A program made the position numbers and the translations under genes. DNA of 64,000 bases, from NCBI GenBank assembly GCA_963664225.1, contig OY760937.1, forward strand, positions 3,968,001 to 4,032,000. Direction: 5' to 3'. Within the stretch, counting starts at the first letter, position 1, and each line of letters begins with the position of its first letter. Source of the stretch: Verrucomicrobiia bacterium. GTDB taxonomy: Bacteria > Verrucomicrobiota > Verrucomicrobiia > Limisphaerales > UBA1319. This document shows positions 1 to 64,000 of this stretch, in pieces. The notes beneath the pieces were generated by a model, which did not search any database, had not been told where the DNA came from, and saw only the letters and a program-made list of their open reading frames with translations.

Positions 1-1543
1 CATTGCCCTCCGGCATATCGCCGAGGACCTGATCGTAGGTGCGGTTTTCCTTGATGATATAGACGACGTGTTTGAAGACAGAGGGTTCTCCGACGCGCTC
101 GGGAATGGGGCGGGACGGTTGATTGGCGCGCGGGCGCAAGCTGGCTTCCTTCAACCGGGCGTGTTGATAATTGGCGAGGACGGTTTGGGAGTAACGGGCC
201 AGGGTTACGGAATTAGGCCGCCGAATAATGGAGAGCGAGCCGTGGTATTGGTGGCTGTTGTATTTCACGGGTTTGCCCGGCTTTGGCGGAATACCCGATC
301 CAACGCCCTTGATATTGGCCACGCAAAGACTTTTTCGGAGCGCATCATATTCTATGGCGCCGGGATACCAGCCTGTGGGGATCAATCCCGTGAGTTTGGA
401 TCGACCCGGTTTAAAGCGAACGACTGCGATGGCATTCTGGCTGCCGTTGCAGACATAGAGGGTGGTTCCGCGCGGGTCGAAGACGAAGGCATTGGGGCTG
501 GCGCCAAACGGGTCCGTGGGATGCCAGCGCAAGGGAATGGTTTCGACGATCTGGTCGAGGCGGGTTTCGATGACACTGACGGTATCGCTTGCGGCATTGG
601 CGACGGCGAGATAACGGCCATTGGGTGTGAGGGCCATGGCGGAAGCATGAAGGCCGGTGAGGATTTCCTTTGTGACAAGGCCTGAGGCAAGGTCGATGAC
701 GGAAACGGAACCTTCGCTGGCAATGAAGCGCACGGGATCCACCCGCACCAGGGTTCCCTTACCGGCGGGACCGGTGGAGGCGTTGGCATCGGGGATGCGT
801 CCGCCCCAATTGCTGACATAGATATTGGTTTTTGCGAGAACGACCTCGTAGGGGGCAAATCCGACCTCCACCAGGCGCAGGGGCTTGCCTGAAGGCAATT
901 CCATTTCGAGCAAACGATTCGAGAGATTCAGCGCCACATAAAGTCGGCGTGCGTCTGGTGAGATGGCCAGGCCTGCGGGAATATCCGCTTCGCGGCTTTT
1001 CAAGCCGCTGACAGGCAGGGGCAGGCTGCCGATTGGGGAGACATGGTGATTGGGATCGACGCTGAAGACTTTGATGCTGCCATTCACGTTGGAGAGATAA
1101 ATGCGGGTGCCATCGGGCGAAAAAATCAGGCCGGTGTAACTGACCTGACCCTCTTTATCGGGTTCGAGAATATGGGTGGAAACCGGAGCGGCTTCCGGCG
1201 CGGTTTCACCGGGAAGGGTAACGCGTTGGAGAACGTGGCCGGATACAGGATCCACGACAATCAATTCGTGGGATTTTCCAGAAGTGACGAGAATGGCACC
1301 ATCCGGGCTAAGGCGGATGACCTGGGGACGAAGGCCGGGAAGGTCCGCCTGGATACCCGCCGGGGTGAGAAATTGATTTATGGGCAGGACAATGCGGTTT
1401 TCATTCGTGGAGCCGCTGGTCTTCGGCGCGGGTGCCGTTGCCGCGCCGTGACAGACAAGGAGATTGCAAATTAGAAAGGTGCATCCCGCCCAATGCAGAA
1501 GGGCAGCATTCCAAAAGGAAGGCTTTAGCGAAGTAGTGTGCAT
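1..1543 (-). CDS. Secreted YncE/YVTN beta-propeller plus phosphoesterase (alkaline phosphatase superfamily) protein; 3' part runs off the window
   Basis: Not in the ORF track because it has no stop in the window. Both ends translated by hand in the same frame from ATG 1543: MHTTSLKP...RIVLPINQFLTPAG...LSPDG at the start and FKHVVYIIKENRTYDQVLGD at the window edge, the phosphoesterase motif of this family. Confidence 0.85.
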   Translation of the reverse strand, partial: MHTTSLKPSFWNAALLHWAGCTFLICNLLVCHGAATAPAPKTSGSTNENRIVLPINQFLTPAGIQADLPGLRPQVIRLSPDGAILVTSGKSHELIVVDPVSGHVLQRVTLPGETAPEAAPVSTHILEPDKEGQVSYTGLIFSPDGTRIYLSNVNGSIKVFSVDPNHHVSPIGSLPLPVSGLKSREADIPAGLAISPDARRLYVALNLSNRLLEMELPSGKPLRLVEVGFAPYEVVLAKTNIYVSNWGGRIPDANASTGPAGKGTLVRVDPVRFIASEGSVSVIDLASGLVTKEILTGLHASAMALTPNGRYLAVANAASDTVSVIETRLDQIVETIPLRWHPTDPFGASPNAFVFDPRGTTLYVCNGSQNAIAVVRFKPGRSKLTGLIPTGWYPGAIEYDALRKSLCVANIKGVGSGIPPKPGKPVKYNSHQYHGSLSIIRRPNSVTLARYSQTVLANYQHARLKEASLRPRANQPSRPIPERVGEPSVFKHVVYIIKENRTYDQVLGDMPEGN

Positions 1544-1646
1544 TCGTGTAAAATGCCTTGAGGGGGTTCTACGATCAAGACCTTGTGTCCCATGGCATGG
1601 TGCGGGTTGACCCCTGATGGTCCAGGCCGTAAGGTGCAGGCGAACA

Positions 1647-3233
1647 ATGACGACGATCAACACGCCAGAAGAAATTCAACGTCAGCTGCAGGAATTGATG
1701 AGCCGACAATTTCCCAGTTCCCCAGGGGCGAATTTTGCCAAGGCCGATGGGAGCACTGCGGATTCCGCCGCGCCCAAAACGCCGACTGCGGGCTTCAAGT
1801 TCGACTTTAAACCGCGGGATGTGAAGGCTTATCTGGATCGGTTTGTCATCAAGCAGGACGAGGCAAAGAAGGTCCTGAGCGTGGCCTTGTGCGATCATTA
1901 TAACGAGGTGCGCCAGGCGCTGGAAGGCAAGCCACAGGTCAATTACGCCAAGCAAAACATTATTTTGATTGGGCCGACGGGGGTGGGAAAAACTTATCTG
2001 ATTCGGAGCCTGGCGGACTTGATCGGAGTGCCGTTTGTAAAGGCCGATGCGACGAAGTTTTCCGAGACCGGGTATGTCGGCGGTGATGTGGAAGATCTTG
2101 TGCGTGAATTGGTTCGACAGGCCAATGGCGACGTGGCCCGGGCACAATACGGCATCATCTATATCGATGAAATCGACAAAATTTCCGCGTCAACCGGGTT
2201 GACCGGACGTGACGTAAGCGGTCGAGGTGTGCAGACGAACCTCCTCAAATTGATGGAGGAAACGGAGGTTCCCGCCCGCGCGCCCAACGACATTGCCGGC
2301 CAGATCCAGGCGATGATGGAGATGACGCGGACCAGCGGTCCCAAACAGCCGTCCACGATCAACACGCGGCATATACTGTTTGTGGTGAGCGGCGCTTTTG
2401 ACGGTTTGCAGAAGATCGTTCAGAAACGGTTGAGTGAGGCCACGATCGGATTTTCAACCCGGGGCGACCGGTCGCTGAAGCCAAATCAGGTTCTGGAACA
2501 GGCGCAAACGAAGGACTTTATCGATTTTGGGTTTGAACCTGAGTTTATCGGACGCCTGCCGGTGCGCGTGCATTGCCATCCGCTGAATCAGGACGATTTG
2601 TTTGAGATTTTGAAGAATTCGGAGGGCAGCATCATCCGCCAGTATGAGCAATCCTTCGCGGCCTATGGGTTGGAGGTACTGTTCGGGGATGACGGGCTGA
2701 AGCGGATTGCCGAAATGGCTGGTAACGAACAGACCGGGGCGCGCGGATTGATGACGGTCTGTGAGCGGATTTTTCGGGAGTTCAAGTTCGAGCTGCCATC
2801 CACGGTGGTGAAAAGGTTCTTTGTGGGGCGCGCATTGGTGGATAATCCGGCTGTGGCGCTGAAGGAACTGCTGGCGGAGCGGGAGAAAGAGGAGCGGGCC
2901 GTGGGACGGGAATTGGTGCATGAATTTGCGCGGCGCTTTGAGGAGACGCACGGGATCAAGATTCGATTTGCGGAGGCTGCGGCGGATCGGTTGGTGGAAC
3001 TGGCGCATGAACAGTCGGTTTCCGTGCGCGATTTGTGCGCCACACGGTTCAAGGATTTCCATTTTGGGCTGAAATTGATCATTCAGAATGCCGGAGAGAA
3101 GGAATTTGCTCTGGAAGTGGATGCGGTGGAGGCCCCGGACAAGGTTTTAAGCCAGTGGGTGGTGGCCAGTTATCGGGACAACCCGGCGGCAGCGGGCGCT
3201 TCAGGGGCGGAATCCGAGGTCAAAAATGGTTAA
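1647..3233 (+). CDS. clpX: ClpX-like AAA+ ATPase lacking the N-terminal zinc-binding domain, with a C-terminal extension
   Basis: Walker A GPTGVGKT, pore loop ETGYVG, Walker B IYIDEIDK, RDVSGRGVQ, IGF loop, PEFIGR, TGARGL. Start could be 1617 or 1647. Confidence 0.85.
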   Translation: MTTINTPEEIQRQLQELMSRQFPSSPGANFAKADGSTADSAAPKTPTAGFKFDFKPRDVKAYLDRFVIKQDEAKKVLSVALCDHYNEVRQALEGKPQVNYAKQNIILIGPTGVGKTYLIRSLADLIGVPFVKADATKFSETGYVGGDVEDLVRELVRQANGDVARAQYGIIYIDEIDKISASTGLTGRDVSGRGVQTNLLKLMEETEVPARAPNDIAGQIQAMMEMTRTSGPKQPSTINTRHILFVVSGAFDGLQKIVQKRLSEATIGFSTRGDRSLKPNQVLEQAQTKDFIDFGFEPEFIGRLPVRVHCHPLNQDDLFEILKNSEGSIIRQYEQSFAAYGLEVLFGDDGLKRIAEMAGNEQTGARGLMTVCERIFREFKFELPSTVVKRFFVGRALVDNPAVALKELLAEREKEERAVGRELVHEFARRFEETHGIKIRFAEAAADRLVELAHEQSVSVRDLCATRFKDFHFGLKLIIQNAGEKEFALEVDAVEAPDKVLSQWVVASYRDNPAAAGASGAESEVKNG

Positions 3234-3352
3234 AAAATCGACTTGCATGCGCGTGTTGCGGGAGTAACATTATCGCGTAAACAAAGTTTGTCCATTGCTT
3301 GGAATCTGCATATCAAAAAACGCATGAGTAACGCTCAACCGGGAGGGGTGTC

Positions 3353-4132
3353 TTGAGTCGTCCCTTCTCTCCTCGAGGCTTTTCGGCACCCACCACATTC
3401 TATCGGGTTAACGGCAAGATCCGCGCCCGGGAAGTGCGAGTCATAGGAATCGATGGCAGTCAGCTCGGTGTCCTGACCACAACGGAGGCGCTGAATAATG
3501 CCCGCCAACACGGTGTCGATCTGGTGGAGATTGCGCCCAACGCGGTGCCGCCGGTGTGCCGGATTGTCGATTATGGAAAATTTCGTTACGAGATTTCCAA
3601 AAAGGACAAGGATTCCAAGAAGCATCAGCACGCCAACCGCGTCAAGGAAATCCAGCTTAGCCCCACAATCGACGCGCATGATTTTGGCGTAAAAGTGGCG
3701 CGCGGGATCGATTTCCTGTGCGATGACATGAAGATCAAGATCGCGCTCAAATTCCGCGGCCGCGAAATGGCCCACCAGGAGTTTGGGTTCAAGACGGTCG
3801 AGAGATTCATAAAAGAGGTTACGCCTTTTGGCCATCCCGACGCTCCGCCCAAGCTCTTGGGACGTGGGTTGAACGTGATGATCAGCCCGCTGCCCAGAAA
3901 CAAACGCGCCAAGAATCCCAATGCCGTCGAGGGGCGATCCATGACGCTGCATGTGGAAGATGATGAATCGGGCGACGAGAATGACGAAAGCAACGAGGGC
4001 AACGAGAATCAGGAGCAGCAACGTCCCGCCAAGCCGGCCTCCAAGCCGACGCCGAAACCTGAACCCGGGAGCGAGACTGCCGGTGGGGACGGTTTGAACA
4101 CGCCGTTCACGCAGTTGCAGATCAAGAGCTAA
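3353..4132 (+). CDS. infC: Translation initiation factor IF-3 with an acidic, proline-rich C-terminal tail
   Basis: RVNGKIRAREVRVI, DLVEIAPNAVPPVCRIVDYGKFRYE, KFRGRE; GGGAGGGG SD at 3341-3348 before TTG. Confidence 0.95.
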   Translation: MSRPFSPRGFSAPTTFYRVNGKIRAREVRVIGIDGSQLGVLTTTEALNNARQHGVDLVEIAPNAVPPVCRIVDYGKFRYEISKKDKDSKKHQHANRVKEIQLSPTIDAHDFGVKVARGIDFLCDDMKIKIALKFRGREMAHQEFGFKTVERFIKEVTPFGHPDAPPKLLGRGLNVMISPLPRNKRAKNPNAVEGRSMTLHVEDDESGDENDESNEGNENQEQQRPAKPASKPTPKPEPGSETAGGDGLNTPFTQLQIKS

Positions 4133-4168
4133 ACGGCGGCAGGCAATTATCAGATTTTTGAACGCATT

Positions 4169-4207
4169 CGGAGGTTGGAGGTTTTCCTTCAACCTCCGTT
4201 TTGTTTT
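4169..4207 (+). terminator. Intrinsic terminator after infC
   Basis: CGGAGGTTGGAGG-TTTT-CCTTCAACCTCCG followed by TTTTGTTTT. Confidence 0.8.
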
Positions 4208-4328
4208 GGCACCCGACTTCCTGTGAGATTTGATGGGAAGTCGTTTTGAGGGGAACATGGTCATTCGCGACCCGGAAGAAAGAGATTGAACCGCCATGGA
4301 TGAAATCAACGCAATGTTAGGTTAGGGT

Positions 4329-4934
4329 TTGTCTGTGGACGCTGAATTCTGGAATAATCGTTACGCCGTCGCCGATTACGTTTTTGGTGAGGGGCCCAAT
4401 GGTTTTGTGGCCGAGATGGCGTCGCGCGTTCCCGCAGGTCCGGTGCTTTGTCTGGCGGAGGGGGAGGGGCGCAATGCGGTTCATTTTGCGACTTTGGGGC
4501 ATTGTGTCACGGCCGTCGATCAATCGGCTGCCGGATTGGAAAAGGCCCGTCTTCTTGCTGCAAAACGCGGCGTCGGGATTGAGACCGTCTTGAGCGACCT
4601 TGGAGAATATCACATCCCACCGGAAGCGTGGGCGGGGATTGTGGCGACTTTCGCGCATTTGCCACCGCCGCTGCGGCGTCAGGTGCATGCGGAGACGGTG
4701 GCGGGACTTCAGCGCGGAGGCATTTTCATCCTCGAGGCTTACACGCCGGCGCAACTGGCATTTGGCACCGGTGGACCGAAATCGCCCGAATTATTGATGA
4801 CCCTTAACGAGCTTCTGGTGGAGTTGGCGGGATTGGAGTTTTTGATCGCACGCGAATTGGAGCGCGACGTGGTGGAGGGAGGTGGTCACACGGGGCGCGG
4901 GGCCGTGGTGCAGATATTGGCGCGTAAACCCTGA
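4329..4934 (+). CDS. Class I SAM-dependent methyltransferase (TehB-like)
   Basis: FWNNRY, VLCLAEGEGRNA, VTAVDQS motifs. Confidence 0.88.
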   Translation: MSVDAEFWNNRYAVADYVFGEGPNGFVAEMASRVPAGPVLCLAEGEGRNAVHFATLGHCVTAVDQSAAGLEKARLLAAKRGVGIETVLSDLGEYHIPPEAWAGIVATFAHLPPPLRRQVHAETVAGLQRGGIFILEAYTPAQLAFGTGGPKSPELLMTLNELLVELAGLEFLIARELERDVVEGGGHTGRGAVVQILARKP

Positions 4935-5029
4935 TTTGAGAGTTTGAGGCGTGCTGTGGGATAATGGGGAAAATAGTTGGCCATAGATTAACACTGACAA
5001 ACACAGATGAGGGCGGAGGGCGGAGGTCA

Positions 5030-5169
5030 GCATAATTCCTGTTGCCAGGGCGGTATTTGGGGAGCAGGCTGCATTTGTTCAACGATGTGATTGCCACGAG
5101 GACGGCCCATTCATACGCCAAATCCAATCGGCTGAGCTTGACCGGTTCAGGCGGGCACAGCTCTGGAGG
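5030..5169 (+). repeat. 140-bp non-coding direct repeat, copy 1
   Basis: Matches 5388-5529 with 7 substitutions and one 2-nt indel by eye. Confidence 0.92.
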
Positions 5170-5238
5170 GCGGGAAAATGCATCACGCGGAGACGAGGAG
5201 AACGCGGAGAATTAGTGTGGAAAGGACCCGAAAAGCCA

Positions 5239-5272
5239 CCTCACCCCGACCCTCTCCCCAGAGCGGAGAGGG
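5239..5272 (+). repeat. BoxC/REP-like extragenic palindrome
   Basis: CCTCACCCCGACCCTCTCC-CCAGAGC-GGAGAGGG: pyrimidine tail plus hairpin, typical of BoxC-type repeats. Confidence 0.65.
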
Positions 5273-5387
5273 AGGAGTTTTTCGCGTTTATGAACGATTG
5301 GACGATTTGGAAACTGGTACCGCGAGGGGGTGACGGACGAAGGAATGAGCGCGAGTACGCGGAAGGCAAATCAGGGATCAGAGGGCG

Positions 5388-5529
5388 GCATAATTCCTGT
5401 TGCCAAGGCGGTGTATGGGGAGCAGGCTGCATTTGTTGTCAACGATGTGATTGCCATGAGGACGGCCCATTCATACGCCAAATCCAATCGACTGAGCTTG
5501 TTCGGTTCAGGCGGGCACAGCTCTGGAGG
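5388..5529 (+). repeat. 140-bp non-coding direct repeat, copy 2
   Basis: Matches 5030-5169. Confidence 0.92.
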
Positions 5530-5594
5530 CTGGCTTGGGAATAAATCAGCACTTGAAAAGTGAACGATATCATGGTCTGATCCCTTTACAATCC

Positions 5595-5705
5595 GGAGTT
5601 ATGCAGTTGGTTCCGAAGTGCCAACATCCCAATATTCCCGGGGGGATATTCTGGGAAACAATGCATCCAGGAGGACCCGGAGGGTATTCGATCTGGGGAG
5701 ACTAA
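5595..5705 (+). pseudogene. C-terminal remnant of an HNH/EndoVII (WHH-type) polymorphic toxin nuclease
   Basis: Manual translation GVMQLVPKCQHPNIPGGIFWETMHPGGPGGYSIWGD*, matching the MQLVP...H...H.GG...WG tail of WHH toxins; the upstream WHH motif is absent. Confidence 0.75.
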
Positions 5706-5716
5706 CCCAAAACACT

Positions 5717-6037
5717 ATGAAATTGATCGACCTAGTCACATACTTTAGACACGGAGGAACTTTCGAGGACTTCTGTAAAACGCAGGCACTCAACGCCGAA
5801 TCTGAGGTCATAGAAATCTACTCTCAGGTGCCTGTTGGCTTGGAATCGCAACTTGGATTTTTCCCCATCGAGGAAACGGAGGGGAAAGCCGAGTTTTCGT
5901 CGAATGGCGTTAAATACAAGACCCTTTTCGATTTTTTCTACTTCTTAGAAGTCATTGAAGATTTGAAAGACGCGCAGCTTCCCGAAGATGGTGAGCTTGC
6001 ACAAAAACTACTGTCATACGCATTGAAAGACGCCTAG
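5717..6037 (+). CDS. Probable immunity protein (106 aa, acidic) cognate to the upstream toxin remnant
   Basis: ATG 11 nt after the remnant's stop codon; small, acidic and more AT-rich than flanking genes. Function inferred from position. Confidence 0.65.
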   Translation: MKLIDLVTYFRHGGTFEDFCKTQALNAESEVIEIYSQVPVGLESQLGFFPIEETEGKAEFSSNGVKYKTLFDFFYFLEVIEDLKDAQLPEDGELAQKLLSYALKDA

Positions 6038-6268
6038 CAGCCTGTTGAAGTGTATCCGTCAGACCAAGTGGCTATAGGCAATGGCCGGTCTGAACTGGTT
6101 AAATGGGGGGCGTAAAGGGGTCACCCATTAGGGCAGGGATCAACAGAATAAAACGTTGCTGCTCCGATTTTTATCTTTTTCGGTTTTTTTCTGTGGTGGC
6201 TCGATAACGCGTCTGCAGGTTCTGACTCAATCCTGCGTTTTCGTCATTAATAATTTCGGATTTCGGGT

Positions 6269-8243
6269 GTGCGCCAGTGAAATTGGTAGCCTCGTGGGTG
6301 AAAGTCCCGCCGGTCGAATTAGACGGTTCACGACCGAAATGCAGCGTCCGGGACGAGGCCGTGAGGCCGAACCACAAGCGGGACGCTGAAAGAACTGTCG
6401 GGTCGTAACGAAAGTAAACCTCATCAAATGAGCTCCGAAACCGAAATAACCGGTAAGCCGAGCCGCTACCCGAACGGCGAAGGCAGAAACGCGGCGTCAT
6501 CAAATCGTCAAATGGGCGCTGTTGATTCCGGCGGAGTCAGCGAGGGCGACACGACAGGAAGGGAAACCAAGGTAAGCTGGGAGATCTCTGGAGGCGGGGC
6601 GATAAAGCCTCAACCGCCGGTGCAAGGAGGAACACCCTCCGAGGCCGCACGGGCAGCCAGAGAAGTCGGAGTCTTCCATAGTAGCGAAGAAGCTGGGGCG
6701 ACCAAAACCCCGGCGGAGCCAAGGGAAGGCACTTGGATCGAAGCGAATCAAAACAGCGAGGGACAGGGAGATGGCCTTGAGGGAGTGGAAACACTTTTTC
6801 AACGGATAACAACCCCGATAAAAGTTCAAAAGCTGCAGCGAGCGCTATATTGCAAAGCCAAGGCTGAGCCGAAGTATCGGTTTTACAGCCTCTACGGAGA
6901 ACTGCTGCGGAAGGACGTGCTGGAAACGGCAATGGCCTCCGTGGCGCACAACAATGGCGCGGCTGGGATCGACGGGCAGACATGCGACGTCTATCTTGCC
7001 AGCGACGAAGCCTGGGACCAATGGCGGAACCAACTGCTGGAGGAGTTACGCACGAAGAAGTATCGGCCAAGCCCGGTGAAGCGTGTGTATATACCAAAAG
7101 GAGACGGGAAGCTGCGACCCCTGGGCATCCCGACAGTGAAAGACCGGGTGGTGCAGACAGCGGTGGTGATTGTATTGCTGCCGATTCTGGAAGCCGATAG
7201 TCATCCGAACAGTTACGCCTATCATCCCAAACGCAATGCCCACCAAGCAATGGAGGCGATCAAGAAGGCTACGCTGACAGGACGCGTCGAAGTTATAGAC
7301 GCGGACTTAAGCGGGTATTTTGACAGCATTCCCCACAGGCGTTTGTTGCGCATAGTGGCCAAGCGGGTCAGCGATGGAACAATTCTCAAGCTGATCGCAG
7401 GATGGCTGCGCGCGCCCGTGAATGAACCGCAAAGCGACACAGGGAAAGGCGGGACAAAGGGGGGGCAAGGTCAGAATCGACGGGGGACTCCGCAAGGCGG
7501 GGTTGTATCGCCGATTTTAGCCAATGCATACCTCAACCAGTTGGATTGGGAAGTCAACGAACGCTGCGAACTCAAACCCGTGATGGTGAGATACGCGGAT
7601 GATTTCGTGATACTCGGACAGCCGGGGCAGGGACGGGAACTGATGGAACGACTGGAACGATGGCTGAAGCAACGCGAGTTAGTGCTCAACGAGAAGAAGA
7701 CCCGCTTGGTGGACCTCCGCCAGGATGGCATCAAATTCTTGGGATTCGCGCTAACAATGCGACAGGGGAAGGGGAAATGGAAATATCCGCATGTGGAACC
7801 CCATCCCAAGAGCCAGAAGAAGTTTCGAGACGGGATTCGGGAGAAACTCAACCGAAGCACGCTATGGCGTGATATCGGAGAGGTGATTCCCGAGCTCAAC
7901 AAGAAACTCAAAGGTTGGAAGGGTTACTTTCACTACGGGAACAGCACCAAGGTGATGGGCCAGATGAACGAATACGTCAGCAGCAAGTTACAACGATGGT
8001 TGTGGCGCAAACACGGATGTAGTCGGGCGCAATGGTCCACATACCCCAAGGAGGATCTCTATGAGCGTTATGGTTTATACCAAATGCCGGAATATGCGGC
8101 ATGGAAACGATGACGTCGAAGCGATGCAACGTATGATCCCCGGAGAGCCGGATGCGGGAAAACCGCCTGTCCGGTTCGATGAGGGGCGAAATGCGACGGT
8201 CATTGGCCACGGCCATTCAATCCGTCCATTTCGCCTACTCTAC
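6269..8243 (+). mobile_element. Group II intron (IIB-like, probably bacterial class E/F)
   Basis: 5' GTGCGC at 6269; EBS1 loop GCCGAGCCG-CTACCCGAA-CGGCGAAGGC; domain V GAGCCGGATGCGGGAAAACCGCCTGTCCGGTTC at 8145-8177 with AGC triad; domain VI with bulged A8237; 3' end CTCTAC at 8243. Confidence 0.93.
6785..8113 (+). CDS. ltrA: Intron-encoded reverse transcriptase/maturase without an endonuclease domain
   Basis: KVQKLQRALY..AK, GAAGIDG, RPLGIPTVKDRVVQ, DADLSGYFD, GTPQGGVVSP, YADD, FLGF, X-domain GWKGYF. Start uncertain (GTG 6785 chosen; track gives 6428). Confidence 0.93.
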   Translation: METLFQRITTPIKVQKLQRALYCKAKAEPKYRFYSLYGELLRKDVLETAMASVAHNNGAAGIDGQTCDVYLASDEAWDQWRNQLLEELRTKKYRPSPVKRVYIPKGDGKLRPLGIPTVKDRVVQTAVVIVLLPILEADSHPNSYAYHPKRNAHQAMEAIKKATLTGRVEVIDADLSGYFDSIPHRRLLRIVAKRVSDGTILKLIAGWLRAPVNEPQSDTGKGGTKGGQGQNRRGTPQGGVVSPILANAYLNQLDWEVNERCELKPVMVRYADDFVILGQPGQGRELMERLERWLKQRELVLNEKKTRLVDLRQDGIKFLGFALTMRQGKGKWKYPHVEPHPKSQKKFRDGIREKLNRSTLWRDIGEVIPELNKKLKGWKGYFHYGNSTKVMGQMNEYVSSKLQRWLWRKHGCSRAQWSTYPKEDLYERYGLYQMPEYAAWKR

Positions 8244-8298
8244 TAAAGGGTTTTTCCGCGAACGGAAGATATATGGCCTGCACCTTACGGATAAGAAA

Positions 8299-8793
8299 AT
8301 GCCGTATCATATTAATGGAGACTCAGTTGTGAGAGATGGTTTTGTGCAACGCGGTGGATTGTGGGTTATGGGGCAAAGTGTGCTCATGGGGGCGGTGGCG
8401 ATTGGCGGGGTGGTCTGGCATGGCGGTTGGCACAGTTCAATACTGGTGATCGTTGGAGCGATACTACTTTGCGGTTTTGCTGTTTGTGGTATTGCAGGCG
8501 CCCGGGCGTTGGGCCGGAATCTTACGCCCTATCCCAAACCATCAGCCCATGGCCGGTTGGTGCAATCCGGAATCTACGGGCTGATGCGACATCCGCTATA
8601 CACGGCGGTGTTCTGCGCCGCGATGGGTTGGGCGCTCGTGTGGGAGAGTTGTGTCAGCCTACTTTTCGCAGTCGCTCTGGGCGTTTTCTTTAATGCCAAG
8701 GCGCGACGGGAGGAGCTGTGGCTGAGGGCGCAATACCCGGATTACGCGCAATATGAACAGCGCGTCCGGCGCTTCATTCCGTGGATATACTGA
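8299..8793 (+). CDS. Isoprenylcysteine carboxylmethyltransferase (ICMT/PEMT) family membrane protein
   Basis: LTPYPKP, LVQSGIYGLMRHPLY, REE..L..YPDY..Y...VRRFIP. Start 8299 or GTG 8329. Confidence 0.85.
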   Translation: MPYHINGDSVVRDGFVQRGGLWVMGQSVLMGAVAIGGVVWHGGWHSSILVIVGAILLCGFAVCGIAGARALGRNLTPYPKPSAHGRLVQSGIYGLMRHPLYTAVFCAAMGWALVWESCVSLLFAVALGVFFNAKARREELWLRAQYPDYAQYEQRVRRFIPWIY

Positions 8794-8826
8794 AGCGCCG
8801 TTTTCCGATCTGGAGCCGACGGAGGT

Positions 8827-9570
8827 TTATTTATCGGCGACCCAGAGAATGGATTGGCGGATCAGTTTGCGGTAGTTGGGATTGACGTAAGAGAGGTGGT
8901 CGTGGCCCAGTTCGAGATAGACGACGCGGGCCTTGCCGTAAGTATGGCACCAGGCAATGGTGGGGCTGCTGGTTGGTTCCGTGGTGGTGAGCAGGGGAGT
9001 CATACCCGGGATAACGCTGAAGAAACCATAGGTTTCCTCGTGAATGTCAAAATCAGCGAGGCCTTTGGTCACGGGATGTTTGGGATCGACCACATGGACC
9101 TTTACATCGACATCGTGCTTATAGGTGGAGGCGGGTTTGTCCTGGCCGTTTTCCTTGTAGGGCTGAAGGTAATATTTGCCGCCAATCATACGGGTGTATT
9201 CAGGCCAATCCTGATAGGAGGCGATACAATGATGGGTGGCCACGAGACCCTTGCCGGACTTGATGAGGTTTTCAAAATCGGCCTTGGCCTCTTTTGAAAT
9301 GTCCTGCCAGAGATCATACAAAAGCACGACATCGTATTCTCCCGACCTGGCTGGCGTGAAGTATTCATGGGCCTTGGGGTGCTGAATCTCAATAAATGTG
9401 ATGTCCGGGATGGACTTGAAAACATCGAAAAAGGCTTCACGTTCAAAATCATGGCCGCCGGTGACCACCAGAACACGCAATTTGGGAGCGTCGGCCGCCT
9501 GGATGTTCCAAGCCAGAACCAGTCCACAAAGAGCCGTCCAAACCAAACCCAGGAAATGTTTTCTTTTCAT
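8827..9570 (-). CDS. Secreted ThuA-like domain protein
   Basis: Signal peptide; VLVVTGGH, GKGLVATH, HPVTKGL, EETY, YGKARVVYLELGH. Confidence 0.85.
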   Translation of the reverse strand: MKRKHFLGLVWTALCGLVLAWNIQAADAPKLRVLVVTGGHDFEREAFFDVFKSIPDITFIEIQHPKAHEYFTPARSGEYDVVLLYDLWQDISKEAKADFENLIKSGKGLVATHHCIASYQDWPEYTRMIGGKYYLQPYKENGQDKPASTYKHDVDVKVHVVDPKHPVTKGLADFDIHEETYGFFSVIPGMTPLLTTTEPTSSPTIAWCHTYGKARVVYLELGHDHLSYVNPNYRKLIRQSILWVADK

Positions 9571-9693
9571 GATGGATGCGCTGTTAAAATTCAATGGTGA
9601 CGGTCCCATCATGCCCGCTTAAATATGGCGGACAAGCTCGAAATCGGCGTAAGGCGGCGGGAATTGACCACAGAGGCACGGAGGGAAAAAGGA

Positions 9694-9931
9694 AACCGCT
9701 AATGGGCACTGATAAACGCTAATACGGATGGGAAAACAGGAACGTCAGTGCTTAGGTGTCAAGGAGCGAGACAGAATTGGCATGGAAACAAATAATGAAA
9801 ACATACATGGATGGACAGGATGAACAGGATGGGGAGTGGATAAGGAGGGGAGAACCGCTAATGGGCACTGATAAACGCTAATGCGGATGGGAAATTTACA
9901 TGGATCGACAGGATGGGAAGGATGGACAGGA
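9694..9931 (+). repeat. Cluster of short repeats: a 42-bp direct repeat (9694-9735, 9853-9894) and ACAGGATG-type 9-nt-period motifs (9804-9833, 9897-9931)
   Basis: AACCGCTAATGGGCACTGATAAACGCTAATRCGGATGGGAAA twice with 1 mismatch; TACATGGAT.GACAGGATG twice. Confidence 0.85.
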
Positions 9932-9993
9932 ATTTTAACGGCGGCGAATTAATCTCGAAGCGGTTCCAGAAGAATTTTGTGTTATGCCCGTAG

Positions 9994-11115
9994 ATGGGCG
10001 TATTGTCCTGCGTGCATTCATTTCAGGAATACCTTGCGAATGGCCAGGGCTGGCTTTTTATCCCCGCCGCAATTCTACTCGGCGCGCTGCACGGATTGGA
10101 GCCGGGGCATTCCAAGACGATGATGGCCGCTTTCATCGTTGCCATTCGCGGCACGATTGGACAGGCGGTGATGCTTGGACTTTCGGCAGCCATTTCGCAT
10201 TCGCTCATCATCTGGGTTCTCGCTGCTGCCGCGCTGCATTACGGCAACCAGTGGAATGCAGAAAACGTCGAGCCGTATTTGCAGCTTGGTTCCGCCGTGA
10301 TGATATTGGGTCTGACGGTGTGGATGTTCTGGCGCACGCGCCGGGATTTACGCGCGGCTGCGGAACATGATCACGGCCATCATCACGCCCACAACGATTT
10401 GTTTAAACTTGAGCTTGGAAACGCCAAGCTGGAATTGAGCGTGTTTGAAGAGGGCGTGCCTCCCGTTTTTCGGATGCGCGCCCCGGATGATACGCGATTG
10501 CCCGACGCCCAGGACGTGACTTTGGAAACGGTGCGTGCCGATGGCGCGCGGCAGGTGTTTCAATTTGCCGCCAAGAAGGATTTTCTGGAATCCACCGTGG
10601 CCGTGGCCGAACCGCATATATTCGATGCGATTGTAAGGGTCGGTCGCGACGGTCAAAGTCGCGTTTGCCGTGTGGAGTTTCGAGAGGAGGAGCATCATCA
10701 CCATCAGCACGATAAGGACGATGGCAGCAAAGAATTTCAAGACGCGCACGAACTTGCGCACGCGCAGGACATCGCCCAGCGTTTTGCCGGGCGAGTTGTC
10801 ACCACGCCGCAAATTATTCTATTTGGGGTGACCGGCGGATTGATGCCGTGTCCGGCGGCATTCACGGTGTTGCTCGTCTGCCTGCAGTTGAAAAAGTTGA
10901 CGCTCGGTTTTGCGGTTGTTGGCGCATTCAGCTTCGGCCTTGCACTGACGATGGTGACGATGGGGGTGCTGGCGGCATGGAGCATGCGGCACGCGGAAAA
11001 GCGTTTCAAAGGTTTTGGCGAAGTCATGCGCCGCGCGCCTTATGTTTCCTGTGTGCTGCTCGTGGCATTGGCCGGTTTCATGGCGTGGCACGGCTGGCGC
11101 GGACTGCACCCGTAA
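9994..11115 (+). CDS. rcnA: Nickel/cobalt efflux transporter RcnA (NiCoT family)
   Basis: LGALHGLEPGHSKTMM, two His-rich tracts, QDAHELAHA, GGLMPCPAA. Confidence 0.9.
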   Translation: MGVLSCVHSFQEYLANGQGWLFIPAAILLGALHGLEPGHSKTMMAAFIVAIRGTIGQAVMLGLSAAISHSLIIWVLAAAALHYGNQWNAENVEPYLQLGSAVMILGLTVWMFWRTRRDLRAAAEHDHGHHHAHNDLFKLELGNAKLELSVFEEGVPPVFRMRAPDDTRLPDAQDVTLETVRADGARQVFQFAAKKDFLESTVAVAEPHIFDAIVRVGRDGQSRVCRVEFREEEHHHHQHDKDDGSKEFQDAHELAHAQDIAQRFAGRVVTTPQIILFGVTGGLMPCPAAFTVLLVCLQLKKLTLGFAVVGAFSFGLALTMVTMGVLAAWSMRHAEKRFKGFGEVMRRAPYVSCVLLVALAGFMAWHGWRGLHP

Positions 11116-11191
11116 AACAGGGCGGGGAATAGTCGGCCGGTTGAGGGTTGTTCCGTTCAACCGGCCAGAGAAAAGTTGATGTGAATCTTTG

Positions 11192-13471
11192 TTATTCCTT
11201 GGCGTAATGGACGTCGGAGGAGAGCTGGATGAGGTCGTAGAGGATGTGCTCTGTTTCGTTGAGCGTGTAATCAACTACGGGAATCTCCTCCTCGTCGGCG
11301 GCTTCCGGATCGGTGGGATCGGTTGATTTTTCAGGGACCTTGACCAGATCGACGTCGTTGGTCTTTGGAACAAAAGGAACCAGGCCGGGTTGATCGGCGA
11401 GTTTGAGGGTGACTTCATAGACCGGTTCGGTGGAGACCGGGCGCGCCTTCATCTCTTTCTTCCGGACTTCGATTCTGGCTTTGGCTTCGTCCTTTTCCTT
11501 GCGCCGGATTTCCTCGTTCATGGAGACAGATTTTTCAGCCTGCATCTTTTTAAACCGTTCGGAATCCTCCCGCACATAATTGAAATCGGCGTTGGTGGCG
11601 ACGCGTTCGCTGGAGAGTCTGGTCAGTTCGGCGAGCCAGGGTTTGACCATGTTGAGTTTATCGAATGTCGCGCCGGGAATCGTATCCCAAGGCATGGCGT
11701 TGGGCAGAGTTCCCTCGCCGATCTCGGCGACATTATTGATGGAGGGCAGGATGATGTCGGGGGTGACTCCCTTGAGCTGGGTGGAGGCGCCATTGATGCG
11801 ATAGAACTTGCGGATGGTGATTTTCAGCGCACCCGGATTCTGAGTGGTGGTCATTCCGAATTGCTGGAGGATCATGCCCAGTTGGAGCAATTGCTGAACA
11901 GAGCCTTTACCGTGCGTGGACTGGTCGCCGACGATGAGCGCGCGGCCGTAGTCCTGAAGGGCGGCGGCCAGAATTTCTGAGGCGGACGCGCTGAAGCGGC
12001 TGGTCAGAATGATGAGCGGCCCTTCATAAAGGACGGATGGATCCGGATCGTCCTGGACCGAGATGGTGCCGTTGGAGTCACGCACCTGGACAACCGGTCC
12101 TTTCTTGATGAACAGACCGGTCAGTGTGATGGCTTCCTCAAGGAGACCGCCGCCATTGTGTCGCAGGTCCAGAACGATGCCTTTGACGTTTTCCTGCTTT
12201 AATTTTTTAATGAGGCGCGCCACATCCGCCGTGGTGCTCTTGGTGCTCTCGGCCTTGCCGGGGCCCGGCATGTCCGCATAGAAAGAGGGGAGATCGATCA
12301 CGCCCAGGCGCACGCTATTGGTGGCGCCTCCCATTTCGATGACTTTGGCTTTGGCCTCTTTTTCCTCCAATTTGATTTCATCGCGAACCAAAAGGACGGT
12401 TTTACGCGTGGAAGGATCGGGGGCGTCCGCCGGGATGATGGTAAGTCGCACCTTGGTTCCTTTGGCACCGCGAATCAGCTCGACGACTTTGTTAAGCTTC
12501 ATGTCCACGACATCGACAGGTTCCTGATCGCCTTGTGAGACGGCGATGATGCGGTCGTCGGGCTTGATGCGTTTACTGGTGGCGGCCGGGCCTCCGGGTA
12601 TCAGCTCTTTGACTTTGCAGTAACCGTCCTCAGAACTGAGCAGTGCGCCGATGCCAAACAGGGAGAGCTTCATTCCGATGTTGAAATTCTCAAGAGAACT
12701 GCGGCCCATATAATCTGAATGGGGATCATAAGTTTGGGCCAGCGAGGTCAGATAGAGTTGAAGGACGTCGTCGCTGTCGTATTCCTTGAGAAACCTTTGA
12801 ATGCGGGCGTAACGGCGTTCGATGACCTTGACGATCTCCTCGGGCTTCTGTTTGTTGAGTTTTTCTTGAAGGTATTCGTAACGGAGCCGTTCCCACCAGA
12901 GCTGACGGGCTTCATCGATGTCACGGGGGCGGGGGGCATCCTTGCGGCTGAGTTGGTAATTGTCGTCGGCAGTGAAATCCATTTTGGCGAACTTCAGCTT
13001 TTCATTGATGAATTCGACCTGCTGATCGAAGCGCTTGAGCATGCGCTTGAAAATGACGTAGGCCGGTGTGGTATCCCCCTCCTTGAGGGTAAAGACATCC
13101 AGAGAGTTGCGGTAGAGTTCAAAATCCGCGACATCGGATTGAAGGAAAATCAGATGGCTGGGATCCAGCGCATTGAGGTATTGGTCCAGGAATTGGGATG
13201 AGGCGGCGGCATCGAATGGCTTCCGCGTGTAATGCGAGCGGGAGAGAATGCGTGAAGTGAGCCGGGCGATGGTGGCGTCGTCGGGACCGGGAACCAACTT
13301 GACGGGTTTGGGACCTTTAGAGACGAAGAGATCGGCGGCGTTGGTGGAGGGCGCATTCGTGCCGGGAGCGTTCGTGGTGGGAGATTGGGCCCGGCCCAAT
13401 GTCAAACCGAGTATCAGCACCTGAACTACTGCCAGAAGCCGGATTGCAAAACGATTCATCATAATGTTCAA
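11192..13471 (-). CDS. prc: Carboxy-terminal processing (tail-specific) protease, S41
   Basis: YDPHSDY, PDZ GIGA, LDLRHNGGG, SASASEI, THGKGSVQ; signal peptide. Confidence 0.93.
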   Translation of the reverse strand: MNIMMNRFAIRLLAVVQVLILGLTLGRAQSPTTNAPGTNAPSTNAADLFVSKGPKPVKLVPGPDDATIARLTSRILSRSHYTRKPFDAAASSQFLDQYLNALDPSHLIFLQSDVADFELYRNSLDVFTLKEGDTTPAYVIFKRMLKRFDQQVEFINEKLKFAKMDFTADDNYQLSRKDAPRPRDIDEARQLWWERLRYEYLQEKLNKQKPEEIVKVIERRYARIQRFLKEYDSDDVLQLYLTSLAQTYDPHSDYMGRSSLENFNIGMKLSLFGIGALLSSEDGYCKVKELIPGGPAATSKRIKPDDRIIAVSQGDQEPVDVVDMKLNKVVELIRGAKGTKVRLTIIPADAPDPSTRKTVLLVRDEIKLEEKEAKAKVIEMGGATNSVRLGVIDLPSFYADMPGPGKAESTKSTTADVARLIKKLKQENVKGIVLDLRHNGGGLLEEAITLTGLFIKKGPVVQVRDSNGTISVQDDPDPSVLYEGPLIILTSRFSASASEILAAALQDYGRALIVGDQSTHGKGSVQQLLQLGMILQQFGMTTTQNPGALKITIRKFYRINGASTQLKGVTPDIILPSINNVAEIGEGTLPNAMPWDTIPGATFDKLNMVKPWLAELTRLSSERVATNADFNYVREDSERFKKMQAEKSVSMNEEIRRKEKDEAKARIEVRKKEMKARPVSTEPVYEVTLKLADQPGLVPFVPKTNDVDLVKVPEKSTDPTDPEAADEEEIPVVDYTLNETEHILYDLIQLSSDVHYAKE

Positions 13472-13609
13472 AGTGTCTTACCTGGATTACCTGACGGCGT
13501 TACCAGAAGAAACGGACCTTCAGAGTCTGTAGCTTCATCCATGGCCTGGCCAAGGGATTTCATGAGAATTGACCCTGGTCAGCGTGTTCACGCATATCAC
13601 AACCATCGG

Positions 13610-14440
13610 TCACTGTTCAGCGATTTCCAAGTCAAATTCAAGCCTGGTGGTGGAATCGGTGAGCGCGTTGCGAATCTCGATTTCCTTTAATTCCCAGTGT
13701 CCATTTACCTTGGAAAAGCTGCGGAGGCTGAACTCTTTAAGGAGCTTGCGACTGGCATCATAGGCCTCGGCGCGAATCAAACCGCCGGTTTCGTTGTCGA
13801 TCCAGGAGCGAACACGGGAATAAGAACCGGGCACCGGGTTGGGGTTCGTGCTTTCCAAAACCTTGCAGGGACGGCTCTTGCGCATTTCCCGTTTAATGAT
13901 TTTTTGGTCTGGCCAGTGGAAGAAATCCATTCCCAGATCCGTGAGCCAGAATTCGGTTCCGGCAAAGGGGATCATGGTTTGCCCCGGAGCGATGGCGGTT
14001 GGTTCGGTCAAGTGGCCATCGGGGCCTGAATGGGCCAGGAGGTATTGGTTGGGTGCGTCGGTGCGATGAATGATGGTGAGTTGAGCGGTGATTTGAGCTG
14101 CGCTGGGTCCCGCTTCGTAAACGGCCTGCCAGGAATTGGAACTGGTGGTGGTTTTAAGAGAAACGTACTGTTGGAGGCGGCGCCCTGAAGCTTCGCGTGT
14201 TTTCAAAAGTCCGGATGTGGCAAAAGCCTGTCCAGGGCCTTGATTGCAGAGGTCAGCAGCCAGGGCGCGGCCGTCTGTTTCCTGTTGAATAGGCTCGCTA
14301 ACGGGCTTTACCGGCTGGCTGTGAGCGATTCCAACAAGGAATAGCATGGTAATAATCCACAACGCCAAAGTCGCCCGCATTGTCCCGGAGGCCTGCTGAC
14401 GTAGATGGCGTTGTTGATCCCGCATGCGCGATAATATCAT
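13610..14440 (-). CDS. Outer-membrane lipoprotein-sorting (LolA-like) protein
   Basis: PFAGTEFWLTDL, YSRVRSWID, KVNGHW; hydrophobic N-terminal segment; start uncertain. Confidence 0.75.
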   Translation of the reverse strand: MILSRMRDQQRHLRQQASGTMRATLALWIITMLFLVGIAHSQPVKPVSEPIQQETDGRALAADLCNQGPGQAFATSGLLKTREASGRRLQQYVSLKTTTSSNSWQAVYEAGPSAAQITAQLTIIHRTDAPNQYLLAHSGPDGHLTEPTAIAPGQTMIPFAGTEFWLTDLGMDFFHWPDQKIIKREMRKSRPCKVLESTNPNPVPGSYSRVRSWIDNETGGLIRAEAYDASRKLLKEFSLRSFSKVNGHWELKEIEIRNALTDSTTRLEFDLEIAEQ

Positions 14441-14487
14441 ATTATTTAGAAGCGGCAGGGACGAAATAATTCAAAGACAGCCTTTTA

Positions 14488-14651
14488 ACCCGAAATCCGA
14501 AATAGGAACGGCCCATCTGACGCAATCATTTGGCCATCCATGGTTTGAAACCGGCTGTGGAGTATAGATTTAATACACCTTCGCCGATTGCAAATCATGG
14601 CTGTCTCAAAGCATTGCATCGTCTTGACCATTCTTATTTCGGATTTCGGGT
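14488..14651. mobile_element. 164-bp MITE-like element with 24-bp terminal inverted repeats and TTA flanking duplication
   Basis: Left end ACCCGAAATCCGAAATAGGAACGG; right end reverse complement ACCCGAAATCCGAAATAAGAATGG; TTA at 14485-14487 and 14652-14654. Confidence 0.8.
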
Positions 14652-14706
14652 TTAATGAAAGGTTCGATTTTCCAATGGTCGGAGGCAAAGTGGAGGAATT
14701 GCGCCA

Positions 14707-17172
14707 TTATTCTTTGACCCGGGCCACCTTGTTTGGCTTGTTTGTTTTGTCAGCCTTGGGTGGCAATGCTTTTGGGAGCGGTTGAAGGGCCAGAGGCAGG
14801 GCTTCAGAGATGTGGCTGACGAAGTGTGCGCGCATTTTTTTGCGGACTTCCTCCGGTACTTCGCTCCAGTCGTTGCGGTTGCGGGCGGGTAAAATGACGT
14901 CTTTGATGCCAAACCGGGAGGCGGCTAGGATTTTTTCCTTGATGCCGCCCACAGGGAGAATACGCCCGCGGAGGCTGATTTCTCCGGTCATGGCCAGGTT
15001 TGGCTTGATGAGTCTGTGGGTGAGCAGGGAGGCCAGGGCGACGGTCATGGTCAAGCCGGCGCTGGGGCCGTCCTTGGGGGTGGCTCCTGCGGGAACATGA
15101 ATATGAATATCGTAGCGGTCGTAGTCGCTCAAATCGAGTTTTAAAGAAGCGGCCTGGCTGCGCAGATAGCTCAGGGCGGTTTGCGCGCTCTCTTTCATGA
15201 CATCACCGAGCGAGCCAGTGAGGATCAATCCACCTTTGCCGGGCATCCGGGTGGCTTCAATGAATAATATATCGCCGCCCACCGGAGTCCAAGCCAGGCC
15301 AACCACGATGCCAACTTCGGTGATTTTCTCGGCTGTCTCGGCAAGAAAAGGGGGCAAACCAAGGAATTTATCCAGTGCTTTTGGAGAAATGACCAGGGGT
15401 TTGTGAATGTGATTGCCGTTGGCGAATTTGCGGGCGGCTTTACGGCTCATGCTGGCAACCTCGCGCTCCAATTGGCGCACGCCCGCTTCACGGGTGTATT
15501 CCTCAATGACGCGGCGCAAAGTGGGGTCTGGGAATTTAACGGATTTGCGCGATAAACCGTGTTCATCTAATTGGCGTGGAACGAGATATCTGCGCGCAAT
15601 TTGAAGCTTTTCAGCGACGGTATAACTCGGCAGTTCGATGACTTCAAGGCGGTCTCGCAATGCGGGATGGATCGGGTCGAGCCAATTTGCCGTGGTGATA
15701 AAAAGGACGCGCGAGAGGTCGAACGGGAGGTCAATGTAATGGTCTGTAAACGTTTTATTTTGTTGCGGATCAAGAACTTCCAAAAGAGCTGACGAGGGAT
15801 CGCCGCGAAAGTCGGAGCCGACCTTGTCGATTTCATCGAGAAGGATGACGGGATTGTTGCTTTCCACGCGGCGGAGGCTTTGGATGATCCGACCGGGCAG
15901 GGCGCCGACGTAGGTGCGGCGGTGGCCCCTGATTTCTGCCTCATCGCGCATGCCACCCAGTGAAATGCGGGCAAATTTACGTCCCAAGGCATCCGCGACG
16001 CTCATGCCAAGAGAGGTTTTACCAACTCCTGGAGGGCCTACGAGACAAAGGAGCGGGCCTTTGAGGCTGTTTTTGAGTTTGATGACGGCAATAAATTCGA
16101 GCAACCGGTCTTTGATCTTGGTCAGGCCGTAGTGTTGGGCGTTGAGAATGCGCGTGGCTTCTTTAAGGTCCACTTTGTCGTCGGTGGATTTGGCCCAGGG
16201 CAGGTTGATCAGCCAGTCCAGGTAATTGCGGGTGACGGTGTATTCGGCCACCGTGGGAGGGATTTGCTGGAGGCGGTCCAGTTCGCGCAGGGCCACGATT
16301 CTGGCTTCTTCGGGGAGGTTGTTGCGGGTGATTTGTTCTTTGAGAGTCTGCGTTTCCGCCGAGGCCGAGTCTTCCTCTCCCAATTCGCGTTGAATGGCCC
16401 GCATTTGCTCGCGCAAATAGAATTCGCGCTGGTTTTTGGACATGGAACTGGCCACATCCTTCTGAATTTTGCTGCTGAGGTTGAGAACTTCAAGCTCGCG
16501 GGCCATGAGCGGACCGAGGCGGGTCAAACGCTCTTTGATGTTGTTTGTGGCGAGGAGGGTTTGACGTTCCTCCAAATTGAGATTGAGATTTCCGGCAATC
16601 AGATCGGAGAGGCGGCCCGGATCTTCGGTGTTCAGGGCGGCGACTTTAATTTGGTCGGAAAGGGCGGGGGACAGGTTGACGATATCTTCAAACTGACGAT
16701 GGGAGGTGCGGGAAAGGGCGTCCATTTCCAATCCCGGTTCCAGGATATCCTGGAGCGGTTGGACATGCGCGCGCAAGTAAGGTGTGTTGGCTTCGTATTT
16801 CAGGATTTGGACCCGCCTGAGGCCTTCGACAAGAATCCGGATTGTATTGTCCGGGAACTTGAGCATTTTTAGAACGCGGGCTGCGCAGCCATTTGGAAAT
16901 AGATCGTCCGGCACTGGATTGTCGATCTCGGGCTTGCGTTGGAGGACCAGGACTAAGAAACGGTCGCCAGCGACGACGTCGTCAATGAGTCGAATGCTTT
17001 GTTGGGAATCAACCAATAGCGGCGCGGTCATTCCGGGAAAGATGACTACGTCTGAGAGGCCCAAAATTGGCATTACTTCGGGCAGGGATTGCGGTCCACG
17101 AGGTGGCGTCGCATCCGTATCTTCGGCATTCGCGTCCAGAATGTCGATTAATTCACTTTCCGACGGTGTCAT
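14707..17172 (-). CDS. lon: ATP-dependent Lon protease
   Basis: GPPGVGKTS, RGHRRTYVGALPG, LLDEIDK, PKDGPSAG, VGGIKEK. Confidence 0.97.
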   Translation of the reverse strand: MTPSESELIDILDANAEDTDATPPRGPQSLPEVMPILGLSDVVIFPGMTAPLLVDSQQSIRLIDDVVAGDRFLVLVLQRKPEIDNPVPDDLFPNGCAARVLKMLKFPDNTIRILVEGLRRVQILKYEANTPYLRAHVQPLQDILEPGLEMDALSRTSHRQFEDIVNLSPALSDQIKVAALNTEDPGRLSDLIAGNLNLNLEERQTLLATNNIKERLTRLGPLMARELEVLNLSSKIQKDVASSMSKNQREFYLREQMRAIQRELGEEDSASAETQTLKEQITRNNLPEEARIVALRELDRLQQIPPTVAEYTVTRNYLDWLINLPWAKSTDDKVDLKEATRILNAQHYGLTKIKDRLLEFIAVIKLKNSLKGPLLCLVGPPGVGKTSLGMSVADALGRKFARISLGGMRDEAEIRGHRRTYVGALPGRIIQSLRRVESNNPVILLDEIDKVGSDFRGDPSSALLEVLDPQQNKTFTDHYIDLPFDLSRVLFITTANWLDPIHPALRDRLEVIELPSYTVAEKLQIARRYLVPRQLDEHGLSRKSVKFPDPTLRRVIEEYTREAGVRQLEREVASMSRKAARKFANGNHIHKPLVISPKALDKFLGLPPFLAETAEKITEVGIVVGLAWTPVGGDILFIEATRMPGKGGLILTGSLGDVMKESAQTALSYLRSQAASLKLDLSDYDRYDIHIHVPAGATPKDGPSAGLTMTVALASLLTHRLIKPNLAMTGEISLRGRILPVGGIKEKILAASRFGIKDVILPARNRNDWSEVPEEVRKKMRAHFVSHISEALPLALQPLPKALPPKADKTNKPNKVARVKE

Positions 17173-17229
17173 CTATTATTCCCTTTTATTCGGTAAGATG
17201 GCGGCCGAGGAGAAATCCGCATGAATGGT

Positions 17230-17655
17230 TTAAGATTCTTCGCCGGAAACGGGAACAATGTGGGTTTTGGTTTCTGAAACTGTGCGTTTCGGGACGTCAA
17301 TGCGAAGGAAACCGTTCTGATAAATCGCACGAGCCCGGCCCAAATCGTAACCAGCGGGGATTTCTATCACGCTTTCGAAGGCGCCATAATTGATTTCCAT
17401 GACCAGGAAGCGGCACTTTCCAGAGCGGCATCCGTCAGGGCGAAAGCCGCTAATTTTAAGGTAGTTGCCTTCGGCGGTGAGTTCGAGATCCTCCCGGCGG
17501 ATGCCAGCGATTTCCACTTTGACGACCAGGCCATCCGTGGTGGCATAGACGTCGGTATTGGGAATCCAGCAGGTTTCTGAAGACGCCTGACGGCTTGAAG
17601 CAGCCGCCATCCGGTGCTCCATTTGCAATGAGGACTTAACTTTGCAGATGGTCAT
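17230..17655 (-). CDS. Hsp20/alpha-crystallin small heat-shock protein
   Basis: WIPNTDVY, EINYGAFE, YQNGFLRIDVPK; directly upstream of lon. Confidence 0.9.
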   Translation of the reverse strand: MTICKVKSSLQMEHRMAAASSRQASSETCWIPNTDVYATTDGLVVKVEIAGIRREDLELTAEGNYLKISGFRPDGCRSGKCRFLVMEINYGAFESVIEIPAGYDLGRARAIYQNGFLRIDVPKRTVSETKTHIVPVSGEES

Positions 17656-17666
17656 AGAACACGGAG

Positions 17667-17695
17667 AAGTTAGGGGAATGAGATTGGGAATGCAA
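17667..17695 (-). promoter_or_regulatory. Putative sigma70 promoter for hsp20-lon
   Basis: TTGCAT-17 bp-TAACTT on the minus strand, 11 nt before the hsp20 ATG. Confidence 0.55.
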
Positions 17696-17705
17696 GAGTG
17701 TTGAA

Positions 17706-17912
17706 TTAAAATTTCTTAACAGAATTCAGGCTGTGATCATTCTGTTGCGGAGTGCGCGGAGTGGAGGGGTAGGTTTTTCGAAGTTTGCCGCACGCATCAC
17801 CGCAGCCACAGCCGGACTGGGCAGTGGATTTACTTGTGCGCAGTTGACGCCAAGCCAGAAGGGTGACGGTTCCCACTACAATTAAAATTGAAGTCATCTG
17901 CTGCCAGTCCAT
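17706..17912 (-). CDS. Small Cys-rich membrane protein (FeoB-associated type)
   Basis: MDWQQ followed by one TM helix and GCGCGDAC. Confidence 0.6.
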   Translation of the reverse strand: MDWQQMTSILIVVGTVTLLAWRQLRTSKSTAQSGCGCGDACGKLRKTYPSTPRTPQQNDHSLNSVKKF

Positions 17913-18453
17913 GTAAGCAACATAACCCAGAGAAGCCACTGCGCAACCGGGTTTTACATTATGCGGCAAATATTCGCTCGCTCCAATGCGGATTGCGGCC
18001 AAATCACGATGCATTTGCGATCCTGCTTGAGATTCGATTGGTGGTTTCTGGCGAGTCGTCCTTTACGAGAACTTGAGAAAGCGCCGATGCTGACCTCTTC
18101 GCCAGTCGCGGGAATGCGGAGACCGATGGTTTGAAGAAGTCCGAGGCAGAGTCTGCGGCAGTTGCGATCTGGATGAACGGGACGATTTTTGAAATTGGAA
18201 CAACGACGCATGTGTGGCGCAGATTGAAGGCGTTGGTGAGGCGCTCTTGGATGGGTTCGTTGAGAATGGGAGTTGGTGAACGTGGTTGCGACTGTGGTTG
18301 AGATGCGCCGGGGCAGGATAATGGGGCTCGCGACAGGCGATTTGCTGTGCTAGGATTTGCTTTCGCACTGGGTTTCGACTGCAGGTCTGCGAGTGGATGG
18401 AGAGGGTTTGTGCAAGCTAAGTATATCGTGACTTAATTGTAATATAAATACAT

Positions 18454-19191
18454 ATGGGCAATATATTATTTATCACTGGAACGGACACGGGAGTGGGTAA
18501 GACGGTGTTGACCTCCTTGCTGTACGCGCATTTAACCCGGCAAGGTATTGCGGTTCGCGCGCTCAAGCCGTTCTGCACGGGAGATCGCGAGGACGCGCTT
18601 GTGCTATGGCGGCTGCAGGCTGGGGCTGTGGATCTCGAGCAGATCAATCCGTGGTATTATAGGAAGCCGCTTGCACCCTGGGTGGCAGCGGGGGGGCGCA
18701 GGCTTGGGGTCCCTTTGAAGGCTGTCTTGGAACATATTAAGATTCAGGCACAGCAGAGTCGTCTTCTTTTGGTGGAAGGCATTGGTGGGCTGATGGTTCC
18801 GTTGTCAACAGGCTATGGGGTATTGGAGGTGATTGTCGGGATTGGCTGCCCGGTATGTATTGTGGCGCCCAATCAATTGGGGGTGATTAATCACGTTTTG
18901 CTCACGGTTAACGCGCTCAAGACGCACAAAATAGCGAATTGGAGGGTGGTTTTGATGGAACGGGGGCAAAAAGGGGCGGCGGAGCGGACAAATCTTTGGG
19001 CTTTGCGTAAACTTTTAGGTGAAGAGCGGGTGGTTGTAATAAAACATATCAATTCTATTATATTGGAAATGAACAACTTAACTAAGTTATCAAAAATACT
19101 TCAAAAACCTCTTGCACTCGCGGCAGGATTCCGTAACTTGTCGCAACGTTACGGCGCGGTATGCGAGGTGGCGCAAGGAAAACGGGACTGA
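18454..19191 (+). CDS. bioD: Dethiobiotin synthase
   Basis: FITGTDTGVGKT, LKP, VEGIGGLMVPL, LGVINH. Confidence 0.93.
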   Translation: MGNILFITGTDTGVGKTVLTSLLYAHLTRQGIAVRALKPFCTGDREDALVLWRLQAGAVDLEQINPWYYRKPLAPWVAAGGRRLGVPLKAVLEHIKIQAQQSRLLLVEGIGGLMVPLSTGYGVLEVIVGIGCPVCIVAPNQLGVINHVLLTVNALKTHKIANWRVVLMERGQKGAAERTNLWALRKLLGEERVVVIKHINSIILEMNNLTKLSKILQKPLALAAGFRNLSQRYGAVCEVAQGKRD

Positions 19192-19366
19192 AAGAAACTG
19201 AAAAAAAAGTTTCAAAGATAGTTGACAGTCCGAGTGATGACGGTAGAGTGACCGGGCTTTTAGGAGAATACTGCGAATCGAAATGGAAAACGATTTGGTG
19301 TGTTCGAAAAAAAAGTAAAAGAAAAGTTTGAAATAGAATTGACAGGAAGAGCGGGAAGGGTAGAGT
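19112..19366 (+). promoter_or_regulatory. Tandem rRNA promoters
   Basis: TTGCAC-16-TAACTT (19112), TTGACA-16-TAGAGT (19222), TTGACA-16-TAGAGT (19339), each with an A-rich UP region; boxA-like GCTCTTTGAAAA at about 19467. Confidence 0.8.
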
Positions 19367-19601
19367 GGGCGCTCTTGAATGGATCCAGGTTAACTGGTAA
19401 GAAAGACCAGGACGTGGTTTTGTCGTCTCGAGAGAGACGGGGATTTTTGGGTGGAAACGCCTAAAGCTCTTTGAAAATTGAATTGTGCGATAAGTTAGAG
19501 CCCCTCAAAGGCCAGGAGGCGCAAGCCGAATGGTTTTTGAGATTTTAATCATAGTTAATAAATCCAAGTCTATAGGATTTGGTGAATCGACTAACGTTTT
19601 T

Positions 19602-21182
<1,581 letters not shown>

Positions 21183-21341
21183 AGTATCCGGGGTAAAAAC
21201 CGGATGCAAAGTTCGAACCATGACGCAAGTTTTGGAGAGGGCTCGCTTATCGCACAATTCAATTTTTAAAAGGGTTTTGGGGAGTTCTTTGCAAACCTGT
21301 CGGGTGAGGGCGAAACCCTCTGGCGTTAAAAGGCCGGGGAA

Positions 21342-21416
<75 letters not shown>

Positions 21417-21451
21417 GGGGCCCGAAGCGGGCAGGGAGAGTTCAGCCAAGC

Positions 21452-21528
21452 GGGCCTGTAGCTCAGTTGGTTAGAGCATGCGCTTGATAAGCGCAGGGTC
21501 ACTGGTTCAAGTCCAGTCAGGCCCACCA
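21452..21528 (+). tRNA. tRNA-Ile(GAU)
   Basis: GGGCCTG/CAGGCCC acceptor, anticodon GAT, encoded CCA. Confidence 0.97.
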
Positions 21529-21667
21529 TCTCCTCCACCGCACGATTTTTGACCGGAGCAATCCGGCCAGGTTCTTTGACAACTATACATGGTAAGATAG
21601 TAATAAGGGTAAAATTACAGTGAGCTGAGTTCTATTGTGTTTCTAACGAACCGATAGATATTTTTTT

Positions 21668-24527
<2,860 letters not shown>

Positions 24528-24624
24528 AATACAACAAAATGATCAATTTCTCAGTATCAGGGTAGTTTGACCCAATATCCCCATGTATAGTTTTCAGAGA
24601 ACCTGTGGTTCTTTATAACACTTT

Positions 24625-24740
24625 TTTGGTGACCATAAAGCTGTGGTCCGACCCGATCCCATCCCGAACTCGGCCGTCAAACACAGCCTTGCCGATGGTA
24701 GTACTTGTATAGCTCGTGCGAGAGTAGGTTGTCGCCAAAT
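24625..24740 (+). rRNA. rrf: 5S rRNA, operon 1
   Basis: TTTGGTGAC...CCCATCCCGAACTC...GAGAGTAGGTTGTCGCCAAA. Confidence 0.96.
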
Positions 24741-24830
24741 CTTTTATTAATCAAGCCGGAGAAAGCAGCCCGGCTTTTGAATTTAGCGCCTTTGCTTCAA
24801 ACGGGCGCGAAAGAAAAGTTTGAAATAGAA

Positions 24831-24858
24831 TTGACAGGAAGAGCGGGAAGGGTAGAGT
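24831..24858 (+). promoter_or_regulatory. Single rRNA promoter of operon 2
   Basis: TTGACA-16-TAGAGT, a copy of 19339-19366. Confidence 0.8.
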
Positions 24859-25093
24859 GGGCGCTCTTGAATGGATCCAGGTTAACTGGTAAGAAAGACC
24901 AGGACGTGGTTTTGTCGTCTCGAGAGAGACGGGGATTTTTGGGTGGAAACGCCTAAAGCTCTTTGAAAATTGAATTGTGCGATAAGTTAGAGCCCCTCAA
25001 AGGCCAGGAGGCGCAAGCCGAATGGTTTTTGAGATTTTAATCATAGTTAATAAATCCAAGTCTATAGGATTTGGTGAATCGACTAACGTTTTT

Positions 25094-26674
<1,581 letters not shown>

Positions 26675-26833
26675 AGTATCCGGGGTAAAAACCGGATGCA
26701 AAGTTCGAACCATGACGCAAGTTTTGGAGAGGGCTCGCTTATCGCACAATTCAATTTTTAAAAGGGTTTTGGGGAGTTCTTTGCAAACCTGTCGGGTGAG
26801 GGCGAAACCCTCTGGCGTTAAAAGGCCGGGGAA

Positions 26834-26908
<75 letters not shown>

Positions 26909-26943
26909 GGGGCCCGAAGCGGGCAGGGAGAGTTCAGCCAAGC

Positions 26944-27020
26944 GGGCCTGTAGCTCAGTTGGTTAGAGCATGCGCTTGATAAGCGCAGGGTCACTGGTTC
27001 AAGTCCAGTCAGGCCCACCA
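26944..27020 (+). tRNA. tRNA-Ile(GAU)
   Basis: Copy of 21452-21528. Confidence 0.97.
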
Positions 27021-27159
27021 TCTCCTCCACCGCACGATTTTTGACCGGAGCAATCCGGCCAGGTTCTTTGACAACTATACATGGTAAGATAGTAATAAGG
27101 GTAAAATTACAGTGAGCTGAGTTCTATTGTGTTTCTAACGAACCGATAGATATTTTTTT

Positions 27160-30019
<2,860 letters not shown>

Positions 30020-30116
30020 AATACAACAAAATGATCAATTTCTCAGTATCAGGGTAGTTTGACCCAATATCCCCATGTATAGTTTTCAGAGAACCTGTGG
30101 TTCTTTATAACACTTT

Positions 30117-30232
30117 TTTGGTGACCATAAAGCTGTGGTCCGACCCGATCCCATCCCGAACTCGGCCGTCAAACACAGCCTTGCCGATGGTAGTACTTGT
30201 ATAGCTCGTGCGAGAGTAGGTTGTCGCCAAAT
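30117..30232 (+). rRNA. rrf: 5S rRNA, operon 2
   Basis: Copy of operon 1 5S. Confidence 0.96.
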
Positions 30233-30244
30233 CTTTTATTAATC

Positions 30245-30279
30245 AAGCCGGACAATAATATGTCCGGCTTTTTTATTTT
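30245..30279 (+). terminator. Intrinsic terminator of rRNA operon 2
   Basis: AAGCCGGACA-ATAATA-TGTCCGGCTT followed by a T tract. Confidence 0.85.
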
Positions 30280-30303
30280 ACTGCCTGCGGCAAACAGGCC
30301 ACA

Positions 30304-31095
30304 TTGAGTCGAGTGAAAATTCTTTTTATTGGCGACGTCGTTGGTGAGCCGGGACGCAGGGCAGTCCAAACGCTGGTTCCCACGATGCGCCGTGACCTGG
30401 GTCTGGATTGGGTGGTTGCCAATGGGGAGAATATTGCCGGGGGATCCGGCATCACGATCAAGACGGGCAGTTCGCTGCTGGATTCAGGTGTGGATGTCAT
30501 CACGAGCGGTGATCATATCTGGGATCAAAAGGAGTCCATGGGGTGGATCGTTCAGGAGCCCCGCCTGCTCAGGCCAATTAATTATCCGCCGGAAGCTCCG
30601 GGGCACGGTAGTATTCTACTTGAGAAGGATCCATTTACCCGCCTGGCCGTCATCAATGTTCAAGGACGGGTTTTCATGCAGGCTTTGGAGAATCCCTTCG
30701 TGGTTATTCAGCAGGAAGTGGCCCGATTGCGCGCCTTGACGCAGAATATTCTGGTCGATATTCATGCGGAGGCGACTTCGGAGAAAATTGCCATTGCGCG
30801 TTTTCTGGATGGCCAGGTCAGTGCGGTTATTGGAACTCACACGCATGTGCAAACTGCGGATGAACAGATTTTTCCAGGGGGCACGGCATTTTTGTGCGAC
30901 GCGGGATTTACTGGACCGCAGGAAAGTGTTCTCGGCCGGCAAATCGGGCCTGTCATCAAGAGGTTCATGACTTGCCTGCCGCAACGTTTTCCTGTGGCTG
31001 AAGGCTCGATTGAGTTGCAGGGAGTCATCGTGGAGATCGACAACGAAACGGGCAAGGCCACGAAGATTGAGCGTGTTCGCAAACGCCTTCCATGA
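30304..31095 (+). CDS. ymdB: YmdB/TIGR00282 family metallophosphoesterase
   Basis: FIGDVVGEPG, ANGEN, DIHAEATSEK, GTHTHVQTAD. Confidence 0.92.
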   Translation: MSRVKILFIGDVVGEPGRRAVQTLVPTMRRDLGLDWVVANGENIAGGSGITIKTGSSLLDSGVDVITSGDHIWDQKESMGWIVQEPRLLRPINYPPEAPGHGSILLEKDPFTRLAVINVQGRVFMQALENPFVVIQQEVARLRALTQNILVDIHAEATSEKIAIARFLDGQVSAVIGTHTHVQTADEQIFPGGTAFLCDAGFTGPQESVLGRQIGPVIKRFMTCLPQRFPVAEGSIELQGVIVEIDNETGKATKIERVRKRLP

Positions 31096-31120
31096 CGAGT
31101 GTGCCGAGCCGTTTTAGCGT

Positions 31121-33862
31121 TTAACGGCTCAATACATAGCTACTTGGCGCAAAGGGTTTCAGGGTTGCCTGAAATGAGCCGTTCTTGATGGTAATGCGCG
31201 GTCCATTGACAGAACCACGCAGATCAACCGGTTCTGCGTAATTCAAATCAAGTCCAGTCGCACCCCTTGGCAGGCGCACCTGGCATTTTCCCGAATAACC
31301 GGCCATTTCCCAGAGCCGTAAGACAATGCCATCGCCATCTGGGTTAGGGCCAAAGGCGGTGATTTTTATCCCGCGCTGGGATAGTTCCAATCCGGTCTGA
31401 GTTACAGGTGATTTGCCACCGCTGTTTTCTGCAGTCGCAGCCAACAAGGGTTGGCGTGATTCTTCTGATGGGGTGATCAGGGATTTTTCGGAATTTTCAC
31501 CATTCACTGTCCAGATGCGTATTCGCGAGGTCCATGTGCCTTGATTCCAGAGGCGGAAGTTTGTGCTCCACTGATTATTGAAGAGATTCACGAAAACATT
31601 GGGCGCTTTTGGAGAATAGTATTTCGAATATTGGTAACATCCCGGTTCGCCAAGGCTGACCAGTGGGTTGTCCATTGGGCATAGTCCGATGCCGCGACCG
31701 CTACGGTCTTGAATGGTCATTCCTGTGTTCAGGGCAAGAATGTCAAAATTGCAGCCGGGAATGATATCCATGGACGGATTTACGATGGAACCGAGGCGGC
31801 CCAATTTAAATTCCGGTTGGTCGATATTGAATGGCAGGCAAAGCCATCCGGCCTCAGGCCAGGGGTCAAAGGGTTTGTTGTGGAGCGTGATTTCCAGGTC
31901 CACATAGGGCAGGTTGCGATACATAATCACGCGCGTGGTGGTTGCATGGGCGAGGGTGGAATCGGCCACCGACTCCTTGATGGCAATCGCGGAAATGGGT
32001 GTTTGCTCGATATGCATGGAAAAAGTGCCCGGTGAAACGTTCACGCCATGGATCTCGGAGGCTGGAGGCAGACTCGGTTTGCCCAGTTCGTTGGTGCCCC
32101 ATTCTGCGTCGATTTTTACATAGGCTTTGACATACGACTGCACCTGATCGTGGTCGAACCGCTGATAGAGATATTGCCCAAAACCATAATTGGCAGAGGG
32201 ATTGACAAGCTCGCGACCGGATTTTTTATCGACCAGAGACCGAATCGTTCCATGCGAAGGATCCAGGGCAATTCTAAACCAGGCATTTTCCATGGTCCCT
32301 GCCGGAGAATCCACGGAAATATGGGATGGAGCGAGTTCCGCTTTTATTGGCACAAAGGTGCGGTATCCCATAGCCGGAATATCGTGTGCAATGAATTGAA
32401 GCGCATTGTCTGCGAAGGTCGTTGGGCACACTTCCCGGCCATCGACGGCTTTGAGGGCCGCGATGGCTTTTGACGAGGCCGGAACGCTGACGAGGTCGGA
32501 ACGTTTCCAGGGTAGGGGGTTATAGACCACAATTCTATAGCCTTGGGCTTGAACGGATTGGGCGAGTGATTCGAGGTCGGATCGCAGTAGCGGCGCGATT
32601 AAATTGGTGACATTCTGGATGTGGGCGGTGTGTTCGTCCCAGGAGGATTCAATGCGATCGAAGCGGCCCGCAGCGCGGTCGGCGCGCCAGGAGTTGCCGA
32701 ATTTCAATTGGTATTTGCCATACATCCAGGTAAAGGCACCGCCCCAAGTATGTTCGCCATAGAGCAGGCTTTCCTCGTAGGAGTTGGCGATTGTTGTGCC
32801 GATGGAGGGCCTCGGAATGCCCCAGGCCAATAATTGTGTGTGAAGGGCTTCTGCTGAAGTGATTTCCGGGCGGAAATTGCGGGCCAGTTTGGCACCTGCG
32901 GGATCGGACATGGGACCGTGAATCCAAGTGTCGGGCATGTCGCCGCGAACGATGGGCAGGTTCGGTTTTTCGGCGAGGAGCGCGTCGGAAAAGTCTGAGA
33001 GGCGTCCAATGCGGATTTTCACTCCGGGACATTCTTTGGCAGCTCGATCAAGGACGTCCTTGACCTCTTCGGGTGTCGGCGGGCCGTGGTTATCGCCGGT
33101 ATGGATGAGGGCGAGCCAGGTTTTGTGCGGCCAGTTGGGTGGGGGAACCAGACCGGTTCCGTAGCCTTCCGTCGTGTACATGGTGAGCAGACGGGAACCA
33201 TCGGGTCCCTGCCACCAAAACAACGGGGGCACGAGTGGTGAACTGCTGGCGGCGTTGCAACCCAAATGGAGAAAATCGACGCCGGCGTTTTTCAAAAGGG
33301 TTGGGAGAATCCAGGAATGGCAGGGGACATCGGTCATTTTGGCGTCGCGCGGCAGTTCCAGATGCAGCGACCGGGACAAACGCGAGGAATAGCCGAGTCC
33401 ACGGACCAGGTCTTCGAGTTCGAGCAATTCGGTATGGGTGGAGAAGGGCAGGGCGTGAACCATGAAGCGTCCGTCCTGCATGGCTTGGAGAATGCGTTGC
33501 TTGCGGTCGGGCGTCTGCCCTGGCCAGTCCTCGAGGATCTTGGTCATCGGCCATCCAGGAACGGTCCAGACGAATTGCTGCTCCCTGGGAAGAAGCCGAT
33601 TCTGGTCCACCACTTTCAGGGCGGCATCCATCATGGTGGTGCGATAGCGCTGAACGACGTTGCTGGCCATGTCGGTGTATCCGATGTCGAAGTGGGTTTT
33701 GAACACGACGATGACCTGATTGACGCTGGTGGCATTGGTGGTGGCCGAGGCCGCAGCGTGGCTGAAGGCGACTGGCATCAATGAAAAAATGAGAATGAGT
33801 AAGGCCAGGAGGACACCTGGGGTGAACTGCGCTAACCGGGATATGGTCTGCGGTGGTTTCAT
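31121..33862 (-). CDS. Secreted GH38-like glycoside hydrolase (alpha-mannosidase fold)
   Basis: KTHFDIGY, MTDVP, FWWQGPDGS, GDNHGP, EHTWG, VYNPLPWKR; signal peptide. Confidence 0.8.
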   Translation of the reverse strand: MKPPQTISRLAQFTPGVLLALLILIFSLMPVAFSHAAASATTNATSVNQVIVVFKTHFDIGYTDMASNVVQRYRTTMMDAALKVVDQNRLLPREQQFVWTVPGWPMTKILEDWPGQTPDRKQRILQAMQDGRFMVHALPFSTHTELLELEDLVRGLGYSSRLSRSLHLELPRDAKMTDVPCHSWILPTLLKNAGVDFLHLGCNAASSSPLVPPLFWWQGPDGSRLLTMYTTEGYGTGLVPPPNWPHKTWLALIHTGDNHGPPTPEEVKDVLDRAAKECPGVKIRIGRLSDFSDALLAEKPNLPIVRGDMPDTWIHGPMSDPAGAKLARNFRPEITSAEALHTQLLAWGIPRPSIGTTIANSYEESLLYGEHTWGGAFTWMYGKYQLKFGNSWRADRAAGRFDRIESSWDEHTAHIQNVTNLIAPLLRSDLESLAQSVQAQGYRIVVYNPLPWKRSDLVSVPASSKAIAALKAVDGREVCPTTFADNALQFIAHDIPAMGYRTFVPIKAELAPSHISVDSPAGTMENAWFRIALDPSHGTIRSLVDKKSGRELVNPSANYGFGQYLYQRFDHDQVQSYVKAYVKIDAEWGTNELGKPSLPPASEIHGVNVSPGTFSMHIEQTPISAIAIKESVADSTLAHATTTRVIMYRNLPYVDLEITLHNKPFDPWPEAGWLCLPFNIDQPEFKLGRLGSIVNPSMDIIPGCNFDILALNTGMTIQDRSGRGIGLCPMDNPLVSLGEPGCYQYSKYYSPKAPNVFVNLFNNQWSTNFRLWNQGTWTSRIRIWTVNGENSEKSLITPSEESRQPLLAATAENSGGKSPVTQTGLELSQRGIKITAFGPNPDGDGIVLRLWEMAGYSGKCQVRLPRGATGLDLNYAEPVDLRGSVNGPRITIKNGSFQATLKPFAPSSYVLSR

Positions 33863-34123
33863 GGGAATCAATGGATGAAATATTTTGTGAGGTGTCAATG
33901 AAACTTGGAATGGGGAACGGCGGTAAGAAGTCGATATGAACCACGAAATGCGCGAAATGGGAAGGGAAAGATATTTCAAAGCTAACGTTTGGAGATCACC
34001 CGCTTTTGTGGAGAGGTTTTTTGGGTTAATTGTCTTGAAGAAATGTTCTGGCGCGCACCCTGTGCTTCAAATGCCCTCTCTTTTCAGTTGCGATGGAACC
34101 GAGGCGAGGCATTCTATGAATGA

Positions 34124-35218
34124 ATGATTAGAGCGGGCCAGTCATTGGATTTGTGGCGCGCCTGGACAAACTCACTTGTCCGGGCGTTTGCACTTTCATT
34201 GGCCTTCCATTTCATTTTGTTCAGCGGAATCGAGATCGGACGGTCGATGGGCCTGTGGCAGACGACCGCAATTCCCGCCTGGCTCTCCGAGGCGGTAATT
34301 GAAAGCATGCGCACGTCCGCCGAGCAGAGCAAAAAGAACAAGGAACAGGACCTTGCCAGCATGCACGAAACACCGCTGCTCTTTGTGGAGGTGGATCCTG
34401 TTCAAACGGTGGTGACGCCGCCCAAAGAGGCCAAGTATTATTCCTCGCGCAATTCGACGGCGGCGAATCCTGACCCCGTCAAAGAGACGGAGGACCCTAA
34501 AATCGAGGGCAAACAAACCAAGGTCACCAAGACTCTTGATGTTTCCAAGCTTCAGCCAGCTCCAACCCCCAAGCCGGATCCCCTCAAGCCCACGCCCGAG
34601 ACGCCAAAACCGCTCGAGCCCACCGTGGCCGAGGCCAAGCCAGAGGTGAAACCCCAGCCTGCGGTTGCGCAGGAAGAGGTCACACCCGGTCCCAAGCCCG
34701 GCGATATGGATATTGCCTCGGCCCAACCGAAACCGGCAGGCGCGCCTCCGGCCGCTCAACCATCCGCGCCTGCAACCGCAAGCCCGGAACCGCGCGTGCG
34801 TCCGCGCACAATTGCGGCGGCGCTGGCGCAAAAAGGGGTGCTCATTGGCGAGAAATCCAAGCAGGACGGTGGTGTGAAACGCCGGGCCACGATGTCCTCG
34901 CTGGATGTCAAGGCAACCCCGTTTGGGGCGTATGACGCGGCGATCATCGCGGCCATCCAGCAGCGCTGGTTCGATTTGCTTGACCAGAATGACTACACGC
35001 GTGGACGCACGGGCAAGGTGGTGCTGGATTTTCGACTGATGCAGGACGGGCGCATCACGGTGATGCAGGTGTCCGACAATGACGTGGGCGAATTACTGGG
35101 ACTGGTCTGCCAACGGGCCGTGCTGGATCCGGCGCCCTACGCTCCGTGGCCCGCCGACATGAAGAGGATGCTGCATTCGAATTACCGCGATGTGCGTTTC
35201 ACCTTTTATTATGAATGA
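34124..35218 (+). CDS. TonB/TolA-like energy transducer
   Basis: N-terminal TM with S...H, Pro/Lys-rich linker, C-terminal IQQRW...DGRI domain; upstream of exbBD. Confidence 0.8.
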   Translation: MIRAGQSLDLWRAWTNSLVRAFALSLAFHFILFSGIEIGRSMGLWQTTAIPAWLSEAVIESMRTSAEQSKKNKEQDLASMHETPLLFVEVDPVQTVVTPPKEAKYYSSRNSTAANPDPVKETEDPKIEGKQTKVTKTLDVSKLQPAPTPKPDPLKPTPETPKPLEPTVAEAKPEVKPQPAVAQEEVTPGPKPGDMDIASAQPKPAGAPPAAQPSAPATASPEPRVRPRTIAAALAQKGVLIGEKSKQDGGVKRRATMSSLDVKATPFGAYDAAIIAAIQQRWFDLLDQNDYTRGRTGKVVLDFRLMQDGRITVMQVSDNDVGELLGLVCQRAVLDPAPYAPWPADMKRMLHSNYRDVRFTFYYE

Positions 35219-35271
35219 AATGAATTCTGTCTTTTCGCTGATTAACTAGCCCGTTATTATAAACAATTATT

Positions 35272-35889
35272 ATGTGGGAATTCTTAAGAGCTGGCGGACC
35301 ATTCATGTTTTTTCTGGTCCTGACCTCTGTTGTGGCCGTGGCTTTCATCATCGAACGGGGTCTCGCGTTGCGCTGGCCCAAGGTCATTCCCCCTGCCGTT
35401 GAGGAAGCCATGCAGCACTGCCATGATCCCGAGGACCTCGGCCGCTTCCGCAACATTTGTCAGGCCCAGCCCTCGGCGTTGAGCCGGTTGCTGCTGATCG
35501 CCATGGAACACCTGGGATCCGCCAAGGCCGAGGCGTCGGACGCCGTGCAGACGCAGGCCCGCCATGAGGTGCTGCTGCTCGAGCGCGGACTGGTCATTCT
35601 CGAAATCATCGTGGGCATCGCCCCGCTGCTCGGACTGGTTGGCACCATTCACGGTTTGATCACGCTCTTCGGCGACCTGGCCCGCGCCGGATTGAACGAT
35701 AACACCGTTGTTGCCAAAGGCATCGCCATCGCGTTGAACACCACGCTGACCGGCCTGCTCATCGCCATTCCATCGCTGATCGCCTGGAGTTATTACAACA
35801 AGAAAGTGGAGACCATGGCCGTGGAAATGGAGCGCATGCTCGATGAATTCCTGCGGCGGCTTTACAAGAAAAAAAAGGTCAAGGCCTAG
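35272..35889 (+). CDS. exbB: MotA/TolQ/ExbB proton channel
   Basis: APLLGLVGTI.G, GIAIALNTT..GL.IAIP. Confidence 0.9.
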   Translation: MWEFLRAGGPFMFFLVLTSVVAVAFIIERGLALRWPKVIPPAVEEAMQHCHDPEDLGRFRNICQAQPSALSRLLLIAMEHLGSAKAEASDAVQTQARHEVLLLERGLVILEIIVGIAPLLGLVGTIHGLITLFGDLARAGLNDNTVVAKGIAIALNTTLTGLLIAIPSLIAWSYYNKKVETMAVEMERMLDEFLRRLYKKKKVKA

Positions 35890-35892
35890 GCC

Positions 35893-36312
35893 ATGAAATT
35901 TATCACGCGCAAGCGGCGTACCGCGCCCACGATCATCATCATTTCGTTGATCGACATCCTGATCGTGCTCCTGATCTTTCTGATGGTATCGACCACATTC
36001 AAGCAGCAGCCCGCGCTCAAACTGGCCCTGCCCGAATCCAAACAGGGCAAACCCGGCGCGTCTGAAAACAGCCCTCTGGTGGTCACGATTGCCAAACAGG
36101 CTCCATACTTGTATCTCAATACCGATCCGGTCACGGCAGATCGCCTACAGAGTGAATTGATGAGTCGCGTGGCGAAGAATCCCCAGCTCACTCTCGCCAT
36201 CCGCGCGGACACAGACGCACCTTTCGGTCAGATCGTCAAAGTGATGGACATGGCCAAACTGGCCCATGTCAAATCCGTGAGCGCCTTCACGAAGAATAAT
36301 GCGGGGCAATAG
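35893..36312 (+). CDS. exbD: ExbD/TolR biopolymer transport protein
   Basis: SLIDILIVLLIFLMV, IRAD...PFG.IVKVMD. Confidence 0.9.
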   Translation: MKFITRKRRTAPTIIIISLIDILIVLLIFLMVSTTFKQQPALKLALPESKQGKPGASENSPLVVTIAKQAPYLYLNTDPVTADRLQSELMSRVAKNPQLTLAIRADTDAPFGQIVKVMDMAKLAHVKSVSAFTKNNAGQ

Positions 36313-36387
36313 CGGCGGCCGACGGGACTCGGACCTTCAATAAAAATTAAGGCGGAAACGGCGCGAAGCGTCAAAAAATCGTATTCA

Positions 36388-36633
36388 TTACGAACGCTCA
36401 ACCGCCTCTGGATAAGCAATGCGCACCAGGAGCGGCGCGCCGCGCAAGAGCCAGTAGGCCACGAGAAGCGGCCAGCAAAGCATGAGGACGGCAACGAATG
36501 AATTGCTGGCGGCGCTGGAGAAGAACATCGGGATGGCCACCGGCAGCCCGATCAATCCGTGATAAAGGAAACCCAAGCCGAGAAGGCGGACGGCGAGTTT
36601 GAATATTTCTTTCGATGTCATGGTGATTTGCAT
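36388..36633 (-). CDS. Small two-TM membrane protein
   Basis: Two hydrophobic helices; 8 nt downstream of the preceding gene. Confidence 0.6.
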   Translation of the reverse strand: MQITMTSKEIFKLAVRLLGLGFLYHGLIGLPVAIPMFFSSAASNSFVAVLMLCWPLLVAYWLLRGAPLLVRIAYPEAVERS

Positions 36634-36641
36634 GTGATGTA

Positions 36642-37028
36642 TCAGACCTCCGATTTTTGATCCTCCAGCAGCGCTCTGGCTCTCTCATAATCACGGGGAG
36701 TGGTCTGGATGCGAACGTATCCAAAGGTGTTCAGGTTGAACCCGATGGTCTGCATCAAATACTCGTCGGGAATAAAGGCTGTAATCCCCGCTGAACGCAG
36801 TCTGCTCACAATCATGTCCGCTGCTCCAAGCGTTTCGCATGTTACGAGGGTCACAAAGTCCTTCTGGCTGTCCTGCGGCGATAGTGGTGCGAACTCATAC
36901 GTTGGTCGATCGGGATTGGGACCGCTTGCCGCAGCAGCGACAGAGTCCGCGACGAGCGGGGTGTGGTCGATGGGACACTCGACGACGTCGTCCTGAAAAT
37001 CGGCACCGCAGTAAGAGCATGTTCTCAT
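36642..37028 (-). CDS. Zinc-ribbon plus DUF2007-like putative signal transduction protein
   Basis: CSYCG...CPID..PL; A.MIVSRLRSAGI.AFI.DE; DYERARALL. Confidence 0.7.
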   Translation of the reverse strand: MRTCSYCGADFQDDVVECPIDHTPLVADSVAAAASGPNPDRPTYEFAPLSPQDSQKDFVTLVTCETLGAADMIVSRLRSAGITAFIPDEYLMQTIGFNLNTFGYVRIQTTPRDYERARALLEDQKSEV

Positions 37029-37436
37029 ATTGGTATGCAGCAAATGGTCGGGCCGGCCAACCGTGGTTATGGTCTCCAATCAAAACACCGGAATCAAACC
37101 GGGGTTTCCAGTGGAAGATTGAGCGCATAATAAACCGGAGCATGCATTCATGGCAAGTATAAAATGGTTGTTTTTGAAGTGGCTTTGGGTTACAGAATGA
37201 ACCGGTTCAAACTTTCCCACGGAGAAATTGTTTGCCACCCGGTTATAATGATTCGCCTGATGCAGCGTGCAAACTCCAGTGTTGTTACGAAATGGTTGGT
37301 TTCTAGAGAATATGGTTGGACTTTGTCATCAAGATTCGGGGGTAATCATAACTATTGACATCGCGGTGCATGTCAAGCATGAATTGGCCATGCCATGTCC
37401 ATTGCGAGTTCCATATGCAGTGAAGGCGGGCGCATT

Positions 37437-38582
37437 ATGAGATTATCTCGCGCTGCTGATTTCTGTTTTTCACCGTGTCGTGCCGTGATCTCCTTTCGCA
37501 TGCTGGTCGTTCTTGTCCTTGTGTTGGCGGGCTTGCCTCCCGCCCAGGCAGATCCGAAGTCCACAGTGGCTAATCCTGGCGATGACGGGGATGCTTGTGG
37601 GCGCACAGTCCTTGGTGTCAAAGGCACTCAATTTACCGTCAATGGCCAGGCCTCGTTTCTGCTTGGCGCCAGTTATTATGGCGGTCTGGGAGCGCCTGAA
37701 CACTTCGTCCGTCAGGACTTGAGCGATCTGAAGCGAGACGGTTTCAACTGGATTCGGGTCTGGGCCAATTGGGGCGCTTCTGAAAATAATGTGTCCGCCT
37801 TCGATTCGGACGGCAATGCGCGCGAACCCTTTCTCGCCAGATTACAGTGGCTGGTGGCGGAATGCGATCAGCGGGGAATGCTGGTCGATGTCACCTTGTC
37901 CCGGGGCGACAGCGGTGCGGGCCAACCCCGATTGCTGGGGCTTGTGGCACATCGTCGGGCGGTGGAAACGGTCGTAACCGCCTTGAAAACCCACCGCAAC
38001 TGGTATCTCGATCTCTCGAACGAAAGGAATGTCGGAGACAAACGATTTACGAGCATGGACGAATTGAAGGATCTTCGGCAACTGGCGCGCCGGCTTGATC
38101 CCGATCTTCTGGTGACAGCCTCCCACGGTAGTGACATTGAACCGGAGGAGTTGGCCGGTTATTTGAAGACGGTGGGCGTTGATTTCATTGCCCCGCATCG
38201 GCCACGGGACAAACGTTCGCCTGAACAAACGGAGGCAACGACCAAGGATTATTTGAGCCGGATGCGTGATTTGGGCCGCATAGTGCCGGTGCTCTACCAG
38301 GAACCTTTCCGCCGCGGTTACGGCAATTGGCAGCCTGTGGCGGAAGATTTTCTGACCGATGCGCGCGGGGCTTTGGCTGGTGGCGCGGCAGGGTGGTGTT
38401 TTCATAACGGCAGTGGCGGGCCTAAAGGAGATGACCAACCGCGTTCATTTGATCTGCGGGCGAAACGTTTGTTCGAGCAGTTGGATGCGCAGGAGCAAAA
38501 GGCCGTTCAGTGTTTGCGGAACGGGGTTAGACAGACTCCGAATCCACGGACTGGAGGCTCTTCCGAAGAGCGGAATAAATAA
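37437..38582 (+). CDS. Secreted clan GH-A (GH5-like) TIM-barrel glycoside hydrolase
   Basis: FTVNG, GFNWIRVW, DLSNE, YQEP, GWCFH; start uncertain (37395-37500). Confidence 0.7.
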   Translation: MRLSRAADFCFSPCRAVISFRMLVVLVLVLAGLPPAQADPKSTVANPGDDGDACGRTVLGVKGTQFTVNGQASFLLGASYYGGLGAPEHFVRQDLSDLKRDGFNWIRVWANWGASENNVSAFDSDGNAREPFLARLQWLVAECDQRGMLVDVTLSRGDSGAGQPRLLGLVAHRRAVETVVTALKTHRNWYLDLSNERNVGDKRFTSMDELKDLRQLARRLDPDLLVTASHGSDIEPEELAGYLKTVGVDFIAPHRPRDKRSPEQTEATTKDYLSRMRDLGRIVPVLYQEPFRRGYGNWQPVAEDFLTDARGALAGGAAGWCFHNGSGGPKGDDQPRSFDLRAKRLFEQLDAQEQKAVQCLRNGVRQTPNPRTGGSSEERNK

Positions 38583-38595
38583 GCGTCCGACACTG

Positions 38596-38627
38596 ACTCC
38601 GTCCCCGCAGAAGTGGGACGGAGTTTT
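38596..38627 (+). terminator. Hairpin terminator between convergent genes
   Basis: ACTCCGTCCC-9 nt-GGGACGGAGT followed by TTT. Confidence 0.65.
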
Positions 38628-38661
38628 ACGCATCGGTAGAACCCATTTGCGTCCGCCTGCT

Positions 38662-40626
38662 TTACCGGATCTTCACCAGCACCACGCCGTGACGCGGCAC
38701 GGCGGTCTGGAAGGCCTGGTTGAATGAGCCCAAATCCTGCTGGCGCCACAGGTCGCGCACAACATGATTGCCCTTCAACCCCAGGGCGGTCCATTTGACG
38801 GTGACCGCGGTGGTCAACTCGCCGCGATTGAACAGGCCAACCGCCTTGGAGCCATCCTCCAAATCCCGGCTCCAGACTTCGAGGTCGCCATCCTTGGCGA
38901 TGCGCCGTCCGGGGCGGCCCAGGCTGTCCTGATCGACTTCGATCACCTCGTCGTTGGTGAGGAGGCTCAGGGTGAAGTCGTCCATGCGCGTGATGTCGCC
39001 GCTGAAGATGAGCGGGGCCGCCACAAGAGACCACAGCGAGACATGGGTGTATTGCTCATTGGGGGTGAGCGGGGTCATGGCGGTCTGCCCCTTCCAGTTG
39101 CTCAGATAGCCGAGCAATAAATAATCGGGATCGTTCCAACCGCCGGGGCCTCCAAAGCGGTGCAAGTCGTTTCGTGAATACACATCGAAGCCGTCGCGGA
39201 ATATTCCCGTGCCAATGCCTTCAAAGGACAGGCCCAGATCGCCGGCGGTGCGCCAGCTATGACCGCCGGTGCTCTTGCCCCATTCCCATACGTTCCCCAT
39301 TCCATACTGGCAGAGGTTGAGAACGATGTCGCGCTTTTGCTCCTTGAGCAGGCGGCCCATGACGTCGTAGGGTTTACGGAAATCGGCCACCGTGCCGCCC
39401 TTGGCGATGCTACCATAGGAACACCAATCGTGTTTGAGAAAATCGAATCCCCATTCCGCGTAGCGCTGCGCATCAAGGGCCTCGTGTTCCCAGGCGCCCA
39501 GGTGTCCGGCGCAGGTCGTTGGTCCAGGCGAGGTGTAAATACCCGCCTTGAGTCCCTTGGTGTGAATGTAATCGGTCAGGGCCTTCATGTCAGGGAAACG
39601 CCGGTTTGAGTTGATGCGACCCTGGGCGTCGCGCGGTTCGCCTCCCAGCGAGGCATCATCCGAGCCGGGCTTGACCGCCCAGCAATCGTCAATATTCACA
39701 TACATGTAGCCGTGATCGATCATGCCGCTGCGCTCCATGGCGTCGGCCGCCTCGCGCATGATCTTGTCGGTGACATGGCCTTCCCACACATACCAACTGT
39801 TCCAGCCCATGTGCGGTGTCAGGGCCAGGGTCTGGCCACAGGCAATCTTGAATTTGCTGCGGGCGGCTCCCAGGTTGTTGGACACCTTGAAGGTGACCCA
39901 ATAATCGCCCGCCTTGGCCACGGTTCCCGAGATGATTCCCGTGGTTTCGTCCACGCTCAAACCTTTCGGCAGATCGGAGACCGCGTAGCGCAAAGGCCTT
40001 TCGCCGGTGGCGGGAATTTTATAGAGGAACGGCGAACCCGGGCGCACGCCGAATATTTTCGGGCCATTGATCCTGGGTTTGGGCGAGGGCTTCGGGGTGA
40101 GGATCACGGCTTCCTCGATCGGGGCAAAAACGGTCCGTGGCGTTTCTCCGGTCACGGCGAATTGCGCGGTCAGCCAGTCGGCGTGGCAGAAGTCGATGGC
40201 GCCGCTGACCGATTGCGCGAGAAGTGTCAGCATTTTTACGCCGCGCAGTGGTAGATTCACGGGTGCGGCCTGATCGCCCTTCTTCAACTCGGGGCTGTGC
40301 CAGAGGAGAATTCCATCTGCATAAACGCGGAAGACGATGGCGGAGCCTGCGCTCTTTGCATTGTCGTCCACGCCGCACAAGGCGCTGAATGCCTCGGTTC
40401 CGCCGTTCAACTCGACATAAATCCTGCTTTCCGCGTGTGTGCCCACGCCGTGTGCGAATTTCAGACCGCCAACGCTCAATGGTGTTTGGGTCACCGACTG
40501 GTCCGCCTGAGCGGTGCCCCAGCCTTGTGTCACTTTGGCCAAGTCCAGGGAGGAGAGCCAGATTTTGTCCGCGGCCTGCGCCGCGCAAGCCACGACGAGC
40601 AGGATGGAGAGATACAGGATTTTCAT
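38662..40626 (-). CDS. GH27 alpha-galactosidase with NPCBM and Ig-like domains
   Basis: TPHMGWNSW, NIDDCW, FLKHDWC, WRTAGD, WNDPDYL; NPCBM HGVGTHA. Confidence 0.92.
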   Translation of the reverse strand: MKILYLSILLVVACAAQAADKIWLSSLDLAKVTQGWGTAQADQSVTQTPLSVGGLKFAHGVGTHAESRIYVELNGGTEAFSALCGVDDNAKSAGSAIVFRVYADGILLWHSPELKKGDQAAPVNLPLRGVKMLTLLAQSVSGAIDFCHADWLTAQFAVTGETPRTVFAPIEEAVILTPKPSPKPRINGPKIFGVRPGSPFLYKIPATGERPLRYAVSDLPKGLSVDETTGIISGTVAKAGDYWVTFKVSNNLGAARSKFKIACGQTLALTPHMGWNSWYVWEGHVTDKIMREAADAMERSGMIDHGYMYVNIDDCWAVKPGSDDASLGGEPRDAQGRINSNRRFPDMKALTDYIHTKGLKAGIYTSPGPTTCAGHLGAWEHEALDAQRYAEWGFDFLKHDWCSYGSIAKGGTVADFRKPYDVMGRLLKEQKRDIVLNLCQYGMGNVWEWGKSTGGHSWRTAGDLGLSFEGIGTGIFRDGFDVYSRNDLHRFGGPGGWNDPDYLLLGYLSNWKGQTAMTPLTPNEQYTHVSLWSLVAAPLIFSGDITRMDDFTLSLLTNDEVIEVDQDSLGRPGRRIAKDGDLEVWSRDLEDGSKAVGLFNRGELTTAVTVKWTALGLKGNHVVRDLWRQQDLGSFNQAFQTAVPRHGVVLVKIR

Positions 40627-40721
40627 GATGCGCGCAGCTTAACAAATTCCGCGCTAGATGTCCACGTCGTCGTAGGCGGGATCAAAACTCAAGCGGCCTT
40701 CAAGAAGCAATGCTGTACATG

Positions 40722-40755
40722 AAAAAGGCGGAGAAGAACCGAATCATCTCCGCCT
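40722..40755 (-). terminator. Intrinsic terminator of the cytochrome gene
   Basis: AGGCGGAGA...TCTCCGCCT followed by a T tract on the minus strand. Confidence 0.7.
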
Positions 40756-40774
40756 GTGAATTGAACACTATTAA

Positions 40775-43114
40775 TTACTCCGGATCGGGTCTGGGCGCCC
40801 GCAGATACGGCGGCACATAAGGATTGGATATGGAGTGGACCTTTGCCGCGCTGAAGTCTGACTTGGCGCCGTGGCAGAGGGTACAGGTCTCCCTTTCATC
40901 GCCACTCCATGGATCGACCAGTGTCGGATCCGCAGTCATGATGGTAGCGTGCGCCTGAGCCACATCGCTGTCATGGCAGGCCAGGCAGGCGACGCGGGAA
41001 GGTTTTTCATTCCAACTCGACGAGATATGGCACTTGGTGCAGTTGCGAATATCCTGAGGGAATATTACGCGCGAGAGTGAGCCGCCGGAAACGACTTCAT
41101 CCGGTTTGGCCAGGTAATTTCCAAAGTGGATGCCATGCACGCGGCGGTTCAGCGGTGAAACACCAAATCCGCTCTGTGAGTCTGTCCAATTGGTCTTACC
41201 GGTAAACTGGTTCATGTTGTCATGGCAGCTCTTGCAGATGTCAGGAATCAAGGGGACCGCGCGGGAAGTTGCATGCATTCTCGCATCCCCATGGCAATCC
41301 GTGCAATTCCCAGCCACTACAGGCTCAATATTCGTCGTGCCAACCTGGAAGTTGATATAGGCCCAACCTCCGGGGAAGGCTTGAGGCATGATGTCCGCAA
41401 AGACCGTGTAGGTGCCTGCGGCCAGATTGGTCACATCATCCAGTTGGTAAATGATGGCGGTGTCTGTGCGGGTGATTCTTGGATCGCGTTTGGAGGCGGA
41501 GCGCATGAACCGAAGCTCATTATTGGCATAGCTGGCCGACGGAACAGCGATATCAGCCGCAGTGGTCAGCACGGGCACGGTGTCGGCACGCGGTCCAGAT
41601 ACGAACAGGTTGGCCCGTTTCCATTCATTCGGCTGGACATTGGTTGAAACCAGGGGATCCACCATGTTGGTGGGGTTAATCACAGTGCCGGAGGCAATAT
41701 CGGTCACCTGGATGCTAACGGTGGGTTTTTCGCCCGCAATGTAGAATTTGCCGTTCGCGGGAGTGCTCATGGTCAACGTCACCTTATCCTGGAAATTGGG
41801 AGGGACGACTTGGGACACATGGTTTTCAGTGATTGAATCTGAATCATGGCAGGCCGAGCAACGCGAATCATCGTTGCGCTGACCACCGCCATGAAGCACG
41901 CGGCCCGGAGGCAGCGTGGCCGCCGATCCGAACCAGGTATTATCATGGCAACTGCCGCAAGCCATCCGAGTGGGGGCTGTTTTCCAAACGTCAGTTTTAT
42001 GACAGACGGTGCAGTTGCGGACGTCTGCGGGGAAAGCCAGATGTGTGTAGTCCCGGAAATTACCGGTGACTTCATTGGTGTTGAAATCCGAAGTCAATAG
42101 TTCGCCCATATGCACGCCATGGACCCGGAGCACAATCGCATCGGACACTTTGCCGCCAGTAACCGAGGCATCACTATAGGAAGCATAGCCATCGTTGTTA
42201 TGGCAGAGTTTGCAGGAACGAACCGGCTCCATGTCGTAGCTCCAACTGCCAAGGGATGTTCCACTGGGATCGATATGGTGCAAGTAAATCTTGCCGCTGA
42301 TGGTGCCTTTATGGCAGGGGATGCAACTGGTCTTTTCCACCACTTGAGCTTCCGGAACATTTGTGCCGATCTGGATATCGACATATTTCATGATCTGCTG
42401 GAGGGCATCGGTGCCCAGCACCGCGCGCACGCATAAGGAATAAGTGCCCGGGGCTTCATCGGTCACCGGTTGCAGGGCGTAGGTCAGCGTGGTGCCATTA
42501 ATCTGAACATTGGGATTGGTCTTCAGGTTGACGAAATGGTGTGGGGTCTTGGTTCGGTCTCCCGTTACATTCAACAATTTTAGCGCGGTCACCGTTTTTA
42601 TCGGATCCTGTGGGCCATCCATATAAAGATTGAAGGTGGCAAGCTGGTCCTTGGTGATTCCCTGCGCAAAGTTGTCCAGAATGGTCATTGTAACAACAGG
42701 GGCTTCACCAACGACGAAATGGGTTCCATTGGCCGGGGTGGATGCCTTGATCAGGACATTCCATCCCTTTAATTCCGCAATGACCTGATCTTCGCTGAGC
42801 ACGCGGTAAAAGGCGGCCTGGTCATACCCCATGGGAAACATGGCGATATAGACCCCCGGTTGAATCTGCGAAACACGGGCGTCTGTAATGTCAGTCCATG
42901 GTGTATTGGTATCAACCGAAGTGCGGCTCTGGATACGGAAAGGCCCGGCGGAACCCCGGAACGTGATCATCGTATCGCCGGCCTGTGGCTTGGACAGGGA
43001 GAGGATATTCGGTGCTGCCGGGGGTGAGACTTGCGCCGAGAGCTTTCCTGGAAGCCCCAGCGATATAACCAGCGAAAGCGCGGTTAATCCTGTGGTCAAT
43101 GCACGTGTTATCAT
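40775..43114 (-). CDS. Decaheme c-type cytochrome, OmcA/MtrC family
   Basis: Ten CxxCH motifs (CIPCH, CKLCH, CTVCH, CGSCH, CSACH, CTDCH, CKSCH, CTKCH, CLACH, CTLCH) in two groups of five; signal peptide from ATG 43114. Confidence 0.88.
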   Translation of the reverse strand: MITRALTTGLTALSLVISLGLPGKLSAQVSPPAAPNILSLSKPQAGDTMITFRGSAGPFRIQSRTSVDTNTPWTDITDARVSQIQPGVYIAMFPMGYDQAAFYRVLSEDQVIAELKGWNVLIKASTPANGTHFVVGEAPVVTMTILDNFAQGITKDQLATFNLYMDGPQDPIKTVTALKLLNVTGDRTKTPHHFVNLKTNPNVQINGTTLTYALQPVTDEAPGTYSLCVRAVLGTDALQQIMKYVDIQIGTNVPEAQVVEKTSCIPCHKGTISGKIYLHHIDPSGTSLGSWSYDMEPVRSCKLCHNNDGYASYSDASVTGGKVSDAIVLRVHGVHMGELLTSDFNTNEVTGNFRDYTHLAFPADVRNCTVCHKTDVWKTAPTRMACGSCHDNTWFGSAATLPPGRVLHGGGQRNDDSRCSACHDSDSITENHVSQVVPPNFQDKVTLTMSTPANGKFYIAGEKPTVSIQVTDIASGTVINPTNMVDPLVSTNVQPNEWKRANLFVSGPRADTVPVLTTAADIAVPSASYANNELRFMRSASKRDPRITRTDTAIIYQLDDVTNLAAGTYTVFADIMPQAFPGGWAYINFQVGTTNIEPVVAGNCTDCHGDARMHATSRAVPLIPDICKSCHDNMNQFTGKTNWTDSQSGFGVSPLNRRVHGIHFGNYLAKPDEVVSGGSLSRVIFPQDIRNCTKCHISSSWNEKPSRVACLACHDSDVAQAHATIMTADPTLVDPWSGDERETCTLCHGAKSDFSAAKVHSISNPYVPPYLRAPRPDPE

Positions 43115-43492
43115 GGTTACGGTTGCTGTATTAGCGTTAACTTTCCTGCATTCTTCCTGGCCGGGAGTGGCAAGTGTTTCCATATCCAGTCGCGGTCTCA
43201 AAAATCCAGCGTTGAAAAAATCTTTCATGCGCTCTCGGAATCTGAAAAATGCTTCCCCCAAGATGAACCAAAACCACCCGATGGATCAAATGAATAGAAT
43301 CACCCAATGTTGTCTTATTTTAAGCATTAATTGCCATCCGCGCTAATGGATATATAAGCAACACTTACTCAACTTGAGTATAAAGAGTAAATGTTTTAAT
43401 AATACGTAAAACTGATGGATAGACGCCGTTGCTTTCACCAAATAAAAAAATCAGATCGGCGTGACCGCCACGGCGGCGGTGCTGGCGCGCAC

Positions 43493-44887
43493 TTAAATGG
43501 TCACTTTTTGCCGGGGTGTGGGCACCACGACTTCGGACTTGGGTTTGGCCACTCGCAGGGTTTCCGCAAAGGCCAGGGACTGGGTTTCCTCGCCGTGAAT
43601 GACGAAGATTTTCTTGATGCTGCCATCCATGCGGTTGACGTAGCCAAGCAGCTCATTCTTATCCGCATGACCGGAAAAGGAATCGATGCTTTCGACGCGC
43701 GCATTGACCGTGTAAGGTTCGCCGAAGATGTTCACCACCTTCCTGCGCTCGAGGATTTGGGCCCCCAAAGTATTCTCCGCGCAATAGCCGATGAAGAGAA
43801 CAAGGTTGGCGGAATTGCCGATGTGGTTCTTGAGGTGATGCCGGATGCGCCCGGCTTCGCACATTCCCGAGGCGCTTATGATGATGGCCGGCTCCTTGAG
43901 ATCGTTTAGCTTCATCGAATGGGCCAGTTCCCGGATGTAGGTCAGGTTCTCCATGCCAAAGGGATTGGATTTTTCGCGAAGGAATTTGTAAATGTCGTCG
44001 TTGAAACATTCCGGGTGGAGCCGGTAAACCTCGGTGGCGTTCACGCTCAAGGGGCTGTCCACATAAATGGGGATCTTTGGCAAACGTCCCGCGTCGGTGA
44101 GTTGGTGCAGGGTATAGACGATGTCCTGGGTGCGACCGACGGAAAAGGAGGGGATGATGATCATTCCGTTATGTTCGAGCGTTTCGCTCACGTAACGGCA
44201 GACCTGCTCGCTGGCGCCCGGCTTGGACTCATGCTCACGCGCGCCGTAGGTGCTCTCGACTTGCAGATAATCCACACCCTCGACCGGCTGGGGATCGCGC
44301 AGGATTTCATCCCCGCCGCGGCCCACATCCCCGGAAAAGAGGTAGCGCAGTTTGCGTCCGTTTTCGTTCACATCGAGCACGACCTGGGCTGAGCCCAGGA
44401 TGTGGCCCGCATCCTGAAAAGTAAGAGTGACTCCATCGGCCACGGGAATGGGCCGGTCGTAATTCAGCGAAATAAACTGGCGCACCGCTTTCTCCGCGTC
44501 CGTGGCGCTATACAGCGGCTGCACGGGCGGCAGACCCTGTTTGGCCCGTTTGCGGGAGACGAATTCCGCATCCGCCTTTTGGATCTCGGCGGAGTCCTCG
44601 AGCATGATGCTCGCCAGGTCACGCGTGGCGAAGGTGCAATAGATGCTTCCGGAATACCCCTGGCGGCAGAGATTTGGGAGGTTGCCGCAATGGTCCATGT
44701 GCGCGTGACTGAGGATCACGGCGGACAGGTCACGGGCGTCGAACGGAAAATTCCGGTTCCGTTCGATCGATTCTTCACGCCGGCCTTGATACAGGCCGCA
44801 GTCCAACAGAATCCGCCGCCGGTTGACCTCCAGCAAATACATGGAACCGGTGGTCGTTCGAGTTGCCCCAAGGAATTGAATTTGCAT
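43493..44887 (-). CDS. MBL-fold beta-CASP metallo-hydrolase (probable RNase)
   Basis: LSHAHMDHCG, AGHILGS, ESTYG, SGMCEAGRI, FSGHAD, HGE. Confidence 0.92.
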   Translation of the reverse strand: MQIQFLGATRTTTGSMYLLEVNRRRILLDCGLYQGRREESIERNRNFPFDARDLSAVILSHAHMDHCGNLPNLCRQGYSGSIYCTFATRDLASIMLEDSAEIQKADAEFVSRKRAKQGLPPVQPLYSATDAEKAVRQFISLNYDRPIPVADGVTLTFQDAGHILGSAQVVLDVNENGRKLRYLFSGDVGRGGDEILRDPQPVEGVDYLQVESTYGAREHESKPGASEQVCRYVSETLEHNGMIIIPSFSVGRTQDIVYTLHQLTDAGRLPKIPIYVDSPLSVNATEVYRLHPECFNDDIYKFLREKSNPFGMENLTYIRELAHSMKLNDLKEPAIIISASGMCEAGRIRHHLKNHIGNSANLVLFIGYCAENTLGAQILERRKVVNIFGEPYTVNARVESIDSFSGHADKNELLGYVNRMDGSIKKIFVIHGEETQSLAFAETLRVAKPKSEVVVPTPRQKVTI

Positions 44888-44977
44888 GGGACAACAATGC
44901 CCAAAACCCATCGGACGGCAAGCACTTGTGTGTGCGTTGCTTTTTGAAAATGACGCGCCGCTGGGAGTGGGCTGCGA

Positions 44978-45193
44978 TTACTGCCGGAATGTGATACGCG
45001 CCCGGTTCATGTCATAGGGGGACATCTCCACGCGGACATTATCGCCGACACTGATGCGAATGAAATTTTTGCGCATCTTGCCGGAAATATGGGCCAATAC
45101 TTCATGGCCATTCGGCAGAGCCACGCGAAACATCGTGCCCGGCAATACTTGAGTAACTGCACCTGTAATTTCAATCGGTTCTTCTTTAGCCAT
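44978..45193 (-). CDS. infA: Translation initiation factor IF-1
   Basis: MAKEE...[25 protein letters not shown]. Confidence 0.97.
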
Positions 45194-45668
45194 GCTTCCC
45201 GCCTGTTTTTGCTTCATGCTCCCGGCCTACCTAACCAAAATAGCCGGAATGGCTTTCACGGTTTCTCAAACGTGAACAATGCCAATGTGCTCGTTTTCCG
45301 TTTCCAATTCAATCTGAAAACGGCAGGCGGAAAAAGCCGGACCGAGAAGGCATTTTTCAAAGTTGGGGAAATCAGGTGGAGGCGCTGAGGCTCGAATAGA
45401 AAACGCAGAAAATAAATACTTAGGCACTGAGTTGGAAATACTAAAAGATACGAAGCAGAAATTGCAAAACTGCCTGACGAAAACAGAGGAATCGCGGAAG
45501 GGATTTTGTATGGAGCGTGCAATCATCATACTGTTAAGGACCGACGATCAAAAAATGCCAATGCGAATCCTGTAACAAATCCGTTCCCCAGTGTGTTTGT
45601 GTTTGAGTAGTGCGATGAGTGGCCGATGGCCTTCTGGTGCGCAGACAACGATTAACGACAAGGTAATT

Positions 45669-47126
45669 ATGACAAAGGCATTCAATAAAATAATTCATCA
45701 ATTTGCAGGTGCTGGCCTATGCGCACTGGTGATTTTCAGCACGATCGGCATCGGATGCTCGCCCTCGAGGACCACGGAGTCTTCCCGGGTTACAGGCACC
45801 TGGCTCGGTAAAATCATTGTTCCAGGACTTGAACTGAGGACAGGCTTTATCATCAGGCAAACAACCAATGGAACCCTGGGTGGAACTCTGAGCAGCATCG
45901 ATCAGGGCGCGATGAATATTCCGCTGGATGAAGTCATTTGCACCAATAACCATCTAACAATCTCATTGCAGGCCATGCGGGCCAGCTTCGAAGGCACGGT
46001 TGAGGCCGATGGCAAAACCATTAATGGCAAATGGAAGCAAGGTGGTGGGGAATTGCCCCTGGCGCTGCAGAGAGTCGCCAAACTGCCTGAATTGAATCGA
46101 CCTCAAACTCCCACCAAACCCCATCCTTATCGGGAGGAGGAGGTGCGGTTCCAGAACAGCAGGGCAGCCATTACCCTGGCTGGCACATTGACTCTGCCCA
46201 AGTCTCAGGGACCTTTCCCCGCTGTGATTCTGCTGACCGGTTCGGGCCCTCAAAATCGGGATGAAGAGTTGTTTCAACACAAGCCCTTTCTGGTCCTTTC
46301 CGATTACCTGACACGACGAGGCATTGCGGTGTTGCGCATGGATGACCGGGGTGTCGGTGGTTCGACTGGAGATTTTTTCGCTGCAACGACGGGTGATTTT
46401 GCCGAAGATGCCCTGGCTGGTGTTGCATTTCTCAAGAGCCGCAAAGAAATTAAACCGGATGGGATTGGATTGGTCGGCCACAGTGAAGGTGGCATGATGG
46501 CTCCGATTGCCGCGGCTCAATCTCGGGATGTGGGTTTTGTCGTCATGCTGGCCGGAACGGGCGTGCCATTCGGTGAAGTTGTGGTCGGCCAGATTACGGG
46601 GGAAATTCGAAGGCAGGGAGCGCCAAATGAGGTGGTTGAGGCGATTCGCGCCTGGCACCTGAAGATGTACGAGATTGTGGGCAAGGCCACCGATGATGCA
46701 ACGGCTGAAAAAGAACTCCGAAATGCCTTCAATGCCCTCGATGCAAATGCCAGGCAAAGGATCGATTGGACACCCGCAAAACTGGATCAGGAATTGCCGG
46801 GCCTCTTGAAGCCTTGGTGGCGATATGCCATGCGCTACTCACCGAAAACCACTCTGGAACAGGTGAGGTGCCCGGTGCTCGCCCTGAATGGGAGCAAGGA
46901 CACCCAGGTGATTGCCGCGGATAATCTCAAATCGATCACAGAGGCGCTCAAAGTTGGCCGCAACAGCCATTCGGCCACCAGGGAATTATCAGGGCTGAAT
47001 CACATGTTTCAAACGGCCCAGACAGGCGCCGAATCCGAATACGTTCAAATCGAGGAAACGATGGCTCCGGTGGCGATGCAGACGCTTGGCGATTGGATTC
47101 TCCAATTGCCTTGCACCTCCAACTAA
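45669..47126 (+). CDS. Alpha/beta-hydrolase, probable lipoprotein
   Basis: Lipobox-like IGIGC; GSGPQNRD, DDRGVG, GHSEGG, GSKDTQV, LNHMFQ. Confidence 0.88.
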   Translation: MTKAFNKIIHQFAGAGLCALVIFSTIGIGCSPSRTTESSRVTGTWLGKIIVPGLELRTGFIIRQTTNGTLGGTLSSIDQGAMNIPLDEVICTNNHLTISLQAMRASFEGTVEADGKTINGKWKQGGGELPLALQRVAKLPELNRPQTPTKPHPYREEEVRFQNSRAAITLAGTLTLPKSQGPFPAVILLTGSGPQNRDEELFQHKPFLVLSDYLTRRGIAVLRMDDRGVGGSTGDFFAATTGDFAEDALAGVAFLKSRKEIKPDGIGLVGHSEGGMMAPIAAAQSRDVGFVVMLAGTGVPFGEVVVGQITGEIRRQGAPNEVVEAIRAWHLKMYEIVGKATDDATAEKELRNAFNALDANARQRIDWTPAKLDQELPGLLKPWWRYAMRYSPKTTLEQVRCPVLALNGSKDTQVIAADNLKSITEALKVGRNSHSATRELSGLNHMFQTAQTGAESEYVQIEETMAPVAMQTLGDWILQLPCTSN

Positions 47127-47241
47127 AGACGCATTGAGTGATTGTGGCGTCAAATGGGCGCAATGATTTAACTCAAGACGGCAGGGGATGACGATTCGTC
47201 CAGACAAGCATCAACTCCTGCCGTTCTAATGTTGATGAGAA

Positions 47242-47706
47242 TTATCTGCTCGCCTTCCCGGTGAGCGCGTCGATCGAGATTTTGTACACACTGACTTTGT
47301 TCTCGTAACTTTCGATCATTTTCATCCCGCTTTCCATGTGGCCCGGCGAATACTTTTTCAACACTTCAATCAACGCCTTTTGCTTCTCAGCGCCGAGCAT
47401 TTCAGTGGCTTTTCCAAACACAATGGCGCTGTCATATTTTGAAGTGAACTTATCGGGCAGGACCTGCGTTTTACCCACCACGGTGAACGAGACCTTTTTA
47501 TTCGCCTTGATGTTCTCAATTTTGTGCCCCTCGGCCGCGCAGTGAAAATAGATGGCATCGTTCACATAACAATAATTGAGCGGCAGGCCATAGGGTTGCC
47601 CGTCTGCGGATGCAGTGGATAAAATTCCATACTCACCCTTCTGCAGGATGGCTTTGGCTTCATTCTCCGAGATGGCCCGGTCGGCGCGCCTGATTTTGTG
47701 TTCCAT
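47242..47706 (-). CDS. Pyridoxamine 5'-phosphate oxidase family flavin-binding protein (NimA-like)
   Basis: RRADR, GQPYGLPLNY, IYFHCA.EGHK, KVSFTV. Confidence 0.88.
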   Translation of the reverse strand: MEHKIRRADRAISENEAKAILQKGEYGILSTASADGQPYGLPLNYCYVNDAIYFHCAAEGHKIENIKANKKVSFTVVGKTQVLPDKFTSKYDSAIVFGKATEMLGAEKQKALIEVLKKYSPGHMESGMKMIESYENKVSVYKISIDALTGKASR

Positions 47707-47874
47707 AAAGTATCCCCTCTCAACAGGGGAAACGTAACGGGTTTCGATTGGTGTTTCCCGCGAGACTTATCCGATTATGCAATGCAGGGCAAGACTTGCC
47801 TGAATTACTTTGACCGGCCCACGAAGCGACCGGCGGGGTTGCGCAAATACCCGCCGATCGCCTATTACACTGCG

Positions 47875-50394
47875 TTACTCCGCCCGGACGCGGAGGTTAT
47901 CGAAGGTTGCTGCGGCGGATTGATACTGGCGCACTCCAATGGCGCCCGAGGCGTAAGTCGAATCGGTGACGACCAGTTTGGGCTGTTTCGATTCCGGCTG
48001 GTCATCCACAAACACGCTGATTTTCGAGCCGCGGGCCACGATCTTCAAGTGATGCGGCTTTCCCGCTTCGATTTGGAGTGGTGCGGAAGCGAGGCTCTTG
48101 TAGTGACTGCCATCGGCAAGGCCCAACTGCACATTGCCACCTTCAGCCGACAGGCCCACGTAGTATCCCAGATAGGCGTCGGCGCCCATCGCTGGTTTGG
48201 TGACGCGGAAGATCACGCCCGCATTTCCCTTGGAGCCGACCACCACATCCGCCTCGTAGGTGAAGTCCGCGAAGCGCGCGCCCGTGGCCACCGCTTTGAC
48301 TCCGGGCCAGACGCCACCGCCCTCATTCGAGGCCGGCTTGAGCACGCCATTGCGAACCATCCACCCGCCACCATAAGTAATCCAGCCCGCCATGCTGCCA
48401 TCATCGAACAAGGCGTTGAACGTCTTGAGCGTCGTGGCGGGCGCGCCGATCCAGGGCATGTCAGTGACCCGCAAACTCAGAGCGCCAAATGGGGCCAGGG
48501 TGATGGATTGTACCGGTTCAGCAGACTGTACCGGGCTGTAAGGTGGATCGAGCGCCATGCGTCCGTAGGCCGCGAGCCCCCAGTCCGGGAGCCTTTGCGC
48601 TTTGGCCGTGATGGTGACCGGCGGATTTTGAAACGGACTCTCGGTCATGGGCTGCCGGGTGAGCTTCAACGAAGCTGCCGGATTCTTCGGATCGATGGCC
48701 AGCGCGTAGTTCCACGGGGATTCCGGGGTTATCTCAAATTCGTGGAAGCCGCTTTTTTCGCGAGTGGCGACGGTCCATTGCTCCTTGATGCGCAGGGAGA
48801 AGAGCAGGGGACCGCTGGTGATGTGCAGGGAATTGTTGACGCCTTTCACGGCGCGCAATGGCATGGGCAGATCGACGGTGACGACATCGCCCGGGGTCCA
48901 GGTGCGTGTCAGCGTGTGAAAACTGCCGGGTTTGACGCCGCCTTGTTTTCTGCCATTGACCTTGACCACCGGTTTGGCGCACCAGGACGGAATGCGGAGC
49001 TTCAAGGGAAAGGCTGTCGGAGCTTCCGGTTTGACCGTGAAACGAACCTGCTCCTCGAAGGGATAGCCCGTCTCCTCGACAATGCGCACCGCGGTGCCAG
49101 CGCCCTGGCCGACCTTGGCGGAGACCGTGGTGGGCGCGTAGGCGAGAACCGCCAGGCCATTGTCGTCCGTCGCAGCCCAACTGTTCATGGTGAACTTGGG
49201 CCAGCCCATGTGGACATTGTAGCAGCAGCAGTGGCAGCCTGAATGCGGCCCGGGGAGCAACGCGTCATCGTAGTCCTGGAGAAAACCGTTTGCACTTCGT
49301 TTGGCGATGACTTCGTTAGCCAGGGTGTAGTATTGGTAGCCGCGGATGTCCTTGGTCCAGGCTGCGGGCAGGGCGTTAAAGGCGAGCGTCTCGAGATGAT
49401 CGCCAAGGGCGGCATCGCCCAAAATCTGAAGCGAGGTTTCGTCGCTCAACATCTGTTCGACAATGGAGCAGAACTCCACACCCTGGCCTGAGCTGGTGCC
49501 GGAGAGAAATTCGCTGCCCGAATTGATTCCAAACGAGGTGCCGTGATCGCGCATAAGCTGGCGTTGTCCCTCATAAATGGATTCGCGGTCCTCTTTTGCG
49601 CCGGAACGCTGCCAGTAAACCGGCGGCAGCTTCATGGCCTGCGGAATATTCACATTATGCTTGGGATGAAAATCGTCGCCGAACCATTGAAATTGATTCT
49701 GGTGGTGAATGGCCACCCAGTCGTAGGCCTGCTTTTTGAGCAGGTCGGCCAGTTCGAGCAGGAAGGCATCGCCCGTGCGGTTGTAGAGCCAGAACGCCGT
49801 CTCCATGTCGTCCCCGGCGCGGGCCTTGCCCCAATCGCGCAGCGGGCGTCCCGGCAATGCTCCCAGCATGTGGCGATAGTAGCGCGTCAAAAAGGGAATC
49901 ACCCGGGCATCGCCGATGGCATCGGCGTAATCGCGCAAAACATGGTTCATCACCATGCGCGGCCACCAATCGTCATTGCTGGTCGGCCCGTAAAAACCAT
50001 CAGCGCGCTGGCTGTTTAAGGCCCATTCGATCCATTTTGTCGATTTGGCCTTCAGGTCGGCATCGCCCAAGGTGTACGCCAGCGGCACCAGGCCCTTGAC
50101 GAAGTAGGGGCCCTTCTCCCAATTCTCGCCCTTGCCACCGAGCCAGCCGTTGCTGGAGTCCAGTTCGGGAATCGCCTCCTCGCCGTGTCCGGTCAGGCCG
50201 TCGCGCTGGAGCTCGAGTTGTTTCAGCAGCCAGCCATTGGCCTGCACGCTGCCCAGAGGCAGGGCGGTGAAGGGCTTTTCGTGCAATGGGGCGCGGTTGT
50301 CGATGTAGAGGGTGTTTGCCGCCTGGACGGATCCGAAGGTCAGCAGTGCCAGGGAGAGCAGGCCCGCTCTTTGCAATAGGGATGATAGTTTCAT
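47875..50394 (-). CDS. GH127/GH146-like beta-L-arabinofuranosidase with C-terminal DUF1080-like domain
   Basis: GWL..QL...GLTG, VEFCSIVE, HCCCYN, T.YPFEE, LRIPSW; signal peptide. Confidence 0.82.
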   Translation of the reverse strand: MKLSSLLQRAGLLSLALLTFGSVQAANTLYIDNRAPLHEKPFTALPLGSVQANGWLLKQLELQRDGLTGHGEEAIPELDSSNGWLGGKGENWEKGPYFVKGLVPLAYTLGDADLKAKSTKWIEWALNSQRADGFYGPTSNDDWWPRMVMNHVLRDYADAIGDARVIPFLTRYYRHMLGALPGRPLRDWGKARAGDDMETAFWLYNRTGDAFLLELADLLKKQAYDWVAIHHQNQFQWFGDDFHPKHNVNIPQAMKLPPVYWQRSGAKEDRESIYEGQRQLMRDHGTSFGINSGSEFLSGTSSGQGVEFCSIVEQMLSDETSLQILGDAALGDHLETLAFNALPAAWTKDIRGYQYYTLANEVIAKRSANGFLQDYDDALLPGPHSGCHCCCYNVHMGWPKFTMNSWAATDDNGLAVLAYAPTTVSAKVGQGAGTAVRIVEETGYPFEEQVRFTVKPEAPTAFPLKLRIPSWCAKPVVKVNGRKQGGVKPGSFHTLTRTWTPGDVVTVDLPMPLRAVKGVNNSLHITSGPLLFSLRIKEQWTVATREKSGFHEFEITPESPWNYALAIDPKNPAASLKLTRQPMTESPFQNPPVTITAKAQRLPDWGLAAYGRMALDPPYSPVQSAEPVQSITLAPFGALSLRVTDMPWIGAPATTLKTFNALFDDGSMAGWITYGGGWMVRNGVLKPASNEGGGVWPGVKAVATGARFADFTYEADVVVGSKGNAGVIFRVTKPAMGADAYLGYYVGLSAEGGNVQLGLADGSHYKSLASAPLQIEAGKPHHLKIVARGSKISVFVDDQPESKQPKLVVTDSTYASGAIGVRQYQSAAATFDNLRVRAE

Positions 50395-50509
50395 GCGTTT
50401 GACAGGTGGAGGGTAGCGAAAATCGTTTATGATAAAAAACAAAAAACCCGAAAATCCGTTCGTTGTTACTGATCGGATCTTCGGGTTGCAGTGAATCGTT
50501 ATGCCCTGT

Positions 50510-53137
50510 TTATTTTGCGGCAGTGACGGGGACCACATCGACAATGCCGGCGTCGAGGAACTGGCCGCCCCGCGTTTGGATGCAGTGGATGGCGATGGTG
50601 TTTTTGCCCGGTTTCAACGTGGCTTTGGCGGCGGCGGAGATGGCTTCCTCCTCGTAGGCGGAAACGAAGCCGCTGAGGCTCGCTGCCAGGACGCCGTTAA
50701 TATAGACCGTGGCATCCTCGTCGTGATCGATCGACAATTGGAGATTGCTCCATTTCCCGGCGGGCATTTCAAACTCGCGGCGAATCCAGATGTTATCGGT
50801 ATTCCAGGTGGTGCGCACGATTCCGCCCGGGGTGCCTTTGGTACCGAAACCAGCCTCGCCCTCATTCCAGGCCGTGGCATCGAAGTCCGGTTTGAACCAG
50901 CCATCAGCGGGTTTTTTCATGGTGTAATGCCACTTCAAAGGCTCTTTGGTGGAGTCCGGAACCACGACAACCGTCTTGGGCGGAACCGGCAGCGCGGCCC
51001 AGTGCGCGGAGCGGGTGGTGTCCCGTGCGGCCCATTTCTTCCAGATCGCCTTGTCATAAAGCATTTTCAGGAACACGCCGCCAACAACCGGACGACTGTG
51101 CATGAAGGCGTGATGACCGCTGACGGTGTTGTAGGCATCGCCCATGCCCACGCGCTCGGGCGTTTCATTCACGTACCGGTAAACAGGGCTCATGATGGTC
51201 TCGAAATCGGCGGCATCGCCCGTCAGGCAGGCGGTCCACAAGCTCCAATCCAATTTTGCCAGGTCACCCTTGCCCCGGTAATCCAGGGAAACACCGAACG
51301 GATTCAACTTCGTCTTGTAGAAATCCATTTCCTTGCGCAGCACTGAATCGGGGAAGATGTCCAGGCCGAGGATTTTATCCCAGACCATGTTATACTTCTG
51401 GCTCCAGCTGCCCTGTTTGTCGAAGGCCAGCCGGAAATGGTCGCCATCATTGGCTTCCTTGACCCAGCGTTCGGCGAAAGACTTGGCCAGATCATGACAC
51501 GCCTTGGCTTCAGCCTTGTCCCCGTGCATCTCGCGCAAGTAGCCATACGAAGCCAGGCCCAGGATGGCCTTGGCCGAGAGGTTCACGTTGTGAGCCAGGT
51601 GCCCCATGAAGTCATCTGTGCAGAGCTGGTTTTCAGGATCGAATCCCTTGTCCTTGAGGTAATCCGCCCATCGTTTGAGTGTGCCCCAATAAGGAGCGAC
51701 GAAATCGACGTTGCCTTCCATTTGCGCCAGCGCGGCGACCAGGATGAGCATGTTGCCGGTTTCCTCCACCGGCATCTGGTTCTCCTCGGTCAATTCGCCA
51801 CCGCCGTACACCTGGGCGTTGGCCTTGGGATAGGTGCCCATATCGTGCGGCGCGAAAGGCCATTTCCACCGCGGTGAACTGGCGTAGTCCAGATTGGAAA
51901 CCAACATGGCCTTGGTCAGCGAGGGGCCGAAGAGCAGAAATTGGGGCGCCATCGGGTAGATGATATCCACGGTGCCGATGCAGCCGTTGCTGGTGTTTTC
52001 CTTGGGGAACAGCAGGGGTTGGCCGTTTTCATCTGCGGCGATCTTGTTGCCGGCCAGACATTGACGGTAGGCCAGTGCGCAGATCTGGGCGTATTTCTCA
52101 CCACCCACTTTGCGGAGATCCGCCATCAATTCGTTATCGAAGGCAACACATTGTTTGGTCAGGGAAACGTAGTCGCGGGCGGCTTCCGTTAGAAGACCGG
52201 CGGCATCCAAACCGTTACGACGCCAGTAGGGGCGCAGGTTCTTCTTGAAATATTGGATGCTGTATTGGTCGTCATAGGCGAGGACCAGCCAGCGCGACAC
52301 GGGTTTGTCCCCCACCTTGCCCATGGCAAAAGTCAAGGCGGCCACGGGCGTTTGCGCGCCCACGTTGACCGCGGACGGCATGCTGGGCGCCGGTTCCTTG
52401 GAAAGGGCGCCGGTGTTTACGAATGCCTCGCGGCTTTTCACCGAAACCACGCCGTAGGAGGTCGTCTGACGCACAGGCGCGGCCGCATACATATAACCCC
52501 AATCAATCCGGCGATCATCCCCGGTCTTTCCGAGAACTTGTTGATCTTTGGAACCGAATTTCACGGCCGCGAGTCGTCCGACTTTCTCGGATGAACCGGT
52601 CACCTGCTGGGCCGGATCGTCCACCACGGCTTCGGCGGTGTTATCGTAATAGACCGAAACGGCGTGTTTTGCGCCATCCACCGATTTGGCTTCCCAGGTC
52701 AGGTAGGTCACCGGCCGGGACAAGAGGTCGATGTTTCCGGGCAACGCGGGCGTCATAAAGGTCAGTGTCAGATGCACCCCGGCGTCCTCGAACTGATAAA
52801 TGGTGCGCGTGGGCAGGACTTCCAAGCCGGTTTGTTTCATCGGCGCGACACCGGAGGGTTCAGCCCCCATGACGCGAAAGGCACGGTCGTCGATCCGCAC
52901 CATGCTTGTGAGTTGGTTCGCTTTGCGGGTCCAATGCGTGGTGGGAACATCGGTGAGGCGGTCTGCACCGGACCAGATGCTAAAATAAGGATCGCAGGCC
53001 ACCAGGGGCACTGCGGGTGGGCGCAAATTGGGTTGGGCTGCCTGGGCGGGTAGAATAATTGCGGCGGTGGCAAGCAGCGCGCCGAGTAAGCCGTCGGCCA
53101 TTCGACGCCAACCAGGTCTCGTATGGGTAAGTTTCAT
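50510..53137 (-). CDS. GtaA (glutaminase A)-like DUF4964/DUF5127/DUF4965 protein with C-terminal sugar-binding-like domain
   Basis: RPPAVPL..DPYFSIW, KENTSNG..GTVD, APHDMGTYP.A, MPVEE.GNM, QLCTDDF.G, RPVVGG. Confidence 0.85.
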   Translation of the reverse strand: MKLTHTRPGWRRMADGLLGALLATAAIILPAQAAQPNLRPPAVPLVACDPYFSIWSGADRLTDVPTTHWTRKANQLTSMVRIDDRAFRVMGAEPSGVAPMKQTGLEVLPTRTIYQFEDAGVHLTLTFMTPALPGNIDLLSRPVTYLTWEAKSVDGAKHAVSVYYDNTAEAVVDDPAQQVTGSSEKVGRLAAVKFGSKDQQVLGKTGDDRRIDWGYMYAAAPVRQTTSYGVVSVKSREAFVNTGALSKEPAPSMPSAVNVGAQTPVAALTFAMGKVGDKPVSRWLVLAYDDQYSIQYFKKNLRPYWRRNGLDAAGLLTEAARDYVSLTKQCVAFDNELMADLRKVGGEKYAQICALAYRQCLAGNKIAADENGQPLLFPKENTSNGCIGTVDIIYPMAPQFLLFGPSLTKAMLVSNLDYASSPRWKWPFAPHDMGTYPKANAQVYGGGELTEENQMPVEETGNMLILVAALAQMEGNVDFVAPYWGTLKRWADYLKDKGFDPENQLCTDDFMGHLAHNVNLSAKAILGLASYGYLREMHGDKAEAKACHDLAKSFAERWVKEANDGDHFRLAFDKQGSWSQKYNMVWDKILGLDIFPDSVLRKEMDFYKTKLNPFGVSLDYRGKGDLAKLDWSLWTACLTGDAADFETIMSPVYRYVNETPERVGMGDAYNTVSGHHAFMHSRPVVGGVFLKMLYDKAIWKKWAARDTTRSAHWAALPVPPKTVVVVPDSTKEPLKWHYTMKKPADGWFKPDFDATAWNEGEAGFGTKGTPGGIVRTTWNTDNIWIRREFEMPAGKWSNLQLSIDHDEDATVYINGVLAASLSGFVSAYEEEAISAAAKATLKPGKNTIAIHCIQTRGGQFLDAGIVDVVPVTAAK

Positions 53138-53364
53138 ATTATCCTGCCACCATAACCGTCAGAACTTGTCCCCTACAAGCCGCATGAAGTGGGGACACGC
53201 TTGAAGGCGTGGCGATACGAAAGCCCAATAAGCGCTCCGCGCCAGCGTGCAGAACGGGAGAAAACGGGCTGAAATGTTGACGGTGAGAAAAGAAACTGCG
53301 GATTCAAGCCTGCCGGGGGCTGTTCTCCCGGCAGGTTGATGCGGTATTTTATATGCGCTCTGAA

Positions 53365-54660
53365 TTACTCAATCCTGCACAGACGGGCGGTGTAAGCGCC
53401 ATCCACGCCGTCGGTGAAAGGGGCGAGCGCCCGTTCAGCAGACAACGTAAAATCGGGATTTTCCTTCAGGAACGTGTGAACCACCTCCTGGTTTTCCTCC
53501 GGTTCGAGGCTGCAGGTGCTATAGACCATGGTACCGCCCGGTTTCAGTTGGCCGGCGCACTGGCGCAAAATGCCCGACTGGCATCGGCTCAGGCGCTCGA
53601 TTTCCTCAGGGCGCAAACGCCAGCGCAAATCCACGCGCCTGCGCATCACGCCGGTATTGGAGCATGGGGCATCGACGAGGATGCGATCGAATTGCACGCC
53701 AGTGGGCGCGGTGAGGGTTGAGGATTGGATCTTTGCGCAGGTGACACTCAGGCGCGCGCAGTTTTCCTCCACCAACTTGAGCCGCATGGTATCCATGTCT
53801 TCGGCGACAAGCTGACCCTGGTTCTTCATCAATTGGGCAATGAAAGCTGTCTTCCCGCCAGGTGCGGCACAGGCGTCGAGGATGGTTTCTCCCGGTTGCG
53901 GGGCCAAAGTGGCCACGGCGAGCAAGGTGCTGGGGTCCTGGAGATAAAATAGTCCTTTCTGGAAACTCGGCAGGGTCGCCAGCGGTGGATGGTTTTTTAG
54001 TTCATACACCGTGCCTGTGTCGAGCCAATCGCACATTTTTGGGGCGTACTCGACCTGTTCGGTCTGCCAGAGGGCCATGAGGTCGCCCACGTTGCCTCGC
54101 AGCGTATTGAGCCGGGCAAAGGTGGGGGGAGGAGTGTTGTTCCAATCCATCAATTGGATCGCTTTATCGACCCCGAAGCGGGTTTGCCACCGGTCATAGA
54201 GCCATAAGGGGTGTGAATATCCCAAGGCGGGCTGTTCTGTCCTTAGGAGCGCCAATAGGGCGACAGTTTGTTCACGCTCCCGTCCATACCCGCGCAAAAC
54301 GGCATTGACGAATCCGGCCTGGGACGAGAAACCGCGCTTCTTGGCCAGTTCCACCGTTTCGTTGACGGCGGCGTAGTTGGGCACGCGATCGAGCCAGAAC
54401 ATCTGGTAGAGGCCAAGTTGCAACAATGTGCGCAACAATGGCTTTTGAGGACGACCGGCGGTTTTGCGGTCGATCATCCAGTCGAGGGTGGCCTGGGCAC
54501 GGACGACTCCATAGACCAGTTCCTGCAACAAGCGCCGATCCGGCGCGGAGAGGCTCGTTTCAAAGAGCGCTTGTTCCAGACGTTTCTCGACGTATTCCTG
54601 CCCTGAGAGGCCAGGGCTTAAAACTTCGACCGCAATTTCTCTTGGTTTTGGCAAATGCAC
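53365..54660 (-). CDS. rsmB: 16S rRNA m5C967 methyltransferase
   Basis: NusB-like N-terminus, QD, DACAAPGGKT, DAPCSNTG, YSTCS. Confidence 0.93.
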   Translation of the reverse strand: MHLPKPREIAVEVLSPGLSGQEYVEKRLEQALFETSLSAPDRRLLQELVYGVVRAQATLDWMIDRKTAGRPQKPLLRTLLQLGLYQMFWLDRVPNYAAVNETVELAKKRGFSSQAGFVNAVLRGYGREREQTVALLALLRTEQPALGYSHPLWLYDRWQTRFGVDKAIQLMDWNNTPPPTFARLNTLRGNVGDLMALWQTEQVEYAPKMCDWLDTGTVYELKNHPPLATLPSFQKGLFYLQDPSTLLAVATLAPQPGETILDACAAPGGKTAFIAQLMKNQGQLVAEDMDTMRLKLVEENCARLSVTCAKIQSSTLTAPTGVQFDRILVDAPCSNTGVMRRRVDLRWRLRPEEIERLSRCQSGILRQCAGQLKPGGTMVYSTCSLEPEENQEVVHTFLKENPDFTLSAERALAPFTDGVDGAYTARLCRIE

Positions 54661-54705
54661 GCGGTAATAATGTCAGACTATTGAGTTCAGACGAGAAATA
54701 AAACT

Positions 54706-56574
54706 ATGAGAGACGAGTTAGAGAAATTAGTGGCAGCAGGCAGAATCAACCGCCAACACGTCGAACCTCTCATGCAGTTGGCGCAGTCGGGGTACTGTAT
54801 GCACAAGAGTTGGGGCTTCGGGCGCATCACAACGGTCGATACGATTTCCAGCCGGTTCATGATCGATTTCAGCTCCAAGCCCGGCCATTCGATGGACCTG
54901 GCTTTTGCAGCGGAATCCCTCAAACCCATAGCCAAGGATCACATTCTGGCCCGAAAGGCAGCGGATATCACCGGTGTGCGCCAGATGGCCGCCCTGCATC
55001 ACCTGGATCTCATCAAGGTCGTACTGCAAAGCTATGGCGGCAAGGCCACTCTGGAGCAGATCCAGAAGGCGCTCGTGCCTGATGTTATTTCCGAGGATTG
55101 GCGCAAATGGTGGGAAGCGGCCCGGCATGAATTGAAAAAAGACGGGCATTTCCAATTGCCGAATAAGAAGAGCGAGCCGGTCATGTATCAGCCTGAGGTT
55201 CTTTCGCAGGAAGATCGGTTGATGTGCGATTTCAAGGCGGCCAAGGGGCTCAAGGCCCGGTTGACCCAAACCCAGGAAATCATCAAGACCCTCAGCGATT
55301 TCAAAGATTCAAAGGCGATTGCCGCCCAAGTGCTCGAACTGCTCAACACGGAGATCGGCACCCACCAAAAAAACCAGCCCTCGCTGGCCCTCGAAGCCAT
55401 TTTCGTTCGTGACGAAGTCTATAAGGCTGCGGAAATTGAGCCCGATGGCTCAGCACTGACTGCGAAAGCCGTCTGGTCATTGAATCCAAGCCTGGACGAA
55501 GTCATCGATCCGATGCCCACCGCCCGTCACAAGCAGGCGCTGCATTCCTTCAGGGACTCCAACAAGGAAGACTGGGATCGCAAACTCCTGGAGTCCCTTA
55601 ATTCCGCTTCGACCAAACTGTGTGGTGAAGCCGCCGATGTTCTCATTGAAGAAGGCCACCTGACCCAGATCAAGGAATTGGTGGTGCGTTTGATCAGCCA
55701 GCATGCCGCAAGCAGTGAATTGTTGCTGTGGCTCGCCAAGGAGCGTTCCGATTCCTTCGCCGATATTCTGGGGCCTGAAGTTTTCCGCGCCATGCTTACC
55801 GCCATTGAGCGCGACCAGTTTAATGAGAAAAAGTCCAATCGCCTGCGCGATTTCATCCTGGACGACAAATCCCTGCTGGTTGAATTGATTGAATCGGCCG
55901 ACATCGAGGTGATCAAGGATTTGACGCGCACCCTGCAATTGTCGCCGAGCTTCGATGACATGGACAAACGTTCGCTTCTGGCCCGCATTGTGAAGCATTT
56001 CCCAGTCATTCAAGCGCTCATCTCCGGGGATCAGCATGCGCGTCAGGACACCAGCCTGGTCGTTTCCTGGTCGAGTCTCGAGCGTCGCAAGGACGAATAC
56101 ACGGAGCTGGTGCACAAGAAAATCCCGGCCAATTCCAAGGAAATTGCGATTGCGCGCAGCTATGGGGATTTGCGCGAGAACCATGAATACAAGGCGGCCA
56201 AGGAGATGCAGAAAATCCTGATGCGAAACAAGGCCGAATTGGAAAATCAACTCGGACGCTCCCGGGGCACTGATTTCGCCAATCCTCGCACCGACGTGGT
56301 GAGCATTGGCACCCGCGTGCGCGTGACCGATCTGATCACCTCTAATGTGGAGACTTACGCCATTCTGGGGGCGTGGGACTTCGACGCCGAGAAGAGCATC
56401 ATCAGCTACCTCACGCCGATGGCTCAAGGGATGCTCAATCACAAGCCGGGCGACGAGGTTGAATTTGAGCTTGAGGGCGCGAAGAAGCGGTATCGGGTTG
56501 AGGCGATCGAGGCTTATAAAATGCAGGGCAGCAAGGAAGCGGGTTCGGAAGTCCAAGCCCAGCCACAGGTCTGA
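54706..56574 (+). CDS. greA: Long-form GreA transcription elongation factor
   Basis: C-terminal ARSYGDLRENHEYKAAK and IISYLTP; about 450-aa N-terminal extension beginning HKSWGFG. Confidence 0.9.
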   Translation: MRDELEKLVAAGRINRQHVEPLMQLAQSGYCMHKSWGFGRITTVDTISSRFMIDFSSKPGHSMDLAFAAESLKPIAKDHILARKAADITGVRQMAALHHLDLIKVVLQSYGGKATLEQIQKALVPDVISEDWRKWWEAARHELKKDGHFQLPNKKSEPVMYQPEVLSQEDRLMCDFKAAKGLKARLTQTQEIIKTLSDFKDSKAIAAQVLELLNTEIGTHQKNQPSLALEAIFVRDEVYKAAEIEPDGSALTAKAVWSLNPSLDEVIDPMPTARHKQALHSFRDSNKEDWDRKLLESLNSASTKLCGEAADVLIEEGHLTQIKELVVRLISQHAASSELLLWLAKERSDSFADILGPEVFRAMLTAIERDQFNEKKSNRLRDFILDDKSLLVELIESADIEVIKDLTRTLQLSPSFDDMDKRSLLARIVKHFPVIQALISGDQHARQDTSLVVSWSSLERRKDEYTELVHKKIPANSKEIAIARSYGDLRENHEYKAAKEMQKILMRNKAELENQLGRSRGTDFANPRTDVVSIGTRVRVTDLITSNVETYAILGAWDFDAEKSIISYLTPMAQGMLNHKPGDEVEFELEGAKKRYRVEAIEAYKMQGSKEAGSEVQAQPQV

Positions 56575-56595
56575 TTCAAACCGGAATGAAATTTG

Positions 56596-56625
56596 AAAAC
56601 CGCGGGTTAACGCCCGCGGTTTTTT
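56596..56625. terminator. Bidirectional terminator
   Basis: AAAACCGCGGG-TTAACG-CCCGCGGTTTTTT between convergent genes. Confidence 0.85.
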
Positions 56626-56660
56626 ATTGTTATGCCAGCGCTGAGAGTGGTGGCGGTCTG

Positions 56661-57788
56661 CTATTGCTTAACCCCGGTGAGGCTGCGTAAGAAATCGACT
56701 TCAAGCGTGCTATAAGGCGTACCGTTTTTGCGGAAGATGTCGTGAAACCATACCGGCGGCTCGCCCGCGTAGGTTTTTTCCCAGGAATCCCAGGGATAAA
56801 TGGTCTGGGTCTTCCCCGAGACAAATCCCCAATTATATGCGCCCACTTTCGCCGCTTTCAAATAGGGGAGGATTATTTCGAACGTGCTGCCCGCGGGACG
56901 CGCCATGTATTCGGTGCAGAGAATTGGACGATGATAACGCTGGAGGGAGGCAACGCGCCCCTTCATTTCGTCGAGTTTTCCATAGTTATGAAAGGAAATG
57001 ACGTCGGAGTTCTCAAACATGAACCGGTCGATTTCCGAGAGTTTATCCGTACTGGTCCAGTCGCCCATCCACGGCGCGGCAGTCAATGGCTGGGTGGGAT
57101 TGACCTCGCGGGCCCAGGCGAATGCTTTCTTGATGAGCATCAGGGAATACTCGGCCTTGTTGGCAGGCTCGAATTTCACATAAGCCGGGCGGTTGATATT
57201 GTCGGGTTCGTTGAAGAGGTCCCAAGCATGGATTCGTTTGTCTTTGCGGAAATGGCTGATCACTCCCTGGATGTAGGGTTTCAATTCGTCGTGCCGGGCG
57301 GGGTCCTTGAGAATGAGCAGGCCCGGACACTGGACCCAGCCTGAATTGTGCAGATGCGGTTTGGGTTCGCGTTGCAGACCGGATTGGGGGAATGGATCCC
57401 AGCAGGCGTCCATCAGGACGAATATGACGCCGATGTGGTGTTTGTCAGCCAGAGTCAGGAATTTATCGATGCGCGCCACGAACCCTTTGGAATCCTGTCG
57501 CCAGGGAATATTATGCAAAAAGACCCGGATGCTGTTGAACCCCAACTCCTGGGCCCACTGCAATTCACGGTCGATCGTGTCGGTGTCGAACGTTTCAGCC
57601 TGCCACATTTCCAACTGGTTGATGGCCGTGCTGGGTGAGAAATTACAGCCGACGAGCCAGCCTTTTTTGGCCTGCCAGGCCATCGCCTTGTCCGCAGGCC
57701 AGGGGCCGGGTTCGGTCTTGGCGCCAACGGTTGCTGCGGCCACGAGGGCCAGAACAACCGCGAGGGCCCATTGAAAGAGTTTCTTCAT
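56661..57788 (-). CDS. Secreted GH5-like glycoside hydrolase
   Basis: AINQLEMWQ, GFNSIRVFLH, WDLFNEP, SFHNY, CTEY. Confidence 0.85.
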   Translation of the reverse strand: MKKLFQWALAVVLALVAAATVGAKTEPGPWPADKAMAWQAKKGWLVGCNFSPSTAINQLEMWQAETFDTDTIDRELQWAQELGFNSIRVFLHNIPWRQDSKGFVARIDKFLTLADKHHIGVIFVLMDACWDPFPQSGLQREPKPHLHNSGWVQCPGLLILKDPARHDELKPYIQGVISHFRKDKRIHAWDLFNEPDNINRPAYVKFEPANKAEYSLMLIKKAFAWAREVNPTQPLTAAPWMGDWTSTDKLSEIDRFMFENSDVISFHNYGKLDEMKGRVASLQRYHRPILCTEYMARPAGSTFEIILPYLKAAKVGAYNWGFVSGKTQTIYPWDSWEKTYAGEPPVWFHDIFRKNGTPYSTLEVDFLRSLTGVKQ

Positions 57789-57879
57789 AATATTAAACAG
57801 GGGATCATCATTAATGGAACGCGATGTTGAAGTAAACCTTTCCCTGCTGGGAATACGGTTTTCCACAGTTGATGGAGGG

Positions 57880-58902
57880 TTATTGTCCTCCGCCAACCAG
57901 TTTATTTGGGCGTGTCCAAAACGTGAATCGGTCGGCGAGGGCCGGGGCCAGGCCGCGTGGAAAATAGATCAGCGTGCAGACCAAAAGCAGTCCATAGAGC
58001 AGTTGCTCGTAGCGGGCAATTTCAGTAATGCCCATTTTTCCACCCAGGGTTGTGATGCCCTCATGCAGCAGCGTCATTACCATGGCGCCCAATATGCCCC
58101 CCCAGACGTTTCCCATGCCGCCCACCACCGCCATGGTGATGAGGCTGATCGAAAACATGAGGCCGAATTCTTCCGGCCCCAAGTACGATGGGGTATAGAC
58201 AAAAGCGTAGAGGACGCCGCCCAATGCAGCCAGCACTCCGGAGGCGGTGAACACCTTGAGTTTTAATTGAAACACCGGCACTCCCAATGAGGCGGCCGCG
58301 TCTTCATCTCCGTCGATCGCCTTGAGCGCACGGCCCACAGGGGAGACGGTTAGAAATAACGCCCACAAAAGGACCAGCCAGACGACAAACCAGATGAAGT
58401 ATGCCTTGGCCAGCGGGCGACCCGTTAAAAGACCGAAGAGGCTGAATTCAGGCAGGTCATAAAGCCCGGCCGCGCCACCGGTGATTTTGGATTTGGTGAT
58501 GAATTCCGAGACGATGACTCCCAGGCACAGCGTGGCCAGCGCCAGGTGATGCCCTTTGAGCCGCAGCACCATGCATCCGGAGGCATAGGCCATCGCGCCG
58601 CCCGCCACCAAGGCCATCGGCGCCGCCAGCCAGACCGGCATGCCCATGCTGGCGCAGCAGACCGCTCCGAAATAGGCGCCGAATCCGTAAAACCCCGCGT
58701 GCCCCAATGATACTTGCCCCGTGAATCCCATCAGCAATGTGAGTCCGGTGACGATGATGGCGTAGATACCGCAGAGTTGGAGCAGGGGCAGCAGGTAGGC
58801 ATAGCCGCCCCGCGCCAGCAACGGCAGCAACAGGATCAATGCAAGCATCAGCGCCGGGCCGCGCATAAGCTCCCGGTAGGTGGATGGAGTGGCGTGTTTC
58901 AA
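57880..58902 (-). CDS. Branched-chain amino acid ABC transporter permease (LivM-like)
   Basis: GFTGQVSLGHAGFYG.GAY, GRALKAI..DE.AA..LG, VVGGMG. Confidence 0.88.
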   Translation of the reverse strand: MKHATPSTYRELMRGPALMLALILLLPLLARGGYAYLLPLLQLCGIYAIIVTGLTLLMGFTGQVSLGHAGFYGFGAYFGAVCCASMGMPVWLAAPMALVAGGAMAYASGCMVLRLKGHHLALATLCLGVIVSEFITKSKITGGAAGLYDLPEFSLFGLLTGRPLAKAYFIWFVVWLVLLWALFLTVSPVGRALKAIDGDEDAAASLGVPVFQLKLKVFTASGVLAALGGVLYAFVYTPSYLGPEEFGLMFSISLITMAVVGGMGNVWGGILGAMVMTLLHEGITTLGGKMGITEIARYEQLLYGLLLVCTLIYFPRGLAPALADRFTFWTRPNKLVGGGQ

Positions 58903-59080
58903 AAGGATTTCCCGGTCATTACGACTTAAAGCCTGCCATGCCTGACTCTTCAGATCGTTTCATCCGATGGCAAAAATTGACGGTATGCGCCCAGTATTAA
59001 ATTGGCCTGTATGAACCTGGGTCTTTTTAAATAAACACCCTGCGTGCGTCGAGAGGAAAGCGGGAACTGGCTCCCTGCCT

Positions 59081-59380
59081 TTAATGGCGTCGCTGCCGAT
59101 CCCTGTTTCGAAGGTGTTTTGTCGCCGTGGGTTGACGGATTGACAGCCCAAGCCGTATGCATTCCTCGATCATTGTCTGCCTGTCGAATTCCCAGATCGG
59201 ATCGCCATTGGTCTCGATCACCCATTGGTTCCAGGGTGTCCGCCACAACCGCACCCTTGCGTCGCCTTCTCCGTTCTGGTCCAGAAGGATCATGAATTCC
59301 TCAGACTTTCCTTTGGCGGCGGCCCGTTTTCTGATTCCAATGGAATCGCTGTCTTTGCATTTTAATCGTGTTGTGATCAT
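59081..59380 (-). CDS. Hypothetical protein (99 aa)
   Basis: ATG ORF filling an intergenic gap; plausible composition but no recognised motif. Confidence 0.4.
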   Translation of the reverse strand: MITTRLKCKDSDSIGIRKRAAAKGKSEEFMILLDQNGEGDARVRLWRTPWNQWVIETNGDPIWEFDRQTMIEECIRLGLSIRQPTATKHLRNRDRQRRH

Positions 59381-59491
59381 GTGACTTTTAACGTGGCATG
59401 ATCATAGTCCTCTAAAATGTGTCGCATCAAACTTTAAACGCGCCGTCCCTCCGGCGCCGTGGAATTGGTGGAATGCAATCTGGATGGGGAC

Positions 59492-59527
59492 AAAAAAACG
59501 CCGTCTGGCACGGGGCCGGACGGCGTT
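59492..59527 (-). terminator. Intrinsic terminator of hppA
   Basis: AACGCCGTC...GACGGCGTT followed by a T tract on the minus strand. Confidence 0.8.
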
Positions 59528-59550
59528 GTGAAAACAACGTTTAAAGCGGG

Positions 59551-62001
59551 TTATTTACCGGCTTTGATGCTCTTTTCATCGGGAATACGCATTCCGTAGA
59601 AGGAGCGATAGACGAAGATCAAGGCGATCACGAAGAAGATGGCGCCGATGATCCGGGATTGCTGCTGCAATTTCTGTTTCTCCATTTCGACGGCGATCTC
59701 AACCGCCAGCAAGCCGAAGAGCGTGGTGAATTTGATCACCGGGTTCAACGCGACCGAGGAGGTGTCCTTGAAGGGATCGCCCACGGTGTCGCCCACGACT
59801 GTGGCCGCATGCAGATCGGTGCCCTTGGCGCGCATATCCACTTCGACGATCTTCTTCGCGTTATCCCAGGCGCCGCCGGCGTTGGCCATGAAGATGGCCT
59901 GGAACAGACCGAAGAAGGCGATGGCGATCAGGTAGCCAATGAAGAAATAGGCATTAAAGAAAGGCAATGCCAGCGAGAAGCAGAAGATCACGATAAAAAT
60001 GTTCCACATACCCTTTTGGGCATAGACCGTGCAGATACGCACGACTTCCTTGCTGTCCGCCAATGAGGCCTTCGCCGCATCGAGCTTGATGTGCTCTTTG
60101 ATATAAACAACCGCGCGGTAAGCGCCGGTGACCACCGCCTGGGTGGAGGCACCCGTGAACCAATAGATCACCGAGCCGCCCATGAGCAGGCCCAGGATGA
60201 TTTCCGGCTGCACGAGACTCAAACGGGGAATAACATCGCCGAAGACGTTTTCGAGGAGGATGATGATACCGAACACCATGGTGGTCGCGCCGACCACCGC
60301 GGTTCCGATGAGCACCGGTTTGGCTGTGGCCTTGAACGTGTTGCCCGCGCCGTCGCCCTTTTCGAGGAGGTGCTTGGCGTTATCAAAGTCAGGCTCAAAT
60401 CCGAAGTCCTTCTTGATCTCAGCCTTGATGTTCTTGATGCCTTCGATCTGGCTCAATTCATAAACCGATTGGGCGTTGTCCGTCACCGGCCCGAAGCTGT
60501 CCACCGCGATGGTTACAGGGCCCATGCCCAGGAAGCCGAAGGCCACCAGACCGAACGCGAAGATCGGCGCGGCGAAGGAGTATTTCGCGGGCATCAATGC
60601 CACCAGAACCGGGTTCTGTGAAAAATAATAGGAGGCCAACATCAGAATCATGATGGTCAGACCCTGCCAGAAGGCGGAGAAATTACCGGCCACAAACCCG
60701 GACAATACGTTCAGGGAGGCGCCACCGTGCTCGGAGCAATTGACGACTTCCTTCACATGGCGGGAATTGGTGCTGGTGAAGACCTTGGTGAACTCGGGGA
60801 TGATCGCGCCCGCCACCGTGCCGCAACTGATGATGCAGGAGAGGACCCACCAAAGATCAGCCATACCAGGGAGGTTGGCTAGCAACAGGTTGCTGGCCAC
60901 AAAGGTGATGACAATGGAAACAATTGAGGTCAGCCAGACCAAATGGGTCAACGGAGCCTCGAAATCGAAATCCTTCTTGCCGCCGTAAAGCGCCTTGCTG
61001 ATGATCTCGTTCACAAAGTAAGAGACCAGCGAGGTCACAATCATCAAACTGCGCATCACAAAGATCCAGATGATCAATTGGCCGCAGATCACGGGGCTGG
61101 CGGTAAGGGCCAGAGCCAGGAATGCCACCAAAGCCACGCCGGTCACTCCGTAGGTTTCGAAACCGTCCGCTGTCGGCCCGACGCTGTCACCCGCGTTGTC
61201 GCCGGTGCAGTCCGCAATGACACCCGGATTCTTGGGATCGTCTTCAGGAAGTTTGAACACGATCTTCATCAGGTCCGATCCGATGTCCGCAATCTTGGTG
61301 AAAATACCACCGCAAATGCGCAGGGCGCTGGCACCCAGGGATTCGCCAATCGCGAAGCCGATGAAGCAGGGGCCGACCAGGTCCGCTGGCAGACCCACCA
61401 AAATCAGGATCATGAAGCAGAGTTCCACGCACACGAGCAGCAAACCAACGCTCATGCCCGAGCGCAGCGGAATGCTTAACGTCAGAAGAGGATTGCCCTT
61501 GAGCGCGGAGAAGGCGGCGCGGGAATTGGCCCGGGTGTTAATCCGGATGCCGAACCAGGCCACACCGTAGGAACCCAGAATACCGAGGATCGAACAGGTC
61601 AGAATTACCGCCACGGTGCCAACGCTGTTTTTCTGCAATCCATAGAAATAATAGGTCATGCACGCCGCGATCAACACCCAGAGCACGGAAAGAAACCGGC
61701 CCTGCTGGAACAAATAGGTTTTGCAGGTCTCCCAGATGATGTCCGAGACATTCCTCATGGAGCTGTGCACGGGCAGTTTGTCTGTCTGGACATATTGCAC
61801 CAGCCCGAACAACGCACCCAGAGCGCAGATCGCCAGACCCAGGTACATCAACATCATTCCCGAGACTTGCGATCCGAGAATGTTAAAAGTGACTGAATGA
61901 AGGTCCGGTAGTTTAATGTCCGCTTCGCCCGCCATAGCGCAAGCAGCGCTGGCGCCTAAGAGCGTGAGCGTTCCCCACGTACGTGATTTGCCAAACAACA
62001 T
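59551..62001 (-). CDS. hppA: Membrane-integral ion-pumping pyrophosphatase (divergent subfamily)
   Basis: GGIFTKIADIGSDL, EDDPKNPGVIADCTGDNAGD, GPVTDNA, GNTFKA, GGAWDNAKK, GDTVGDPFKDT. Confidence 0.93.
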   Translation of the reverse strand: MLFGKSRTWGTLTLLGASAACAMAGEADIKLPDLHSVTFNILGSQVSGMMLMYLGLAICALGALFGLVQYVQTDKLPVHSSMRNVSDIIWETCKTYLFQQGRFLSVLWVLIAACMTYYFYGLQKNSVGTVAVILTCSILGILGSYGVAWFGIRINTRANSRAAFSALKGNPLLTLSIPLRSGMSVGLLLVCVELCFMILILVGLPADLVGPCFIGFAIGESLGASALRICGGIFTKIADIGSDLMKIVFKLPEDDPKNPGVIADCTGDNAGDSVGPTADGFETYGVTGVALVAFLALALTASPVICGQLIIWIFVMRSLMIVTSLVSYFVNEIISKALYGGKKDFDFEAPLTHLVWLTSIVSIVITFVASNLLLANLPGMADLWWVLSCIISCGTVAGAIIPEFTKVFTSTNSRHVKEVVNCSEHGGASLNVLSGFVAGNFSAFWQGLTIMILMLASYYFSQNPVLVALMPAKYSFAAPIFAFGLVAFGFLGMGPVTIAVDSFGPVTDNAQSVYELSQIEGIKNIKAEIKKDFGFEPDFDNAKHLLEKGDGAGNTFKATAKPVLIGTAVVGATTMVFGIIILLENVFGDVIPRLSLVQPEIILGLLMGGSVIYWFTGASTQAVVTGAYRAVVYIKEHIKLDAAKASLADSKEVVRICTVYAQKGMWNIFIVIFCFSLALPFFNAYFFIGYLIAIAFFGLFQAIFMANAGGAWDNAKKIVEVDMRAKGTDLHAATVVGDTVGDPFKDTSSVALNPVIKFTTLFGLLAVEIAVEMEKQKLQQQSRIIGAIFFVIALIFVYRSFYGMRIPDEKSIKAGK

Positions 62002-62285
62002 ATTTGTGTTTATTATTGTGTACTGTTATATTCTAAACCCGGTCAAAACCCGAAAGTTTAAAAAACTGAAGTATAGGCTATAAAGAAACGGCTGAATGGT
62101 GTCAAGCCGATACCCCTTTTCTGCGCTTTTTAGGGAATTGGGAAAGAATGTCCATTTTAGGGGAAAATTCGGACATTCTCCCATTTAGTCTCACTCTTAC
62201 CGCCTCAATTGTATTGCTTTACATCACAATCGGCCTCGCAACTCTGGATAATTGCGGAACGTGGTGGTCGATATGATCGAATCTT

Positions 62286-63398
62286 TCAGAAAGCCTCTTT
62301 CAGCAACGGCAGCCGGATTTGGAATATGGCGCCCCGGCCTGTTTCCTCCCGGGTCGAAATGCTGCCTTTGTGGTCCTGGATGATGCGCTGGCAGATCGAC
62401 AGGCCCAATCCGGTGCCTTGAGCTTTGCCATAGGTTGCGAAGGGCTGGAACAGGCGTTGGCGAATTTCCGGGGCGATTCCGGGCCCTTCATCCTCGATTT
62501 CCGTGATCAAATAGCCCGTAACGATGAGAAACCGCAGGGTAATCCTGCCGCCTCCGGGCATGGCATCCATGGCATTATTAATGAGGTTATGGATCGCATG
62601 GGAGAAACGTCGTGGGTCGAGTAACACGCGCAGATCGGGCGGGGGACTCTCAAAATCGATGAAAACGGAGCGCTGGCTGGCATCGGGCCGGATTTCCTCA
62701 AGCAACTGGTTGATAAACAATGGGTAATGGACGGGCGATAGCACGTTGTTGGTTTGCGCGCCACGCGTGAACTCCAGCAGTTCGTTGATCATGTCCGTCA
62801 ACCGGGCGACCTGGTGATTGATGCGCCTCTGGGCGAGACGGCGCATTTCAGGAGTGGCCTGCTCCGTGGCGACAAGGTCCGCCGCCAGGTTGATGATGGC
62901 CAAAGGATTTTTGAAATCATGAACAATGGAGCGGGCAAAGCGGCCCACCAGGGCCAGGCGCTCGGCTTGAAGGAGTTCCTGGACATATTGGCGGTCGAAT
63001 TCGCGCAAACGCCGACTGAACTCGCGGACCAGGGTGAAGGCCAGCAGGGGGGATCGCGCCAGGGCCTTCAACAAACCTTCCCGGGGAATGAACCACAAGG
63101 CGCAAAGCTCCTCGGCAATGGCTGTGGCGGATCGGTTGCCGTCGTCCAGAACCGCCATTTCTCCGAAATATTCGCCGGGTCCCAGATGGGAAAGCCATTG
63201 CGGGGATTCCTGTCCGGGGACCGTGGCGCAAATGCCAACTCTTCCATGAGCCACGACGAACATGCCATCACCGGGATCGCCTTCGCGAAATATGGCCTCC
63301 TGGGCGGCCACCTGCCTGAAAGTGCTGATGGCGATGACGGACGCCATTTCCGCAGGAGCCAACCCTTGAAACAGCCGGGCATGTTCAAGACCAACCAT
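62286..63398 (-). CDS. Cytoplasmic cNMP-binding domain histidine kinase
   Basis: FREGDPG, FGEMA...RSATA; H-box HDFKNPL; N-box NAMDA, DEGPGI, GTGLGL. Start 63398 chosen. Confidence 0.9.
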   Translation of the reverse strand: MVGLEHARLFQGLAPAEMASVIAISTFRQVAAQEAIFREGDPGDGMFVVAHGRVGICATVPGQESPQWLSHLGPGEYFGEMAVLDDGNRSATAIAEELCALWFIPREGLLKALARSPLLAFTLVREFSRRLREFDRQYVQELLQAERLALVGRFARSIVHDFKNPLAIINLAADLVATEQATPEMRRLAQRRINHQVARLTDMINELLEFTRGAQTNNVLSPVHYPLFINQLLEEIRPDASQRSVFIDFESPPPDLRVLLDPRRFSHAIHNLINNAMDAMPGGGRITLRFLIVTGYLITEIEDEGPGIAPEIRQRLFQPFATYGKAQGTGLGLSICQRIIQDHKGSISTREETGRGAIFQIRLPLLKEAF

Positions 63399-63526
63399 TC
63401 GCGTAGCATAATCGTTTGAGCCTCCTCCGTAAAGGACGAAAATCCAGAGCGTTTGACGGCGTAAAAAGGCTTTTCTTGGACTGCGGAAACGCATAGGTTT
63501 TGCGCGAACCACATTTAAGAACGCAT

Positions 63527-64000
63527 ATGAAATTACAACGTCGCGACTTTTTCAAAATGTCCGCCATGGCCGGCGCCGCTCTGGCCGCCCTGCCTCAAAC
63601 CGTCAAAGCCTTCACACTGCCCGATCCGCAACCGGCCGCCCAATTGAATCTCTCCTGCCAGGAAGGTGTGGCTCCCGGCAAAACACTGACTGAGAAACTC
63701 GATTTCATGGAAGCCAACGGGTTCGTGGGTTTTGAACCCGGCGGCGGCAATCTTGGAAAACGTGTGGAAGAGATCAAGAAGGCCCTGGAAGGCCGCAAGA
63801 TCAAGGTGAGCGCCATTTGCGCGGGCTTCAGCGGGGTCATCATTTCTGAAAAGGAAGAGGAACGCCAAAAGGCGATGGACTCCATGAAGGAGATCCTGAC
63901 CGCGGCCGGAGCGCTGGGCTCCACCGGCTTGATCATCGTGCCCGCGTTCAATGGTCAGACCAAGATGGGTCACCAGGAAGGGCGCGAACTGCTCGTGAAA
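63527..64000 (+). CDS. Tat-exported sugar phosphate isomerase/epimerase (xylose isomerase-like TIM barrel); runs off the window
   Basis: Manual translation MKLQRRDFFK (twin arginine)...GFVGFE...LG.TGLIIVPAF; absent from the ORF track. Confidence 0.8.
   Translation, partial: MKLQRRDFFKMSAMAGAALAALPQTVKAFTLPDPQPAAQLNLSCQEGVAPGKTLTEKLDFMEANGFVGFEPGGGNLGKRVEEIKKALEGRKIKVSAICAGFSGVIISEKEEERQKAMDSMKEILTAAGALGSTGLIIVPAFNGQTKMGHQEGRELLVK

Follow-up and report, generated by a model that had tools for sequence, protein, structure and literature searches.

A group II intron without endonuclease domain at the ends of IS1380-family elements and MITEs in a Verrucomicrobiia bacterium

The window analysed here, a stretch of 64,000 nt from a Verrucomicrobiia bacterium (GCA_963664225.1, contig OY760937.1, positions 3,968,001-4,032,000 of the forward strand), contains a complete group II intron that is present in the genome in 19 full-length copies with 100% identity. 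All 19 copies lie at the same junction: the 5′ exon ends in TCGGA(T/G)TTCGGGT and the 3′ exon begins with T(A/T)AA. This sequence is the tip of a transposable element together with the start of its target-site duplication (TSD). Very probably, we are dealing with an endonuclease-less, IIB-like mobile intron that homes to the tips of IS1380-family elements and MITEs together with the base that opens the duplication. The features of the window are collected in Table 1.

Thirteen copies are found at MITE ends, four at ends of IS1380-family elements and two, the window copy and the copy at 2065436, at orphan tips that retain only 13-16 nt of the element end; either end of a MITE or IS1380-family element is used. 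At the window copy only the 16 nt upstream of the intron match MITE sequence, and upstream of 6253 no similarity to MITE or IS, and hence no element body, was found. We assume that truncation of the elements accounts for the orphan-tip copies. The preliminary description of this DNA had proposed a specialisation of the intron on the ends of one family of DNA transposons, and this is borne out by the common junction and by the 17 of 19 copies that adjoin an intact end of a MITE or IS1380-family element. Its identification of the host as a MITE-like element was correct for the MITE, but the IS1380-family element is a host as well. The elements of the genome offer 50 equivalent sites, 19 of which are filled: the intron is present at 4/5 IS copies and 13/19 full MITE copies, it is missing from six full MITEs and one IS, and no element carries two introns.

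Group II introns begin with GUGYG, have domains V and VI with an AGC triad and end in AY. The window copy begins with GTGCG at 6269 and ends with CTAC at 8243; the 3′ boundary was set at 8243 because removal of the intron there restores the TSD, and the 3′ exon reads TAAAG. The fold of domain I is evident from a full-length match (1-225) to Rfam family RF02005 at 6301-6546 (54.9 bits, gathering threshold 49), and RF00029 matches at 8143-8243 (49.3 bits, gathering threshold 40). Domain V has 34 nt and the intron RNA outside the open reading frame about 650 nt. A literature search on the Rfam D1D4 names yielded no mapping to intron classes. The reading frame lies in domain IV; for protein searches the GTG at 6785 was taken as its start. 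The product contains YADDF and reaches 357 bits with TIGR04416 (cut-off 300). In this 442-aa protein Pfam recognised RVT_1 (103-322, 1e-34) and GIIM (345-417, 7.3e-14) and nothing beyond, and the maturase domain is not followed by an HNH/En domain; the intron belongs to the endonuclease-less subgroup. Two plasmid tblastn searches gave no Sinorhizobium among the matches listed. In the contigs of four runs there was no junction across 6269-8243, be it from splicing or from an empty site; a repeat contig covers 6256-8244, which reflects the sequence common to the copies.

Table 1 Features of the intron, its exons and the intact MITE in the window.
Feature	Position	Strand	Remarks
Group II intron, complete, 1975 nt	6269..8243	+	Identical in all 19 genomic copies
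Orphan transposon tip, 15 nt	6253..6267	+	Same 15 nt as at the outer end of the MITE inverted repeat (...CGGG)
IBS2 ATTTCGG	6253..6259	+	Complementary to candidate EBS2; only the TCGG core (6256-6259) is invariant across 19 copies
IBS1 TTCGGGT	6262..6268	+	Pairs with EBS1; identical in 19/19 copies
Base -1 (T)	6268	+	Opens TTAAA, a TSD-like pentamer interrupted by the intron; the rest is 8244-8247
Loop with candidate EBS2 CCGAAAU (6441-6447)	6438..6449	+	Internal loop in domain I, 12 nt and hypervariable, AAACCGAAAUAA
Loop with EBS1 ACCCGAA (6468-6474)	6466..6474	+	9-nt hairpin loop, CUACCCGAA
Intron open reading frame (reverse transcriptase and maturase)	6785..8113	+	YADD; frame open from 6428
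Domains V and VI	8143..8243	+	RF00029
3′ exon start TAAA	8244..8247	+	+1 T is the likely IBS3; with 6268 makes TTAAA
Left duplication copy TTTAA, 5 bp	14484..14488	.	
Intact MITE, CCCG...CGGG, 162 bp	14489..14650	.	Both homing sites empty
Right duplication copy TTTAA, 5 bp	14651..14655	.	

With up to two mismatches allowed, the 16-mer ATTTCGGATTTCGGGT occurs three times in the window (6253-6268 on the plus, 14488-14503 on the minus and 14636-14651 on the plus strand); shuffled sequences gave a mean of 0.08, and 0/100 shuffles reached three. The second and third occurrence mark the ends of the intact MITE, whose empty homing sites are at 14651/14652 on the plus and 14488/14487 on the minus strand. 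The element has the properties of a MITE: it is short (about 162-164 bp) and non-coding, it has IS-like terminal inverted repeats and a target duplication of 4 or 5 bp, and it is present in many copies (19 full, 3 interrupted, 3 partial) that diverge by up to 8% among themselves. About 73% of its length is self-complementary, and it was found in 0/40 other genomes searched. Its termini read CCCGAAATCCGA, those of the IS CCCGAACTCCGA. The IS has 1534 bp and five copies in the genome, has CCCGAAC at its termini and is flanked by a 5-bp duplication in 5/5 copies; its 474-aa transposase is of the IS1380 type (NF033539, 2.8e-67, 227 bits against a cut-off of 180; PF13701, 2.4e-27). Terminal inverted repeats and a duplication of 4-5 bp are typical of the IS1380 family (ISfinder figures).

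On insertion the elements duplicate 5 bp of the target, in most cases TTTAA or TTAAA. A duplication of 3 bp (TTA/TAA) with a repeat beginning ACCC was considered and is ruled out by the copies 174177 (TTTAT) and 828002 (TTGAG), which decide in favour of 5 bp. Because of this length the inverted repeat begins at CCCG, and the T at the end of the 16-mer already belongs to the TSD, as its opening base; the intron is thus inside the TSD, one base outside the inverted repeat. The earlier statements that the 16 bp at the intron equal both MITE ends and that the intron marks the boundary between repeat and flank therefore need a small correction: the three occurrences and the position at the tip stand, but one of the 16 bases is duplication and not repeat.

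The order of events can be read from the TSD. It is split by the intron in 17/17 element-associated copies, as T, intron, TWAA, and removal of the intron restores a perfect 5-bp TSD in 16 of them and a 4-bp TSD in the other one. A split TSD next to an intact inverted repeat means that the intron came after the transposon and never moved with the element; the earlier suggestion that it may immobilise or ride its host finds no support. Since the intron copies are identical whereas the MITEs are divergent, the burst of introns is more recent than the spread of the MITEs. A nesting order of MITE, IS and, last, intron is seen. In relatives no orthologous empty site was found; identity with the genome from the same genus is only about 72% in the adjacent gene.

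The complementarity of EBS1 to IBS1 and of candidate EBS2 to IBS2, already seen in the preliminary description, was confirmed, and both loops proved to be unpaired in two independent structures, the Rfam family alignment and an RNAalifold structure of six relatives with 77 pairs, 11 of which have compensatory changes. EBS1 covaries with the 5′ exon in five introns (our own, L026, L028, L029 and G034), and its terminal loop pairs with the end of the 5′ exon as in IIB-type introns. The helix flanking the EBS2 loop is maintained by a compensatory change of U-A versus C-G. A 7-nt EBS2 match such as that at the window site was equalled in 35/20000 shuffled loops; the 9-nt match of the EBS2 loop to one MITE end, also described before, is real, and its length was reached in 45/20000. 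Shuffled loops thus put the chance of the EBS2 complementarity at about 0.2%. Covariation of EBS2 and IBS2 was not found in the relatives, whose 5′ exons were, by inspection, unconvincing against their own loops. An alternative EBS2, UCCGA (6434-6438), facing the invariant positions -13 to -9, was ruled out because its bases are in a helix kept by compensatory change. The invariance of -13 to -9 may merely mirror the identity of the inverted repeat. On the 3′ side, base +1 is T in 19/19 copies and +1 to +4 read TAAA or TTAA in all; the T, second base of the duplication, is likely IBS3. EBS2 and a putative EBS3 may both contribute to target recognition. Copies at unrelated sites, a 16-mer that is not a recurrent terminus and paired EBS bases had been named beforehand as evidence against the specialisation; none of these was encountered.

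Along the chromosome, five introns on the plus strand are followed by six on the minus and eight on the plus strand, so that the strand changes twice around the circle; the probability of this arising by chance is 19/C(19,6), about 7e-4. Within the arc of positive GC skew 11/16 plus-strand sites are occupied and 0/12 minus-strand sites (Fisher about 2e-4), and the clear negative-skew zone has one copy, on the minus strand. The strand follows chromosome position, and this fits what is expected if priming comes from the replication fork. GC skew over the whole chromosome is net positive, with a 2.4-Mb arc (about 1.3-3.7 Mb) of almost none, and the 7/19 copies within this arc are therefore uninformative on fork direction. 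A search for origin and terminus by GC skew, gene-strand bias and 7-mer skew did not place them and left 1.3-3.7 Mb undecided. dnaA is located at 2.990-2.991 Mb, and for the plus-strand copy 2986270, about 2 kb away, an origin linked to dnaA predicts the opposite strand. Two unoccupied sites on the favoured strand, 2199902 and 3186565, have a mutation in IBS1; seven intact favoured-strand sites are still empty, a count that argues neither for saturation nor for ongoing activity. The intron may nevertheless be active at present.

According to the mechanism that we propose, EBS1 (ACCCGAA) would pair with TTCGGG of the repeat plus the T of the duplication, and EBS2 (CCGA, up to CCGAAAUAA) with the TCGG core 10-13 nt upstream. 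As both ends of an element read alike outward and TTWAA is the preferred target, every transposition should create two new homing sites, one per strand. The intron RNA is then supposed to reverse-splice into the lagging-strand template at a passing replication fork, where nascent DNA would serve as primer; such fork priming, suggested by the strand pattern, fits the presence of at most one intron per element as well as the switching of the occupied strand with chromosome position. The intron enters after the transposon, keeps the repeat whole, is not transported together with the element and comes to rest in harmless intergenic DNA. Scans for promoters and terminators in 5950-6300 and 14400-14720 gave 0 matches. 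One may even regard the homing site as a junction that is absent until a transposon lands, composed of six repeat bases and the two bases with which the duplication starts. The intron would then be a parasite of transposition events, not of transposon sequence, that does its host no damage and gets no transport from it, and a burst of the MITE, not the autonomous IS, would have provided most of the 50 sites that enabled it to attain 19 identical copies; the chances of this extended view being right are, in our estimate, even.

A different way to find a palindromic MITE would be by its shape, with the intron recognising a DNA or RNA hairpin (terminator, attC) like class IIC introns and the sequence match being secondary. 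The self-complementarity of the MITE, the small palindromes just upstream of the relatives L119, L123 and L029 and the best solved-structure matches of the protein, which are IIC reverse transcriptases (7uim, 8e-53; 6ar1, 8.6e-48), point in this direction. However, there is no local hairpin at the four IS-end copies or the two orphan tips, and the six kinds of 5′ exon have no common fold; the best ones have only -0.3 to -5.8 kcal/mol and shapes that are all different. A stem-loop target, the lack of EBS2 and a short RNA, by which class IIC is defined, are not what we find; the RNA outside the reading frame, the EBS2-type loop, the length of domain V and the match to RF02005 all argue against hairpin recognition, which we consider highly improbable. 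Neither do we give much for a reversed order, in which IS or MITE inserts beside an existing intron or element and intron move as a composite, although both kinds of element are constantly adjacent to the intron. ISEcp1 and like members of the IS1380 family mobilise adjacent DNA by one-ended transposition, a precedent for such movement. But an element that arrives second, or a composite unit, would have the whole duplication outside, and here it is split. Together with the divergence of the MITEs against the identity of the introns, and with the six full MITEs and one IS without intron, this makes the reversed order barely conceivable.

It is harder to dismiss that EBS1 and protein contacts alone give specificity, and that the EBS2 match goes unused, a mere consequence of ATTTCGG being repeated in tandem in the tip. 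IBS1 is nearly a copy of IBS2, so that an EBS2-like match could come from sequence duplication; the relatives have no clear EBS2/IBS2 pairing, and positions -16 to -14 differ among occupied sites. On the other hand, the match is in the hypervariable internal loop where IIB introns canonically have EBS2, between helices backed by covariation, its probability by chance is low, and the TCGG core is found in 19/19 sites. Four paired EBS2 bases are enough for RmInt2 (PMC4615759), and MITE copy 4325638, whose plus-strand end is without one of the 7-nt repeats, is unoccupied. A role for EBS1 and protein contacts alone is therefore rather unlikely, and we favour recognition by EBS1 together with EBS2.

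The intron copies are a large natural data set on target choice by an endonuclease-less group II intron and, with both strands available at every element, a natural experiment on strand preference. If the same holds in other genomes with IS1380 elements, the orientation of introns could record the direction of the fork in genomes where GC skew fails, the present one included. For annotation, 19 repeats of about 2 kb are accounted for, and the 16-mer is not the true terminus of the element.

Several known systems share individual traits with this intron. Class IIC introns (B.h.I1, GsI-IIC, E.r. IIC) insert after terminator or attC stem-loops (PMC4424553; PMC1702495) and, like the present intron, have no endonuclease and reside in intergenic DNA directly downstream of inverted repeats. 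They read a hairpin and a short IBS1 without EBS2, whereas the present intron has a 7-nt IBS1, an EBS2 loop, a larger RNA and no common hairpin. In IStrons, chimeras of a group I intron and an IS (PMC4227781), a ribozyme intron is also physically coupled to a DNA transposon, but an IStron is one fused element moved by the transposase, while here two separate elements are found and the intron moves by its own reverse transcriptase. RmInt1 of S. meliloti (class D) is, like our intron, an endonuclease-less intron of IIB type associated with IS copies (ISRm2011-2), and it is primed at replication forks with a preference for the lagging strand, as proposed here. Its target in ISRm2011-2 is not known to lie in the inverted repeats, which would give one site per element. 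RmInt1 sits inside ISRm2011-2 and so travels with the element.

The closest relative in strategy is RmInt2, a class D (IIB) intron of Sinorhizobium meliloti GR4 that occupies the ISRm17 inverted repeats (Martinez-Rodriguez et al., RNA Biol 2014, PMC4615759); it was the only close precedent in a search of the non-subscription literature, in which no group II intron was found at the tip of a MITE or the end of an IS1380 element. RmInt2 too is endonuclease-less, its copies are all identical (seven, as compared with 19 here), and it targets IS inverted repeats, each element offering two sites, one for either replication strand (PMC4615759). Its bias for the lagging-strand template is matched by the strand pattern of the present intron, known here from the genome sequence; four paired EBS2 bases suffice for RmInt2 (PMC4615759), and the sites of the present intron keep the 4-nt TCGG core. 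RmInt2 is interpreted as a recent acquisition (PMC4615759), and so is the present intron. The differences lie in the host, which is ISRm17 for RmInt2 and the IS1380 family here, with most sites coming from a MITE, and in the insertion point: RmInt2 is within the inverted repeat (PMC4615759), the present intron one base outside, in the duplication, so that its site arises only after transposition and the repeat stays whole. The strategy of RmInt2 is thus met with in a further IS family, in MITEs and at the junction of repeat and duplication. No new mechanism is opened by this; that the present intron is a new example of the strategy already published for RmInt2 and ISRm17 is well supported.

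The group II intron of the window is one of 19 copies in the genome, all of them full length and 100% identical, and the surroundings of these copies bear out the proposal that it is specialised on the ends of DNA transposons: 13 of the 19 adjoin a MITE and four adjoin an insertion sequence (IS). The sequence at 6253–6268, described before as identical to both ends of a MITE-like element, is indeed recurrent, with three occurrences in the window (shuffle mean, 0.08) and 40 in the genome. In all 19 copies the 5′ exon is TCGGA[T/G]TTCGGGT and the 3′ exon starts with TAAA or TTAA. The window covers positions 3,968,001–4,032,000 of a single 5.78-Mb contig, to which all large coordinates refer. Read from the GTG at 6785, the intron protein has reverse transcriptase and maturase domains and passes the NCBI group II reverse transcriptase/maturase model (357 bits, cut-off 300); a domain search from the same start revealed no other domains and thus no endonuclease.

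Features of the intron and of the rRNA region, in window coordinates
Feature	Position	Strand	Detail
Complete group II intron	6269–8243	+	5′ GTGCG, 3′ CTAC
Domain I	6301–6546	+	Rfam RF02005, 54.9 bits, above gathering score
Domains V/VI	8143–8243	+	Rfam RF00029, 49.3 bits, above gathering score
Open frame of intron protein	6428–8113	+	ORF reading
EBS1	6468–6474		complementary to 6262–6268; in 9-nt hairpin loop 6466–6474
Proposed EBS2	6441–6447		complementary to 6253–6259; in 12-nt internal loop 6438–6449
rRNA operon	19602–24740	+	complete: 16S, two tRNAs, 23S, 5S
rRNA operon	25094–30232	+	complete: 16S, two tRNAs, 23S, 5S

The MITE is 164 bp long, about 73% self-complementary and present in 19 full, three interrupted and three partial copies. 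The IS is 1534 bp long, has five copies and encodes a transposase of 474 amino acids of the IS1380 family (NF033539, 227 bits versus 180). Introns occur at either end of an element, but two introns on one element were never seen. At the window copy and at the copy at 2065436 only 16 and 13 nt of the tip remain and the element body is absent upstream; since both retain the TTAAA context, we assume that they are what remains of truncated element ends. The genome does contain partial MITEs, of 43–107 nt. Nesting goes further at 828002–831676 and at 2984654–2988329, the latter about 2 kb from dnaA, where an IS1380-family element splits a MITE at its central TTAA and an intron sits at one IS end. 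At 264553–266581, a MITE is split by an IS1634-family element (545-amino-acid transposase, NF033559, 7.7e-98), and the outer ends of this MITE have no matching duplication.

The pairings of both exon-binding sites with the 5′ exon are as the preliminary description had stated, and both sites are unpaired in two independent structures of domain I, one from the Rfam family alignment and one from RNAalifold with an alignment of the window intron and five relatives. The identity of EBS1 is confirmed by covariation with the end of the 5′ exon across five introns: ACCCGAA/TTCGGGT in the window genome, ACCUGAA/TTCAGGT and UCCUGAA/TTCAGGA at the related loci L026 and L028, CCACGGAU/ATCCGTGG at the related locus L029 and GCCGUAA/TTACGGC in an ORF-less intron of genome G034. 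The loop with EBS2 is hypervariable and lies between conserved helices. In the helix directly 5′ of it a compensatory change keeps the pairing (U-A in the window intron versus C-G in the other five), which excludes UCCGA (6434–6438) as an alternative EBS2. The complementarity of EBS2 is beyond chance: among 20000 shuffled loops, 35 reached the 7-nt match of the window site and 45 the 9-nt match, also noted before, to one end of the MITE. Because no covariation of EBS2 was found among the intron relatives, its use in targeting is something that we infer.

The target could also be recognised as a hairpin, as by class IIC introns. The MITE is palindromic and small palindromes precede some intron relatives, but the 5′ exons, which fall into six kinds (two from MITE ends, two from IS ends and the two orphans), have no common fold, and the size of the RNA, the length of domain V and the EBS2 loop are all IIB-type. 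Recognition through base pairing is the simpler reading, and it is supported by two empty sites, at 2199902 and at 3186565 (plus-strand end), that carry a mutated IBS1, the 5′-exon partner of EBS1. Also empty is the MITE at 4325638 at its plus-strand end, which lacks one 7-nt repeat.

The preliminary description had put the insertion point where the repeat meets a TTA/TAA flank. With introns removed, the flanks of all elements reveal a target-site duplication of 5 bp, usually TTTAA or TTAAA, and of 4 bp in two element copies. Decisive are the MITEs at 174177, with TTTAT on both sides and T, not A, preceding CCCG, and at 828002, with the duplication TTGAG. It follows that the inverted repeat begins with CCCG and that the final T of the sequence at 6253–6268 belongs to the duplication, as its first base. 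The intron therefore lies outside the repeat by a single base (TTCGGG-T, intron, TWAA), and the full homing site, including the last base of IBS1 (−1) and base +1, arises only when an element lands in its preferred TTWAA. Removal of the intron restores the 5-bp duplication in 16 of the 17 element-associated copies and 4 bp in the 17th, which fixes the order of events as transposon first and intron second, excludes co-mobilisation and leaves the repeat untouched. The suggestion that the intron may immobilise or ride the host element is thus without support.

Of 50 genomic sites that read TCGGA[T/G]TTCGGGT and then either T or an intron, 19 are filled. Along the chromosome the strand order is five plus, six minus and eight plus, i.e. 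two switches on the circle, with a chance of 19/C(19,6), about 7e-4. Where GC and 7-mer skew are clearly positive (3.7 Mb through 0 to 1.3 Mb), 11 of 16 plus-strand sites are filled versus 0 of 12 minus-strand sites (Fisher, ~2e-4); where skew is clearly negative (1.5–1.7 Mb) the figures are 0/1 and 1/1, and in the neutral remainder 2/9 and 5/11. This orientation is the one to be expected for entry into the lagging-strand template with nascent DNA as primer, as shown for RmInt1 and RmInt2 (PMC4615759; review, PMC4424553). GC skew is strongly positive over the first of these arcs and near zero over the 2.4 Mb from 1.3 to 3.7 Mb, and the cumulative skew ends at a net +116,285 without returning to zero, so that origin and terminus cannot be placed from composition. 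The flat arc contains seven of the 19 copies and also dnaA (2.990–2.991 Mb); the plus-strand copy at 2986270 lies, about 2 kb from that gene, on the side where the opposite strand would be predicted if the origin were linked to dnaA.

A search of 40 other related genomes, among them a member of the same genus, did not turn up the MITE. Relatives of the intron at about 77% identity come from assemblies labelled Rhodocyclaceae, Planctomycetales, Hyphomicrobiaceae and Akkermansia, along with several metagenome contigs; they have different EBS1 sequences and a different conserved 5′ exon (AACTGCNGTTTTCAGGT), so that specialisation on this transposon tip is particular to the lineage of the window genome. 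The nearest relatives (L026, L117, L119, L123, L125, L130 and L132, from different assemblies) have in common a 5′ exon of about 17–25 nt (GGTT..AACTGCNGTTTTCAGGT), in some with a small hairpin followed by Ts. Since MITE copies diverge by up to 8% whereas intron copies are identical, the intron burst is the younger event. In contigs from public runs, neither an empty-site nor a spliced joint was seen at the intron. An ORF-less derivative of the same family, about 700 nt long and with an EBS1 that matches its own 5′ exon, lies at L007 (G034:C102:13087–13781, minus strand). The 75 nt directly upstream of the intron at L029 form an imperfect palindrome that contains ATCCGTGCA units in tandem, and a portion of it recurs at L125; the palindrome may be a further small repeat element that carries an intron at its tip. 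Four further matches in the window genome, near 1677346, 2330644, 5162225 and 5605284, are about 76% identical to 119–123 nt of the reverse transcriptase region and suggest a second group II intron family.

Elsewhere in the window, the two rRNA operons stand in direct tandem with identical Rfam scores for each part, which looks like a recent tandem duplication. At about 5170–5580 lies another dispersed repeat family, unrelated to the intron, with copies 80–93% identical at many genome positions; contig joints and variants concentrate there.

Taken together, the observation in the preliminary description is confirmed and the core of its interpretation is right; the insertion point and the effect on the host element need correcting. 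The strategy itself is already published. For RmInt2 of Sinorhizobium meliloti GR4, the authors report that its seven identical copies all lie inside the inverted repeats of ISRm17, that four paired EBS2 bases are enough, and that each element offers two sites, one for either replication strand, which guarantees one on the lagging strand (PMC4615759). Searches of the openly accessible literature found no report of an IS1380 host, of a MITE as the main site provider or of a position one base outside the repeat. The present intron is a neat case with unusually many copies and differs from RmInt2 in that its host family is IS1380, its chief site provider is a MITE, and it inserts in the target-site duplication, one base outside the repeat, rather than within the inverted repeats.
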